DNA of 64,000 nucleotides from Bdellovibrionales bacterium (GTDB lineage: Bacteria > Bdellovibrionota > Bdellovibrionia > Bdellovibrionales > UBA1609), in contig OZ241877.1 in assembly GCA_965203095.1 (NCBI GenBank), forward strand, positions 1,440,001 through 1,504,000, in the 5' to 3' direction. Numbering within the stretch: the stretch's first letter is position 1; each line of letters begins with the position of its first letter. Shown piece by piece: positions 1 through 64,000 of this stretch. A model generated the notes under the pieces. It was not told the origin of the DNA. It saw only the letters and a list, made by a program, of their open reading frames with translations, and made no database searches. Both the position numbers and the translations under genes were made by a program.

Positions 1-1
1 A

Positions 2-1141
2 GAAAAATGGGGAACGGCAGGGGCCGTTTTGGCCGCACGGCCAGAAGAAATGGAAGGAGATGTTTTAATTGTCAACGGAGATCATCCTTTAATTCAACCT
101 GTTGATTTGTCTCAATTTATCCGCTCTTACAGGGAGCATTCTGCTGACTGTGCTGTGGCCTCTTTTAAAAATTCCCAAACATCTGAATACGGCCGTTTGA
201 TTTTTGAGGGAGAACAATTAAAAGATATTGTGGAATCTTATGAAGTGGAAAAAACAAAAACTCTCAGTCCCTTCGTTAATGCAGGCTTTTATTTGGTTAA
301 AGCGGATTTACTAAAGCAGAATTTAAAAGAAATTAAAAAAAATGTTAAAGAGGAATACAACTTTACTGATCTCATTTCCATATTGCATAAAAAGAATTAC
401 AAAATAAAAGCCATAGAGATCTCTTGGAGTGCGGCTTTTGGAGTCAATAACCAAAGAGAGCTTTCCCTGGCCTCAGCCATTGCTTTTGAAAATAGTGCCT
501 ACCGGCACATGGAAAATGGGGTTATGATCATGGATTTAAAAAACACCTATATTGAAGAAAATGTTTTAATAGGAAAAGGTTCTTTAATTTACCCTGGAGT
601 TCACTTAAGGGGAAAAACAAGAATTGGGGCTTTTTGTGCTATTGAATCCAATGTTTGTATTTTTGACTCCCTTATAAAAAATTATGTAAATGTTAAAGCC
701 GGCTCTTATATTGATGGGGCTATCGTGGGGGAAAAATCAGTGATTGGGCCTTACGCTCACTTAAGGCCGGAGACAGAAATTGGCAACAACTGTCGAGTAG
801 GAAACTTTGTGGAGACTAAAAAAATCAAAATGGGAGATGGCTCAAAAACAGCTCATCTTTCTTACTTAGGCGATGCAGAAATAGGAGATAATGTCAACAT
901 TGGTTGTGGGGTCGTCACATGCAATTATGGAGTAGATAAAAAAAAGCGAAAGACAAAAATTGGTAGTCATGCTTTTATTGGGAGCGGTGCTCAGTTGATT
1001 GCTCCTGTGGAAATTGGCGAATCGGCTGTAGTGGGTGCAGGTTCTACTGTAGCTAAAAATGTTCCGGAAGGGCATCTGGCTATAGAACGGGCAGAGCAAA
1101 AAAACATTAAAGACTACCATAAAAAGAAAGACAAAAAATAA
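2..1141 (+). CDS. glmU: Bifunctional UDP-GlcNAc pyrophosphorylase/glucosamine-1-P acetyltransferase, 5'-truncated by the window edge
   Basis: Frame is open from base 2 (EKWGTAGAVL...). Motifs GDHPL, VNAGFY, GVNN, IGPYAHLRP, GNFVETK, HLSYLGDA and CNY plus hexapeptide repeats. Adjacent to glmS. Confidence 0.96.
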   Translation, partial: EKWGTAGAVLAARPEEMEGDVLIVNGDHPLIQPVDLSQFIRSYREHSADCAVASFKNSQTSEYGRLIFEGEQLKDIVESYEVEKTKTLSPFVNAGFYLVKADLLKQNLKEIKKNVKEEYNFTDLISILHKKNYKIKAIEISWSAAFGVNNQRELSLASAIAFENSAYRHMENGVMIMDLKNTYIEENVLIGKGSLIYPGVHLRGKTRIGAFCAIESNVCIFDSLIKNYVNVKAGSYIDGAIVGEKSVIGPYAHLRPETEIGNNCRVGNFVETKKIKMGDGSKTAHLSYLGDAEIGDNVNIGCGVVTCNYGVDKKKRKTKIGSHAFIGSGAQLIAPVEIGESAVVGAGSTVAKNVPEGHLAIERAEQKNIKDYHKKKDKK

Positions 1142-2977
1142 ATGTGTGGGATCTTAGCTTATTCCGGACCTCGCAATGTGACGGAGGTTTTAATCGATGG
1201 GTTAAAAAAGCTGGAGTATCGCGGTTATGACAGTGCGGGGCTGGCTTTTTTTGGTAAAAAAAATATTCAGCACTTTCGGGTTTGTGGTGGGGTGAATGAT
1301 TTAGAAAAAAAGGTTCGCAAACTCTCCTATAAAAACTCTTCAGGTATAGGGCACACTCGCTGGGCCACTCAGGGTGCCCCTTCGGAAAAGAATGCTCATC
1401 CCCATCGCTCTCACTCTATTTATGTAGTCCATAACGGAGTGATAGAAAACACTGAGGAGATCCGGCAGATCCTTGGCCCCAACCCCCTTTTGTTGTCGGA
1501 CACTGATACTGAACTCATCCCCCACTTGATAAATCACTTCTGCAAGAAAAAGAGTTTCCTTAAAAGCACTTTAAAATGTGCCGGCCTTTTAAAAGGTTCT
1601 TATGCTGTTGTGGCCATACATGCAAAACATCCGGGGGAAATGATTGCCTTTAAATCCGGTCCTCCTCTTCTTTTTTGTAAAAAGAAAAATGAATTTTTTA
1701 TCTGTAGCGATTCACAAGCTGTTGGGAAAGGGCCTCTTTCAGCTCTTTTTTTAGAGGATGAAGAACTGTTATTTTTTAAAAACAATCAAGCTCAAATTTT
1801 TAACTTTAAAGGGGAAAAGCTTTCCCGCCGTTTTAAAAAACTCTCCCCTAAAAAAAAGAGCAATGGGAAAGGCCCTCACCCTCACTTTATGATTAAAGAG
1901 ATTTTAGAACAACCTCAAGCCATTTCCCGTTTAATAAATCGGCATATTGACAAAAAGAAGAAAGCTATAGCTTTAAAGCTTTCAAAAGGAAGCGAAAACG
2001 GGTGGAACTCTCTTTTGAAAAACTCTTCTGACTTGCTCATTTTAGCTTGTGGAAGCAGTTATTACTCCGCCCTATTTGCCAAATATATATTGGAGGAGAT
2101 AGGAGGGATTAAAGTTCATGCAGAAATGGCCAGTGAGTTTATTTATAAAAAATCCATCACAACTCCAGGTGCCCCTGCTTTATTGATATCACAAAGTGGT
2201 GAGACAGCTGACATTTTAACAGCTCTCAAGCAGACAAAAAAAAAGGCTTTGAAAAGCTTTAGCTTATGCAATGTCGCTAACTCTACTTTGGAACGAAAAG
2301 CCTGTTGGGCTTTAGACATGGAGGCCGGCCCGGAAATAGCTGTAGCCAGCACTAAAAGCTTTTCCTCCTCTATTATGTCACTAATACTGTTGGCCTTCCA
2401 TATTGCAAAACTTAAAGGTTGGCCGGTTAAAGAAAGGTTTTTTGTCCGATCCCTTTTGGCTTTTCCTTCAGATATGGAGAAGGCTTTAAACTGCCGATCA
2501 ATATTTTTAAAAATTATGAATAAGCTCAAAAAAGGCCAATCTTTTTTTTACTTGGGGAGAGGGTCTTATTACCCCATAGCTTTAGAGGGGGCTTTAAAGT
2601 TAAAGGAGGTGGCTTACCTTCACGCAGAGGGATACCCCTCTGGGGAAATGAAACACGGCCCCTTGGCTTTGATAGACAAAAACTCTATAATTGTCGCTTT
2701 ACTACCGTATAAAGGAGAGCTTTACAAAAAAAGCCTTATCAATTTAAAAGAGGCTAAAACTCGTGGTGCTCGTATCCTCTCTATAGGAGGCCCTAAAAAA
2801 GACAGAGAGTTAAAAGGGCTGAGTGATTATATTTTGCCTTTGCCGGAAAGCCACAAACTCCTTCATCCTTTACTCTCCCTCATCCCTTGCCAACTTATGG
2901 CTTACTCTATCTCCATAAGTAATAGCTTGAATCCGGACCGACCTCGCAACTTGGCCAAATCGGTGACAGTGGAGTGA
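1142..2977 (+). CDS. glmS: Glutamine-fructose-6-phosphate transaminase (isomerizing)
   Basis: MCGI N-terminus, LEYRGYDSAG, GHTRWAT, SQSGET, C-terminal RNLAKSVTVE. Confidence 0.98.
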   Translation: MCGILAYSGPRNVTEVLIDGLKKLEYRGYDSAGLAFFGKKNIQHFRVCGGVNDLEKKVRKLSYKNSSGIGHTRWATQGAPSEKNAHPHRSHSIYVVHNGVIENTEEIRQILGPNPLLLSDTDTELIPHLINHFCKKKSFLKSTLKCAGLLKGSYAVVAIHAKHPGEMIAFKSGPPLLFCKKKNEFFICSDSQAVGKGPLSALFLEDEELLFFKNNQAQIFNFKGEKLSRRFKKLSPKKKSNGKGPHPHFMIKEILEQPQAISRLINRHIDKKKKAIALKLSKGSENGWNSLLKNSSDLLILACGSSYYSALFAKYILEEIGGIKVHAEMASEFIYKKSITTPGAPALLISQSGETADILTALKQTKKKALKSFSLCNVANSTLERKACWALDMEAGPEIAVASTKSFSSSIMSLILLAFHIAKLKGWPVKERFFVRSLLAFPSDMEKALNCRSIFLKIMNKLKKGQSFFYLGRGSYYPIALEGALKLKEVAYLHAEGYPSGEMKHGPLALIDKNSIIVALLPYKGELYKKSLINLKEAKTRGARILSIGGPKKDRELKGLSDYILPLPESHKLLHPLLSLIPCQLMAYSISISNSLNPDRPRNLAKSVTVE

Positions 2978-3039
2978 GAGGCAAAAATCTTTCATATCCT
3001 TAAAAATTTGCTAAAAAGTTCATATCTTAAATTTTATGT

Positions 3040-3067
3040 CTTAAACCTTAAACCTTAAACCTTAAAC
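3040..3067 (+). repeat. Tandem heptamer (CTTAAAC)x4 upstream of the beta-helix gene
   Basis: Four exact copies read directly. Confidence 0.9.
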
Positions 3068-3166
3068 ATGAAAATTTTACATTTTTTTAAAAAAACTGTT
3101 GAAAAAAGTCTAACAGGTATGACATAACAACATGGTTTTTTAAATAAAATTAAAAGGAGGCTAAAC

Positions 3167-4180
3167 ATGAAAATCATAAGTTTTTTTATGTCATTTTTAT
3201 TTAGTGTATCTGCTTTTTCAGCAGAGAGACCCCCTTGCAATGGGCAAAAAGGGGCTGAGCACAGCAATGGTGGTGGCTTTGTAGCCAGAACGGCTAATGT
3301 GGATGAGTCGGCTTATATCGGGCCTTATGCTATGGTTTGTGATGACGCCAGAGTGGCTGATTTTGCCAGTATTGTTGACCAAGCAATGGTGGCTGGTTAT
3401 GCGAAAGTGGCAGACAGTGCAATAGTGGCTGGCACCTCGATAGTTGATGACTTCGCCATGGTTTTAGGCAATGCAATAGTTGATGATAATGCCATGGTCC
3501 TTGGCAATGCAATAGTTGATGACAATGCCATGGTTCTTGACAATGCAGTAATCACTGATGATGTCATAGTTTCTGATTTTGCAAAAGTTTATGGTTCTGC
3601 CGAAGTTGATCATTCTGCACGAGTAGCTGACTCTGCCAAAGTTTTTGGTTCTGCCAAAGTTTTTGGTTCTTCCGGAATTTTTGATTATGCCAGAGTTTAT
3701 GGCAATGCCGAAGTTTTTGATACCAGAGTGGTTGACTATGCAGAAGTTTATGGTTCTGCCAAAGTTTCTAGTTTGTTTTTCTTGGCCGAAATTTCTGACT
3801 ATGCAGAGGTTTCTGGTAATGCAAATGTCTTGGGTTCAAAAATTTCCGGTAGTGCTAAAGTTTCTGATAATGCCAAAGTTTATGGTTCTGCTTATGGTTC
3901 TGCAAAAGTTTATGGTAATGCAGAAGTTTATGGTAATGCAAGAGTTAAGGATTCTGCAAAAGTTTCTGATTTTGCAAAAGTTTATGGTTCTGCCGAAGTT
4001 ACGGGTAATGCAGAAGTTTATGGTAATGCAAGAGTTAAGGATTCTGCAAAAGTTAAGGACTATGCAGAAGTTTCTTACCGTGCCGGAGTTTCTGGTAATG
4101 CAAAAGTTTCTGGTTCTGCAAGAGTCACTGGCCATGCCAGAGTTTCTGGTAATGTAAGTTCTGGAACAATTAATAAATAG
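3167..4180 (+). CDS. Secreted hexapeptide-repeat (left-handed beta-helix-like) protein
   Basis: SD AAAGGAGG, signal peptide ending SAFS-A, HSNGGGFVA motif, then dozens of A-x-V-x-[GD]-x hexads with exact DNA duplications (3914-3964 = 4004-4054). Confidence 0.85.
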   Translation: MKIISFFMSFLFSVSAFSAERPPCNGQKGAEHSNGGGFVARTANVDESAYIGPYAMVCDDARVADFASIVDQAMVAGYAKVADSAIVAGTSIVDDFAMVLGNAIVDDNAMVLGNAIVDDNAMVLDNAVITDDVIVSDFAKVYGSAEVDHSARVADSAKVFGSAKVFGSSGIFDYARVYGNAEVFDTRVVDYAEVYGSAKVSSLFFLAEISDYAEVSGNANVLGSKISGSAKVSDNAKVYGSAYGSAKVYGNAEVYGNARVKDSAKVSDFAKVYGSAEVTGNAEVYGNARVKDSAKVKDYAEVSYRAGVSGNAKVSGSARVTGHARVSGNVSSGTINK

Positions 4181-4206
4181 GTTTTGACAAATTTTGATAT
4201 AGAGGG

Positions 4207-4240
4207 ATAAGGGGGAGATAATATCTCCCCCTTATTTTAT
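4207..4240 (+). terminator. Intrinsic terminator, perfect 14-bp inverted repeat, possibly bidirectional
   Basis: ATAAGGGGGAGATA-A-TATCTCCCCCTTAT followed by T-rich run, between convergent genes. Confidence 0.8.
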
Positions 4241-4281
4241 TTGGCTCGTGAAAAAGCGAACACATACAGGAATGACTATTT

Positions 4282-5073
4282 TTAGGATCGTGGGTCAAAG
4301 CGTTCTCTTAAAAACTCTCCCAAGTAATTTAAGCTCAACAAGAAAAAAAACAGGGTCAACCCCGGAAACAAAATAATATGAGGGGCTGAAAAGATATAAG
4401 CTCTTCCCATACCTAAGAGACTTCCCCAAGAGGGATTTTCCAAAGAAACTCCTAAACCTAAAAAACTTAAACCCGATTCAGCAATTAAAACAGCTGAGGA
4501 TTGAAAAATCGCATGCACAGCCATTAAGCCAAAAAGGCTGGGCCATAAGTGTTTCCAAATTAAAAAAGCTGGAGAGGCTCCGGAGCCAAGAGCTTGCAAA
4601 ACAAATTCTTTTTTCTTTAAATGTTTTATCTCTCCCCTTACCAATCGAGCAAAGCCCGCCCAAGTTGAAAAACTTAAAGCAAAAATCAAATTGAGTGCAG
4701 ATCCCCCCCACATAGCCATTAAAGCCAAAGCCATTAAAAATTTTGGAAAAGCCAAAACTCCATCGGCTAAAGCCATGATGAGCCTTTCCAGCCACCCCCC
4801 CCAATAACCCGCCCAAGTCCCTAAAAACAAGCCAGACAAAAGGCTCAAAAACAGCACACTAAAAGTCACAGTGAGACTCACCCTTGATCCATAAATTATT
4901 TCTGAGAGAAGATCCCTTCCATCTTCATCCAAACCCAAAGGATGAGATAAAGACGGGCGAGATAAACTTTTTGAGAGATCAATATGATAAGGATCATAGT
5001 TAACAATTAAAGGAGCTAACAGGGCTGAAAAAACAACAACTAAAAGAAAAAACACAGAAAAATATTTCATCAT
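4282..5073 (-). CDS. Peptide/nickel ABC transporter permease (DppC/OppC-like)
   Basis: HPLGLDEDGRDLLS..IYGSRVSL, EAA-loop region, LSFLGLG, PSWG. Confidence 0.92.
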   Translation of the reverse strand: MMKYFSVFFLLVVVFSALLAPLIVNYDPYHIDLSKSLSRPSLSHPLGLDEDGRDLLSEIIYGSRVSLTVTFSVLFLSLLSGLFLGTWAGYWGGWLERLIMALADGVLAFPKFLMALALMAMWGGSALNLIFALSFSTWAGFARLVRGEIKHLKKKEFVLQALGSGASPAFLIWKHLWPSLFGLMAVHAIFQSSAVLIAESGLSFLGLGVSLENPSWGSLLGMGRAYIFSAPHIILFPGLTLFFFLLSLNYLGEFLRERFDPRS

Positions 5074-5088
5074 TATACCTTTAAAAAC

Positions 5089-6015
5089 TTATTCTTCCTT
5101 CATGAAAGGGTTAAAAACAGAGTAAAGCCAGTCGGTCCAGCGGTTGATAAAAACATAAATTAAAGCAATAAATAAAACTAAAGCTTGAACTAAGGGGTAA
5201 TCTCGGCTCACAATTGATTGATAAAGTAAGTGGCCAATGCCCGGACGATCAAAAAGGCTTTCCACAATTACTGTTCCAGTAAGCAAAGCCCCCATCTGCA
5301 AACCTAAAACCGTTATTATGGGAATAACAGCGTTTTTTAAAACATGACGAAAGTAAACTTTTGTTTGAGAAAGCCCTTTGGCCTGAGCTGTGCGAACAAA
5401 ATCTGAAGACGAAACCTCTAAAATAGAAGCTCTTCCCACCTTCATTAAAACAGCTCCTAAAGGCAAGGCCAAACTGAGAGAGGGCAAAAACAGGTGAGAA
5501 AAACCACCATAACCACTGACGGGAAACCAAGCCAGCCTCTCGGCAAAAAACCAAATCAAGAGTGGGGCAGAGACAAAAACAGGAATGGAGAAAAAAACAA
5601 GAGGGAAAAAATCAAAAACTTTCTCCCAACTTTTAAAAAAAGGATGGGAAGACACAAGAGCCAAAGGCAAAGCCCAAGCCAAGGCCATAAATAAAGATAA
5701 CAGGCTTAAAGAAAGTGTCCAAGGGAACTGCTGAGCAATGGTTAGCACCACGAGATCTCCAGTATGAATGGACTGGCCTAAATCTAAATGAAGGGCACGC
5801 CATAAAAAACTCGCATACTGGCTAATAAAGCTTTTGTTTAGGCCCAACTCCTGCCTTAACTGCTCCTTATCCTCAAGGTTAGCTCCATCTTGCAAAATAA
5901 AATCTACAGGATCCCCCGGTATCAAAAACATAAGAAAAAACACAGCAGAGACAATAGCAAAAACAACCAGAACATTGGCTATTGTTTTTTTAAAAAAGCT
6001 TTGTATCTTTTTCAT
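5089..6015 (-). CDS. Peptide/nickel ABC transporter permease (DppB/OppB-like)
   Basis: LIPGDP, DFVRTAQAKGL, RHVLKNA, IVESLF..PGIG, RDYPLVQ. Confidence 0.92.
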   Translation of the reverse strand: MKKIQSFFKKTIANVLVVFAIVSAVFFLMFLIPGDPVDFILQDGANLEDKEQLRQELGLNKSFISQYASFLWRALHLDLGQSIHTGDLVVLTIAQQFPWTLSLSLLSLFMALAWALPLALVSSHPFFKSWEKVFDFFPLVFFSIPVFVSAPLLIWFFAERLAWFPVSGYGGFSHLFLPSLSLALPLGAVLMKVGRASILEVSSSDFVRTAQAKGLSQTKVYFRHVLKNAVIPIITVLGLQMGALLTGTVIVESLFDRPGIGHLLYQSIVSRDYPLVQALVLFIALIYVFINRWTDWLYSVFNPFMKEE

Positions 6016-6035
6016 ATTTTTAATCTTTATTTTTA

Positions 6036-6086
6036 TGGCTTTTGCTTATGCGATCTATCAAATGTAGACTTTTTCACAAACAACTA
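6036..6086. repeat. Half copy of family-A palindromic MITE-like repeat
   Basis: GCTTTTGCTTATGCGATCTATCAAATGTAGACTTTTTCACAAACAACTA aligns to the right arm at 44088-44141. Confidence 0.8.
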
Positions 6087-6110
6087 AATATAAAGAGTAA
6101 ATATAAAGTA

Positions 6111-8576
6111 TCAAAGCAGTTTCCGGGAATCTGGCTTTTGATAAGGGTGAACAGCTGGTTTAGAAAAACCCGCTCTTTTAGGCCATGTTTTGTGTAGAGT
6201 TTTAAAAATTTTATCTGCTGAATCCATTTCCAAAGCCGACATTAAAACTTTATCCACTTGTTCCACAGGAAGAATTTGAATATCTTTTAAAACTTTTTGA
6301 GGAATATCTTTTAAATCTTTTTCGTTATCCTTAGGAATAAGAACAGTTTTAATTTTTGCCCGATGGGCCGCTAAAATCTTTTCCTTCAAACCTCCAATAG
6401 GTAAAACTCGGCCCCTTAAAGTGATCTCTCCGGTCATGGCCACATCGTTTCGCACCGGAATACGCAAAACAGCAGATACTAAACTGGTAATAATGGCCAC
6501 ACCAGCAGAGGGGCCATCTTTGGGAATAGCCCCTTCCGGCACATGAATGTGAAAATCATGACTTTTAAAATATTTGCTTTCCAAATGAAACAGAGGGGAA
6601 AGGGAGCGGACAAAACTCAAAGAAGCAGAACAAGATTCCTTCATGACATCCCCTAATTGGCCGGTCAAATTGTATTTTCCAGTCCCTGGAACAACTAAAG
6701 CCTCTACGGCTAAGGTGTCTCCGCCAGTTTCTGTCCAGGCCAAGCCATTGGAAAGGCCAATAAGGCTATCGCTTTCTAACTCAGTGAAACGGTATTTTTT
6801 TGGCCCCAGCATTTTTTCCAGCTGTTTTTTGTCAGTCAATTTTATAGTTTTTGATTGAGTGGTAGAAGACTCAGTTGCATTTTCCTTTTCTACAACAATT
6901 TTTTTGGCAAACTTGCGGAAAATTCTGGCCAAAGTTCGCTCCAACTGACGGACCCCAGCCTCTTTAGTCCAGTAAGCAATAATCTCTTTTAATATACTGT
7001 CTGGCAGTTCTAATTTATAATCTGTTAAACCATGTCTTTTTATTTGGCGAGGGATAAGATGCCTTTTGGCAATGTTTATTTTTTCCTCCTCAATATAGCC
7101 CTCGATAGGGATTTGCTCCATTCGATCCAACAAAGGCCCTTTTAAAGCTTGGGTAATATTGGCCGTGCAAATAAAAAGCACAGGGGAGAGATCATAATCT
7201 AACTCTAAATAATGATCCTGAAAAGTGTGATTTTGTTCCGGATCCAAAACCTCTAAAAGAGCAGAAGAAGGATCCCCTCTAAAAGAACCAAAGCCCATTT
7301 TATCCACTTCATCTAAAAGAATGACAGGATTTCCCTTTTTCACTTTTTTTAGAGCTTGAATGATTTTGCCGGGGAGCGAACCTACATAAGTTTTCCTGTG
7401 GCCCCTCAATTCCGCTTCATCTTGAATCCCTCCAAGAGAAATGCGAGCAAAAGGCCGATGGAGGGCACGGGCAATGGATTGAGCCAGGGAGGTTTTACCT
7501 ACACCCGGAGGGCCTACAAAACAAATTACTGGGCTTTTTGCATTTTTGCTGAGACGGCGGACAGCCAAATACTCTATAATCCGCTCCTTTACTTTTTTTA
7601 AGCCCCAGTGATCAGTCTCCAGTATCTTATGAGCCTCTTTTATACTGTTTTTCTCCTTAGCTAAGTCCCCCCAAGGCAGATCCAAAAGCCAATCCACATA
7701 ATTTCTTACCACAGTGGCCTCAGCACTCATTGGCGACATCATTTTTAGTTTTTGAATTTCCTTTTTAAACTTTTGATTCACCACCGCACTCCACTTCTTT
7801 TTAGCCCCCTTTGCAGACAGGCTTTTGATCTCAGTGTGAAAATCATCTTTATCCCCTAACTCCCTTTGAATGGCCTGAAGTTGCTCATTCAAGTAGTATT
7901 CTTTTTGAGAGCGTTCCATCTGCTCTTTAACTCGTGTGCGGATCTTTTTCTCCACTTTGAGAATTTGTATCTCTCTGGTAATGAGTTTTAAAACCTCTTT
8001 GAGCCGAGGGACAGGATCGATAATTTCCAAAATTTTTTGTTTATCTTCAAACCGTAAATTGAGCTGAGAGGCAATAACATCGGCCAACTCCCCACAGTCG
8101 TCAATAGTGGAGATTTTGGCCATAGCCTCTGAAGGGATATGCTTGTTGAGTTTTACATAATTTTCTACAGAAGTGTAGACAGTGCGTAAAAGGGCTTCTG
8201 ACTCCATACCCTCCTTTAGGGAAGATTCATCTAAAAGCTCTACTTCCACCATTAGACATTGGCTGGCCTCCACATATTTTTTTATGAGGACTCTTTGCTT
8301 CCCCTCCAAAATGGTTTTTACTGTCCCATCGGGAAGTCTCAAATGCTGGACAATAGAGGCTAAAGTCCCGATATCATAAATTTGATCGGGAGAGGGATCA
8401 TTAATTTTAGCCTCTCTTTGAGAAGCCAAAACAATATCTGTTTTGTTGGATATGGTTTCTTCCAAAGCGTTAATGCTTTTTTCCCTACCGATAAAAACAG
8501 GTATCATCATATAGGGGAAAATCACCAAATCCCGAAGAGGTAAAAGCGGTAGTGTTAATTTTGAAGTTTTATCCAT
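6111..8576 (-). CDS. lon: ATP-dependent Lon protease
   Basis: LPLLPLRD N-domain, [16 protein letters not shown], catalytic PKDGPSAG and IGGLKEK. Confidence 0.98.
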
Positions 8577-8585
8577 ATTATGTAT

Positions 8586-8614
8586 TTTATAACCTTTAGG
8601 GAAACAGTTGTCAA
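8586..8614 (-). promoter_or_regulatory. Sigma70-type promoter of lon (near-leaderless)
   Basis: TTGACA-17nt-TATAAA, 9 nt upstream of ATG, no SD. Confidence 0.65.
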
Positions 8615-8729
8615 ATTTTTGAATTTATTTATTTATTTTTTGAGCTGGCTTTATGGTATTTTCTCAGTTTCATGATATTTAAGAGGCTTTTCTCAATATT
8701 TTGAGCTATTTTTCTTGTAAGGCCATCCT

Positions 8730-8789
8730 GAACAAGCTGGACTTTTGCTTATGCGATCTATCATAATGTAGACTTTTCCCAGTCGACTA
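8730..8789. repeat. Half copy of family-A repeat
   Basis: GAACAAGCTGGACTTTTGCTTATGCGATCTATCATAATGTAGACTTTTCCCAGTCGACTA matches 44082-44141. Confidence 0.85.
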
Positions 8790-8814
8790 CATAGTAAATA
8801 AAGGTTTTTAGATA

Positions 8815-10248
8815 TTATCTCCTTGATAAAACACGAAAGGCTATGGGAATGCCGGACAAATCCCATTTTTTTTTCAAACTATTGATAATAAAACGGCGAT
8901 AAGAAGTGGTCACTCCTTGGGGATAATTAGCAAAAGCAATAAACTCCGGAGGTGCTTTAGAACTTTGGCTAACATAATAAAACTTGACATCACTTGTGCC
9001 ATAAACTGGGGCAGGGGCTTTTCTTATTGTCTTCATAAAAAAATCATTTAATTTGTGAGTAGAAATCCGAAAATAGATTTTTTTCTTAAGATTCTCAATC
9101 ATATAAAGCAATTTGTTTTTATTATAACCTGTTTTTGCACTCACAAACACTGTGGGCAGGTCAGGATAAAAATGAAACACTTTTTGAATTTCCTCTTGTT
9201 TTTTCTTTTTTTCCTCTACAGGTAAAGGCTTTAACAGATCCATTTTGTTTAAGACTAAAAGAACTGTTTTATGCTTGTCTAAACAGAGTTGGACTAAACG
9301 AGCTTCCCCTCGCCCCGGACTTAAATCCGCTGAGGCCACTAAAAGAACAATGTCTGCCTTTTCTAGTTCCGATCGGCTTTTGGCAAAAGATATTTTTTCT
9401 CTCTCTCTACGGTGACCCCTTCGGGAACCGGGATTGTCAGAGATAGAATACTCTTTTTTGTTGTAGGAAAAAAAATCCGTCACTGTATCCAAAGTGGTTC
9501 CCGGAAGAGAAGAGACAATCATTCTGTCTTTTTTTAAAATTTGATTGCAAAGCCGACTTTTCCCGCTGTTGGCTCGGCCGATTACAAAAAGCCTTGTGGG
9601 TTTATTTTGCAAAACAGGCTGGGGCTTATTCAAAAAATCCATCCGATCTGTGAGGGAAGAATCGTCCTCAGCTGATTTTTGTGAATTTTTTTGAGGTTCT
9701 GCCAAAACTCTCGGTTTTTTAAAAGAAGTGGGAACTGCTGGTTCTTTAGCCTTTGTTTTCTTTTTTTGAGAGATAATCCATTCTACAACATCGTCCACAC
9801 CGTAATTGTGTTCAAAAGAACCATGCAATAACTTATGATTTAAGCCAAAAAAATCAGCTGTTAAAATATCCGCCTGCCGGGGGTGGTCAATTTTATTGAC
9901 AAAAATAATAAAAGGCTTACTGGTTTCGCGAGCCATTTGAACAGCTTGAAAATCTCCAGGGTGCCGGCCGGTAGAACCATCCACAACAACAACAAATACA
10001 TCCGCCCAAAGAAGAGCTTGCTTTATTTTTTCCAAAACTTTAAAAGAGATTTCATCAAGAACAGGTTTTTCCATAAGCCCTCCAGAATCCATCACTTCAA
10101 ATTCATGTCCCCACCAGTTCACTTTTTCTTTTAAAAGATCTCTTGTAATTCCCGGCTCATTGATGACTAAAGATTTTTTCCTCCCAACCAAACGGTTGAA
10201 AAGAGATGACTTTCCCACATTAGCTCGTCCAAGGATAAGCACTTTCAT
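8815..10248 (-). CDS. der: Ribosome biogenesis GTPase Der (EngA)
   Basis: Two G domains (GRANVGKS/PGITRD/NKID and GRANSGKS/PGTTLD/NKMD) and KH-like C-terminus (PPEFIAFAN, GIPI). Confidence 0.95.
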   Translation of the reverse strand: MKVLILGRANVGKSSLFNRLVGRKKSLVINEPGITRDLLKEKVNWWGHEFEVMDSGGLMEKPVLDEISFKVLEKIKQALLWADVFVVVVDGSTGRHPGDFQAVQMARETSKPFIIFVNKIDHPRQADILTADFFGLNHKLLHGSFEHNYGVDDVVEWIISQKKKTKAKEPAVPTSFKKPRVLAEPQKNSQKSAEDDSSLTDRMDFLNKPQPVLQNKPTRLFVIGRANSGKSRLCNQILKKDRMIVSSLPGTTLDTVTDFFSYNKKEYSISDNPGSRRGHRREREKISFAKSRSELEKADIVLLVASADLSPGRGEARLVQLCLDKHKTVLLVLNKMDLLKPLPVEEKKKKQEEIQKVFHFYPDLPTVFVSAKTGYNKNKLLYMIENLKKKIYFRISTHKLNDFFMKTIRKAPAPVYGTSDVKFYYVSQSSKAPPEFIAFANYPQGVTTSYRRFIINSLKKKWDLSGIPIAFRVLSRR

Positions 10249-10267
10249 TTTTTTAACTCCTTAAATT

Positions 10268-10460
10268 TAGTCCCCCGTGAAAAACCTCTATAATTTACAA
10301 GGGACTCTTCAGTTTCTTTGCCTAAAGGCCCGTCCCATTTCGGGACGGCAATACCTTGGACCCTCATGTGACGGCCCTTTAGGCAAAAGTCATTGAAAAA
10401 CCTGTCCCTGTAAAAACAGGGAATGAGAGGGTCTTACTGAGGCCTTTTCACGAGGGATTA
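10268..10460. mobile_element. MITE-like composite element (family-A terminal repeats enclosing module B and a REP-like hairpin)
   Basis: Left end TAGTCCCCCGTGAAAAACCTC vs reverse complement of right end TAATCCCTCGTGAAAAGGCCTC; internal hairpin 10316-10389; TCCCTG-TAAAAA-CAGGGA at 10405-10422. Confidence 0.7.
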
Positions 10461-10599
10461 TTTATCCCTAAAAGCAATTTATAGCATAAACTATTCCCAC
10501 TCAAGACATCAGCAAAAAAAGCCGAGAGCTTTTTAGTAAGAGTTTTTTCACAGGTGAGCAATTGTTGGCTTGAGAGTTTACTTGTTCATCATAAACCAG

Positions 10600-11109
10600 C
10601 TAACGGTTGATCCGGCGGGAACGGGATTGAATAGCACGAAGGCTTTTCTTTCTTTTATTTCGTTTTTTAAGCCTTAACCGGCGAATTTTTTGAAATTCTT
10701 TACTGGCTCTGTATTTTTCTCTCTCTTCTTTTGTGGGCTTAGGGACAAATTGATAATCTACAAATTCAATCAAAGCCTTTTGAGCTTGATCTCCTTTGCG
10801 ATAACCCAGTTTAACAATACGAGTGTATCCCCCAGGGCGATCCTTAAACCGCAAAGCCAAATCATTTATTATTTTGGCTACTGTTTTTTTGTCAGGGTAT
10901 TTTGCCAAAAGGGTCCGGCGAGCAGAGAGAGATCCTTTTCGCCCTAAAGTGACTGCTTTTTCCACCATCGGACGAAGGTTTTTGGCCTTAGGCAAAGTGG
11001 TTTTAATTCGTTCTTTTTCCACTAAAGAGCGAACTAAACCTCGAAAAAGGGCCTGGCGAGGGCCTGATTTTAAACCAAAAGAGCTGGTGTGTATTTTGCG
11101 GTGTCTCAT
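10600..11109 (-). CDS. rplQ: 50S ribosomal protein L17 with ~50-aa basic C-terminal extension
   Basis: MRHR..., IKTTLPKAK, RPGGYTRI, R.GD.A; follows rpoA. Confidence 0.97.
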   Translation of the reverse strand: MRHRKIHTSSFGLKSGPRQALFRGLVRSLVEKERIKTTLPKAKNLRPMVEKAVTLGRKGSLSARRTLLAKYPDKKTVAKIINDLALRFKDRPGGYTRIVKLGYRKGDQAQKALIEFVDYQFVPKPTKEEREKYRASKEFQKIRRLRLKKRNKRKKSLRAIQSRSRRINR

Positions 11110-11127
11110 TATTCCTAAGAGGAAAAA

Positions 11128-12672
11128 TCAATTTTCCGAATCCTTTTTGGAGTCATCATTTGAATCTTTTGGAGAATCATCTCCTGAATCTTTTGGAGAA
11201 TCATCTCCTGAATCTTTTTGGGAGTCATCTCCTGAATCTTTTTGGGAGTCATCTCCTGAATCTTTTGGAGAATCATCTCCTGAATCTTTTGGAGAATCAT
11301 CTCCTGAATCTTTTGGAGAATCATCTCCTGAATCTTTTGGAGAATCATCTGAATCCCTTGAAGGATCTTCTGCCGAAGATTCCTTCACATCATCACGAGG
11401 GGCCTCTTGATTTTCCTTTTGAGCCTTTTCTTCTTCAGGCGAAGTGGTGGATGGTGAAGACGACTCTTCATTCAAAATTGAGGATTTTGGATCAAAAGAG
11501 GCCGTCACCTCATCAGGAAAGTGTTTAACAGAAGTGTCCTCAGAGTCATCAAAATCGTTATCAGACTCACTTGCAGGGGCAGGTGGTTTATCAGAGGCTT
11601 TAACATCTTCTCTACGAGGGCTTTTTCCCTCTCCCTCTATTGAAGACTGAAACTCTTTTCTATAAAGGTCTTTAGGTGGCCAGCCCTCTACTTCCATACC
11701 CAAACTCAAACCCATAGTTTTTAAAATCCCTTTAATTTCATTTAGCGATTTTTTACCAAAGTTTTTTGTCCGCAACATTTCTTGCTCTGTTTTTGTGACC
11801 AGATCTCCTATATAGCGGATCCTTGCATTTTTTAAACAGTTGGCACTACGGACAGAAAGCTCTAAATCATCTGCTGGACGGAAAAGATTTTCATCAAAAA
11901 TCTCGCTTTCTTCATCTTGATCATCTTTTACAGGCTCAATATTTTCATCAAAATTCATGAAAACTTCCAACTGTTCTTTTAAAATTTTATAACCTAAAGG
12001 AACAGCCTCCTCAGGTTTTAAAGAAGCATCTGTCCAAACTTCTAAAACTAAAGAATCATAATCTGTCCTCTGGCCAATACTGGCACTGTTGACCGTATAA
12101 TTTACACGGCGAATAGGACTATGGACAGAATCTATAGGAATAAAACCTGCGGGGAGATTTTTTGCCCTCTGCTCGGCCTCCACATAACCTCTGTCAAAAG
12201 AGACTATCATTTCTGCCTCTAACTGGGCTTCATGGTTTAAAGTGGCGATATGGGCTGAAGGGTTTAAAATCTCAATCCCATCGGGGAGTTGAATGTCACT
12301 GGCTCTCACTTCACCAGGACCTTTTTTTAAAATACTAAGATTTTTATTGTTTTCATCACTTTGGCGGAAACATACAGCCTTTAGATTTAAGATAATATCT
12401 GTCACATCCTCTAAAACACCCTCAATACTTGTGAACTCATGAAGCACACCTTTAAAACGAATAGCACTGATAGCAGAGCCCATCATAGAGCTTAAAAGGA
12501 CTCTTCTGATAGAATTCCCCAAAGTGAGGCCAAAGCCCCTTTCTAAAGGACGAACATAAAATTTACCGTAAGTGCTGGTTAAAGAATCTTTATCCACCTC
12601 AAAGCCTTTCGGGCGAATGAGATCTTTCCAGTATTTATAATAATGTTTTGGTAATTCTATTTTGTTTTCCAT
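11128..12672 (-). CDS. rpoA: RNA polymerase alpha subunit with long acidic repeat tail
   Basis: [49 protein letters not shown]; alpha-CTD ends at WPP and is followed by ~180 extra aa. Confidence 0.97.
11137..11355 (-). repeat. 24-nt coding tandem repeat (DSGDDS[P/Q]K) in the rpoA tail
   Basis: Seven near-exact units plus degenerate flanking units. Confidence 0.95.
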
Positions 12673-12703
12673 ATTGATTTTCCCTTTTTATGAGTAGTTT
12701 GAG

Positions 12704-13102
12704 TTAAACCCGCCTTTTCTTTGGAGGACGACAACCATTATGGGGCAAAGGGGTAATGTCTTTAAGTAAAGTCACCTTTAAACCGACATGGGAGATGGCC
12801 CGAACAGCTATTTCCCGACCGGCCCCCGGCCCTTTGATAAAAACCTCTACATTTTTCACCCCCTGCTCTTTAGCTTTTTTAGCGGCATCCTCTGCAACCG
12901 ATTGTGCCACAAAGGGAGTTCCCTTCCGGCTCCCTTTAAACCCCAATAAACCAGAAGAGGACCAACAAAGAGTATTCCCCGCCGGATCCGTAAAAGACAC
13001 CATAGTGTTCCCAAAGCCGGAGTTAATGTAACAGTGCCCAGAGGGAACATTTTTTTTTGCTTTTTTTTTGAGTTTTTTTTTCTTTTTCTTTTCTTCAGCC
13101 AT
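12704..13102 (-). CDS. rpsK: 30S ribosomal protein S11 (poly-Lys N-terminus)
   Basis: [31 protein letters not shown]. Confidence 0.98.
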
Positions 13103-13125
13103 TTTTAACCTGTCCTCATTAAAAA

Positions 13126-13500
13126 TTAAACCGCTTTCTTTTTATTGGCCACAGTTTTTCGAGGGCCTTTTCGAGTTCTGGCGTTTTGACGAGAGCTTTG
13201 CCCTCTAACAGGAAGCCCTTTCCGGTGGCGGATCCCCCTCCAACAGGACAGATCCATCAACCGTTTGATGGCCATAGCCTTTTCCCTGCGTTTGTCGCCT
13301 TCCACTTTATAATTTTTTTCAATAATGGAGCGAAGGCTGACCACATCATCGTCCTTCAATTCACGAACTCTGAGAGAATCTTTAAACCCTGCACTTTTAC
13401 AAATCTGCCGGGCTGTTTGAGGCCCTAAGCCATAAATTTTCGTTAAGGCAACGACAAGCCTTTTGTCCTTTGGTAAATCCACTCCAGCCACACGAGCCAT
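13126..13500 (-). CDS. rpsM: 30S ribosomal protein S13
   Basis: [28 protein letters not shown]. Confidence 0.98.
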
Positions 13501-13503
13501 AAT

Positions 13504-13617
13504 TTAACCCTGCCTTTGCTTGTGTTTAGGGTTTTTACAAATCACCCTCAAAGCCCCTTTTCTCTGAATGACACGGCAATCCTTGCAAATTTTTTTTACA
13601 GAAGCCCTTACCTTCAT
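13504..13617 (-). CDS. rpmJ: 50S ribosomal protein L36, Zn-binding form (absent from the ORF track)
   Basis: Manual translation [37 protein letters not shown]. Confidence 0.97.
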
Positions 13618-13687
13618 AATTCCGCCTTAAAGGTTGGAAACTTAACACCATTTGAAGGGCAAGTCTATAGTATTTTTAAAATTTATT

Positions 13688-14383
13688 TTAATTTTTTTTA
13701 TTCTTTCCTGGATTCTTGCTTTCGCGGGAACGACTGAGCTTTTGGGCAAGATGGCTCAAAATATGGCTAAAAACCTCATTTTCAGGCCGTCCGGCAGGAA
13801 TCACTTTTAAAAGATTTCTGTTTTTGTAATGTTCTAAAAGAGGTTGAACGGTCTTATAAAAGACCTTTAAGCGAGCACGCAAAATCTCTTCTTTGTCATC
13901 CGATCGGGCAATTAAGGCTTCACCAGACTTATCACAAACCCCCGCCTTTTTTGGGGGCCGGCTTTTGATATGATAGACTAAACCACTTTGAGGAGCAAAG
14001 CGACGGCCGGAAAGCCTCTCCACAACCTGATCTTCGGGGATTTCCAAAAAAAACACTTTGTCTAAAAGCCAATGCTTTGGCTGTAATATCTTACTTAAGG
14101 CCTCCGCTTGAGATATATTCCTGGGGTATCCATCAAACACAAAGCCTTTTCCCGGCAAGGCATTTTGTAAAAAAGCCTCAACCATTTCATTAGTAATGGC
14201 ATCGGGAACTAACTGGCCTTTGTCGATATACAGTTGAGCTTGCTGGCCCAGGGGGCTTTTTTCTTTTAAATTTTGCCGAAACAGATGGCCTGTGCTCAAG
14301 TGCTGAAGGCCCTTTTCCTCCACTAACTTTTCCGCTTGGGTCCCTTTGCCAGAACCTGGAGCACCAATTAAAAGAATATTCAT
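13688..14383 (-). CDS. adk: Adenylate kinase
   Basis: GAPGSGKGTQA, HLSTG, DGYPR, LID region RLSGRR, RSDD. Confidence 0.97.
   Translation of the reverse strand: MNILLIGAPGSGKGTQAEKLVEEKGLQHLSTGHLFRQNLKEKSPLGQQAQLYIDKGQLVPDAITNEMVEAFLQNALPGKGFVFDGYPRNISQAEALSKILQPKHWLLDKVFFLEIPEDQVVERLSGRRFAPQSGLVYHIKSRPPKKAGVCDKSGEALIARSDDKEEILRARLKVFYKTVQPLLEHYKNRNLLKVIPAGRPENEVFSHILSHLAQKLSRSRESKNPGKNKKN
13708..13734 (-). repeat. REP/RPE-like palindrome (module C) inside the adk 3' end
   Basis: Minus strand GTCGTTCCCGCGAAAGCAAGAATCCAG; related copies at 24865, 28168 and 29453. Confidence 0.8.
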
Positions 14384-15696
14384 TAAAAACGAACCCGCCG
14401 GCTTTTAATGCGAACACCTTTAACCATGCCCTCATAGCGAGCCGTCAAAAGATGAGACTGTATTTGCTGGGCCGTGTCCAAAGCCACACCAACCAAAATG
14501 AGCAAACTGGTCCCACCAAAATAAAAAGGGACTTTAAACTGATCAATCAAAAGATTGGGCATGACACACACAGCAGAAAGGTAAATCGCACCGGCCACAG
14601 TCAGACGATCCAAAATCTTTTTTACATACTCTGAAGTGGATGGCCCGGCCCGGATACCGGGGATAAAGCCCCCATGTTTTTTTAAATTGTCAGCCATTTC
14701 ATTGGGGTTAAATACGGCCTCCGTGTAAAAAAAGCAGAGAAAGATAATCAACACAACAAATAAAATGTTAAAAAGGGATCCTGTGAGCGAAAAGGACTCC
14801 TGAAGCTTTTGTGCCCATTCCGCTTGTGTGAATTGGGCGATTGTTGAGGGGAACAACAGCAAACTGGAGGCAAAAATAGGGGGGATCACACCTGCAAAAT
14901 TGAGTTTTAGGGGGAGATGGCTCATCTGGGCAGAAGGCTGTTTATTGCCTAAAGCCCTTTGGGAATATTGAACGGGAATTCGCCTTTGGCCTGTTTCTAA
15001 AAAAATAATCACCCCCACCATGAGAATCATAAATAAAACCAAGGCGATGGAAAACCCACCACTCATTTCCCCTTTTTGAACAATAGACCATAAGTTGGCA
15101 GTTCCTTGGGGAATACCTGCCGCAATACCTGCAAAAATCAAAAGGCTGGCCCCATTGCCAACGCCTTTCTCATTGATTTGCTCCCCAAGCCACATGAGCA
15201 GGCAACTTCCTGCTGTTAAAGTCATAATGGTAAAAAGCTGAAAAGGGATAAAACCAAAGTGGGTGATGGCAATAATGGATTCACTTCCGAAAAAACCACG
15301 AGAGAGGCCATAAGCTTGAAATATAGCCAGCAGGACTGTTGCGTAGCGGGTGTATTGGTTGATCTTTTTTCTCCCCGATTCTCCTTCTTTTTTTAACTGC
15401 TCAAGGTAGGGGACTCCCGTTTGCAAGAGCTGGAAAATAATGGATGCAGTGATATAGGGGATAATGCCTAAAGCCAAAATGCTAAACTGCTCCAAAGCTC
15501 CGCCGGTAAAGGTATTTAAGAGGCCAAAAACCCCTCCGCCCCTTTGGGCAAAAGCCTCCATAACGGCCTCCCGATCCACTCCGGGAGTGGGAATTTGTGC
15601 ACCCACACGGTAAATTACCAAAACTCCTATAGTGAACAGGATTTTGTTTTTTAGCTCTTTCGGAAAAGAAAAATTGGAGGGAAGTCGTGGTTCCAT
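14383..15696 (-). CDS. secY: Preprotein translocase subunit SecY
   Basis: SILALGIIPYITASII, WLGEQI..GVGNGASLLIF, GVIPPIFA, IPGIRAG, GGTSLLILVGV. Confidence 0.98.
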   Translation of the reverse strand: MEPRLPSNFSFPKELKNKILFTIGVLVIYRVGAQIPTPGVDREAVMEAFAQRGGGVFGLLNTFTGGALEQFSILALGIIPYITASIIFQLLQTGVPYLEQLKKEGESGRKKINQYTRYATVLLAIFQAYGLSRGFFGSESIIAITHFGFIPFQLFTIMTLTAGSCLLMWLGEQINEKGVGNGASLLIFAGIAAGIPQGTANLWSIVQKGEMSGGFSIALVLFMILMVGVIIFLETGQRRIPVQYSQRALGNKQPSAQMSHLPLKLNFAGVIPPIFASSLLLFPSTIAQFTQAEWAQKLQESFSLTGSLFNILFVVLIIFLCFFYTEAVFNPNEMADNLKKHGGFIPGIRAGPSTSEYVKKILDRLTVAGAIYLSAVCVMPNLLIDQFKVPFYFGGTSLLILVGVALDTAQQIQSHLLTARYEGMVKGVRIKSRRVRF

Positions 15697-15707
15697 AATT
15701 TTTTACA

Positions 15708-16154
15708 CTATTTTTTCTGCAAAGTGATAGCTTGACCACCTGCTTTTTGGATCTGTTCTTTGGCTTTTTGGCTAAACTTATGTGCCCGGATCTGAAGAGG
15801 CTTAGTAATTTTCCCTTTAGCTAAAATTTTGATTTTTTTGTTTTCCCTCACATAGCCTTTTTGCACTAAAACTTCTGGAGTCACTTCCCCCTCCATTGAG
15901 TTGAGCTGAGCTAAGTTTATAATTTCATACTCTTTTTTAAAGGGAGCATTGGTCCAACCCATCTTAGGGAGCCGTCGCGATAAAGGCATAGCCCCTCCCT
16001 CAAAACCAGCTGGCAAGTTCCCGCTCTTTCTGGCTCTCTGGCCTTTATGACCTCTTCCCGAAGTCCCACCTTTGCCAGAACCTTTTCCCCGTCCCACTCG
16101 CTTTTTCTGTTTTTTAGATCCTGGATAAAAACTCAATTCCGAAAGCAAACTCAT
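15708..16154 (-). CDS. rplO: 50S ribosomal protein L15
   Basis: [31 protein letters not shown]. Confidence 0.97.
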
Positions 16155-16651
16155 GTTTCCTCTTTTTTGTTAGGTTGAGCCTCTTCCTCAGAATTTTTAT
16201 CAGGAAGAGCTGACAGTTGAGAAAGACCAGCAAAAGCCGCCTTGACCACATTGTGAGGATTGCGACTCCCCACCCTTTTAGACAAAATATCCTTCACACC
16301 CAAACACTCTAAAACAGCTCTCACCGGGCCTCCGGCAATCAGTCCAGTTCCCGGTCCTGCTGGTTTTAAAATCACTTTTGCCGCCCCAAAAACGCCCGTC
16401 ACCTGATGAGGAATAGTCCGGCCATCCAATAAATTATAACAAGATAAAGCCTTTTTAGCCGACCGGCTGGCTTTGCCAATGGATTCAGGAACTTCCCCAG
16501 CTTTACCCATCCCTACGCCGGCCTTGCCCTTCCCATCTCCTGCCACAACTAAGGCGGAAAAGGAAAAGTGACGGCCCCCTTTAACCACTTTAGTCACGCG
16601 GTTAATGGCCACCACTCGTTCATTCAATTCTTGTTCATATTGATCCTTCAT
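16151..16651 (-). CDS. rpsE: 30S ribosomal protein S5
   Basis: [21 protein letters not shown]. Confidence 0.97.
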
Positions 16652-16686
16652 GTTTTTCCTTTCGTAAATTTTTTTACAGTTTGCCC

Positions 16687-17061
16687 TTAAAATTTAAGGC
16701 CAGCAGATCGTGCTCCCTCTGCCAGGGCCTTTACCCGCCCATGATAAATAAAACCTCCACGGTCAAAAACCACTTGAGTTATTTTTTTATCTAAAGCTTT
16801 TTTTGCCAAAACTTGACCTGTTTTTTTTGCCTGATCCATCGGAGACTTCTTCTTCCCCTTTAAACTTAAAGAGGAGGAAGAACAAAGAGTAATTTCCTTT
16901 GTGTCATCAATAATTTGCCCGTAAATATGTTTTCCACTTCGGAACACATTGAGGCGAGGGGCTGAAGGGGTTCCAAAAACCTTTTTCCTCACCCGTGCTT
17001 TATTTCTCAAACGTTTTTGAATTTTTAAAGCCTGCTTTTTTTTAAATTGGATCCGTATCAT
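16687..17061 (-). CDS. rplR: 50S ribosomal protein L18
   Basis: [26 protein letters not shown]. Confidence 0.97.
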
Positions 17062-17612
17062 TTCTTTTTATCTCCTCCACCAGATTTTCCGGCCTTCCGG
17101 CGAACCCGCTCATCAGAATAACGAACCCCTTTAGCCAAATAAGGCTCAACGGGCCTGTAGCTTCTTATCTGATGAGCCGTTAGGCCCACAAGCTCTTTAT
17201 CCACTCCATGGATATGGAGTCGAGTTTGCTTTTCCACTTTAATTTCAATCCCCTGAGGAATGTTATAGACTATGGGATGAGAAAAGCCAAGATTTAACTC
17301 TAACTTAGTGCCGGATAAACTGGCTTTATAACCCACACCGTTTAACTCTAAAGACTTTTTCCAACCTTTAGAAAGCCCTGTGACCGCATTTTGGATTAAA
17401 GCTCTACTCAAACCGTGAAGAGAGCGAGTCCTCCTATCCTCTTGAGAACGAACAATAAAAGCTGTGCCTCCTTCCTGCTTTAACTTCAAATTTTGTGGCA
17501 AAGGGATTTTAAGAGATTTCCCGTTCCCTTGAATGAGGACTTGCTGGTCTCCTTCCATACTCAACTGGATTCCCTTTTCTATTTTAATGGCCTGATTCCC
17601 TATTCTGGACAT
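17058..17612 (-). CDS. rplF: 50S ribosomal protein L6
   Basis: MSRIG, GVGYKA, LGFSHP, EPY..KGVRY. Confidence 0.97.
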
Positions 17613-17705
17613 AGTTCCCTCTGTAAAAAATGTTTTATTGACGAACTTCCCATTGCATTTTTAAGTTCTCTCCAAAAAGATCCTATTTGTAAAAATTTAA
17701 AAAAA

Positions 17706-18095
17706 TCACCAAACCTCACACAAAAGCTCTCCACCTACTTTTTTCTTCCGGGCTTCTCTCCCGCTCAAAATTCCCTGATGAGTGCTCAAGATAGTCAAGC
17801 CATAGCCAGAGCGAACATCTTGAATATCCTTAGCTTTAACATAGCATCGGAGAGAGGGCCGGCTGAGCCTTCGGATGGACTTAATGGCTGAGACTTGCTT
17901 TTCATCATATTTCAAATAAACCCTCATTGTCCCCTGTTTGCCATCCTCCACAAAGCTATAACCACGAATATAACCATATTGCTTAAGCTTGCCAGCAATA
18001 TTTTTCCTGATATTTGAGCTGGGAATATCCACTTTTTGTTTGCCAGCAGAAATACCGTTTCTAATACAGGTTAAAAAATCTCCAATACTATCCAT
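17706..18095 (-). CDS. rpsH: 30S ribosomal protein S8
   Basis: D.IGDFLT.IRN, SRPSLR.Y, GGELLCEVW. Confidence 0.97.
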   Translation of the reverse strand: MDSIGDFLTCIRNGISAGKQKVDIPSSNIRKNIAGKLKQYGYIRGYSFVEDGKQGTMRVYLKYDEKQVSAIKSIRRLSRPSLRCYVKAKDIQDVRSGYGLTILSTHQGILSGREARKKKVGGELLCEVW

Positions 18096-18110
18096 AAAAA
18101 TCCCCCTCCT

Positions 18111-18650
18111 TCATCCTCTAAAAGGAAAAGTTAAAAAAGAAAGCAAATCTTTGGCCGGCTCGTCCGTAGTGGCCGAAGTGTTGATGGAAATATTCATCCC
18201 ACGGATGGACTCCACTTTGTCGTAATTGATTTCTGGAAACACGATATGCTCCTTCAAGCCCATATTGTAATTGCCTCGCCCATCAAAACCCTTAGGGGAA
18301 AGCCCCCTAAAATCACGAACCTTAGGCAAAGCAAAGTGAGTTAAACGATCAAAAAAAGACCACATAAGAGCCCTTCTTAAAGTCACCATCGCACCAATAG
18401 GCATCCCCTCCCGCAATTTAAAATTGGAGATGGCTTTTTTAGCCTTTGTGATTACAGCTTTTTGCCCGGCAATCAAACTTAAGTCTTCTTGAACTGCATT
18501 TAAAATTTTAGGATTTTTTACCGCCTGGCTAACACACATACTTAAAACAATTTTTGTGATTTTAGGGATCTGCATATCACTTTTGTATTTCCATTTCTCC
18601 TTCAACTGGGAACGGGCCTTTTTTTCATAAAGATCTCTTGAGATAGACAT
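18111..18650 (-). CDS. rplE: 50S ribosomal protein L5
   Basis: [32 protein letters not shown]. Confidence 0.97.
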
Positions 18651-19019
18651 TTACACAAGCTCCGGTGCCATGGAAATAATTTTTACAAAATTTTTATGCC
18701 TCAACTCACGAGCTACGGGACCAAAAATTCTTGTCCCCACAGGTTCTTTGTTGGCACTAATCAAAACCGCTGAGTTTTCATCAAAGCGAAGGGCTGTGCC
18801 ATCCGGCCGGCGGATCTGATGAGTTGTCCGGATAATCACCGCACGGGCCTTGTCCCCCTTTTTCATCTTGGAGTTGGGCATAGCACTTTTGACAGAAACC
18901 ACCACAATATCACCCACACCGGCTGTCCGGCGACGGGTTCCTCCTAAAACTTTAATACATTGCACCCATCGGGCTCCTGAATTATCCGCCACTTTTAATT
19001 GACTCTGCATTTGAATCAT
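18651..19019 (-). CDS. rplN: 50S ribosomal protein L14
   Basis: [23 protein letters not shown]. Confidence 0.98.
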
Positions 19020-19055
19020 TATTTCTCCTTAGTTTAAATCTTTGTCTGGATCCCA

Positions 19056-19325
19056 TTATGACTTCCCTTTTTGAGATGAAATAATATTCTTTAGTTTCCA
19101 TCTTTTGGTTTTACTTAAAGCTCTACTCTCAAAGATTTGAACAATATCCCCTGTTTGAGCCTGGTTCTTTTCATCATGAACCTTAAAGACAGAAGTCTTT
19201 TTTATATATTTTTTATATTTGGGATGCTTAACAAAATGATGAATTAAAACAGAGATGGTTTTATCCATTTTTGAGGATAAAGCTCTGCCTGTAAAAATTC
19301 TTTTCCGGCCCCTGAGTTGGTTCAT
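19056..19325 (-). CDS. rpsQ: 30S ribosomal protein S17
   Basis: SKMDKTI, HPKYKK, HDEKN, LSKTKRW. Confidence 0.96.
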   Translation of the reverse strand: MNQLRGRKRIFTGRALSSKMDKTISVLIHHFVKHPKYKKYIKKTSVFKVHDEKNQAQTGDIVQIFESRALSKTKRWKLKNIISSQKGKS

Positions 19326-19531
19326 TTTGACCCTCCGGACATATTATTTCTTTTTAAAGAAAGAACGGTTTGAACACGGGCTATATCTCTCCTTAAAGAG
19401 CGAAGGATTAAGGGGTTGCTCAGCCTTTGCATTTTGAGTTGCATGCGGGAGTCAAAAAGCTCTTTCCTCAGTTGAGAGAGGCGGATCCTCAGTTCTTTTT
19501 CCTCTAAATGGGCTATTTCTGAAAACTTCAT
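19322..19531 (-). CDS. rpmC: 50S ribosomal protein L29
   Basis: LRKELF..RMQ, RRDIARV.T; operon position. Confidence 0.93.
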   Translation of the reverse strand: MKFSEIAHLEEKELRIRLSQLRKELFDSRMQLKMQRLSNPLILRSLRRDIARVQTVLSLKRNNMSGGSK

Positions 19532-19542
19532 TTATATTACCC

Positions 19543-19953
19543 TCAAATATTCCTTTCCACAAACCGGCACTTAAATGGCAATTTGTGACTGGCTAAACGA
19601 AAGGCCTCTTTGGCCTGCTTTAGTGTGACACCACTAATTTCAAATAAAATTCTTCCAGGGTGAATGGTGGCTGTCCAAAACTCCACATCTCCTTTTCCCG
19701 AACCCATACGAGTTTCCAAAGGCTTTTTAGTGATAGGGCGATCGGGAAAAACGCGAATCCAAAGCTTCCCCCCCCTTTTGACATGGCGGGAGATAGCGAT
19801 CCGGCCAGCTTCAATTTGGCGATCGGTCATCCGGCCCGGGCTGAGACTCGCCAGGCCATAGTCTCCAAAAGAGAGGCTTGTCCCCCCTTTGGCCAAACCT
19901 TTGAATTTTGCACGGTGTTGCCTTCTCCATTTGATTTTCTTAGGGCTGAGCAA
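19543..19953 (-). CDS. rplP: 50S ribosomal protein L16
   Basis: [23 protein letters not shown]. Confidence 0.97.
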
Positions 19954-20608
19954 TGTTCTCCTCCTTTTTTATCTCTTTACTTCTATAAAAATCCGCATGA
20001 TAGATCCAAACCTTTACCCCTGTAGTTCCATAAGTTGTAAAAGCGGTAGCTGAGCCATAATCAATGTTGGCCCTCAAAGTGTGTAAGGGCACTTGCTTTT
20101 CATTATACCATTCGGCCCGGGCAATTTCCGCCCCGTCCAAACGGCCCGCCACCCGTGCTTTAATACCTCGGACACCTCGCCGGGTCGCTCCCGCTATGGC
20201 TTTTTTTACAGCTCTCCTCCAGGAGACTCGCTTTTCCAACTGAAGAGCAATATTTTCTGCCACTAACTGGGCATCTATATCGGGTTTTCTCACTTCATGA
20301 ACATCCACTATCACCTTATTAGGGGTTTGTTTCTGAATGTCTTCTGTAAGCAAGTCAATACCTGCCCCCTTTTTTCCAATCACAATGCCCGGGCGGGATG
20401 TATAAATGAGCAATTTGACATGATTGACTGTCCTTTCAATTTCTATCCTGGAGACCCCGGCTCCTTTGAGCTTTTTTTTCACATAAGCCCTTAAGAGATA
20501 ATCCTCTTTAATGTTAGCAGAAAACTTTCTGCCTTTCACGAACCATCGGGATCGCCAAGTAAAAATCACCCCCAGCCTCAATCCAATAGGATTTACTTTT
20601 TGACCCAC
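19940..20608 (-). CDS. rpsC: 30S ribosomal protein S3
   Basis: [44 protein letters not shown]. Confidence 0.98.
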
Positions 20609-20611
20609 AAC

Positions 20612-20944
20612 TCACCTCTCCGCTAAAACCAGTTCAATATGGCTTTGTTTTCTTTTATAAGGGGAGGAAGCTCCCTTAGCCCGCGGGCGATATCTCCTCA
20701 AGTGTGGCCCCTGATTGACAACTATGGACTTAACATAAAGCTGATCCACATCAATCACTTTTTTTTGCTCTGCCAAAGCCACAGCCGATTTTAAAAGTCG
20801 CTCCATCAAAACACTCACCTTCCTCCGGCCAAAGGAAAGGATACTTAAGGCACTGTTAATGTCTTTCCCAGAGATGAGCCGAGCCGTCTCTCTGGCTTTC
20901 AAAACCCCTGTGCGGGCATATCTTAATTGAGCTTTAATCTCCAT
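20612..20944 (-). CDS. rplV: 50S ribosomal protein L22
   Basis: LKSA.A.A, GP..RR..PRAKG, SHI. Confidence 0.96.
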   Translation of the reverse strand: MEIKAQLRYARTGVLKARETARLISGKDINSALSILSFGRRKVSVLMERLLKSAVALAEQKKVIDVDQLYVKSIVVNQGPHLRRYRPRAKGASSPYKRKQSHIELVLAER

Positions 20945-20961
20945 TATAAAACTCCTACCTT

Positions 20962-21243
20962 TTATTTTTTAACAGGGGCTTTTTTATCCCCTGAGTGAGC
21001 TTTAAATTGCCTTGTGGGTGCAAATTCGCCCAACTTGTGCCCTATCATATTTTCAGAAATAAAAACAGGGATAAACTTTTTGCCATTATGAACGGCAAAA
21101 GTCAAGCCCACAGATTCTGGAGTGACTGTGGATCGGCGGGACCATGTTTTTATAACTTTTTTGTCGCCCGATTGTTTGGCTTTTTCAATTTTTTCCATTA
21201 AGTGATAATCCACAAAAGGGCCTTTTTTTACTGATCGAGACAT
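20962..21243 (-). CDS. rpsS: 30S ribosomal protein S19
   Basis: [26 protein letters not shown]. Confidence 0.98.
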
Positions 21244-21246
21244 TTT

Positions 21247-22077
21247 TCACTTCCTTTTTTTACTGCGACTGAGGATCCATCGCTCAGTTCGCTTGTTATT
21301 TCTGGTTTTTAAACCTTTACAATATTTCCCCCAAGGTGTCATGGGGTGATTCCCTTTACTCACGCCTTCTCCCCCACCCAAGGGGTGATCAACGGGGTTC
21401 ATGGCCATACCTCGGACACTGGGCCTTTTACCCCTCCAGCGGTTCCGCCCGGCCTTCCCCCATCGAATGTTTTCTTGATCTTCATTCCCTAATTGGCCAA
21501 TAGAAGCCCGGCAGGAAGATAAAATCAAGCGGTTTTCCCCCGATGGCATTTTGACTTGGCAATATTTCCCTAACTGTGCCGCAATGACTGCCTGTGCCCC
21601 TGCACTTCGGACCAACTGGCCTCCTTTTCCCGGACGCAACTCAATATTATGAATGGCAAGCCCTGTAGGGATTAAGGATAGAGGGAAGGCATTTCCCGGT
21701 TGAATGTCCGCTTTTTTATCGCTGGATATCACCTGATCTCCTTTTTTTAACCCGATTGGGGACAAAATATAAGCCTTTTCCCCATCCGCGTAATGAACCA
21801 AAGCGATACGGCAAGTTCTGTTAGGGTCATATTCTATGGAAAAAATCTTTCCCGGAACAGAGAGCTTTTTTCTTTTAAAATCAATTAGGCGATAGAGCCT
21901 TTTGTGTCGCCCACCATGGTGGCGAACAGTGATTCGTCCACGGTTGTTTCTGGCAGAGGCCCGCTTGAGACCTTTTGTGAGAGATTTTTCCGGTCGCGAT
22001 CGAGTGAGAGCTGAAAAGTCAGAAACAGAGCGATGCTTAGAAGAGTTTTTTCCTCCTTTGTAGGGACGAACAGGCAT
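21247..22077 (-). CDS. rplB: 50S ribosomal protein L2 (start moved to ATG 22077)
   Basis: [31 protein letters not shown]. Confidence 0.97.
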
Positions 22078-22078
22078 A

Positions 22079-22357
22079 TCAATTCCCCTCAAACACAGTG
22101 ATTTGCTCGCCCGAATGGAGACGGACGAAAGCCTTTTTCCAATACTTCACTCGGCCCGGTCGCCCTCTGACTTTTCGGGACCGTTTCCGGCATATTGCGG
22201 TTTTTACACTATGCACCTTAACCTTAAAATATCTCTCCACATGGTCTTTTATGGCCAATTTATTGGCCTGGCGACTCACTTTAAAAACATAAATGCCCTT
22301 TTCTGCCTTGAGATTGTTTTTCTCTGTCACTAAGGGTTTTTTTATTACATAAGACAT
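22079..22357 (-). CDS. rplW: 50S ribosomal protein L23 (start ATG 22357, coupled to the rplD stop)
   Basis: KPLVTEK, F.V...ANK..IK, WKKAFV.L. Confidence 0.95.
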
Positions 22358-22983
22358 CAAGATAACCCACATTTTTGATAAACTGTCTTTAACAGATGAG
22401 GAGTTAAAACCACAAGATCAAATTTCAAAATATCATAAACATTTAAAGCTTTAGCGGGAAGAAATTTAAAGTTTCTTAAATTGGAACAAGCTCTCTTAAA
22501 TTGATCTTGCAAGCTCTCATCCACTAAGAGGGCCTTATTCCAGCCCATTTTTTTAAACCGAAGGCTCAGCTCTTTAGTTTTTCCTTCCGGAGATTTCATA
22601 TCTTCAACAAAAAGCAGTTTTTTTTGTTGAAAAAGGTAGGACAGTGCATTTCTCAAAGCCTTTTGCCGGATTTTTTTGGGCAAGTTGTATTTATAGGATC
22701 GGTTTTTTGGGCCATGAGCTGTTCCTCCACCTCTTAAAAGAGGAGAGCGGATAGAACCTTGCCGGGCACTCCCAGTCCCTTTTTGCCGAAAGGGCTTTTT
22801 GCCTCCGCCACGGACTTCTCCGCGGGTTTTGGCCTTATGGCTCCCTTTCCGCCGGCAGGCCAACTGCCAAACCACTACTGAATGCAAGAGGGGGCGATTG
22901 AGTTTTTCACTCAACAAAGAAGGCTCAAGCTGAATCTCAGAGATCTTTTTCCCCTCCCAATTTAAAACTTCAACGGGTGTCAC
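22357..22983 (-). CDS. rplD: 50S ribosomal protein L4
   Basis: KTRGEVRGGGKKPFRQKGTGSARQGS, GGG.AHGP. Confidence 0.97.
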   Translation of the reverse strand: MTPVEVLNWEGKKISEIQLEPSLLSEKLNRPLLHSVVVWQLACRRKGSHKAKTRGEVRGGGKKPFRQKGTGSARQGSIRSPLLRGGGTAHGPKNRSYKYNLPKKIRQKALRNALSYLFQQKKLLFVEDMKSPEGKTKELSLRFKKMGWNKALLVDESLQDQFKRACSNLRNFKFLPAKALNVYDILKFDLVVLTPHLLKTVYQKCGLS

Positions 22984-22986
22984 TTT

Positions 22987-24285
22987 TTAATTCTCCTTTT
23001 GAATTGAAGTGGCCGGCATTTTTTTGAGAGAAACTAAAGTGTTTCTCGCCCCCGGCACAGGCCCTTTGACAAAAATAATGCCCTCTTCAGGTAGGACATC
23101 CACAATAGGAACTTTTAAACGGCTATTTCTTTTAAAACCGTATTGGCCCGGCATCCGGCGGCCCGGAAAAACACGGGAAGGCTCTGTGTGTTGGCCAATA
23201 GCACCAGTGCGTCTGTGGCTTTTAGAGCCATGGGAGGCTTTTCCGCCGGCAAAATTCCATCGTTTCATCACACCGGAGAAGCCACGACCTTTTGAAAAAG
23301 AGGATATTTTGACCTGATCCCCTTTTTTTAAGCTGTTAATGGAAAGCTCCTGACCCAGCTTGATCCCTTCAGGAATTTTTTGACGAATCTCTCTTAAAAA
23401 ACTCATAGAACCTTCCTTTAAATCAGCAGGCTTTAAATGCCCTTTTAAGGCTTTGGATCCTTTTTTTCGAGGTTTAAAAGCCACTTGAATAGCAGAATAG
23501 GATTCCTTTTTGTCTGGATTTTTAATTTGAGAGACAATGGCTGGTTCGTATTTGAGAGCCGTCACCGGGAGACTCTTCCCCGACTCATCATAAAAAGTGG
23601 CCATGGACATTTTGAAAGCAAAAAGCCCCTCTAAAAGGACCGGCTCTCTTTTTGGGAGTGTTTTATCCGTGGCTTTTTTTGACTTCACTGGGGATGGGCT
23701 GGAAAGTTTTTTGTCCGGTTTTTCCTTTTTTATATCTGGTGGGACTGTTTTTTCCTTCAAAGCTTTTTCCCCTTCTTTAGGAGGCGAAGTAGTGGCTATT
23801 TTTGAGGAAGGCTCAGGTTTTTTATCAGGAGTTTTAGGAGTAGTTGTTTTTGAGGAAGGCTCAGTTTTTTTATCAGGGGTTTTAGGAGTAGTTGTTTTTG
23901 TTGAGGAAGACTCAGTTTTTTTATCAGGAGTTTTAGCACTGCTTGTTTTTGAGGAAGGTTCAGCTTTTTTATCAGGAGTTTTGGTGGTAGTTGTTTTTGG
24001 GGAAGGCTCAGCTTTTTTATCAGGAGTTTTGGTGGTAGTTGTTTTTGGGGAAGGCTCAGCTTTTTTATCAGGGACTGTCTCTTTTTTTGTGTCTTGTGCT
24101 AAAGTTTTTTTGTCCGGTGCTGGCTTTTTTTTAGAAAAAGCTTTCTTAACCGACCGAGCACCAAATAAAGACTTTATTTTAGAAAAAGCTTTTTTTCCCG
24201 ACGGGCCAGAAGAAGGCTTCTGCTCTTTTGTGGATTGGCTTTTTTGATCTTTAAGAGATTTTTTTTGTTTTTTATCTTCAGCCAT
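22987..24285 (-). CDS. rplC: 50S ribosomal protein L3 with ~215-aa Lys/Pro/Thr-rich N-terminal extension
   Basis: Core GLFAFKMSM...PVT...[15 protein letters not shown]...SHGS...MPG...[10 protein letters not shown] 24285 (MAEDKK) follows rpsJ with an AGGA upstream. Confidence 0.92.
23790..24072 (-). repeat. ~48-nt coding tandem repeat (PDKK[A/T/P]E[P/S]S[P/S]KTTTxKT) x6 in the rplC extension
   Basis: Six units visible in DNA and protein. Confidence 0.93.
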
Positions 24286-24304
24286 TTTATCATTTCCTGA
24301 AAGC

Positions 24305-24643
24305 TCAAGCTTTTTCCTCTTCTTTGTGTTGTGTAGCGATAGAGACATCCACTCCAGCAGGAAGATCTAACTTCATCAGTTGGGATATGGTTTGGGCACT
24401 GGGTTCAGAAATCTCTAACAACCTTTTAAAACTGCGGATCTCAAACTGTTCTCTGGATTTTTTATTGACATGAGGTGACCGTAAAACAGTGTAACGGCTG
24501 ATTTTCACCGGAAGAGGAATGGGGCCGATAATGTTAGCTCCTGTTCTTTTAGCTGTGTCCACAATGCCTCTGGCCGATTGATCCAAAAGCCTGTGGTCAT
24601 AAGCAGTTAACCGTATTCTTATCCTTTGATTTTCTGTATTCAT
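24305..24643 (-). CDS. rpsJ: 30S ribosomal protein S10
   Basis: [37 protein letters not shown]. Confidence 0.98.
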
Positions 24644-24731
24644 TACCTCACCTAAAATTTAAACCCCGCTTGGCCTGGCCAACAAAACCCCAGCGGGCCT
24701 TTTTTGACAGGAAAAGAAGTCAAGTTTTGCG

Positions 24732-24760
24732 ATTATCTTCAAGAGATTTGCTTTTGTCAA
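24732..24760 (-). promoter_or_regulatory. Sigma70-type promoter of the S10 operon
   Basis: TTGACA-17nt-GATAAT about 90 nt upstream of rpsJ. Confidence 0.65.
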
Positions 24761-24864
24761 AATAAAAAAAGGTTTTTTTTAAATCCTTCCCACAAACTCA
24801 GTCCTTCCACAAAGATTTTCGGCTGGATCCTGGCAAATGTGCCAAAAAGCTCCCCAAGCTTTTT

Positions 24865-24886
24865 GCCTGCCTTGAGCGGGAATCCA
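24865..24886 (+). repeat. REP/RPE-like palindrome (module C), partial
   Basis: CCTGCCTTGAGCGGGAATCCA matches the copy at 28168-28195. Confidence 0.7.
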
Positions 24887-24970
24887 AATTTGACGGGTAT
24901 TTTACGATGAGGTGGCCCCCAAAGCTTTTGGAGTAAAAGGTCTTTTAATTCTTTTTGTCCAAAACCTCTG

Positions 24971-25711
24971 TCATTTCAACCCCGTCCATTCCTTTTTTTC
25001 AAAAATGATCCATTTTTTTTTGCGGGCGAATGCCTTGAGCTTTTCCTCTATAGGAAATAAAAAAGACTCTTTTCCGGCAGAATGAACTACAAACGGGATC
25101 TGTGCCATTTCTAATAAGGGGAGGTCGGTTTTTGTATTTCCTCCAGCTAAAAGGCAATTTTCCTCTAAATAGTATTTTAAAAAAACCTTTTTTTTATTGT
25201 GTATTGGAGATGGCCTTAAAAGCTGTGGGCTGATCTTGCCATTTTTAAGAAGGGTCTCCGCCCCTAACACCTGATCTACAGGAAGATTATTGAACTGGAT
25301 GGCTATTTCCACAAGCCATTTTATAGAGGCCGTCACCACACAAATTTTTAATCCTTTTTGCTTTAAATATAGCAAAAGCTTTTTTTGAAAAGGAAAAACA
25401 TGAAGAGGGTTTTCCTTTAAAGCCTGCTGGGAGTGGAGTTTAAACTCTTCCAAACTAAAACCCGCTTGCCGGAGAGTAAAAAGCTCACAATATTTTTCCC
25501 TCTGCCTTCTATAGTAAGGCTTAAAGAGATCACTGAGATCCCTTAAACCTTTTTGTGTTAAATAGTTTAGAAAAACATCATTTATATCCTCTGGCCAGAG
25601 TGTCCCGTCCGCATCAAAAACAACGATCTTTTTTTTAAAAGGAGTGGCTTTGTCTATCCGGCCTTTCAGTTGTTGTAATAATTCGTCTTCCCGATAAAAA
25701 CTCAAAATCAA
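24971..25711 (-). CDS. HAD-superfamily (IB-like) hydrolase
   Basis: VFDADGTLW motif I, VVTAS motif II, GGNTKTDLPLL motif IV. Confidence 0.85.
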   Translation of the reverse strand: MILSFYREDELLQQLKGRIDKATPFKKKIVVFDADGTLWPEDINDVFLNYLTQKGLRDLSDLFKPYYRRQREKYCELFTLRQAGFSLEEFKLHSQQALKENPLHVFPFQKKLLLYLKQKGLKICVVTASIKWLVEIAIQFNNLPVDQVLGAETLLKNGKISPQLLRPSPIHNKKKVFLKYYLEENCLLAGGNTKTDLPLLEMAQIPFVVHSAGKESFLFPIEEKLKAFARKKKWIIFEKKEWTGLK

Positions 25712-25715
25712 ATCC

Positions 25716-27167
25716 TTATTTAGATGATTTTAAAGCCTTCATATACTCTTTCATTGATTTTTTAACTTTCCCACTCAGTATTAGAGCACCCAATAGATTG
25801 GGCAAAGACATGGATAAAATCATTAGATCGCAAAAATTCATAATGGCTGTGCTGGTGGCCACAGCTCCAAGAAATATTAAAAGGAGGACGGAGAGTTTGT
25901 AAATAATGGCTCGTTTTTCCCCAAACACAAAAGACCAACATCTCTCCCCATAATAAGACCATGAAATAATAGTGGAAAAAGCAAACAGAAAAACAGAGAT
26001 GCTCAAAATATAGGGGAAAATCTCATGGGCTTGAAACAGAGCTTGTGAAGTGAGAGCCGCCCCTTTTTGTTGCTGAACCAGATCGGCATATTCTGGAAGA
26101 GTATGAACCCCTGTCACCAAAATCACAAGAGCTGTGGTGGAACATATAATCACTGTATCTAAAAAAGGTTCTAAAAGGGCTACAGCCCCTTCCTCCACTG
26201 GGTGATTCACTTTGGCCGCTGAGTGGGCAATGGGGGAAGATCCCAAACCCGCTTCATTTGAAAAGGCCGCCCTTTGCAAACCAGTCACTAAAACCCCAAT
26301 AAAACCTCCGTATCCCGCATCAAGGGAAAAGGCACTCTGCCATATCAATAATAAAGCATTAGGAATCTGATCATAATGAATGATTAAAACAGCAAAGGCC
26401 ATCATCATATAAATAAAAAACATTAGGGGGACTATCCGGCCAGAAACTTCAGCAATCCTCTTAATTCCACCAATAATCACAATGGCCACTAAGACAATTA
26501 AAAGCACTCCGTAAAGCCATTTAAAATTCTGCAAAAAGGGCAGGCTGACCGATATAGCATGTAGGGATTGATTGACTTGGAAAGCCACCCCCCCGCCAAA
26601 ACTCCCGCCAATACAGAAGATAGAAAAAACAATGGCTAAAATTTTCCCCAACTGGGGCCAGCCCATCTGAGATAGACCCTTTTGCAAATACTCCATAGGG
26701 CCACCCATAATTCGCCCATCTGCTCGCTTTTCCCGAAACATAAGAGCTAAAGAGCATTCTGTAAATTTTGTGCTCATCCCTAAAAAACCCATAACCAACA
26801 TCCAAAAAACCGCCCCTGGCCCTCCTACAGAGACAGCAATGGCCACGCCGGCAATATTGCCCAAACCCACAGTGGCAGAAAGAGCGGTAGTTAAAGCCTT
26901 AAAATGAGAGATTTCCCCAGACTTGTTTTTGCCTTTATCTAACAGGCCCAAAGTCATTTTAATAGAATGAGTAAAAAGGCGAATGTTTACAAAACCCATT
27001 TTAAAAGTGAAAAAAATGCCACAGGCAAAAAGGGCAAAAATCACTAAGGGGAATTGGATGCCTTTTATGAAAAAGAAAACATCAAAAAAGAAAAATTGGG
27101 CCAAGAAGCCGTTGATAACTTCAAAAAAAACATTAACAGAGTGAGTGATCTTGTCAAAAAAACTCAT
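25716..27167 (-). CDS. Alanine/glycine:cation symporter (AGCS family)
   Basis: LSATVGLGNIAGVA, GGPGAVFWM, GGPMEY, FSNEAGLGSSPIAH, WSYYGE. Confidence 0.94.
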   Translation of the reverse strand: MSFFDKITHSVNVFFEVINGFLAQFFFFDVFFFIKGIQFPLVIFALFACGIFFTFKMGFVNIRLFTHSIKMTLGLLDKGKNKSGEISHFKALTTALSATVGLGNIAGVAIAVSVGGPGAVFWMLVMGFLGMSTKFTECSLALMFREKRADGRIMGGPMEYLQKGLSQMGWPQLGKILAIVFSIFCIGGSFGGGVAFQVNQSLHAISVSLPFLQNFKWLYGVLLIVLVAIVIIGGIKRIAEVSGRIVPLMFFIYMMMAFAVLIIHYDQIPNALLLIWQSAFSLDAGYGGFIGVLVTGLQRAAFSNEAGLGSSPIAHSAAKVNHPVEEGAVALLEPFLDTVIICSTTALVILVTGVHTLPEYADLVQQQKGAALTSQALFQAHEIFPYILSISVFLFAFSTIISWSYYGERCWSFVFGEKRAIIYKLSVLLLIFLGAVATSTAIMNFCDLMILSMSLPNLLGALILSGKVKKSMKEYMKALKSSK

Positions 27168-27234
27168 ATTCCACTCTTTATAACGGCCCAACTATGAGCT
27201 GTCTACAAAAAACCAACCTTATGCCTGTATTCTA

Positions 27235-27996
27235 TTATGCAAAGGCCCTCTCTATAGTATTCAAATACTTTGCTATAGCCTGACTTAAACCTTCCTCTAA
27301 AGCTAAAGCGATTAAAGCCTGCCCAATGGAGACCTCTTTAATTTCCGGCAAGCTTTTTAAAAGATCAAAAAGATTTTTATGATTGAGGTCATGTCCGGCA
27401 TTAACTTGAATACCTAAAGATCTCAAGTGGGCGGAGCTTTTTTTATAAATGGATAAAACATTTTTTTGCTCAGGAAGGCCCCAGCTGTTGGCATAACTTT
27501 CAGTGTAAAACTCAATGCGATGGGGCTGAACTGCCTTTAATGCGGAGTATTGCTCTTCGTTCATAGAGAGAGGATCTAAAAACAAACTCAGGCGAATGTT
27601 TTGAGATTTCAGATTTTTCACAACCTCCTTGAGCCTTGTTTTGTGTTTTTTGAAGTCCCAACCAGCATTGGAGGTGAGCACATCTGGAGGGTCGGGAACT
27701 AAGGTGCACTGCTGAGGCTGAATTTGTGTGACAAGATCTAAAAACTGCACTGAAGGATAGCCTTCAATGTTAAACTCTTTTTCAGGATATTTTTTAAAAA
27801 GGTTTTTGAGTTGTCGGACATCCTCATAGCGGATATGCCTTTCATCTGGACGGGGATGAACAGTCAAGCCATGGACTGGAGTTTGCAGGACAATATTAGC
27901 TATATGAAGGAGATCAGGGGTGTTTTTGCCTCTGGCATTCCTTAAAGTGGCCACTTTATTTATATTCGCACTCAGTTTTGTTTTTTCTAAATTCAT
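27235..27996 (-). CDS. pdxJ: Pyridoxine 5'-phosphate synthase
   Basis: NINKVATLRNAR, TVHPRPDERHIR, NIEG, TLVPD, NAGHDL, EVSIG. Confidence 0.96.
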   Translation of the reverse strand: MNLEKTKLSANINKVATLRNARGKNTPDLLHIANIVLQTPVHGLTVHPRPDERHIRYEDVRQLKNLFKKYPEKEFNIEGYPSVQFLDLVTQIQPQQCTLVPDPPDVLTSNAGWDFKKHKTRLKEVVKNLKSQNIRLSLFLDPLSMNEEQYSALKAVQPHRIEFYTESYANSWGLPEQKNVLSIYKKSSAHLRSLGIQVNAGHDLNHKNLFDLLKSLPEIKEVSIGQALIALALEEGLSQAIAKYLNTIERAFA

Positions 27997-28070
27997 TATG
28001 AGTTTTTTTCTTCATAAAGCCATATTTTTTGCCTTTTGTCCAAAAGCTTGTTGTTCCTGCTCATTTTTTG

Positions 28071-28336
28071 GCTGACTTTTGCTTATGCGATACATTTACA
28101 GAGGTTTTTCATGGGAAAAATACCTTGGATCCTTATGGCAGGGCCTTTAGGCAAAAACAGCTAAACAGTCGTTCCCGCCTTGAGCGGGAATCCAGAAATC
28201 TTTTTCCTTTCTGCAAAGCTTGTTAAAAAGGCAAAATTCTTTAGTTTATTTGCTCAAAGGCCACAGCATTTCGGGACGGCAATACCTTGGACCCTCATGC
28301 TGTGGTTTTGGGCAAAAGCAGTTAAACAGTCATCCC
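28071..28336. repeat. Mosaic repeat cluster: module A arm + partial B + C + full B + partial C
   Basis: A 28071-28115; B' 28119-28156; C 28168-28195; B 28248-28318; ...AAAA[A/G]CAG[C/T]TAAACAGTC occurs twice, 162 nt apart. Confidence 0.8.
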
Positions 28337-28582
28337 CTTATTATTGGAACGGGATCGGTTTTAGCTGGCGGAGGCATTGGTTGCCTTATAGGAAACCTTA
28401 CAAGAGAAGGCTCGGTTCTTCCAACTGTGCTTCTCGGAGGAACTACCATTATTATACTTACGAGCAGTGCTCTCAGACATTTTTTCCCGCTACCACTTTT
28501 TACAACGGGAGCTTTTTTCGGATCCTTGTTTTGCATGGGGAAAAATTTTGATATAATCCATTTTTTTGAAAACATTTTTTAA
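28220..28582 (+). pseudogene. Relic or chimeric small hydrophobic-protein ORF whose 5' part is repeat-derived
   Basis: Early codons lie in module B/C repeats; remainder is Gly-rich hydrophobic; 3' flank matches the flank of the 28955 gene. Confidence 0.45.
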
Positions 28583-28662
28583 TTAAGCCTCAAAACCCTC
28601 TATTTTTCTCTCTTCTATCTATACAAAAGCCCTCAGCTATCAAATAATCCTTAAAAACAAGT

Positions 28663-28884
28663 GTGGAGTCCCAGAGAAAAGGGGGGGGTCTGTTCTCTAA
28701 GGGTGCCCCATCATCTTTTTCCAAGAATCAGGGAAAAATCGCCTATAAGCCTTGTCTATATTGCCTTTCAGCTGATTTTTTTTAGGTTTTTTTTTGCTTT
28801 TTTTGTTAAAAACAGGCTCCGGGGGGAAAATGTCCTGCCCCCCATTGTGATTATCATGCCACCCCCTTTCCTTTGGGACTCCGC
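28663..28884. mobile_element. Second MITE-like element (~220 bp) with ~26-bp imperfect terminal inverted repeats
   Basis: Left GTGGAGTCCCAGAGAAAAGGGGGGGG vs reverse complement of right end GCGGAGTCCCAAAGGAAAGGGGGTGG; no transposase inside. Confidence 0.65.
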
Positions 28885-28954
28885 TGTGTGAAAAATTTAC
28901 AAAATGCTTTTAAAGACTTTACTTTCCCGGACAATCCTGCTACAACCAAACACA

Positions 28955-29260
28955 ATGAAAATACTATTAAGCCTTATTCTTTTTATGAGCTTGCCCGCTT
29001 TTGCTAATAACTGCCATGATGCTTTTGATCCTGAAACTGAAAAGGAGGCAGAATGGAACGAAAAAGAATTTAAGAGAGGATATTTGTCTGGAGTTAAGAA
29101 GACTAAGAAGACATTATTGAGAGATTTTTTGATATTCGGAGCGATAGGATCGATAGGAGCGATAGGGATGGGAGCAGGGTATTTAGTAGGTCAAGAGATG
29201 ATCGATGTTTTGGATAAAAAAACAGAACTGATGATACTGGAAAGCCAACAAAAAAATTAA
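28955..29260 (+). CDS. Small secreted/membrane peptide, paralog 1 (signal peptide + FKRGY + Gly-rich helix)
   Basis: MKILLSLILFMSLPAFA signal; paralogous to 30844-31113; start set by alignment to the paralog. Confidence 0.75.
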   Translation: MKILLSLILFMSLPAFANNCHDAFDPETEKEAEWNEKEFKRGYLSGVKKTKKTLLRDFLIFGAIGSIGAIGMGAGYLVGQEMIDVLDKKTELMILESQQKN

Positions 29261-29452
29261 CTGAAGCATTGAACAAAGACAAGATTAACTGGGTGGATTA
29301 AGCCTAAGAACCCTCTATTTTTCTCTCTAATCTCTATCTATATTCCTTCCCCTCAGAAGGGCAACAAAATAAACCTCAAAAAATTCAGCTTAAAAGGCAA
29401 AGCCTAAAAACTTTTAGGGAAAGAAACCTTGGTTTCACGAGGTCCAGCTGTT

Positions 29453-29479
29453 CTGGATTCCTGCTGTCACAGGAACAAC
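29453..29479 (-). repeat. REP/RPE-like palindrome (module C)
   Basis: CTGGATTCCTGCTGTCACAGGAACAAC, same frame as the 13708 copy. Confidence 0.7.
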
Positions 29480-29557
29480 GGTTCCCTGTGTCTAAGAAGC
29501 TTTTTAAACAAGCCCACCTCAAAATGACAAAATACAGACAAACCAACTAAAAAAGAA

Positions 29558-29761
29558 TCAAGAACCGTTTTTAAGCTTTTTAATCTCTCGAACAGGTAGG
29601 CCCGTCACTTTGACGATGACAGCCAAATCTACCTTTTCTCTCAACATATTCCGGATAACTTCCTCTCGTCCTTCCTCTCGTCCCTCTTGCCGGCCTTTTC
29701 TAAAGCCTTTTTTTTCGCCTTCCCAGCGACCTTCCAACCGAATTTCCTCTTTTATGTCCAT
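29558..29761 (-). CDS. Candidate intragenic in-frame small protein (RpnS-type antitoxin), 67 aa
   Basis: AAAGGAGG-CTAT-ATG at codon 261 of the Rpn ORF, giving MDIKEEIRLEG...KLKNGS. Confidence 0.65.
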   Translation of the reverse strand: MDIKEEIRLEGRWEGEKKGFRKGRQEGREEGREEVIRNMLREKVDLAVIVKVTGLPVREIKKLKNGS

Positions 29762-30541
29762 ATAGCCTCCTTTCTTTAATAAAGCCTTCTTAATAGCCTC
29801 TTCCTCCAACTTGTTCCAAAGCTTAATATTTACCCCCGCCGACCTCAAATACTTGGCCACAGCCAATATCCACTCATCACGCTTAAAAACCCTAAAAAAA
29901 GCAAATAATACCTCCCGCAACTCCCGCTCATTATCCTTTAAAAACCACACACGGTCCAACAACTGTAAAACCCGACCCGTCTTAAAACTCCGATCATCAA
30001 AAACCCTCTGAACCCTCCTATCCCCTGTATTCAATAACCTCAAACCATAATTTAACATGTTTTTTCTAAAAGATCGAGGAATTTTTAAAAAAAACTCTCC
30101 TAAAACAGCCTCCTGAAAAGACAACTTCCAACTCCAAGGGACTTTTCCGTGATAAAACAAAACAGGAATTACTACTATCCTCTGTTGGGACTGCTCATAA
30201 AGCTTTGTCTGATACCTTAAAACCTGCTTAAAGAGATTTTTGTCATATTTAGACTTATGCTCAAACAAGACGACTATCCTGATCTGGCTTTTAGGAAAGT
30301 TTTTTAGGGGAAAAGACAAAACCAAGTCCATTTGCTTATCTTTAAAAAGGCTTTTTTCTACTTTGAGTTTTGATAGATTACAGGCTTTTAACTCCTCTTT
30401 AGACAATATCAATCTCACAATCTCCTCAGCAAATTGAGGCTGAGAATAGAATCTTTTAAAAAATTTGTCGTGATGGTTTCCGGGCTTTAATACCGAAAAT
30501 TCCCCAAGTTCTTTTCTGGTTTTTTGAGTTTTGATTTTCAT
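29558..30541 (-). CDS. Rpn/YhgA-family recombination-promoting nuclease (PD-(D/E)XK)
   Basis: HDKFFK, MDLVL, LFEHKS, VIPVLFYHG, C-terminal EG[R/E] repeats and TGL tail; SD AAGGAG; promoter TTGCTT-17-TATACT (30595-30623). Confidence 0.88.
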   Translation of the reverse strand: MKIKTQKTRKELGEFSVLKPGNHHDKFFKRFYSQPQFAEEIVRLILSKEELKACNLSKLKVEKSLFKDKQMDLVLSFPLKNFPKSQIRIVVLFEHKSKYDKNLFKQVLRYQTKLYEQSQQRIVVIPVLFYHGKVPWSWKLSFQEAVLGEFFLKIPRSFRKNMLNYGLRLLNTGDRRVQRVFDDRSFKTGRVLQLLDRVWFLKDNERELREVLFAFFRVFKRDEWILAVAKYLRSAGVNIKLWNKLEEEAIKKALLKKGGYMDIKEEIRLEGRWEGEKKGFRKGRQEGREEGREEVIRNMLREKVDLAVIVKVTGLPVREIKKLKNGS

Positions 30542-30671
30542 TGGTATATTCTCCTTATTAGTTGGTGTTTAACTTACTGAGAATCCAAAAAAATAGTATA
30601 AAGTGCTTTTTATGGAAAAGCAAGCTATGGCTTAAAGAAATTGAAGAATAATGCAATCTTTTTAACAAGGC

Positions 30672-30737
30672 TTTTCACAGGCGATTAAGTCGCTCGTGAA
30701 AAAGCTCTGTCCGTTATCGCATAAGCAAAAGACCAGC
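30672..30737. repeat. Family-A right end abutting a family-A left arm
   Basis: TTTTCACAGGCGATTA directly followed by AGTCGCTCGTGAAAAAGCTCTGTCCGTTATCGCATAAGCAAAAGACCAGC. Confidence 0.8.
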
Positions 30738-30843
30738 TTAAAGGACAAAGCCCCACAATAAAGCTCTGCCCTTTTTGTGAAAAATTTACAAAATGCTTTA
30801 AAAGAGTTTGTTTTCCCGGACAATCCTGCTATAAACAAACACA

Positions 30844-31113
30844 ATGAAAATACTATTGAGCCTTATCCTTTTAATGAACTTGCCGGCTTTTGCTAACTGC
30901 CGGGATGTTTTTGATCCTAAAAAAGAACAACTGGCAGACCTGATCACCCCAGCGAATTATAAAGACTTTAAGAGGGGATATAATCGGGGAGGATTAGAGA
31001 TTGGGATTGTGATGGCGATAGGAATTGTGATAGGGACGGTAGTGGCGGATTTTTTTCCGCCGATGGAGGTATTCTTTGAAGACAAGGAGAGCATTGAACA
31101 CAGACAAGATTAA
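30844..31113 (+). CDS. Small secreted/membrane peptide, paralog 2
   Basis: MKILLSLILLMNLPAFA signal; KDFKRGY; hydrophobic GIVMAIGIVIGTVV helix. Confidence 0.75.
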   Translation: MKILLSLILLMNLPAFANCRDVFDPKKEQLADLITPANYKDFKRGYNRGGLEIGIVMAIGIVIGTVVADFFPPMEVFFEDKESIEHRQD

Positions 31114-31189
31114 CTGGGTGGATTGAGCCCTCAAAATCTCTATTATTACATAGCGTTGTGCGAAGTCAGGATAAATCTTGTATGGCCAT

Positions 31190-31294
31190 AAGCAAACAGC
31201 CCGGAGACCGGGCTGAATGCAAAAACAAAGGAATTAATATGTCCGTCATAGAAACAGACATAAGCATTATCGGCCAGCGATCAACAAAAGTCAA
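31190..31294 (-). ncRNA. Candidate small RNA copy 1, including its promoter (RNA ~31260-31190)
   Basis: TTGACT-17-GATAAT, 5' hairpin ATGTCTGT/ACGGACAT, U-rich linker, CAGCCCGG-TCT-CCGGGCTG-TTTGCTT terminator; homologous to 44335-44448. Confidence 0.55.
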
Positions 31295-31481
31295 TTTTTT
31301 TTATGATTGAGGCTAATTTAACGGGGAATCTTATTTTTTTTCAGAATCTTTAATCTTTCCCATAATAAACCAGGTTCATGGTATTTTAATGGTTTTTTTC
31401 AGGCTGTTTCACTTTCCCTTGGCACTATCAAAGTTTGATTGTAAAGCTCAACTTAGCTTATTGGGGCAATGGCAGGTATTT

Positions 31482-31898
31482 TTAGCAGAAGGGAAAAACA
31501 AGGCATTTTTTTGGGAAACATACTTGTCTTGCTCGAATATAAAACCGCCTGGCCCTCTCAAAAGCACTTAAGCCGGGGTGCAATTTACAGGCAAGAGCAA
31601 ATTCTTCTCTGGAAAATGGAGTAAGGCCAATAGCCTCAATTAGCTTTTCTTTTTTGTTTCTGAGAACTTTAAAAAAGTTAACTACTTCCCCGTCTAAGTC
31701 ATTGTAGGTTTCCACCGGAGAAGGTTTCCGATTGAGTAAAACTGCTCCAGAACCGGCAAAAGGTTCGCAGTAATGGTGGCATTCTGGCAATAATGGGAGG
31801 AGCCAGTCTAAATGGCTGAATTTCCCCCCATACCAACCAAAGGGGATAAGTTTTTTCCCTTGAAGAATCTTTATTGGAGAAGGTTTATTTTTACCCAT
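31482..31898 (-). pseudogene. Truncated Dam/D12-class N6-adenine DNA methyltransferase
   Basis: WYGGK motif X, EPFAGSGAV motif I and YND present; ends after RARQV with no DPPY motif IV. Confidence 0.8.
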
Positions 31899-31949
31899 AA
31901 GTGATCTTTTTCAACAAAAAAGGATACCTGTCAAGTATAGTAAAAAAAT

Positions 31950-33062
31950 TTAAAAGTCTTCAATGGTTTTTAAAGGGAGGTTTAAAGCTGTAGCTACAGG
32001 GGGGCAAACCACTTGGCCCTTATAAACATTTAAGCCTTTTTTAAGAAAAGGATTTTCCCTCAGAGCCTTTTTAAAACCTTTTGTAGCTATCTCCAGGATA
32101 TAGGGGAAGCTCACATTTGTAAGAGCATGAGTAGAAGTGATGGGGACAGCACTGGGAATATTGGGCACACAGTAATGAATCACATCATAAAGGTTGTAAA
32201 TAGGTTTTTCGTGAGAAGTGGGGCGAGCAGTTTCCACACAGCCCCCCTGATCGATGGAAATATCTGCCACAACACTTTTTTTAGGCATAGCTTGAATCAT
32301 CTCTTTAGTGATGAGCTTAGGGGCTTTTCGCCCTTTAAGTAAAACCGCCCCAATTAATAGATCGGTTTTTTTAAGAGAGGACAAAATGTTTTCCTTATTA
32401 GAGATTAAAAGTTGAACATTCTGACCTTTAAAAATTTGAGAAAGCTTTTTTAAACGATTTTTGTCAATGTCTAAAATAGTGACTCTTGCGGATAAAGCCA
32501 AGGCTGTTTTTGCAGAGTGAACACCAGCAGTCCCTCCCCCAAGGACAGTGACTTGCACTGGCTCTGCCCCCGCTACAGGTCCAGCTAAAATGCCTTTCCC
32601 CCCAACAAATTTTTGCAAATAATAAAGACCATTTTGAAGAGCCACACAGCCAGCCACCTGGCTCATAGGGGTTAAAAGTGGCAAAGCCCCTTCATGATTT
32701 TCAATCGTTTCGTAAGCTATGGCCACAGTTTTTTTAGAACAAAGGGCAGAGGTGAGTTGAGGTTCTGCCGCCAAGTGCAAAAAAGTAAAGATAATTTGAT
32801 CCTCCTTAAAAAAATTATATTCTTCAGGAAGAGGCTCTTTAACTTTGACGATCATTTCTGATCGGCGGTAAACTTCTTCTAAACTCGTGACAAGCTCTGC
32901 TCCAGCTTTTAAATAAGCGGAGTCGGGGATCCCGCTCTCTAAACCTGCCTTTTTTTGGACTATGAGCTTATGCCCTTTTTGACAGAGTTGGCGGGCATTT
33001 TTATCCGTCAATCCCACCCGGAACTCTGAGTTCTTGATTTCTTTAGGAAGACCAATAATCAA
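31950..33062 (-). CDS. ald: Alanine dehydrogenase
   Basis: IGLPKEIKNSEFRV, VKVKEP, FLHLA, PLLTPMS.VAG, DQGGCVET, HYCVPNIP. Confidence 0.96.
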   Translation of the reverse strand: MIIGLPKEIKNSEFRVGLTDKNARQLCQKGHKLIVQKKAGLESGIPDSAYLKAGAELVTSLEEVYRRSEMIVKVKEPLPEEYNFFKEDQIIFTFLHLAAEPQLTSALCSKKTVAIAYETIENHEGALPLLTPMSQVAGCVALQNGLYYLQKFVGGKGILAGPVAGAEPVQVTVLGGGTAGVHSAKTALALSARVTILDIDKNRLKKLSQIFKGQNVQLLISNKENILSSLKKTDLLIGAVLLKGRKAPKLITKEMIQAMPKKSVVADISIDQGGCVETARPTSHEKPIYNLYDVIHYCVPNIPSAVPITSTHALTNVSFPYILEIATKGFKKALRENPFLKKGLNVYKGQVVCPPVATALNLPLKTIEDF

Positions 33063-33073
33063 AACAATACTCC

Positions 33074-34075
33074 TTATTTTTTAAATTCCTGAGAGATAAA
33101 ATTCTCTCCTTTAGAAGTTAAGACTCGGCCTCTGGGGGTTTTCCTTATAAAACCCTGCCGAATCAAATAAGGTTCGTAAAAATCCTCTAAGGTGTCGGCC
33201 TCTTCGCTTAAAGCGGAGGAGAGGGTATCTATACCCACAGGTTTTCCAGAAAAATTAAAATGAAGGCTTTTTAAAATTTCCATATCTAAACGGTTCAAAC
33301 CCAATTTGTTTATCCCTAATTCTGTTAAAGCATGATGAGCCAGCTCTTTATCAATCCGATCCTTTTTAGCTACTTGTGCATAATCCCTTATTCGCCTTAA
33401 AAGGCGATTGACAATTCGAGGTGTCCCGCGACTTCTTTCAGATATCTCTTTAGCACCAGAGGGGCTGAGCTGTATTTTAAGAAGCTTAGCCGATCGCTTG
33501 GCAATAGCACAAAGAGAATCCCTGTTATAATAATCCAGCCTCTCCATAATGCCAAAGCGATCTCGGAAAGGAGCTTTTAAAAGTCCAGTTCTGGTTGTGG
33601 CACCAATCAAAGTGAAAGGGGAGAGTTGGAAACGAACAGAATGGGCCCCCAGCCCTTCACCGGTCACAATGTCAATAAAAAAATCCTCCATAGCACTGTA
33701 AAGGTATTCTTCCAAATCAGAGCTGAGGCGATGAATTTCATCAATAAAAAAAACCGATCGAGGTGTTAATGTTGTAAGGAGAGAGGCCAGATCCCCCTTT
33801 CTCCTTATAGCTGGTCCTGAAGTGCTTACATAATCCACTTTCATACTGTCGGCAATAATGCGAGCTAAAGTGGTTTTACCCAACCCCGGAGGGCCGGAGA
33901 GCAGGGTGTGATCTAAAGGCTCTTTTCGCTCTAAGGTCGCAGATACAAAAACCTTCAGCTGTTTTTTGATAAAATCCTGACCCGGAAACTCATCAAAGTT
34001 TTTTGGCCGAAGGGCCCTTTCCATCTGCCGGTCCTCTGATTGCCGATTCAAGCCCAAAAGGGATTTTGTGGTCAT
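33074..34075 (-). CDS. ruvB: Holliday junction branch migration helicase
   Basis: LRPK, GPPGLGKTTLA, FIDEIHR, FTLIGATTR, RGTPR, TPRGR. Confidence 0.97.
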   Translation of the reverse strand: MTTKSLLGLNRQSEDRQMERALRPKNFDEFPGQDFIKKQLKVFVSATLERKEPLDHTLLSGPPGLGKTTLARIIADSMKVDYVSTSGPAIRRKGDLASLLTTLTPRSVFFIDEIHRLSSDLEEYLYSAMEDFFIDIVTGEGLGAHSVRFQLSPFTLIGATTRTGLLKAPFRDRFGIMERLDYYNRDSLCAIAKRSAKLLKIQLSPSGAKEISERSRGTPRIVNRLLRRIRDYAQVAKKDRIDKELAHHALTELGINKLGLNRLDMEILKSLHFNFSGKPVGIDTLSSALSEEADTLEDFYEPYLIRQGFIRKTPRGRVLTSKGENFISQEFKK

Positions 34076-34321
34076 AACCTATCCTTGCAAGAAGTGAATG
34101 CTCAACTAAAATAATATAGTGCTTTTATATAGAAAAACCTTTAAAAATTCAAATCAAAATCTTGCATTCAGTCCATAAGAGGAGTTTGTCAAGTTTTTTT
34201 TAGCCATATCATAGGGACTGAGCAGAAGTTCAGTTCGCTAAGAGGCTTTTTTCGGGTTTTTTCTCAAGATTAAGGAAAGTCATTGGTTTTTTATCCAAAA
34301 TCGCTTTTAATAGGGGAAATT

Positions 34322-35134
34322 ATGAAAAAGCTTTTTTCTGCCTTATTGGACATTTTATTAAAGGCTTTGCGTGTCAAATCCGCATTTCAGTTCTTAAAAA
34401 AACATAAGCCTTTTCTTATCACCCTTTTAGTCGCCTTGGCTATTGTTTTCATAGAATGGTTTAAAAGCTTTGATACTGCTGAACTTATGGAAAACAAAAA
34501 ACTCCTTTTGTCCTGGGTCGAAGGGCGACCTTTAATTTCCAGCCTGTCCTTTTTTCTTGTTTATTTTTTTATTTCTGTTTTGAGCTTTCCGGGGACAGCT
34601 GTTTTGAGCATAATTAGTGGCTTTTTGTTTGGCTTTTTTAAAGGAACTTTGCTTTCCCTTTTGGCTGTCAGTATAGGTTCAGGCACTGCTTTTTTGCTCA
34701 CTCGGTTTTTTCTAAAAGATTTTTTTATTAAAAAGGGTGGGGCCAAAATGCAAAAAATCTATAAAATTTTAGAAAAAGATGAAATGTATTATTTGTTTGC
34801 ACTGAGGCTTTTCCCTTTCATCCCTCTTTTTTTTACCAATATTGCTATGGCTTTGTCCTCTATGAGCTGGGGGGCTTTTTTTGCTGTCAGTTTTTTATCT
34901 TTACTTCCCTCAATGGCCATTTATGCCAATATGGGCACCCAGCTTTCTTATTTGGAGGATTGGCGAGGGCTTTCTGACCCTGGCCTTTTAACGGCTTTTG
35001 CACTTATAGGCTTATTCCCTTTATTTGTTCGGCTGGGATTACGGTTCTTTAAAAAACTCAAAAAATCTAAAGAGGGTTTGTCAATAGATATGGTAGCGGG
35101 AAAGGGATTTGAACCCCCGACACATGGATTATGA
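34322..35134 (+). CDS. TVP38/TMEM64 (DedA/VTT-domain) membrane protein
   Basis: PG...GFLFG...G..AF..R and LRLFPFIP..N motifs; start ATG 34322 after GGGG. Confidence 0.85.
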   Translation: MKKLFSALLDILLKALRVKSAFQFLKKHKPFLITLLVALAIVFIEWFKSFDTAELMENKKLLLSWVEGRPLISSLSFFLVYFFISVLSFPGTAVLSIISGFLFGFFKGTLLSLLAVSIGSGTAFLLTRFFLKDFFIKKGGAKMQKIYKILEKDEMYYLFALRLFPFIPLFFTNIAMALSSMSWGAFFAVSFLSLLPSMAIYANMGTQLSYLEDWRGLSDPGLLTAFALIGLFPLFVRLGLRFFKKLKKSKEGLSIDMVAGKGFEPPTHGL

Positions 35135-35167
35135 TTCCACTGCTCTAACCACCTGAGCTATCCCGCC
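35091..35167 (-). tRNA. tRNA-Met(CAT), probably elongator
   Basis: GGCGGGATAGCTCAGGTGGTTAGAGCAGTGGAATCATAATCCATGTGTCGGGGGTTCAAATCCCTTTCCCGCTACCA folds as a cloverleaf with encoded CCA. Confidence 0.93.
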
Positions 35168-35277
35168 ACTATTTAATGTTTATAGGATGAAGTTCAAAAT
35201 TTCAATAAAATCCTTTGGAAAAAACTGGACTCTATTGAGATCTGGTATTACTGTCTTTAAATTGAAAGGGATGGGCT

Positions 35278-35724
35278 ATGTTAAAAAGAGCTATAATTGT
35301 TTTGTTCCTGCTAATATTGGGGACTTCTTGCACCCATACAGAGGAGGGTCTGAATAGTCGGTCTTTCCCAGTGCATAAGGATAAGGTTTGGGAGGTTTTA
35401 GTTGCTGTTTTAAAATCTTACCCTTTAAAGACTATTGATGAGCAGAGTGGCTATATTGAGACAAAAAGGCTGAGATCCCAGCAATTTTGGAAAGCACCTC
35501 ATCAAAAAGACCAGGATCTGACCGGATACAGCTCTGTTATCACTATCACTTTAAATTATGAAGAACCTATATCCACTGTCTCTATTGATAAAAAGGTTTA
35601 TAAGCAAGAAGGTTTTATTTCCCGTGAGGAGGAGATTCCCTCTGATTTGTTGGAAGAGAGCATTTTACTTTATCGAGTGGAGCGGGAGTTAAGCATTAGA
35701 TCCCGTTTGAGCCGATGGCATTAG
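35278..35724 (+). CDS. Hypothetical lipoprotein
   Basis: Signal peptide ending LGTSC; W...L..YP....D...G.IET pattern. Confidence 0.7.
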   Translation: MLKRAIIVLFLLILGTSCTHTEEGLNSRSFPVHKDKVWEVLVAVLKSYPLKTIDEQSGYIETKRLRSQQFWKAPHQKDQDLTGYSSVITITLNYEEPISTVSIDKKVYKQEGFISREEEIPSDLLEESILLYRVERELSIRSRLSRWH

Positions 35725-35729
35725 GTTTT

Positions 35730-37112
35730 TTATAAGTCTTTGTCGTAGGGGGATTTGATCCCTTTTTTCTTTATTTTTTCAATTAAAGTGGTCCGATTTA
35801 AGTTTAAAAGCCGGGCCGCTCTTCTCTTGTTCCAGTTGGTTTTTTGAAGAGCCTTTGTGAGGAGGGAGTCTTCACAAGCGGTTATTGCACTGTTAAAATC
35901 CATACCTTCATTAGGTATTTCAATGGTTTTCAAAGGGTTAATTTGTGTCTCTTTCTTAATGTATTTTTTAGGCAGTTCTTGAACACTTATTTCTCCCTCT
36001 TCTTTAAATACACAAAGCCTTTCAATTAAATTTTCCAGCTCCCGGATATTCCCCGGCCAAGGGCAACTGCACAAGCAGTTTAAAGCCGAGTCGGATAAAG
36101 TGATTTTCCCCTTCCCCATTTTTTTTAAAAAGCACTGGATCAAGAGGGGAATGTCTTGCCTCCTCTCTCTAAGAGGAGAGATAAATAAAGGGATAATGTT
36201 GAGCCGATAGTAAAGGTCTTCTCTAAATTCTCCTTTTTCCACTGCTTTTTCTAAATCCACATTTGTAGCCGCAATGATTCGAGCTTTTACAGGGAGATCT
36301 TCCGATCCTCCTACAGGACGAAAGGCCCTTTCCTGAAGGACTCTTAAAAGTTTGACCTGCAAGCTTAAGTCCATAGCTCCAATTTCATCTAAAAATAAAG
36401 AGCCGTCCTCTGCTGTGGAAAAATAACCTCTGTGATGCTGGACAGCACCTGTAAAAGAACCTTTTCGATGGCCAAAAAATTCACTTTCTAAAAGATCTTT
36501 AGGGATAGCCCCGCAATTTACACTCACAAAAGGCTTATCACTGTTTTTGCAAGAATGGATGCTCCGGGCCACCAGCTCTTTTCCCGTTCCGCTTTCCCCT
36601 GTAATTAAGACATTGGACGAGCTTTTTGCTATTTTGCGAAGGGACTCTGTGAGTTGCAAAATGGCCTGGCTTTGGCCAATGATCTGATCAAAATGAAATT
36701 GTTTTTTGATGTTGGCCTTAAGATTTTTGTTTTGATCCATAAGGTCCTTTTGCTGAAAAACTTTTTTGACAAGATGGAGCATGGCTGGTGGCTCAAAGGG
36801 TTTGGGTATAAAGTAAAAAATGCCTTTGTGAATGGCTGTGACAATGGTAATATGGATGGAGTGCTCTCCAGTGATTAAAATGGATTGTAATAGTGGTTGC
36901 TCTTTTTTTAGGGAAGAGATCAGATCCACACCACTTCCGTCTCTTAAGTTGAGATCCACGATAGCGAGATCCAATTTTAAAGAGGGGGCCATAAGCTGGG
37001 CTGATTTAAGCCCGCTGGCCACGGTAATACTATAATAGGGCTTATTTAAAAGGCTTTTTAAAGCCAGCCGTAAAGAGGGATCATCATCAACAATTAAAAT
37101 ATTCCTTAACAT
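35730..37112 (-). CDS. Sigma54-dependent response regulator (NtrC/AtoC family)
   Basis: Receiver ILIVDDD, GESGTGKE, GSFTGA loop, LFLDEIG, WPGNIREL, Fis-type HTH. Confidence 0.94.
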   Translation of the reverse strand: MLRNILIVDDDPSLRLALKSLLNKPYYSITVASGLKSAQLMAPSLKLDLAIVDLNLRDGSGVDLISSLKKEQPLLQSILITGEHSIHITIVTAIHKGIFYFIPKPFEPPAMLHLVKKVFQQKDLMDQNKNLKANIKKQFHFDQIIGQSQAILQLTESLRKIAKSSSNVLITGESGTGKELVARSIHSCKNSDKPFVSVNCGAIPKDLLESEFFGHRKGSFTGAVQHHRGYFSTAEDGSLFLDEIGAMDLSLQVKLLRVLQERAFRPVGGSEDLPVKARIIAATNVDLEKAVEKGEFREDLYYRLNIIPLFISPLRERRQDIPLLIQCFLKKMGKGKITLSDSALNCLCSCPWPGNIRELENLIERLCVFKEEGEISVQELPKKYIKKETQINPLKTIEIPNEGMDFNSAITACEDSLLTKALQKTNWNKRRAARLLNLNRTTLIEKIKKKGIKSPYDKDL

Positions 37113-37280
37113 TTTTTTAGAATACTTAAAAAAATCCTTTTTTAGTGCCAACTTTCTTTAAAAACTGGACGAATTTTTTTAAAACTCAAAAAAAAGAAGG
37201 TTCTGCTCCTTCTTTCAGAAAAGCTTTATTTAGCAAAACAAAGCTTGATCTTTTTCAGGGCTGGTTTTATAGAGTTTTTT

Positions 37281-37748
37281 ATGCCTTCTTGTTCTCGTTT
37301 TTGGCTTATGAAGTCGGAGCCTAACTCTTACTCCATACAGGATTTAAAAAGGGATAAAAAAGCCTTTTGGGATGGCGTGAGGAACTATCAGGCCCGGAAT
37401 TTCATGATGCAGGATATGCAAGTGGGGGATAAGGTTTTGTTTTATCATTCCAACGCTCGTCCTCCTGGGGTGGCGGGCTTGGCTTTTGTCTGTGAACCGG
37501 CAAAAGCCGATCCCACATCTTGGGACAAAAACTCTCAGTATTATGATCCTCGATCTTCAAAAGTCTGCCCCCGATGGTTTGCTGTAACAGTTCAGTTTGT
37601 AAGGGCTTTCCCAAAAATTATATCCATAGGGAGTTTGAGGGCGGAGAAGGCTTTAAAAAATTTACTTCTTTTAAAAAAAGGCCAGAGGCTTTCCGTTTTG
37701 CCGGTGAGCCCAAGGGAATATGATCATATAGTTAAGATGGCTTTATAG
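37281..37748 (+). CDS. EVE domain protein
   Basis: WLMKSEP, WDGVRNYQARN, GD..LFYHS, RLSVLPV. Confidence 0.93.
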   Translation: MPSCSRFWLMKSEPNSYSIQDLKRDKKAFWDGVRNYQARNFMMQDMQVGDKVLFYHSNARPPGVAGLAFVCEPAKADPTSWDKNSQYYDPRSSKVCPRWFAVTVQFVRAFPKIISIGSLRAEKALKNLLLLKKGQRLSVLPVSPREYDHIVKMAL

Positions 37749-37769
37749 GCTGTCTCACAAAAATATATA

Positions 37770-39617
37770 ATGGAAGAAAACGGTAAAAAAACACAACTCA
37801 GCTGGATCACTTCTGCAGGAATTGTAGGGGCAGATATTGGCACTTCGGTATTTTACAGCACAGGGATACTGTTCCCCATTGTGGGTTATTTTGCCCCTCT
37901 TTTTGTTTTGATTGTTTGCCTTTCCATGTGGATTTTTAAGAAAACTTATGAGGAAGGCTTAGCTATGTCCCCCAGGAATGGGGGGGCTTACTCCATGATT
38001 TTGAGAACTATGGGGCGAAGGGCGGCGGTGGCCGCTGGAGCTTTAACTTTTGTCTCTTACTTGGCCACTTCAGCAGTCAGCTCCCTTGCGGGGAGTTATT
38101 ATATATGCTCCCTGTTTGGTTCAGATATATCTTTAACTGCTGTGGTTTTGTTGTCTTTTGTTCCGATTTTATTTTTTGGTTTTTTAAACACCAAAGGCAT
38201 TAAAGAGCCGGCAAAAATCGTCACAGGCATTGCTGGTTTTCATTTTGTTTTTCTTTTTGTGATAGGGATATGGGGCTTGATTTATCTTTTATTTCATTTT
38301 CAAGACTTGAATTTGTCCAAATTTTTCACTGTTTTACCAGGGGGGCAGTCCTTCAGTTGGCCACTTTTAGCTTATGGTTTTTCCGCGGCTTTTTTAGGTA
38401 TTACTGGATTTGAATCCGCGGCACAAATTATCGAGTCTATGAAACAGCCTCAAATCAAAACTTTGGAAAAGCTTTATCGCACTGTCATTTTGGCAGTATC
38501 TTTTACAGCACCACTAATCTCTTTTATGTGTTTAGCCCTTTTGACACCGGAGGAAGTGGATCAAAACATCAACCATCTTTTGTCTGGTTTGACTTATAAA
38601 ATAGGTGGGAACCCTTTAAAAACGGTTTTAGTTATAAACGCCGGACTCACCCTTTTTGCCGCCAGCAATACAGCCCTTGTGGGCTTTGTGGGTTTGGCCG
38701 CTACAATGGCAAAAAACGGGAATCTCCCTCAATTTTTTTTAAAAAGGATCTCTCATAAATATCCCTCCATGGAGGGTTATCCTTATATCATTTTGCCTTT
38801 TATGCTGATCACAATGGGAATGTCGGCTTTAGTGGCGGGCGAAGTTCAAATCGCCGCGAAAGTTTATGGTATGGCCTTTCTTGGGGTTATGGTCAGCTTT
38901 GCTATAGGTGCTCTTTTAATGCGGAACAAGGGTTTTAGAAAATCCACTCCAATGGAATATTTATCTAAAAGACATATTGTTTATAGGGGGAAAATTTTGC
39001 CTTTGCCCTCCCTTTTAACAGCTTTCATATTGGGTTTTTCTTTTTTGGTTTTAATTGTGTATGCTAACTCTCAAGAGCTTTTTATGTTGACTTTTTTGTT
39101 GGCTGTCACTTCTCTTTTAATGGCTTTTTACCGATGGACTATTTTAGAAAAACGGCTGATGAGCCATTCTGATTTAAGGTTGGGCTTAGGCAAATATGCC
39201 CGGCAGTCCATATCAGAACTGCCGGACAATTTAGAAAAATATATCTTGTGTGTGGGGGCCGCTAAAACCCGAAGGCTGATTTTTAACACCTTGCAGAGGA
39301 TTAAAAGAACACGAAAAGGCCAGCCTTTTGAGTTGATTTTGTTTTATGCTGAAGATGAGGACATGGACGATAGTGAGATTTTTTATGAGCTTTTACAAAG
39401 GGTGGTTTCTCAACAGATTGCCCCCATTATAAAAAATGATCTGATTTTAACAGTAAAAATTTTACCGGGAAGTCTGATCGATGGTTTAAGTGCTCTTAAA
39501 AAAAGCATCCCATTTAATGAATTATTTTTTGGTGTAGGGCATGATCCCGCACACACTTACGAATTGAAAGAGGATATTTCTAAAGAGTTGGAAATATCCA
39601 TTACCAGCATCTATTGA
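37770..39617 (+). CDS. APC-superfamily permease with soluble C-terminal domain
   Basis: GIVGADIGTSVFY, GGAY, GITGFES; about 12 hydrophobic segments. Confidence 0.85.
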   Translation: MEENGKKTQLSWITSAGIVGADIGTSVFYSTGILFPIVGYFAPLFVLIVCLSMWIFKKTYEEGLAMSPRNGGAYSMILRTMGRRAAVAAGALTFVSYLATSAVSSLAGSYYICSLFGSDISLTAVVLLSFVPILFFGFLNTKGIKEPAKIVTGIAGFHFVFLFVIGIWGLIYLLFHFQDLNLSKFFTVLPGGQSFSWPLLAYGFSAAFLGITGFESAAQIIESMKQPQIKTLEKLYRTVILAVSFTAPLISFMCLALLTPEEVDQNINHLLSGLTYKIGGNPLKTVLVINAGLTLFAASNTALVGFVGLAATMAKNGNLPQFFLKRISHKYPSMEGYPYIILPFMLITMGMSALVAGEVQIAAKVYGMAFLGVMVSFAIGALLMRNKGFRKSTPMEYLSKRHIVYRGKILPLPSLLTAFILGFSFLVLIVYANSQELFMLTFLLAVTSLLMAFYRWTILEKRLMSHSDLRLGLGKYARQSISELPDNLEKYILCVGAAKTRRLIFNTLQRIKRTRKGQPFELILFYAEDEDMDDSEIFYELLQRVVSQQIAPIIKNDLILTVKILPGSLIDGLSALKKSIPFNELFFGVGHDPAHTYELKEDISKELEISITSIY

Positions 39618-39671
39618 CGATTGTAAAATGGGCTTGAGACTTGTTTTTTTTAAAACTTAAGTTTCCAGTGC

Positions 39672-42600
39672 TTATAGCTTTTTTTCAAGAGAGGATTTCA
39701 TGAGTAGAGGTTGAACTTGATGAAAAAAGCTGGTTAAACTCTGGTTAAGCTCAAAAACAATAGAATAGATCAAATAGGGCCAAGGTTGTTCATTTTTATC
39801 AAACATAGTGAGATTGTTTTCTAAAAAAGAAATCGCCCCATAGTGATCCCATGAGGGGATAGAGTGGGATAAAACATAAGACAAAATAGCATCCGGAGGC
39901 ATTAAAACAGGCAAGCCAGAACTCTGGTTTTTCAAGATGAGAAAGCGATCTCCGTTTTCTCCAAACTGATTTTTTAAAAACTCTTTTCCCTCTTCTTGAT
40001 AGCCTCTATCTAATTCCTTAAGTAAAGATTCATCGAGGGAATAAAAATAAGATTTTTTATCTTCCTTAAAGCTGTTGTGGTAAGACTGCAAAAGGGACAG
40101 GACTTCCCACTGCATTTTCTCAAAACCTGCAAGATCAAAGCCTTCCCAATCATAAAAAGATATCTGGTTTAAGGTCTTGCCACTACTCACCTCAACCTGC
40201 CCATTTAGACCTTCTAATCCCAAAGGTAGAGGATTATCACCTAAAGGAAGAATAGTTTTGAGCACATTCAGCCAATAATTCATTTGAAATAGAGCTATCT
40301 CCAAACCGGAAACTTCCCCTGAAAAGGAGGACAGATCAAAAAATATTCTGTTCCAACTGTAATAAGAACCAAAATCGGAAAGAGAGCTGTTTAAATTTAA
40401 AGGATTGTCTTTATTGATTATATTTTTATAATAATTATTGGTAAGAAGTTCTAAACTGTTGGCAAGTTTATGACCTGTATTCTGGATCTGATCTTGAGAA
40501 AGTTTTTTAAAATGAGACAACAGTTGTTTGACAGAAGAGTAATTTGTTTTTAAAAAATCCTCTATGGCGAGATAAAGATTTTCATAACTTTTTCTCTGCT
40601 TTTTGACCGGCCGGTGGAAAAGTATGTTGTGAAACTCCTCTTGGCTCTCTTCCACAAGATAAGACTCGTTAGAAGAACTTTCACAAAATTCTGAGAGAGC
40701 TTCAAACTGATGGCTTGTAAAGTTATAAATTGACATTTCTGATAAAGGGAAAAACTTTGGTGTCACAAAAGAGGCAGAGTGGGGGCCTCCGCACAAAAGA
40801 TTTCTAAAAAACAAATAGTAGTTGGAAGAAAGATTCAAATGCTCCTGTAGGCCATTGATCTCATCCGAATCCAAATAGGCTTTATTGGCGTCTAAGGCTT
40901 TTTTTGGGGAAAGGAAATAAGCCTCCCCTTTTTTATGAGTCTCTATCAGGGCGATTAAAGGCAAAATGGGTTGAAGAGCTGTCTGCATGAAAAGCTTATC
41001 TTCGTTTTCCTCTAATGAATGATGAGTGGAGATCATTTCCGGCACAAAAGGCTCTTTTAAGGTAGGAAGGGGAACTGTTTGAGGGCCATTAGATAGGCTT
41101 TTCAAAAGGTAAATACCAGTGCTCAAAAGTTTAATAGTTGAAATCTGTTGTAATTGTTGTTCGGAGTCAAAAAAGTGGAGGCAGGACTGGTATTCCTCTG
41201 ACTGCTGAGGGTAGTGAAAGGTGCATAACTCTTCTATCTCAGAGGGGGTCGGCTCAAAGCAGTGATTGAACAACAAAGCCTGATCCTCATTATTTTTATG
41301 ATCAGGAAAGCTACTGGAGCAATAATCCGTTTTAAATTTTAAAATTTCCTCTTTTGTCCAGTAAGATAAGCTGTCCTCATTCAATCCGGCCTTTATCAAA
41401 CTTTTAGCTATCTGAAACCTCTCCATATCAGACAAATTTTGAATAGAGTAATTGGGATCGGGGGAAAAGACTTCATCCAGATCCTTTCCCACATAGAGCA
41501 TAAAATTTTTACTTGGAGCTTGTCCTCTCCTTAAAGAGATTTCTATCCAGTTTTTATCTATTAACCGAGCTGTTTCATAAATGAGTTGGTGATTAAATTC
41601 TTGTAAAATATAAAAATTTTCGTTTTGGCAAAAATCACTGTAAATAATGAGATTCTTTTTCACTTGAGGGCAATATTTTTCTTTAAAAAGAGCTGGTTTT
41701 GAGATGAGTTGGCTGAGGGAGAAACTGGCGGGCCTGTTCAACTCATCCCAAGGCTTCATTTCGCGATCAGCTTTACTTTCCGGATCCCAGGGCCAAAGGC
41801 TTTGCATGTCGGTCTCTATTCCATAGTTAAAGTGGGAAAGGGTGAAAAGATCAGTTAACAGCTGGATAGAACCCTCGTAAGGAAGAAAGAGTTGATTTAA
41901 CTGCCGAGTCCACAAATAAGCCGACTGAATATGAGATTGGCCCTTAACCTGGATCCACTGTTGAAATTGATGGCCAATTCTCTTAGCTTTGTTGACAAAA
42001 TTTAATATCCCTTCTTCAGAAGGCAAAAGCCATTCAGAACTGTCCTGATCCAGGCTATGCATATAGGTCATTAAGTCATTTTTTAAACCTACAGCAGTCA
42101 GATGCTCCTTAATGGGCTGGCCGATCCACTCATCTAACACCTTGTGCAACTCCATAAACAAAAACAGATGGGCAAAAAAACCAATATAACCGCTGGCCCT
42201 TAAGCCTATAATTTTGGCCACTCGAATAAGAGCATTGGAACCCAAAGCTGTCCAACGGATCGCAGTTAAAACATAATTTAAAATTTTGTGGGATAGCACT
42301 CCTGATCCTACCAATGTAGCAATATCCACTGCATAATGTTTCCATTTGCCTGAGCTGGTCCATTGGAGATAAGAGCTTTCACAAGGGTCAATATGAAGGG
42401 GTATAGAGCTTTTTTTATTAGAGTAAAGTTCTTTAATGCACTGGTGTAAGTCTTTATCCTGAAAAAGCTCTTCAAAAAGGGTGACGATAAAAAAGGCTGT
42501 TCCTAATGCCACTCCTGGCGCCAATGATTTGCTATATTTGCCGTTAAAGTGGATAGGGCCTAATGCTCGGCCATCCATCCATCGCCCCAAGCCATATAAA

Positions 42601-43967
42601 CGATAATGAGTTTTTTGGATGATGGATACAAATATAAAGAAACTTATAGCCCCTGAAGGTGTAAGTGTGTGGCTGAGTGTTTCTGAAAGCAGGCCCGGAT
42701 TCCTGTCCGCCCCATAAAAATGAGGGTCGGTAAGGGACTCTCTGTAAATAGAAGCCCCTATAGCTGTTTGAAAGATAATAAACTGAGCAGGAAAGCTCTT
42801 TAAAAAAGCCATACTGAAAGGGTGGCTGGCTCTTTCTAAGTTCCTGTAGTGTTGATCGTCAAAAATTTGTTTAATTTCCCTCAAGGCTTTTAAAATTTTG
42901 TTGTCTTTCATATAGATAGGGCCTGTTCCGGAGCGAAATTCTAAAAGAAGATCTCCCACAGGATGGCTTTCGCGTCCTGAAAGAGATAGCTTAAGACCAT
43001 CTAAATAACCCCTTAAAAGGAAGTCATGGTGGGCCCGTTCCGGAAGACCTAAGGCAGAGAGTATTTTCCTCAAAAGGCGAATGTCTTTTCGCTCTTGTTT
43101 TTTAAAAGCTCTCAGCTCTTTTATCTCCTCTAAGCTCAAAGTCTCTTTATCATTTTGTTTTTGCAAAAGCTCTGTGTATCTTTTTTGTTGTTTGATGAAG
43201 AGGCTCCGGTTTTGATTGAAAAAGGAAAAATTGTGAAACAACTCAATGGCTCGTCTCTCCGCAGGGGAACTGTCTTCCGTTAGGTATCTCTCTCGAATAT
43301 TCTCTATAAAATCCTGAAGGGCCGTTTGCAAAAACTCTTGGTTTTTAAAGTTTTTATCTTCCCAAAAATCTTTTCCGCCTAAAGATTCAATGTAAAAGCT
43401 CTGTAGGATTCTTATATGGGTGGAGCTGTTCATTTTTTTTGGGATTTTTACCTCTTTAAAAAGCTCTCTTAAAGCCGATTCAGCCAGTTTTTTTGATTGT
43501 TTCACAGAGGCTGGTGGAAGAGATGAGTTTTGCAAAATAAGAATTTGGCGGATCAAGGTTTGAAAAAGATGAACCGCTTTTGTGGAATAGAGGGGCCTGT
43601 TCCCCTGACTTTCCCCTCGGCCATAGATGTCTTTAAACACTTCAGAGAAACTGTTGTCGTGGTTTTTAGTTCCGCCGGTTTCTGTCCAGTTGTCATGGCC
43701 AAAATCGTCATATTGCCTTCTTTTAACAGGATCTCTTAGCACACTGTAGGCTTCGTTGATTTTTGTTGTCATTTCGTGAGCCCCTGGCTCTTTATTGTGA
43801 TCAGGATGATATTTAAAAATCAGCCGGCGATGGGCTTTTTTAATTTCCTCTAAAGTGGCTTTTTTGTTCACTCCTAAAATTTCATAATAATTTTTAGGAT
43901 CTTTTTCAGTTAGGCCCTGGGGAGCGAACAAAATTCCTGAAAAAAGCAAAAAACAAATTTTAAACAA
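39672..43967 (-). CDS. Giant (~1430 aa) protein: signal peptide + DnaJ domain + hydrophobic segments + unknown region
   Basis: TTG 43967 with [15 protein letters not shown]...KYHPDHN...[15 protein letters not shown]; the ORF-track 5' extension lies in a repeat. Confidence 0.8.
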
Positions 43968-44003
43968 AGCGATTCCTTTTTGTTTGTTGAAAAAAACTTT
44001 AAT

Positions 44004-44141
44004 TAATCCTCCGTGAAAAACATCTGTCCCTTTATCGCATAAGCAAAAGTCAGCGGTGAGGGGCCGAGGTATTTTTACCGCGAACAAGCTGGATTTTTGC
44101 TTATGCGATCCATTAAATGTAGCCTTTTTCACAGGCGACTA
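44004..44141. mobile_element. Complete family-A palindromic MITE (138 bp)
   Basis: TAATCCTCCGTGAAAAA...ATCGCATAAGCAAAAGTCAGC / GCTGGATTTTTGCTTATGCGAT...TTTTTCACAGGCGACTA. Confidence 0.75.
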
Positions 44142-44334
44142 ATTTAAAGTGCTTATATGAAAGCTTATGATTTTTGAAAGCAATCATAATGAGGCTGTTA
44201 TAAATTAAGGGATTTTGTCTTTTTTTTCAATAAAGACGGGGTATTAAAGAGCTGTTAAGGAATGGATTTTACAAAAGCTTAAAAAAACTGTTTAAAAAAT
44301 AAACAGGTTAAATAAAAATATTTCAAAAAAACAC

Positions 44335-44448
44335 TTGACTTTTAGTGGCCACCGGCCAATAATAGCTATGAATTATCTACTAATTGGTAGGTAAAACTTC
44401 TTTTGTTTGGTTTATTCATTCAGCCCGATCCTTCCGGGCTGTTTGTTT
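44335..44448 (+). ncRNA. Candidate small RNA copy 2, including its promoter (RNA ~44369-44448)
   Basis: TTGACT-17-AATAAT, hairpin TTATCTAC/GTAGGTAA, U-rich linker, CAGCCCG-ATCCTTC-CGGGCTG-TTTGTTT. Confidence 0.55.
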
Positions 44449-44490
44449 ATGCGATCTATTAAGGTGGTTTTTTTATGTAAAGAAGACGAC

Positions 44491-44567
44491 GGCGGTCGTA
44501 GCTTAGTTGGTAGAGCGCCAGATTGTGGTTCTGGATGTCGCGGGTTCAAGTCCCGTCGATCGCCCCA
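44491..44567 (+). tRNA. tRNA-His(GTG) with encoded G-1 and CCA
   Basis: G-GCGGTCG...CCAGA-TTGTGGT-TCTGG...TTCAAGT...CGATCGC-C-CCA. Confidence 0.96.
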
Positions 44568-45044
44568 TTTTTTCAAGTTTATCAAAAAGTTTTTGGCTTA
44601 AAATGGGCCTTGTTGATTAAACTGGCACTATCTCCCACAGCTTTTATTACAAATAAGCCCTTTTCCTCCGATAAAACATGAGCTTTGCCTTCACTTTTTA
44701 AATAAGCTACAGCTCCATATAGAGATCTGTCCTTATATTCTGGGAAATAAGTCTTAAAAATGTCATGAACCTAAGTTTTTTTGTGTTTCTCGGACAAGCT
44801 TCCATACTTTCTCTAAAGAGGGAACAGTGGATTTATTGCTCTTTTTTATGAGATTATCGGCAGGATTCAAAATATTTTTTTAAAAATAGGGTTTTAAGCT
44901 TAAGTTTGTCTTCATAATAGACGATAAATTTTTTGGATGATGTTTTTTTGCTGTGGTAGGCCATTGCCTAAAAAAAGTGGTTTTAGTGGCCTTATTTTTT
45001 AAGAGTAAAGGATCAAAAATAAATTTTTAAGGATCAATGTTATA

Positions 45045-45563
45045 ATGAAAGAAGAAAAGACCAATCCCTCCTTCCCCATTCCTAAGGAAAAGCCCAAAAG
45101 CATTATAGAAGATTTTTTGTCGCATGCACGGCAACTGTCCCTCCTCAAAAAAGATTCCGCAGAGAAGATCACCCTCCTTCAAAACCATGACAAAAAAACT
45201 CTTTCATTTTACGAATCAGATATTGACAAAATTTTAGATAGAAAAGACGGCAAAGGAGAGGCTTTTTTGCAAGTGAATTTTAAAAATGGCAAAAAAATTC
45301 TTTTAACTAATGAGTTTATTGGCTTTTCTCCTGTTGAATGTGGGGAGATCCCCAAAGGCAAGCTACCAAAGGTGGTCACTACAGCTGATCTTTTAAGTGT
45401 GATAGAGGCTATTGAAAGCTCTCTTTATGGGACAGATCAGTATCAAGAGAGCTTACAAGATGTTCAGCTTTTTTTTGAAGCCATAGCCAGTGGGGCTGAG
45501 GCCATTGGTTTTAGCCTAACGGGGGAGCGGCTTTGGGTAGAAAGGCTTTTCCCTAAAACCTAA
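45045..45563 (+). CDS. Hypothetical protein
   Basis: 172-aa ORF with normal composition, co-oriented with downstream genes. Confidence 0.7.
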   Translation: MKEEKTNPSFPIPKEKPKSIIEDFLSHARQLSLLKKDSAEKITLLQNHDKKTLSFYESDIDKILDRKDGKGEAFLQVNFKNGKKILLTNEFIGFSPVECGEIPKGKLPKVVTTADLLSVIEAIESSLYGTDQYQESLQDVQLFFEAIASGAEAIGFSLTGERLWVERLFPKT

Positions 45564-45567
45564 CATT

Positions 45568-45807
45568 GTGAAATCGATACCTATCATTGATCTCCATGGA
45601 CGAGAGGAAGACGAGGTTTTTGATCTCTTAGATCGCTTTATCCGTCATAATAAAAATCAGAAAAGAATCAAAATCATCACAGGCAAAGGTCAAGGTGTTA
45701 TTCAAAAAAAAACTCTGGAATATTTAAAAATGGCCCATTGCACTTGGAAATACGAAAATGCCATAGGAGTAATTAACAAAGGGGCTATTCTTGTAGATAT
45801 TTTATAA
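45568..45807 (+). CDS. Stand-alone Smr/MutS2 C-terminal domain protein
   Basis: IDLHG, IITGKG.G, N.GA. Confidence 0.85.
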   Translation: MKSIPIIDLHGREEDEVFDLLDRFIRHNKNQKRIKIITGKGQGVIQKKTLEYLKMAHCTWKYENAIGVINKGAILVDIL

Positions 45808-45949
45808 AACTGAGCTTGATTTTTATTTAGACATAATCTACTTTACAACCTGCCGGAAAAGTTATTTAAATAAAAAGCCAATCCATCTATGGGTTTCCTC
45901 TCAGAGAGCTGATTAGGAAAAAGCCCAGAGGGAAAGAGATGAGCACATA

Positions 45950-46519
45950 ATGAATAAAAAAGCCAGTCCCATTTTTCAAATGGAAAAAATTTTTTGGATC
46001 GATATGGAAATGACAGGTTTATCCCCTGAAACGGATGTCATTATTGAGGTGGCCTGCATTATCACAGACAAAAACTTAAAGGAGTTGGAAAGCTATAGCA
46101 ATGTAGTCAAACAGGATCCCAAGCATCTATTGGCTATGGATAAATGGAATCAAAAATGCCATCGGAAATCTGGACTTTATGAATTGGTGCCAAAGGGAAA
46201 GCTTTTGCGAGTAGTGGAGGAGGATCTTTTAAGTTTGCTGGAATCCCATTTTCGAATAGAGGAAAAAGCGGTGCCTGCTGGAAATTGCATCTATCAAGAT
46301 CGGAACTTTATCCGAAAACACATGCCTCAGTTAGACAAAAAGCTTTATTACCGCATGTTGGATGTGACCGCATGGAAGCTCTTTTTTGAAAGGGAAGGTT
46401 TTGTGTTTGAAAAATCCAACCAGCACCGTGCTTTAGAGGACATAAGGGAAAGCATCAAAGAATTTCAATATTACCTCAATAGCTTTTCCCTCAAAAATTC
46501 CCCCTTAAAACAACCATGA
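45950..46519 (+). CDS. orn: Oligoribonuclease
   Basis: WIDMEMTGL, IIEVACIITD, GN....DR.F, YR.LDV, HRALEDIRESI. Confidence 0.96.
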   Translation: MNKKASPIFQMEKIFWIDMEMTGLSPETDVIIEVACIITDKNLKELESYSNVVKQDPKHLLAMDKWNQKCHRKSGLYELVPKGKLLRVVEEDLLSLLESHFRIEEKAVPAGNCIYQDRNFIRKHMPQLDKKLYYRMLDVTAWKLFFEREGFVFEKSNQHRALEDIRESIKEFQYYLNSFSLKNSPLKQP

Positions 46520-46621
46520 ACCTAAAATATTTTAGTCAAAAAAAGGATAAAAGTCCTATTATTTGGGCTTTTTATAAAATGGATTTTATTTTAACCTTTC
46601 TTTATTTATAATTCAGGAAGT

Positions 46622-47338
46622 ATGGCTAAAGGCTATAGTGCAACTCATGTGGGCCACAAAAGGGCCAATAATCAGGATTCCCTTTTAGTGGATGAAGAGC
46701 TATCTCTTTATGCGGTGGCTGACGGTATGGGTGGTCATAGTGGGGGCGAGGTGGCTTCGGCTCTGGCTATTGAAAGCCTTCAAAAATTCTTAAAAGAGGC
46801 TGTCCAAAAAGATGACTTTATGCCAGAAAATTATTTAACAGAGGCTTTTCAAGAGGCCAATTCCCATGTTTTCAACAAAAGTCAGGAAAATAATAAAGAG
46901 CTTATCGGTATGGGGACCACCTTAGTTGTCTGTATGATATGGAAAAATAAGGCTTTTTTTGGAAATGTGGGAGATTCCAGAGCTTATCTGTTTAGGCAGT
47001 CCTACCTTTGGAGAATCACAGAGGATCACTCTGTGCTCAACAACCAGCTAAAAAGAGGGCTAATCGATCAGGAACAAATGCCTTTTTTAGTCAATTCCAA
47101 TGTGATTACGCGAAGTATTGGTTTTTTTCCTGATATTCAGGCCGATATTTTCCAAAAAGAATTGCAGGTGGGAGATATGTTTTTGCTTTGTTCTGACGGA
47201 CTTAATGAAATTTCCGATCAGGAAATCTGCGATCTGGCCAAAAAATACTCTCCAGAGGTTTTGCCCCAAAGATGTCTTGATAAAGTGCTTGACGGCAAAG
47301 GCTTAGATAATATATCCGTAGTGGTGATTGATCCTTAA
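46622..47338 (+). CDS. PP2C-family Ser/Thr phosphatase (Stp1/PrpC-like)
   Basis: R.NNQD, VADGMGGH, GMGTT, NVGDSRAY, LLCSDGL, DN. Confidence 0.95.
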   Translation: MAKGYSATHVGHKRANNQDSLLVDEELSLYAVADGMGGHSGGEVASALAIESLQKFLKEAVQKDDFMPENYLTEAFQEANSHVFNKSQENNKELIGMGTTLVVCMIWKNKAFFGNVGDSRAYLFRQSYLWRITEDHSVLNNQLKRGLIDQEQMPFLVNSNVITRSIGFFPDIQADIFQKELQVGDMFLLCSDGLNEISDQEICDLAKKYSPEVLPQRCLDKVLDGKGLDNISVVVIDP

Positions 47339-47354
47339 TAAAAGCGAGATCATT

Positions 47355-48350
47355 ATGAAAAGAAAGGCATATTGGACATTTATAATTGCTAAAGGCCATT
47401 CCTCCCAGTTGAGGAAAATCACTGTGGGGCAAAATCATATCCGTTGGGCCTTAGGGTTTTTATGCATCGTGTTAGGTTTGATGGTTCTTTTTCTTACAGA
47501 TTATGCCTCTCTTTATGTGGATAAATGGGAGCTGGCCCGTTTAAAAAAAGACAATAGAGCTTGGGAGCAAAAATGGACTCAGGCCAGCAGGCAACTCGAA
47601 GATTTGGAGAAAAAAGTCCATCAGATCAGTGATTTTTCTAAAAAAATTCAACTCATTACCAGTGGGCCTTTAGAGCCGAAGGAAGGGCATAAAGGTTTTG
47701 GGAAGGTTCATTTTAGCCCGGAACTTATGGCTCTTTCCAGCCATAAGTTCAATACCGCACATGATTTAGAAACAGAAAAACAAGAAGAAAGCCCCTATAG
47801 GGTATTGTCTTCCTCTTCATCTCAAGATCTGGAAATGCGGATAGAGGATTTGAAGGGCAAAAGTGAGTGGGTTAAGCAGTCCTCTTGGGCCCTTTACACC
47901 GATCTGTTGGAAAAACAGGATGTTTTTAACAACACCCCTAATATTTTGCCAGTCAAAGGTTGGATATCCTCTCCTTTTGGCTACAGGAATGAGACCATAT
48001 ATGCCGATCATGAGCCTTATTTTCACCATGGAATGGATATTGCCGCTACAGAGGGCAGTCCGGTAGTGGCCACTGCTGATGGAAAAGTCTCTTATACCGG
48101 ATATGACGAGTATGGTTATGGCAATCTCATTGTGATTGACCATGGTTATGGGCTAAAAACCTATTATGCCCATCTTGCAGAGATCAAAACCCACCTTGGC
48201 CAGGCTGTTGAGCGAGGGGATGTAATTGGTGCTGTAGGGAATACGGGGAAAAGCACTGGTGCTCACTTGCACTATGAGATTCGCTTTAATGGGACGGCAC
48301 TCAATCCGGAAAATTATATCTTGACTCAAAATGATCTTTTCATTTACTAA
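47355..48350 (+). CDS. M23-family peptidase with TM segment and coiled coil
   Basis: H.GMD, YGN.IVIDHG, YAHL, GNTGKSTGAHLHYEIR. Confidence 0.93.
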   Translation: MKRKAYWTFIIAKGHSSQLRKITVGQNHIRWALGFLCIVLGLMVLFLTDYASLYVDKWELARLKKDNRAWEQKWTQASRQLEDLEKKVHQISDFSKKIQLITSGPLEPKEGHKGFGKVHFSPELMALSSHKFNTAHDLETEKQEESPYRVLSSSSSQDLEMRIEDLKGKSEWVKQSSWALYTDLLEKQDVFNNTPNILPVKGWISSPFGYRNETIYADHEPYFHHGMDIAATEGSPVVATADGKVSYTGYDEYGYGNLIVIDHGYGLKTYYAHLAEIKTHLGQAVERGDVIGAVGNTGKSTGAHLHYEIRFNGTALNPENYILTQNDLFIY

Positions 48351-48356
48351 GTTTTT

Positions 48357-49223
48357 TTATAGGGAAAAGGGCCTGAAAAAAGCCACAAAGCCCTCGGCCC
48401 ACTCTTTCAAAAAAATATAAAGCAAGGCAGAAAAGGCCAAATAGGGGCCAAAAGGAAAGGGGCTTTGCAAAACTTTTTTATTTTTGTGCAGGAGCAGTCC
48501 TACATTTATCAAACTGCCCACAAAGCAAGCCATCAATATTACAAAAGGCAGAGGGGACCAAGTTAAAACAGCACCAATCCAGGCCATCATTTTTATATCT
48601 CCTCCTCCTAATCCCTCCTTTTTTCTCAACCAATAATAGATGTAGGCAATTACAAATAAAAAACCTCCACCAAAAACAACTCCTAAAAAAGAATCTAAAA
48701 ATAAACGATCGGGGTTGAGCCATGCCCCTACAAGACCAAATACTATGCCAGACAAGGTGAGGGAATCGGGCAAAATCATTTGATCCCCATCAATAAAGCT
48801 GGCCACAGTTAAAGCAAAGGCAAAAACAAGGGCCTCCAATAAAAACCAGTTCCAGCCTATAGCTAAAAACAAGGCAGAAAAAAGCCCTGCCATTAAAAAC
48901 TCCACCACAGGGTAGCGAAAAGAAAAGCTCTTCCCGCAGTTTCTACAAGTTCCTTTCAAAATGAACCAGGAAAGAATGGGGATATTTAAATAAAAAGGAA
49001 TGGCATAAAAACATTGAGGGCAGTGGCTTTTTTTAAAAAGATTTAAAGGCTCTGGCCTTTGCATTCTATAAATTAGAACATTGGCAAAACTCCCCATACA
49101 GGAGCCATATATAAAAAACGTAACCACCATAAACCACTGGGGGGTGAGCAAAATGCCTTCAAACAAGAATAGCTCCTTTTTTACAGGGCCACAAAAGGGA
49201 ACCCAGAAAAACAAGACGGACAA
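48357..49223 (-). CDS. pilD: Prepilin peptidase (A24)
   Basis: GSFANV.IYR, SHCPQC, NIPILSW..LKG.CRNC, ILPD, GGGDIK, PFGPYL; exact start uncertain. Confidence 0.93.
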   Translation of the reverse strand: MSVLFFWVPFCGPVKKELFLFEGILLTPQWFMVVTFFIYGSCMGSFANVLIYRMQRPEPLNLFKKSHCPQCFYAIPFYLNIPILSWFILKGTCRNCGKSFSFRYPVVEFLMAGLFSALFLAIGWNWFLLEALVFAFALTVASFIDGDQMILPDSLTLSGIVFGLVGAWLNPDRLFLDSFLGVVFGGGFLFVIAYIYYWLRKKEGLGGGDIKMMAWIGAVLTWSPLPFVILMACFVGSLINVGLLLHKNKKVLQSPFPFGPYLAFSALLYIFLKEWAEGFVAFFRPFSL

Positions 49224-49290
49224 AAAATATTTTTTCTATTCATTTCAACATGTCAGCTCATATCAAACATAGCTTAAAGTGTCATGGAAA

Positions 49291-50877
49291 TTATTTAATA
49301 CATTGATGATCGGCACAGAATTGTTGGATCCTTTGGCTGGCCAGATGAAAAATACTGCCCTCATTTGATGTTTCTTCCTCTTCATCGGGGAAGTCTTCGG
49401 TATCTGAAAAAGCCATATCTTGAGGCTCTCCATCCCCTTCAGCTGAGTCCCGATCGTAAGAGGGAGAGTCAGATGAACTTCCTCCTGGGGCACCGGGGAA
49501 AAAATCACCTCCTGAAAAAGAACCAGTGATATCTCCACTCCCTCTGGAATAAGGATAATCATAATCTGAATCCTCAGATGGGAGGCTGGGGCCTCCTCCA
49601 CTGGGGAGACCTCCTCCTGGCCCTCCGCCAGGTCCATTATTGCTACCGGTGCTGGCCGCCCAACGAGGAGGATTATTATTCAGTTTGGGTTTATTGGGAT
49701 CATCAGGAAGATCATCAGTATCAATTACTCCTAAAGGACCATCATCAGGAGGTAGTAGTAAAAGATTGGGCTTTTTTGTCGACCCTAGAGTACTTCGGCC
49801 AGTAGCAAAACCAGCAGTAGTATCGGGGCCAGGGATAGTAGGATTAGGTAGGGGTGGAGGATTTTTGGGCAACTGATCCACAATGGGTTCACAAAGTTTA
49901 AGTGCGGGGTTGGAGACGGGGGGGCCTGGGCCCGTTCTTGTAGAGGCTGTCCTGCCCACTTGTTTAGAGCAGGCGACCACTTCGCTTTCATCCGACCTAC
50001 TGGAGAGATCCAGTTTTTGATCCTTTATAGCTGAGGAGTTGGCATAAGCCTTTGTCAATAAAAGAATATGCTCCACAACATGGTGGGAATTGTTTATGTT
50101 TTGTTTATCAACATTAACAATAGAACCGTCATCTTGTAAATGACAGGTATAAGGTTCTGTTGATTTAGTATCTGTCAATTTAATATCTATCTCTATATCA
50201 TCTATTTCCTTCTGACTTGCACATTCTTTTGCAAAAGTGATGATCCGGCCCAAACCGGTTTTGTTTGGGTTATATTTTTCAGGGATAGCCCTGTTAAAAC
50301 AGTTGAAAAAATCCTTTTCAAAACGGTTGATGTAGTCATTACATTCCTCTTTGCAATCATCGATATCATCCCCACAAGAGCTTTCTACTAAAGGAGTCAG
50401 TTGTGAGAGCAAACTTCCCAAATAGCCCCCCATAGCTGTTTTATTGTGAATATCGCAAGTTTTGGCCCTGGCCTCCTCATGAGTCAACTCACCAGAACCC
50501 AGCTTATCGCTGGTTTTATAGCCCTTATAGGCACTGTAAAGGGAGGGGAGAACTGGGGTTGCATGTTTAAAAATATCTAAAATCAAACCCGAACAGGACT
50601 TAGGGTTAGAGCAACATTCCGCGGCATCTGCTTTGCTTTCTTGACAGTCTGTTTTTATGGACAAATAAAGTTCTTCTTGATCAGTATCAACCATTTTTTT
50701 GCCCTTAGGCCGGAGGTATTTTTTCACTAAATAATTCATACAACCTTTTTGAGGGTTCAGGGTTATTTTTTTTGTCTGTCCATTCATCGGTAGATAAAAA
50801 AAACATGAACCAAATATCAACAGGATTTTAGGCCGAAAAACATATTTGAAAGCTGTTTGAAAAGTTTTTAAAAACAT
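49291..50877 (-). CDS. Hypothetical secreted Cys-rich protein with Pro/Gly/acidic low-complexity C-terminal region
   Basis: N-terminal hydrophobic stretch, many Cys, PPP/GGG tract, terminal SIF...S.R helix. Confidence 0.7.
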   Translation of the reverse strand: MFLKTFQTAFKYVFRPKILLIFGSCFFYLPMNGQTKKITLNPQKGCMNYLVKKYLRPKGKKMVDTDQEELYLSIKTDCQESKADAAECCSNPKSCSGLILDIFKHATPVLPSLYSAYKGYKTSDKLGSGELTHEEARAKTCDIHNKTAMGGYLGSLLSQLTPLVESSCGDDIDDCKEECNDYINRFEKDFFNCFNRAIPEKYNPNKTGLGRIITFAKECASQKEIDDIEIDIKLTDTKSTEPYTCHLQDDGSIVNVDKQNINNSHHVVEHILLLTKAYANSSAIKDQKLDLSSRSDESEVVACSKQVGRTASTRTGPGPPVSNPALKLCEPIVDQLPKNPPPLPNPTIPGPDTTAGFATGRSTLGSTKKPNLLLLPPDDGPLGVIDTDDLPDDPNKPKLNNNPPRWAASTGSNNGPGGGPGGGLPSGGGPSLPSEDSDYDYPYSRGSGDITGSFSGGDFFPGAPGGSSSDSPSYDRDSAEGDGEPQDMAFSDTEDFPDEEEETSNEGSIFHLASQRIQQFCADHQCIK

Positions 50878-51047
50878 GAAAACTCCACTTTAAAACAGTA
50901 TCGGCAAAAGATCCTGATTTCTTAAGCAAATTTTTAAAAAATATTCACTTGTTTTCAGGGAGCTTAAGGGCTTGACTCGGCCCATTCTTTTTCATTATGT
51001 TCTTTATTGTTGTTTACTCATAATGGAATAATGGAAAAATCTAAAAA

Positions 51048-51995
51048 ATGACAAAAGCCGTTCAAAATATTCTTAAAAATTATGCTGGGGATAACCCTGG
51101 CGTGCTATCCCATCTTTACAGAATATTGAGCCATGGCCAACTGGGCGGGACAGGCAAATTACTGATTCTCCCAGTGGATCAAGGTTTTGAGCATGGCCCA
51201 GCCAACAGTTTTGCAAAAAACCCATCGGCTTATGATCCGGCTTATCACTTCCAGCTGGCCTGTTCAGCCGGCTTAAGTGCTTATTCGGCCCCCTTTGGTT
51301 TTTTAGACAGTTGTGCGAGGGAGTTTGCAGGTCAAATTCCTCTCATACTGAAGGCCAACAGCTCGGACAGCCTATTTAAAGACCAGAAAAAGCCTTTACC
51401 AGCCATCACCTCTGGCGTGGAGGAGGCTCTCAGGCTGGGTTGTTCAGCTATAGGCTGGACCATTTATCCGGGCAGTGGGGATAGAAACTCCATGTATGAA
51501 GACGCCTTTCGCTTAGGGCGATCTGCCAGAAAGGCGGGCCTGCCTCTTGTGATTTGGGCCTATCCCAGAGGGGGGGATCTTTCTAAAAAAGGAGAAACCG
51601 CTTTAGATGTTGTGGCCTATTCCGCTCATATTGCCTGTCAGTTAGGTGCTCATATTATAAAGGTCAAACCCCCAGAGGATTTTTTTGAAAAATGGGAAAG
51701 TGCTTATAAAAGCAGTAAAACTCCCTCTGCCCAATTGAGTGAGAGGGTATCCCATGTCATACAGTCCGCTTTTAACGGCCGGCGAATTGTGATTTTTAGC
51801 GGAGGGCCAGCTAAGGAGGAAAAATCCCTTTTAAGCGAGATCAATGCCATGGCTCAAGGAGGGGCCTTTGGGAGTATTGTGGGGAGAAATGTATTTCAAA
51901 GGCCAAAAACTCAGGCCTTAAGCCTGTTGAGGAAAATTATGGATATTTATAAAAAATCCCCTTCCGTTTTGCCATTAAAAAATCCCAGCTCATGA
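51048..51995 (+). CDS. fbaB: Class I fructose-bisphosphate aldolase
   Basis: ILPVDQGFEHGP, TIYPGS, WAYPRG, HIIKVK, FSGG, GSIVGRN. Confidence 0.94.
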   Translation: MTKAVQNILKNYAGDNPGVLSHLYRILSHGQLGGTGKLLILPVDQGFEHGPANSFAKNPSAYDPAYHFQLACSAGLSAYSAPFGFLDSCAREFAGQIPLILKANSSDSLFKDQKKPLPAITSGVEEALRLGCSAIGWTIYPGSGDRNSMYEDAFRLGRSARKAGLPLVIWAYPRGGDLSKKGETALDVVAYSAHIACQLGAHIIKVKPPEDFFEKWESAYKSSKTPSAQLSERVSHVIQSAFNGRRIVIFSGGPAKEEKSLLSEINAMAQGGAFGSIVGRNVFQRPKTQALSLLRKIMDIYKKSPSVLPLKNPSS

Positions 51996-53866
51996 AAGAA
52001 GAAAATACCCATCCCATTCAACAGGAAAAAATCAGGAAATTGCAAGATCTGCGGAGCCGGGGGGTGGAACCTTACCCCCACATTTGGAATAGGGAAAAAA
52101 CCTCCATCCTTTATTTAAACAAAAAGTTTGAGGCTCTATCTGTAGGGGAGAAGTCTGAAAAGACTTTCCACATTGCGGGTCGCCTTATGAGAAAAAGAGA
52201 CATGGGGAAAACCGCTTTTTTTAACATTCTTGACGAGAACGAGGAGATCCAATGCTATATCCGGAGGGATGATTTTGTTAAGAATAAACTCTCTCCGGAA
52301 AACCCCTTAAAGGATAGCAATCAAACGGCCATTACCGCTTGGGAGTTGTGGAAGCTTTGTGATATTGGGGATATTTTAGGGCTCAGTGGTTTGATTTTTA
52401 AAACTAAAAAGGGGGAACTCTCCCTTCGCATCCAGAGTTTGGCCATGCTTTGCAAAACAATAGGTGCTCTTCCAGAAAAATATCATGGCTTACAGGATAA
52501 AGAGATAAAATATCGTTATCGCCATTTGGATCTGATTATGGATACCAAAGCCCGAAAAGTTTTTAAAACACGCTCAAAAATTATTTATGAGATCCGCAAG
52601 TTTCTTACAGAAAAAGGATTTATAGAGGTAGAAACCCCTATCCTCCAGCCCCTTTACGGTGGGGCTGTGGCCTTCCCTTTTGAAACTCATTTCCGCCGGC
52701 TCAACCAAAAAATGTATTTAAAAATTTCGCCGGAGATTTATTTAAAAAAACTCATTGTGGGTGGTTTTGAGAAGGTTTTTGAAATAGGCAAAAATTTTAG
52801 AAATGAGGGGATCGATCGCTCCCACAGCCCGGAATTTACAATGCTGGAATATTATGAGGCTTATACGGATTATAATTATCAGATGCAGGAGTTAGAAAAG
52901 TTAGTGAGTCATGTGGCTCAAAAAATCAAAGGGCAGTTTAAGTTTAAATATCAGGGAAGAGAATTAGATATTTCCCCTCCTTGGGCAAAAATCAGTTTAA
53001 AAGAATTTAAAGATCAAGTTTTTGTTATTATGGGGATTAAAGAGATCCATAAGCAACAAAAAGGAATGCTGTTAGAGGGATTTAAAAAAGGATTTTTGGA
53101 ATTTTTGGCTCTTTTTTGGAACATTATGAATGAAAAAATCTCTCCTCAAAGGCTTAAAGAAAAACAGGTTCAGTTCCTTTTAAAAGCTTTGCCCCCGAAA
53201 GAGCGACCTGAGGGGGATATTACATTTTCTCAACTGAAAGAAATAACAGAAAAATTAAGAGCGGAGGGGGTTAAGGGGGCTGAGGGGCAAAAATCCCCCA
53301 ACTCAGCAAATGATCTTTTAGAATATGTCCAAAGCATAGATCCTCAAAATGATTTGAGAGCTTTTATCCATTCTGAAAAACAAAATCTTCGGGAGGACTT
53401 GAGGCTCAATTTGGCCTTATTGGCTTTGGAGCTGACTGCTGAAAAGTATTTTTGGAATCCTGTTTTTTTAACTGATTTTCCAAAAGAAAACTCTCCTTTA
53501 ACAAAAAAACACCGGAAAGATCCTCAGTTTGTGGAACGGTTTGAGCCTTATATCGCCGGGATGGAAATAGGCAATGCCTATACAGAACTGAATGACCCCA
53601 TAGATCAAAGAGAGAGGCTGGAGAAACAGCGAGGGAAAGCCTCCGATTTTTTAAAAAATAAGGCGGAAAGTCCAGCCACAGCTTTTCATCCTGTGGATGA
53701 AAACTTCCTCCATGCCATTGAGACGGGAATGCCCCCCACAGGCGGAGTGGGCTTAGGCATAGAGCGATTGGTGATGATACTCACAGATCAAAGAAATCTT
53801 AAGGACTCCACCTTATTTCCTGTTCTGAGGGACAAAGGGGACAAAGGGGAAAAAAAAGGAAGATAA
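51992..53866 (+). CDS. lysS: Lysine-tRNA ligase (class II) with enlarged insertion domain
   Basis: LPEKYHGL, YRYRHLDL, EVETPIL, FRNEGID..H.PEFT, ERFE, NAYTELNDP, GMPPTGG.G.GIERL. Confidence 0.97.
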   Translation: MKEENTHPIQQEKIRKLQDLRSRGVEPYPHIWNREKTSILYLNKKFEALSVGEKSEKTFHIAGRLMRKRDMGKTAFFNILDENEEIQCYIRRDDFVKNKLSPENPLKDSNQTAITAWELWKLCDIGDILGLSGLIFKTKKGELSLRIQSLAMLCKTIGALPEKYHGLQDKEIKYRYRHLDLIMDTKARKVFKTRSKIIYEIRKFLTEKGFIEVETPILQPLYGGAVAFPFETHFRRLNQKMYLKISPEIYLKKLIVGGFEKVFEIGKNFRNEGIDRSHSPEFTMLEYYEAYTDYNYQMQELEKLVSHVAQKIKGQFKFKYQGRELDISPPWAKISLKEFKDQVFVIMGIKEIHKQQKGMLLEGFKKGFLEFLALFWNIMNEKISPQRLKEKQVQFLLKALPPKERPEGDITFSQLKEITEKLRAEGVKGAEGQKSPNSANDLLEYVQSIDPQNDLRAFIHSEKQNLREDLRLNLALLALELTAEKYFWNPVFLTDFPKENSPLTKKHRKDPQFVERFEPYIAGMEIGNAYTELNDPIDQRERLEKQRGKASDFLKNKAESPATAFHPVDENFLHAIETGMPPTGGVGLGIERLVMILTDQRNLKDSTLFPVLRDKGDKGEKKGR

Positions 53867-53900
53867 AACCACTTGAAAGGTTTTTAGAGAGGCTTATTTT

Positions 53901-54374
53901 ATGTTTAAGGTGGCTTTGGTGGAACCAGAGATCCCCTCTAATACAGGGAATATTGGGCGAACCTGTGTGGCGACTCAATCGGAGTTAGAGCTTATCGGCC
54001 CTTTAGCTTTTGAAATCACTGATAAAAAACTCAAAAGGGCGGGTTTGGACTATTGGCCCCATCTCAAATACAAAATTTACAAAAATTTACAAGAATGGGA
54101 GAGCCAAAGCCCTTTAGAGCGAGCTTGGTTTTTTAGTGTCAGAGGGAAAATACCCCTCTATGACTGCAAAATAAAAAAAGGGGATATTTTGGTTTTTGGG
54201 AAAGAGACCAAAGGCTTGGGGCAGGATCTCCTCCGCCGTTTTGAAAAACAAACCGTCCGGCTCCCTTTTGCAGGTCCGGTCCGTTCTCTCAACTTGTCTA
54301 ACACTGTGGCCATTGCTTTATTTGAGGCCCTAAGGCAAAATCGAGATAGCCCTCCCTCTTTTTCACAGCTTTAA
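53901..54374 (+). CDS. trmL: tRNA (cytidine/uridine34-2'-O)-methyltransferase
   Basis: PEIPSNTGNIGR, RAGLDYW, FGKETKGL, RSLNLSN. Confidence 0.96.
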   Translation: MFKVALVEPEIPSNTGNIGRTCVATQSELELIGPLAFEITDKKLKRAGLDYWPHLKYKIYKNLQEWESQSPLERAWFFSVRGKIPLYDCKIKKGDILVFGKETKGLGQDLLRRFEKQTVRLPFAGPVRSLNLSNTVAIALFEALRQNRDSPPSFSQL

Positions 54375-54465
54375 AAAATCACTCTTTTTCACCAATCATT
54401 GCTATTGAGAAAGATAATTTTTTATAAAGCTAAAAAAGGAGAGGATTTCTTCCGATTATTTAAGT

Positions 54466-55446
54466 ATGAAGAAACTTTCAAAAATCTTTTTTTTGATTTT
54501 ATTCACAGGATTTTTGCCGGCCTGCCTTGTTCAGGACAATTCTGGAAACTTTTTATTAGGGCAACAAGATTCTTGCGACTTCCCCATTCATCCATTGACT
54601 GGAGAGGGTATTCATTGGGATAGGGAGGATTTTCCCATTCCCTTATATGTTCATGACTCTGTGCCCCCTTTGGCCCATCGTATTTTTGTCTCTGTTGTGG
54701 ATCAATGGAATATGACTTGGGAGGACTTCCTCTTAAACGAGGGACTGGAGCCTTTTGATTTGTTTGTCTTGAAGAGCCAGAATCAACAGTATTCCGGTTC
54801 TCCCGCAGTGGATCAAAATAACATGCTTTTTTTTGAAGAAGATCTCAGCCGATACAATCAACCTTTGTCTGCTCAGGCCATTACAACTGTATTTCCTGAT
54901 AGACAGGGTAGGATAAAAGATGCAGATATTCTTGCAAGTCGACATATAGTCACAGACTATATAAAAACCCCATTCTTTTATGATGAAAGTTATGCTGAGG
55001 AGACCCGCTTGGCCAGAAAAAGAGTTCAGGAGAACAGGCGATTGGCCAGCCTTCAACCTCAAAATCTTTGGTTTCGGATAGGTAGTGTTATGCAACAATG
55101 GCTGAAATTCTTTTTAAAGCCATTTCAAAAACAAAAACCTATTCGTCAAACAGCCAGCTCAAGGCTGAGAATCCCTCAAAATCGAGCGGATTATGTGAGT
55201 GTGATGATACATGAATTGGGTCATGTGCTGGGCCTAGGCCATAAAGATAAAGAGGAGGAGTTGGCTCAAGCTTTGTCTTCTTATGGAGATTTACAAAATA
55301 GAGTGCCAGCCTCTCGCCGGCAGAGGAGAGCGGGAAAAAAAGTTTATGTTTCCATAATGGAGCCACGTTTAGAAAATGGCACTACAAGGCGACATATCTA
55401 TCGTTATGATTTGGAAAATTTGTTATGTGGTTATTTTGGTTATTAG
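54466..55446 (+). CDS. Matrixin-like (metzincin) metalloprotease lipoprotein
   Basis: Lipobox LPAC; HELGHVLGLGH; SIMEP Met-turn. Confidence 0.88.
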   Translation: MKKLSKIFFLILFTGFLPACLVQDNSGNFLLGQQDSCDFPIHPLTGEGIHWDREDFPIPLYVHDSVPPLAHRIFVSVVDQWNMTWEDFLLNEGLEPFDLFVLKSQNQQYSGSPAVDQNNMLFFEEDLSRYNQPLSAQAITTVFPDRQGRIKDADILASRHIVTDYIKTPFFYDESYAEETRLARKRVQENRRLASLQPQNLWFRIGSVMQQWLKFFLKPFQKQKPIRQTASSRLRIPQNRADYVSVMIHELGHVLGLGHKDKEEELAQALSSYGDLQNRVPASRRQRRAGKKVYVSIMEPRLENGTTRRHIYRYDLENLLCGYFGY

Positions 55447-55604
55447 TTATTTAAACCCTTTTAGGAGGAAGTTGGCTTTTTTAGAGTTTGTGCTTTCAGT
55501 TGGCTTTTTTTCTTAAGAGGAGGTTTTTTTAAAAGGCGGACGATTTTTTAAAAACCGTGAGCTTGAGAATTTTCAAGTAAATTCACTTTAAGGGGCTTTT
55601 TGAT

Positions 55605-55859
55605 TTGATTATGGATAAGGGCAAGAAATCTTTGAAATTCATAAAAAACTCTAAAGAGAGCTTTTTGGCCTCTCCTCTAATTGAGGGCGACTTGGCTTTA
55701 GGGGTTAAAAGTGATTTGCCCAAGTTTCATCCCTCTTTTGTGGAGGAAGAGGGTCTCTGTCAGATTCTTGACAAGAGTCTTTTTCAGTTAGAGCAAAATA
55801 TGGCTTTTTTTGGCATGGCCATTCAAGAAGTTCAAGACATTATTTCCGCAGTAAAATGA
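55605..55859 (+). CDS. Small hypothetical protein
   Basis: 84-aa ORF with C-terminal amphipathic helix; no recognised motif. Confidence 0.5.
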   Translation: MIMDKGKKSLKFIKNSKESFLASPLIEGDLALGVKSDLPKFHPSFVEEEGLCQILDKSLFQLEQNMAFFGMAIQEVQDIISAVK

Positions 55860-55934
55860 ATTTATGTATGGTATCCAGCAGAGGGATTGCCTAATTCGTG
55901 TATGCGATCTAATAAATATAGATTTTTTTACAAG

Positions 55935-58319
55935 CTATAGCTTGAGATGAAGGCCCAAACCATAGCCCAAGTGACTATCATAAAGGCCCATAAGGGAAAT
56001 GTATTGGCTCAGCCGGTATTCTAAACCCAGGTGATACTCTATTTCTACCTCATCACTTTGCCCTTGTTTTAATAAATCAGCAAGCTTCCAAGCGGTATAT
56101 CCTTCCGCTAAAAAATGAAAACGAGGGAAGATCATCAGCTCATAATCTAAACCGAGGCGAATATTTGTCCCTTGGGCCAAAACATCAAAGCCATTTAAAA
56201 CATTCATCCTGTGGCCCAAGCTGAGTTCCATATCCACAAGATAAGGTAGGAAATATTTAAAGCCTATACGGGTCTCCCATCCCCAATCGCTTAAAAGATC
56301 TTTTTTGTGATTTTTTATATCCACAGCCCCATAAAGCCGGAAAAAATCACTAATGAATCTTTCATAAGAGCTTGTGACTTCAAAATTACCTTTAAAGCGA
56401 AAGTTGTAATCCAAATAAGACATCGCCCCATCAATGGCCAATCTATTTTTGAAGTTGGAAAAAACCCCCTCCAGCTCTACAATCCTGCCTAAAAGGGAAA
56501 GCTCTCCCCAAGAGAACCACTGCCTGTCCCCATTTAAAACTTTGGACAGAGGGTAATCTTTCAACCGGTTGTCCCTATAATTTCCTTGGCTGAAAATGCG
56601 GGACATTCCCGCCTTCATGTGGTAAAGGATATGGCAGTGGAAAAACCAATCCCCCGGCACATCGGCTTGAAACTCTATAACCGTTGTCTCCATAGGTGGA
56701 ACATCCACAGTGTGTTTCCAAGGGGAGTGATCTCCATTTTTATTTAAAACCCTGAAAAAATGCCCGTGCAGGTGCAAAGGATGATGCATCATGGTTTTGT
56801 TGTTGAGGATAAGCCTTGTGATCTCTTTGCTTTTGATGGGGATTTTGTCGGATTCAGAGAGGTTTTTCCCGTTAAAACTCCAAACATATCTCCACATATT
56901 CCCTGTTAGATCCAGTTTAATTTCCCGAACGGGCATTTTGTTTGAAAAGTTGGATTTTTTTACTGATTTTAAATGGCTATAAGATTTTGAAGGGGGATGA
57001 GGAGAGGCTTTATCCTTCATCAAAGAGTTTTCTTCTTTTTTTGCACTATGAGAAGATAAGTTTTGATGATGAATAGCCCTATGCCCTTTGTGGTAAGAAT
57101 CACTATGCCCTTTGTGGGAAGAATCACTATGTGCTTTGTGAGAGGAATCACCATGTGCTTTGTGAGAGGAATCACCATGTGCTTTGTGAGAGGAATCACT
57201 ATGCCCTTTGTGGGAAGAGTCGCTATGCCCTTTGTGGGAAGAGTCGCTATGCCCTTTGTGGAGCTGGCTCATCCGTTTCATTTCCTCAATATAATCTAAG
57301 GGGGGAATGTCAGGAGCTTTTAAAAGCGGACCTCTTCCTATTACAGCTACAGCTCCCCCCGATCCGTCCTGAGCTGTGGCTTTAAACTCTATGGATTTTC
57401 CCTTAGGGATATCAATGATAAAATCATAAGTCTCCGCAACAGCCTGCAAAAGTTTATTGGCCAAAACCGGCTGAACATTCACACCATCGGCAGAAATTAA
57501 AAGAGGTTTCGCCCCCCCAAAAGAGAGCCAAAAATAAGTGGAGGCTGAAGCATTGATAAGCCTGAGTCGGACTTTTTTTCCTGAAGAGATATTTTCATAA
57601 TTTTGTATGGGCTTTCCGTTAATGAGAAAAAGCGGGTAATAGACATCCGAAATGTCAGCCCCATGCATCCTCATTTTCCAAAAATCAAGTTGTGCCCTAA
57701 AAGCCCCCTTCATCAAAACATCAAGAAGACTGGGCAAAGCCTTTTTTTTAATCGCCGGCCACTCATCCCCTCTTTTTAAAGAGCGAAGGATCTCTTTTGG
57801 ATTTTTATCTGTCCAGTCAGATAACAGCAAAACCAACTCTTGTGGCTGAGTTTTTCTCTCAGTAGGAGTGTCGCCTTTTCGTTCCTTAATGATAAAAGCT
57901 CCAAAAAGCCCCCTTTGCTCTTGAAGCCCTGTATGAGAATGATACCAATAAGTCCCTGGAGCCTGCTTTATTATAAATTCAAACTTATGAGTTTGGCCAG
58001 GGCGAATGGGTGGGCTGGTTAAATAGGGAACGCCATCTTCAAAATTGGGCAAAAGGATACCGTGCCAGTGGATGGAGGTCTCCACATCCATTTTGTTTTG
58101 AACATGAATAATCGCTTTTTCTCCCTGATAGAAGTAAAGTGTTGGGGCGGGAATAGAGTTATTGATGGCCATGGCCTTTTGTGGTTGGCCTGTGAAATGG
58201 ACTGTTTTATAATCCACAGTCAGATGATAGGATCTTTTAAGAGTGGCCTTTCCCGCCAAGGGCTTATCAGCACTTGTTAAAAAACAGGAGAAGGAAATAA
58301 AAAAGGTCAAAATCAGCAT
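55935..58319 (-). CDS. CopA/PcoA-like multicopper oxidase with His-rich linker and C-terminal barrel-like domain
   Basis: HWHG, YWYHSH, HPLHLHGH, HCHILYHM; C-terminus with alternating aromatic beta-strand pattern. Confidence 0.92.
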   Translation of the reverse strand: MLILTFFISFSCFLTSADKPLAGKATLKRSYHLTVDYKTVHFTGQPQKAMAINNSIPAPTLYFYQGEKAIIHVQNKMDVETSIHWHGILLPNFEDGVPYLTSPPIRPGQTHKFEFIIKQAPGTYWYHSHTGLQEQRGLFGAFIIKERKGDTPTERKTQPQELVLLLSDWTDKNPKEILRSLKRGDEWPAIKKKALPSLLDVLMKGAFRAQLDFWKMRMHGADISDVYYPLFLINGKPIQNYENISSGKKVRLRLINASASTYFWLSFGGAKPLLISADGVNVQPVLANKLLQAVAETYDFIIDIPKGKSIEFKATAQDGSGGAVAVIGRGPLLKAPDIPPLDYIEEMKRMSQLHKGHSDSSHKGHSDSSHKGHSDSSHKAHGDSSHKAHGDSSHKAHSDSSHKGHSDSYHKGHRAIHHQNLSSHSAKKEENSLMKDKASPHPPSKSYSHLKSVKKSNFSNKMPVREIKLDLTGNMWRYVWSFNGKNLSESDKIPIKSKEITRLILNNKTMMHHPLHLHGHFFRVLNKNGDHSPWKHTVDVPPMETTVIEFQADVPGDWFFHCHILYHMKAGMSRIFSQGNYRDNRLKDYPLSKVLNGDRQWFSWGELSLLGRIVELEGVFSNFKNRLAIDGAMSYLDYNFRFKGNFEVTSSYERFISDFFRLYGAVDIKNHKKDLLSDWGWETRIGFKYFLPYLVDMELSLGHRMNVLNGFDVLAQGTNIRLGLDYELMIFPRFHFLAEGYTAWKLADLLKQGQSDEVEIEYHLGLEYRLSQYISLMGLYDSHLGYGLGLHLKL
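57066..57260 (-). repeat. 24-nt coding repeat HK[G/A]H[S/G]DS[S/Y], seven units plus a partial
   Basis: Visible in DNA and protein. Confidence 0.93.
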
Positions 58320-58344
58320 GAGCCTAAAAAAACTTAAATTTTCA

Positions 58345-58363
58345 GATTTTTCACGGAGGAATA
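58345..58363. repeat. Isolated family-A terminal repeat
   Basis: GATTTTTCACGGAGGAATA; its reverse complement matches TAATCCTCCGTGAAAAA at 44004. Confidence 0.65.
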
Positions 58364-58369
58364 AATAAA

Positions 58370-58594
58370 CTATTTGCTTTTGATTAGTGCTAAAAGAGTA
58401 TCCAGCTTGGCTTCTATGTTATCCATTCTCTTTTCAAGTTTAGCTTGTCCAGCTTCAAGCCCCTCTATTCTTTTCTCAAGTGGATTGATCTTTAAGTTTA
58501 AAATAGCATTTACTCCTAAAAGCAAAAAAGACAGTGTCACCACAACACAAGATATAACAATCAGTAAAGGGACAAAATATTCTAAACTTTCCAT
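58370..58594 (-). CDS. Small TM + coiled-coil protein
   Basis: SD AAGGAG, promoter TTTACT-17-GATAAT (58627-58655), one TM helix then heptads. Confidence 0.75.
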   Translation of the reverse strand: MESLEYFVPLLIVISCVVVTLSFLLLGVNAILNLKINPLEKRIEGLEAGQAKLEKRMDNIEAKLDTLLALIKSK

Positions 58595-58752
58595 ATTAAC
58601 TCCTTATGGTTAGGTTTTATATATCCATTATCCTCTATTTAAAATAAAAAGTAAAGATTTTTTTTTGAAAAAATCTCAATTTTCTCAATTGAAAGTGTCA
58701 TTTGGCTCAAAAGGGGCCATTTTAAGCAAACACATGTTCTTTTCATTAGGAG

Positions 58753-61700
58753 TTATAGGGCACTTTTTAGCCAAAAACTGTAATGAAAAGGAGCTAATGA
58801 GATCTTGTCCTTACTCCGTGAAAGAGGGGAGAGCCTAAGAGCAGAGTTAAAAATAGGGTAATTTACAAATTCAAAAACATATTCTGCAGAAAGGCCCATC
58901 CTAACAAGAGTCTTTTCATTAAAACTCATCTCCCACTCCATCCCTGCAAAAGGGATGAGGAAGGCTCTACTTTTTTTCCCTTCCCTTTGTGTGAACAAAA
59001 AAGATCCGCCAGCTAAAGGTGCCCATCGCCGGATAGAAAAAGGCAGTTTTAAAGGGTAATAGGAGAGATTAAAAGCCTTGAGAAGTTGCGAATCCAATTT
59101 GTATAGATTTTGAAAGTCCTGCTTAAAACTGCTGTAATTTAAAATAGTGCCGTTTTCCATTTTTGAAAGAGGGAACTTAGGGGATCTATCCCACAAGTTT
59201 GTTTTCACTGTCCCGTTGAGAGACAAAAACCATTCCCCCCCCAAGGTTTCCATAATATGGCCCTCAGTTTTCCAGCTCAGGAAGGGCTGGGGACTGAGCT
59301 TTGTCCAAAGGCTGTTGAGGCTAAAGGAGGCCATTCTCTTTTGATAAAAGGAATAGCTATATTTGTATCTTTTTTTATAGCTGTATTTTAAACTGCCTGT
59401 GTGCTGAAAATAGTTTCTCCAGTTGTTGGCTTTGTTGGACAATATATAAAAATATTTACTATCATCATTAAACTGTTTTTGACCTATTTGGAGGCTGTTA
59501 GATAAAGACAAAGCCCAATAATGCCGTAAAATTAAAGGATAATCTAATGATATATTTAAAGCCCGACTTCTATAAAAAAGGAAGTTCTTTTTTTTCTGAT
59601 CTTTTAAAGGCGATGAGTAAAACATATCCTCTTCTGTCAAAAAGCCAATATCTTTAAAGGTCTGAATGCGGTAGGTGTCACTTTTTTTTAAAAAATTCAG
59701 TTTCTCTTCACTATAAATAAAGGAGAGCGATAAAATGGGTCGGTATTTTTTATAGCTGTAGGATAATCCCATCCGTTTTTGTTTTGAGCCGAAGAGGCTA
59801 AAAAGACTCAGCTCACTCCATCGCAGGGGATCTGTCCATTGAAAGGTCCCGGCAAAATGAGGTGCTAAGGGGCTTATCACATCGGTATAGGCTGATAAAA
59901 ACATGTTTTTTAATTGGAGGTTGGATAGTGAATTATAATTTTGTGTTGGTTTTTTTATTAGAGGATTTTTAAGTTTTGTGCTTTTATCTTTAGGCCAACC
60001 CTTTTCTTCTAACTCCAGTAAACGGGATAGCTCGTCTGGAGCTTCTTCCACCAATGAATGAGAGAGGTTTGAAAGAGCCAGCTCCTCCTCATTCGGAGTC
60101 TCTTCCGCTAATGAGATAGGGGGGGTGGGAAGGGCCAGTTTCTCTGTGTCAGCAAATGTATCCTCACAGAGGATATTTTTTTTAAAAGAATAGCTGTAAG
60201 AGACCGGCATTTCAGGAACTTCTTGAGTGGAAATGATTTTATACGCATAGTGATCAGGGCGAATCTCTGAAATTAAAAACTCATTCCCTTTGATTTTTCT
60301 GGCTGAATTGATGGTGTCAGACAAACTCAGGCGGAAGATTCCCTCCGACTCCCTAAAAACAAAAAGGCTGGATCCGTATTTTGTGGCCCCTATAAAATAA
60401 AGGCCCCCTTCATCCGCTTCCACTGGATAGCTGTAATGGGTTTTAAGGCTGAGCAGAGGTTTTTTATCCCTATAGAGGGTTCTGATATCTTTTTCCTGCT
60501 TAAAGTAATAGGCTCGGCCCTCATGATCCATCACTGCGGAGGAATGGCTGTTATCAAAAAAAACATTGTTTATATAAAGAGAGTTTTGAGTGAGGCTTTG
60601 CCTACTATCTAAGGCGATAAACTTGTTTTTATGAAAATCCATTACATATTGGGAGTTGTATTTTTTCACCGGTTGAAAGCCCTCTTTAAAAAGGGAGTAT
60701 TCAATGGATGTAGAGCTTATTCTCTGTTTGCCAGCAGAATAATATTGGCCTTGTTTGTAAAAAATTTTACCCAAGGGGAGTGCGACTTTTCTTTTCCTGA
60801 TTTTTCTTGTCTCTTTGTCAAAAACAATCAGTTGAGGGGGGGACTTCATGTCTGAAATCAAAAAGTGAATTTGTTTTTTGTCACTATTTATAGGTTCAGA
60901 GATTTTACTTTTTAAAATGGCTTTTTCCGGAGAGGATTTTTGCTGTTGAGCTAAGGGGTAATAATAAGCCTTGTATTGGGCAAATAAAGTTTCTAAACTT
61001 TGTTTGAAAGTTCTTTTAAGTGCCTCATTCAGGCCGTAAAAACCAATGGGCAAATACTTCCCACTTTTGGCAAAAAGCGGGCCTCTCGGCTGTAGTTGAT
61101 TTTGAGAGAGCAAATAGGCGAAAAAATACCCACCATGCAAATACTTTTCCCGGATAGAAAAGGGATCATTATAAGGCTTTAACAATCTTTTTAAAGAGAT
61201 CCCCTGTTGGATTTGTGACAATACAAAAGCTCTCACCCAGCCACTAAACAGCCTTCCTCCAGAGCCATAGATGGACTCGTTTAAGATGGCACTCCCTTCT
61301 AATATCCAGGAGCTGAGCAAAATGTTTCGATAAGATAAAGGCCCAAGGATACTCCAAAGCCGACGATCCAGCTGAGAGTTTTGAGCAAACTGATAAATAT
61401 GAGTCATTTCATGGATTAAAGCCAGCTGAGGCCAATGGAAAATAGACAAATTATCCATAAAATGGACAGATAGGGAGGGGTGTATTTTTATAAAAGTCAG
61501 TGGATGAATTTGAGCTGAGGCAAAAGGGACCTGCCATCGTGAAGAGGGGAAAAACACAGAATTTTTTCTAAAATAAGGATGAGAGGGGAAGACATCCCTT
61601 AACTCCGAGTCAATTTGATGGGCACATTCTGATAGTTTTCCGGCAAAGCTTTCAAAATTTTTACTGTAAATCAGATCTAAATTCTCAAAAACAGGAATTT

Positions 61701-61899
61701 TGCGGTAATCCGAATCTTTTTTAAAAGGCCCTAAACTCTCTATAGGGGAAAAATCAGCTTTTTTGTGCAGATCCTCTCTATCAGGCCCCTCTTCAGCTCC
61801 GGCGAATAGGGATAAAATAAGAATCGAAATGCAACACAAAATAATGCCAAAAGGCTTTTTGTTTTTTTCATTAGGTTGTTTTTTTATAGGAGGGCACAT
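58753..61899 (-). CDS. Large secreted protein: HExxH metallopeptidase-like N-domain + beta-rich region + probable outer-membrane barrel
   Basis: Hydrophobic signal, IHEMTH...WILEGSA, Y..G..F; aromatic beta-strand-rich C-terminus. Confidence 0.7.
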   Translation of the reverse strand: MCPPIKKQPNEKNKKPFGIILCCISILILSLFAGAEEGPDREDLHKKADFSPIESLGPFKKDSDYRKIPVFENLDLIYSKNFESFAGKLSECAHQIDSELRDVFPSHPYFRKNSVFFPSSRWQVPFASAQIHPLTFIKIHPSLSVHFMDNLSIFHWPQLALIHEMTHIYQFAQNSQLDRRLWSILGPLSYRNILLSSWILEGSAILNESIYGSGGRLFSGWVRAFVLSQIQQGISLKRLLKPYNDPFSIREKYLHGGYFFAYLLSQNQLQPRGPLFAKSGKYLPIGFYGLNEALKRTFKQSLETLFAQYKAYYYPLAQQQKSSPEKAILKSKISEPINSDKKQIHFLISDMKSPPQLIVFDKETRKIRKRKVALPLGKIFYKQGQYYSAGKQRISSTSIEYSLFKEGFQPVKKYNSQYVMDFHKNKFIALDSRQSLTQNSLYINNVFFDNSHSSAVMDHEGRAYYFKQEKDIRTLYRDKKPLLSLKTHYSYPVEADEGGLYFIGATKYGSSLFVFRESEGIFRLSLSDTINSARKIKGNEFLISEIRPDHYAYKIISTQEVPEMPVSYSYSFKKNILCEDTFADTEKLALPTPPISLAEETPNEEELALSNLSHSLVEEAPDELSRLLELEEKGWPKDKSTKLKNPLIKKPTQNYNSLSNLQLKNMFLSAYTDVISPLAPHFAGTFQWTDPLRWSELSLFSLFGSKQKRMGLSYSYKKYRPILSLSFIYSEEKLNFLKKSDTYRIQTFKDIGFLTEEDMFYSSPLKDQKKKNFLFYRSRALNISLDYPLILRHYWALSLSNSLQIGQKQFNDDSKYFYILSNKANNWRNYFQHTGSLKYSYKKRYKYSYSFYQKRMASFSLNSLWTKLSPQPFLSWKTEGHIMETLGGEWFLSLNGTVKTNLWDRSPKFPLSKMENGTILNYSSFKQDFQNLYKLDSQLLKAFNLSYYPLKLPFSIRRWAPLAGGSFLFTQREGKKSRAFLIPFAGMEWEMSFNEKTLVRMGLSAEYVFEFVNYPIFNSALRLSPLSRSKDKISLAPFHYSFWLKSAL

Positions 61900-61971
61900 A
61901 CAAGCCTTATTATTTTCAAAAAATCACCTGCCCAGCAATAAAGAGCACATTGCTTTTTAAGCCATATTTTG

Positions 61972-63291
61972 TTATCGGGGATGGTTTTTTATATAGCCTG
62001 AAATATCTACCCCTTCTTTTTTAGATAGATAAAGTGCCGCTATGGAATCTCCCGTCACATTAACCACTGTTCGCCCCATATCTAAAAGGCGGTCCACACC
62101 CAAAATAAGGGCAATGCCCTCTGCCGGAAGGCCCAATATTACAATAGAGGACATTAAAACAGGGATAGATCCTCCGGGCACCCCAGCGATGCCTACAGAG
62201 GTAATAAACACAATAGCCACAAGCAAAATTAGTTGTGTGACGGAAAGGGGAACTCCCCATATTTGTGCTATAAACAAGGCGGCGGCCACTTCAAAAAGGG
62301 CTGTCCCGTCCATATTGACCACAGTGCCAATAGGTATGGAAAAGCTCACAACCTTTCGTGGGGCACCAAAGTTTTGCTCTAAAGTTCTCATCGTCACGGG
62401 CATTGTGGCACTACTGGAGCTTGTTCCAAAAGCTGTTGTGAAAACAGCCCCCAGTCTTAAGAAAAATTCTTTAATGGGAATTTTAACAAGAAATTTCAAA
62501 AACAGGCTGTAAGTTCCAAAAAGATGGCAGGCCATGGCCACAGTGATGGCCAACACATATTTTCCCAGACTATATATTAGATCTAAACCCATTTCAGAAA
62601 AGGCAATGGCGATAAGGGCCGCTACGGCAAAAGGGGCGGTTTTCATAATCCATTTGATAATGAGAATAGACATGCCGGACAGGGCCGACATAAAATGGGT
62701 GAAAGATTCTTTTGGAGGGCCATTCGGCAGGCAGAGCAGGCTGAAACCAAACAAAAGGGAGACAAAAATTACAGCCAGCATATTGTTTTCGCCAAACTGA
62801 TTGATAATGTTTCGAGGGACAATTTTAGTTAAAATCCCCGGCCAAAGTGAAGAGCCTACCATGGAGCTTTTCTCCTTTATAGAGGACATCTTTTCCTGCA
62901 TACTGATAGCCGCCTGATCGGCTTTGGTTTTAGGGATGCTATTGCCGGGGCGAATAGTGGACATAAAAATCTGCCCAATAAAAATAGCAATCAAAGTGCT
63001 AAAAGCGTAAAATAAAAACAACCTCTTGCTCAGCCTCCCGACACTGGCGGGATTACTCATATCGGCCACCCCCACTATTAAAGAGCTGAAAACTAAGGGC
63101 ACAATGATCATAAACAGGGATTGCAAAAAGAGATTTCCAAAAGGGAAAAAGAGATTATCTGTGATCTGTTCCACAATGGGGCTGTATTGGGGGTAGGCTT
63201 TCAGGTAATTGAAGGCCAAACCTATCAAAACACCTACAAAAAAACCAATAAAAATACCCCAGCTATTGATAGTTTTTGAGGATTTTGTCAT
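61972..63291 (-). CDS. Dicarboxylate/amino acid:cation symporter (DAACS, GltP-like)
   Basis: TAFGTSSSSATMP, NMDGTA, S.G.AGVPG, DRLLDMGRTVVNVTGD. Confidence 0.95.
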   Translation of the reverse strand: MTKSSKTINSWGIFIGFFVGVLIGLAFNYLKAYPQYSPIVEQITDNLFFPFGNLFLQSLFMIIVPLVFSSLIVGVADMSNPASVGRLSKRLFLFYAFSTLIAIFIGQIFMSTIRPGNSIPKTKADQAAISMQEKMSSIKEKSSMVGSSLWPGILTKIVPRNIINQFGENNMLAVIFVSLLFGFSLLCLPNGPPKESFTHFMSALSGMSILIIKWIMKTAPFAVAALIAIAFSEMGLDLIYSLGKYVLAITVAMACHLFGTYSLFLKFLVKIPIKEFFLRLGAVFTTAFGTSSSSATMPVTMRTLEQNFGAPRKVVSFSIPIGTVVNMDGTALFEVAAALFIAQIWGVPLSVTQLILLVAIVFITSVGIAGVPGGSIPVLMSSIVILGLPAEGIALILGVDRLLDMGRTVVNVTGDSIAALYLSKKEGVDISGYIKNHPR

Positions 63292-63598
63292 AACCAGCCT
63301 CCTTATATTTGCTCAATGTAGGTATTCTGCCCTCAGTAGGCAAGTAAAAAGTGGAGACAAGGGATTATGTAAATTAAAAAACAGCCGATAAGCCAGTTTT
63401 TTTGTGAGATAGTGCCCATTTTTAGCGATTTTTAAAGCTTCTGAACAGGCTCAAAGCCTTATTTTTAAAGCTTTTTTAAGCTTTATCCTCTTTTTTATGA
63501 AATTTTTGGCATAAATTTGACAAATTGGCTTTAAGTCCTGTATATTTTCTCTGTTTTTTTATTTAATAGGCTTTTAGCCTCAAAAACAAGGAGTAAAA

Positions 63599-64000
63599 AT
63601 GAGCGATCCTTTAATTGAAAAACCTTCATCAGGACCTATCTCATCTATTTTGCCTCCAGCGGGGAAGTATGAGTCTGTGATGGAAGAAGAGGACATGATT
63701 CATCTCAACAATATGAAAAACATATTGGATGTGGAGGAGACTCAGCACCCAGAGTTTTCTCTGGCTAAAAACAAAGCTCGGTTTAAAAAAAAGTTGGGTT
63801 GGTATAAGAGCAAAAAAGATTGGTTAGATATTGCCCCTGTTCAAAAAATCAACAAGCTTTTCAAGCAACAGACTCGTGAATTGGAAGCGATACGATCCAA
63901 CAAAATGGATTATGAAATGGAGTTGGAAACGGCCTCTTTAACCCCCAGCCAGAGATCTTATAGAAAAGACGAGCTAAAAATGTGCCGGGCCCATGAAAAG
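63599..64000 (+). CDS. Hypothetical protein, 3'-truncated by the window edge (absent from the ORF track)
   Basis: AAGGAG SD, ATG 63599, open to the end (MSDPLIEKPSSG...); TTGACA-18-TATATT at 63517-63546. Confidence 0.7.
   Translation, partial: MSDPLIEKPSSGPISSILPPAGKYESVMEEEDMIHLNNMKNILDVEETQHPEFSLAKNKARFKKKLGWYKSKKDWLDIAPVQKINKLFKQQTRELEAIRSNKMDYEMELETASLTPSQRSYRKDELKMCRAHEK

Follow-up and report, generated by a model that had tools for sequence, protein, structure and literature searches.

Introduction

The largest subunit of RNA polymerase II ends in a C-terminal domain (Pol II CTD) that is built on one conserved heptad and served by dedicated kinases. Terminal low-complexity regions occur on bacterial ribosomal proteins, where they are placed at the surface of abundant proteins and their function is described as unexplained (Ntountoumi et al. 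2019, PMC6821194); L3, L17, and L21 are listed there, and RpoA is not mentioned in the main-text sections of that paper on ribosomal termini. On RNA polymerase (RNAP) itself, the delta subunit (RpoE) of Bacillus subtilis carries an acidic disordered region for which DNA displacement has been measured (PMC7749165), and region 1.1 of sigma70 has been described as a DNA mimic (PMC4598750). D/E-rich tails are also reported to autoinhibit DNA-binding domains, as in HMGB1 (PMC10250230).

Here we analyze a stretch of 64,000 nucleotides from a Bdellovibrionales bacterium (contig OZ241877.1, positions 1,440,001 to 1,504,000; the window), in which the RNAP alpha subunit, RpoA, carries a long acidic tail. 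The tail is a compositionally biased terminus on a conserved, abundant protein and varies among orthologs. Terminal low-complexity regions are already known, and the long RpoA tails are a variant of them on RNAP: L3, L17, and L21 are all extended here too, whereas the RpoA tails differ from the ribosomal termini of PMC6821194 in their carrier, in their S/D/E/P/T-rich composition, in reaching 471 aa, and in their link to genome reduction.

The tail resembles delta as a disordered, net-negative region on RNAP, with a total charge per enzyme of −66 (two tails) against −47 for delta. Delta, unlike the tail, forms a subunit of its own that includes a folded domain, and it has roughly three times the charge density and measured DNA displacement; the delta N-terminal domain (PF05066) had no match in the genome of the window (G000, 90% complete), and the B. 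subtilis and L. lactis controls matched. Like sigma70 region 1.1, the tail would bring negative charge close to the parts of RNAP that bind DNA, and region 1.1 has lost its acidity in the tail-bearing genus; region 1.1, however, is a folded element that docks inside the main channel, and its pairing with an alpha tail fails in three genomes (G030, G043, and G054). As in HMGB1, an acidic disordered tail lies beside a small basic DNA-binding domain, but tails of the HMGB1 type are eukaryotic, pure D/E runs, and the RpoA tail mixes S/D/E/K/P. On our tentative reading, the alpha tail would work like the delta region or the D/E tails without belonging to either. With the Pol II CTD it shares the form of a repetitive, Ser/Pro-containing disordered tail on an RNAP subunit; unlike the Pol II CTD, it has no conserved unit or SP site and is acidic before any phosphorylation.

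To our knowledge, few bacterial proteins are as constant in length as RpoA; here it has grown by 20–140%, several times over, in lineages with shrinking genomes. The listings and abstracts searched, drawn mostly from outside subscription journals, showed no paper that describes long tails on the RpoA of Bdellovibrionota. More than 100 natural tail variants that keep charge and not sequence offer a test of whether selection maintains low-complexity tails on housekeeping proteins or only tolerates them.

Results

Layout and Domains of the rpoA Locus

The features of the locus are as follows (window coordinates).

12704..13102, minus strand: rpsK (S11), directly upstream of rpoA
11128..12672, minus strand: rpoA, RNA polymerase alpha subunit, 514 aa (open frame of 514 codons; TIGR02027)
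11959..12672, minus strand: alpha N-terminal (assembly) domain, residues 1–238 (Pfam PF01193 and PF01000; pLDDT mostly >90)
11674..11898, minus strand: alpha C-terminal domain (alpha-CTD), residues 259–333, ending GWPP (PF03118; aligns with E. coli alpha 249–326)
11131..11673, minus strand: acidic low-complexity tail, 181 aa, net −33 (composition; predicted disordered)
11635..11661, minus strand: short predicted helix, residues 338–346 (AlphaFold2), within the genus-conserved K-x-L-Y-x-K-E-F-Q stretch that opens the tail
11138..11350, minus strand: 24-nt tandem array DSGDDS[P/Q]K, 8.9 copies (repeat search; contig depth check)
10600..11109, minus strand: rplQ (L17), starting 18 nt past the rpoA stop, with AGGA five bases before its ATG

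RpoA scores 358 bits against TIGR02027 (cut-off 228), and a core-only query finds a single copy in G000. The gene sits between rpsK and rplQ. The interval between rpsK and rpoA (12672–12704) does not hold rpsD, likewise in the flagellated relative G034, and the absence of rpsD from the alpha operon is probably ancestral in the order. Across 73 aligned rows the alpha-CTD columns R275, N278, C279, N304, G306, K308, and S309 are invariant, with a numbering offset of +10 relative to E. coli; R275, N278, C279, G306, K308, and S309 presumably correspond to the DNA-contacting "265 determinant" of E. coli.

The first-pass annotation had described an acidic tail of about 180 residues, about nine DSGDDS[P/Q]K units of net −2 each, and a stop 18 nt ahead of rplQ, and the locus bears it out on each point. 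After GWPP333, the 181 residues contain 58 D/E, 25 K/R, and 38 S, with nine SP dipeptides and 7% hydrophobic residues. The array, with 92% matches between copies, encodes seven strict units (five DSGDDSPK and two DSGDDSQK) and degenerate ends (DSDDSPK and DSNDDSKK), about nine in total, each of net −2. It is species-specific and nearly homogeneous, and it probably arose by recent slippage and has no function that depends on its unit. AlphaFold2, run on the 73-row alignment, models the core confidently and returns pLDDT of 36–53 with no secondary structure after residue 346, a prediction that supports the earlier description of the alpha tail as acidic, repetitive, and disordered. A comparison of the tail with solved structures gave no match, a promoter scan at the locus stayed at chance level, and the terminator-like matches inside the array lie on the opposite strand.

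Assembly Support for the Tail

The RpoA tail is real at the DNA level and is not a misassembly. Single contigs in X1 and X2 cover 11321–12700 (core, tail, and into the array) and 10900–11190 without differences, and the frame is open in them; neither of the two faults that a read check was to reveal, a misassembly or a stop after WPP, was found. No single contig piece in X1 or X2 spans the whole array. The depth ratios of its repeat pieces in X1 are about 4.0, 1.5, and 1.0, for which the assembly predicts 4.25, 1.5, and 1.0; the first ratio is about 4.8 in X2, and X3 gives 3.4, 1.3, and 0.9. Misassembly was rejected on these grounds: the junction lies within contigs, and the depths agree with the number of copies. 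X1–X3 are one sample, possibly the source of the assembly.

X4 comes from another sample in the study that supplied X1–X3, and its contig is identical over 11321–11527. The loose end of that contig at 11527 was rejected as a variant: TTAA is joined there to GATC, and we take these to be enzyme sites meeting at a ligation-type junction. In X5, the sponge metagenome of another study, one contig of depth 2.6 represents a relative from the CTD into the tail (11465–11694), with 11 differences plus a single deletion of 3 nt; X6 covers the rpoA core only. Among the runs listed as containing this sequence, none is of RNA.

Distribution and Origins of Long Tails

The organism is a reduced-genome Bdellovibrionales without FlgH: G000 comprises 1.80 Mb at 38% G+C, and at its 90% completeness holds no match to FlgH. 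Bdellovibrionota of sponges that are reduced and non-motile have been described (PMC9944714). A core-only RpoA query matched 60 of 61 genomes, and the survey of RpoA lengths in relatives that had been suggested for this locus found long tails throughout one clade. In a quick RpoA tree of 64 rows (duplicates and rows below 54.5% identity left out), this clade of 25 rows (SH-aLRT 98) carries tails of 66–471 aa in every row, 23 of them net negative; core identity within it falls to 66–84%, yet no row has lost the tail. Five further rows have tails of 62–219 aa, and 25 other Bdellovibrionales rows have tails of 7–50 aa, typically PGWDPN.... The gap between rpoA and rplQ is 2–96 nt in the 15 clade rows where it was located; because it stays short, the tails grew inside the gene.

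Long tails coincide with loss of FlgH, which is absent from all 17 long-tailed genomes and present in 22 of 28 short-tailed ones (45 genomes, many incomplete); none of the 22 flagellated genomes has a long tail. Independent pairs comparing FlgH loss with tail were alike in three cases, opposite in none, and without difference in three (p 0.25). Long tails require four changes on a tree of 19 joined proteins from 28 genomes, which suggests that they arose in at least four lineages. On RpoA alone, a single origin of the clade plus G043 and G054 was not rejected (p-AU 0.148); on the 19 joined proteins, with LG+G4 quick trees, a single origin of all 10 long-tailed rows was rejected (p-AU 1e-81), as was a group of the clade plus G043 and G054 (p-AU 0.0006). 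Two simple causes were rejected as well: loss of mismatch repair as judged by MutL, which is found in 44 of 45 genomes, and low G+C, since core GC3 is 0.16–0.60 in long-tailed and 0.21–0.51 in short-tailed genomes.

A wider search with the core query, which sees only proteins sharing words with it, found 190 proteins of at least 456 aa. Among the 120 of these that were listed, 59 are at least 62% identical to the query; of the remaining 61, the 29 without a ribosomal-protein fusion include none with an acidic low-complexity tail and consist of wrong starts, read-throughs, and extra domains of ordinary composition.

Properties Kept across RpoA Tails

As judged from sequence comparison, length, disorder, and negative charge are kept across the tails, and sequence, repeat unit, and Ser-Pro are not. 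A query combining the CTD end with the tail found 572 matches; 120 of them were listed, and among the 118 that were parsed, 100 carry a tail of 51–363 aa. Among these 100 listed long tails, 91 are of net charge −5 or lower, eight are near neutral, and one is basic; the last 15 residues are acidic in 91, and Cys occurs in none. In the core-only set, which overlaps with this one, 54 of the 59 listed long homologs are of net −5 or lower. The tails of the clade are 7–20% hydrophobic, a much smaller share than in the proteome of G000, and 0–6% aromatic. The 3876 codons of the clade tails contain no stops, where base composition predicts about 196. Estimates of dN/dS rest on one well-alignable pair, the closest (L057/L059), with a tail dN of 0.19 and dS of 0.69 and a core dN of 0.017 and dS of 0.49; nine other long-tailed pairs give tail dN of 0.53–0.95 from doubtful alignments. 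The clear exception in charge is the RpoA tail of G009, with 471 aa and net +56. This tail (L010; G009:C1:1077814 onward) is a Lys/Pro/Ala repeat of charge opposite to its relatives, in a composition that we take to be histone-H1-like.

Repeats and Ser-Pro sites are more variable. Tandem repeats occur in 21 of the 100 listed long tails, with unrelated units of 5–35 aa, and the unit of this species is common to no other species among them. SP is absent from 39 and occurs at most twice in 76, and 16 of the 59 members of the core-only set lack it; over the 100 tails SP occurs 178 times against 131 expected from composition, and PS 171 times. Because neither SP nor the repeat unit is conserved, there is no ground for a code of the Pol II CTD type. 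The analogy to the Pol II CTD and the phosphorylation at SP sites that the first-pass annotation had raised thus find no support, while its suggestion that the tail mimics nucleic acid stays plausible.

Lengthened Termini on Other Proteins

We compared 26 genes of the S10-spc-alpha operons over 41 stretches, some of them partial. Regular extensions are confined to the C terminus of RpoA and the N terminus of L3, in the same reduced genomes, and those of L17, L22, S17, and S5 are sporadic; a general lengthening of termini was rejected, with 24 of 26 operon genes lacking a regular extension. The L3 extension in the window is as follows.

23629..24348, minus strand: L3 N-terminal basic extension, about 215–240 aa, with a 48-nt (16-aa) repeat (gene 22987–24348)

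L3 gains 24–215 aa (upper bounds) in 10 of the 11 long-tailed genomes with data and at most 14 in 17 flagellated genomes, with shorter extensions in most relatives without FlgH. Its extensions carry −7 to +33 in the genomes that have long RpoA tails, so the charge is protein-specific. NusA tails measure 40–215 aa in 12 clade genomes vs. 10–75 in 18 others, and RpoD frames are about 600 aa in long-tailed and flagellated groups alike. That the RpoA tail is clade-wide and repeatedly evolved, and that L3 and NusA are lengthened too, is visible only by comparison.

In G000, long charged C-terminal tails were observed on NusA (584 aa; G000:C1:618441–620195) and on L21 (251 aa; G000:C1:1580695–1581450). 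The L21 tail was rejected as part of the RpoA-tail trait, being long in flagellated relatives and throughout the order. In G026, the repeat within NusA looks as though its reading frame had shifted.

Charge of the RNAP Core and sigma70 Region 1.1

Region 1.1 of sigma70 is normally strongly acidic. We took its charge as that of the RpoD stretch before region 1.2, as located by the motif of the latter. This stretch carries −4 to +10 in nine genomes of the genus. The range is −10 to −27 for 20 flagellated genomes, −2 to −12 for seven other long-tailed genomes, and +1 to −22 for six short-tailed genomes without FlgH (G030, +1); the loss of acidity in the genus is unusual in itself. Neutral-to-basic regions 1.1 were observed at G000:C1:1396969–1397679 (minus strand) and upstream (L253) and at L210–L251, and PF03979 (sigma70 region 1.1) had no match in G000.

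Core charge, the sum of two alpha cores, beta, and beta', was calculated for 26 of 30 genomes, those in which both beta and beta' are complete. Its mean is −62 in nine flagellated, −29 in 13 long-tailed, and −53 in four short-tailed genomes without FlgH; with tails counted, the respective values are −64, −64, and −55. Within the 13 long-tailed genomes, tail charge and core deficit are uncorrelated (rho 0.12, p 0.7). G043 and G054 have long acidic tails and no core deficit, and G030 has a core deficit and a neutral region 1.1, yet a tail of 7 aa. A basic shift is also seen in Adk and L4 and may be proteome-wide.

Candidate Functions and Origins of the Tail

Our preferred reading, which we hold tentatively, is that the RpoA tail is a sequence-unspecific, tethered polyanion that damps non-specific DNA binding. 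Internal duplication would have turned a short ancestral tail into a long, acidic region predicted to be disordered; translated into protein, it would touch the basic alpha-CTD or the polymerase surface, and its tethered negative charge would lower non-specific DNA binding by both alpha-CTD and polymerase. Selection would keep charge and not sequence, and the enzyme so shielded is one that has lost acidity in its core and in sigma70 region 1.1. Consistent with such a role are the retention of tails in 25 of 25 clade rows, the negative charge of 54 of 59 listed core-query homologs, and the tail dN of 0.19 vs. dS of 0.69 in L057/L059, together with acidic ends in 91 of 100 listed tails, the lack of Cys in all of them, and the scarcity of hydrophobic residues. 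The long-tailed core is less acidic (−29 vs. −62) and equal once tails are counted (−64 vs. −64), region 1.1 is less acidic in the genus than in flagellated genomes, and precedents exist in delta, D/E tails, and region 1.1 (PMC7749165, PMC10250230, and PMC4598750). Against it, tail charge does not follow the core deficit (rho 0.12, n=13), G043, G054, G030, and G009 are counter-cases, Adk and L4 share the basic shift, and charge density is about one-third of that of delta (−0.18 vs. −0.57 per residue); kin are also not independent, with FlgH–tail pairs at 3/0/3 (p 0.25), and the dN/dS estimate comes from one alignable pair only. A broader scenario, in which host-bound Bdellovibrionales repeatedly rebuilt anti-stickiness through alpha tails that replaced lost core and region 1.1 acidity as a delta-like DNA mimic, encoded in charge and regenerated by new repeats, is unlikely. 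Nearly as likely as the tethered polyanion is tolerated growth of a useless tail: slippage duplications (on slippage, PMC10120016) would accumulate at tolerant termini (RpoA C, L3 N, and NusA C) in small host-bound populations, and selection would remove only harmful versions, whether hydrophobic, frame-breaking, or strongly DNA-sticky. Such growth under weak selection could be the origin of the tail even if function came later. It accords with the repeated lengthening of only RpoA and L3 among the 26 operon genes, in the same reduced genomes, with the longer NusA tails of the clade, with unrelated units in the 21 repetitive tails, with a seven-fold range of tail lengths that includes one basic tail, and with a tail dN about 10 times that of the core. 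The open frame itself could be kept without tail function: were translation to end early, hundreds of bases ahead of rplQ would go untranslated. Tolerated growth sits less well with the loss of no tail in 25 clade rows despite 66–84% core identity and shrinking genomes, and with acidity that is consistent on RpoA and not on L3; nor does repair loss explain slippage, as 44 of 45 genomes retain MutL.

Other readings carry far less weight. Charged disordered tags increase solubility (PMC11066018 and PMC6389997), and the tail might prevent aggregation of an abundant, mutation-loaded subunit, with L3 and NusA tagged likewise; extension of several abundant proteins with either sign of charge and the near absence of hydrophobic residues from tails fit this, but only two of 26 operon proteins are regularly extended and the acidity of 54 of 59 listed RpoA tails is left unexplained, which makes it improbable. 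A role of the tail in forming RNAP condensates or in scaffolding partner molecules is very unlikely: each enzyme would carry two long, predicted-disordered regions next to a longer NusA tail, but the tails are uniformly acidic and 0–6% aromatic. An acidic, aromatic-poor composition generally disfavors self-association. Scarcely credible, finally, are two further proposals. One is a Pol II CTD analogue whose phosphorylated Ser-Pro repeats recruit factors cyclically; the nine SP sites in the tail here, the excess of SP (178 vs. 131) over the 100 listed tails, two Hanks-type kinases in G000, and a PP2C-like gene within the window (named from sequence) speak for it, but SP is absent from 39 of those tails, PS is about as frequent (171), species share no unit, two of the seven strict units here carry Q for P, both kinases look membrane-anchored, and nothing links either to RNAP. 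The other is that the tail is clipped from or not read into the working protein, or that the assembly gives the array a wrong length; the array is not covered end to end by any one contig, but frames are open in all relatives, composition bias is seen at the protein level, and depth ratios match.

Other Observations in These Genomes

Additional alpha-CTD-like frames were observed in several genomes. In G007, a 77%-identical alpha-CTD (L041; G007:C1:686573–686809) ends a 495-aa frame with a signal-peptide-like start; L316 (G001:C60) and L317 (G026:C1:1279906–1280646) are frames of 410–468 aa with tandem CTD-like repeats, and weaker extra alpha-CTD matches occur in G005, G009, and G011.

G000 contains 177 tandem arrays genome-wide. 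Three Lys/Ser-rich, partly repetitive ORFs on its minus strand (G000:C1:301383–302249, 946874–947509, and 1674328–1674747), with no NCBIfam match, are possibly nucleoid proteins. Short secreted-looking ORFs made of 5-, 6-, or 7-residue repeats (pentapeptide, hexapeptide, and coiled-coil) occur at 3440–4149 of the window and genome-wide. A second 24-nt repeat, the His-rich GHSDSSHK in 7.6 copies, lies at 57079–57261 on the plus strand of the window, within a multicopper-oxidase-like ORF (55935–58319; named from sequence).
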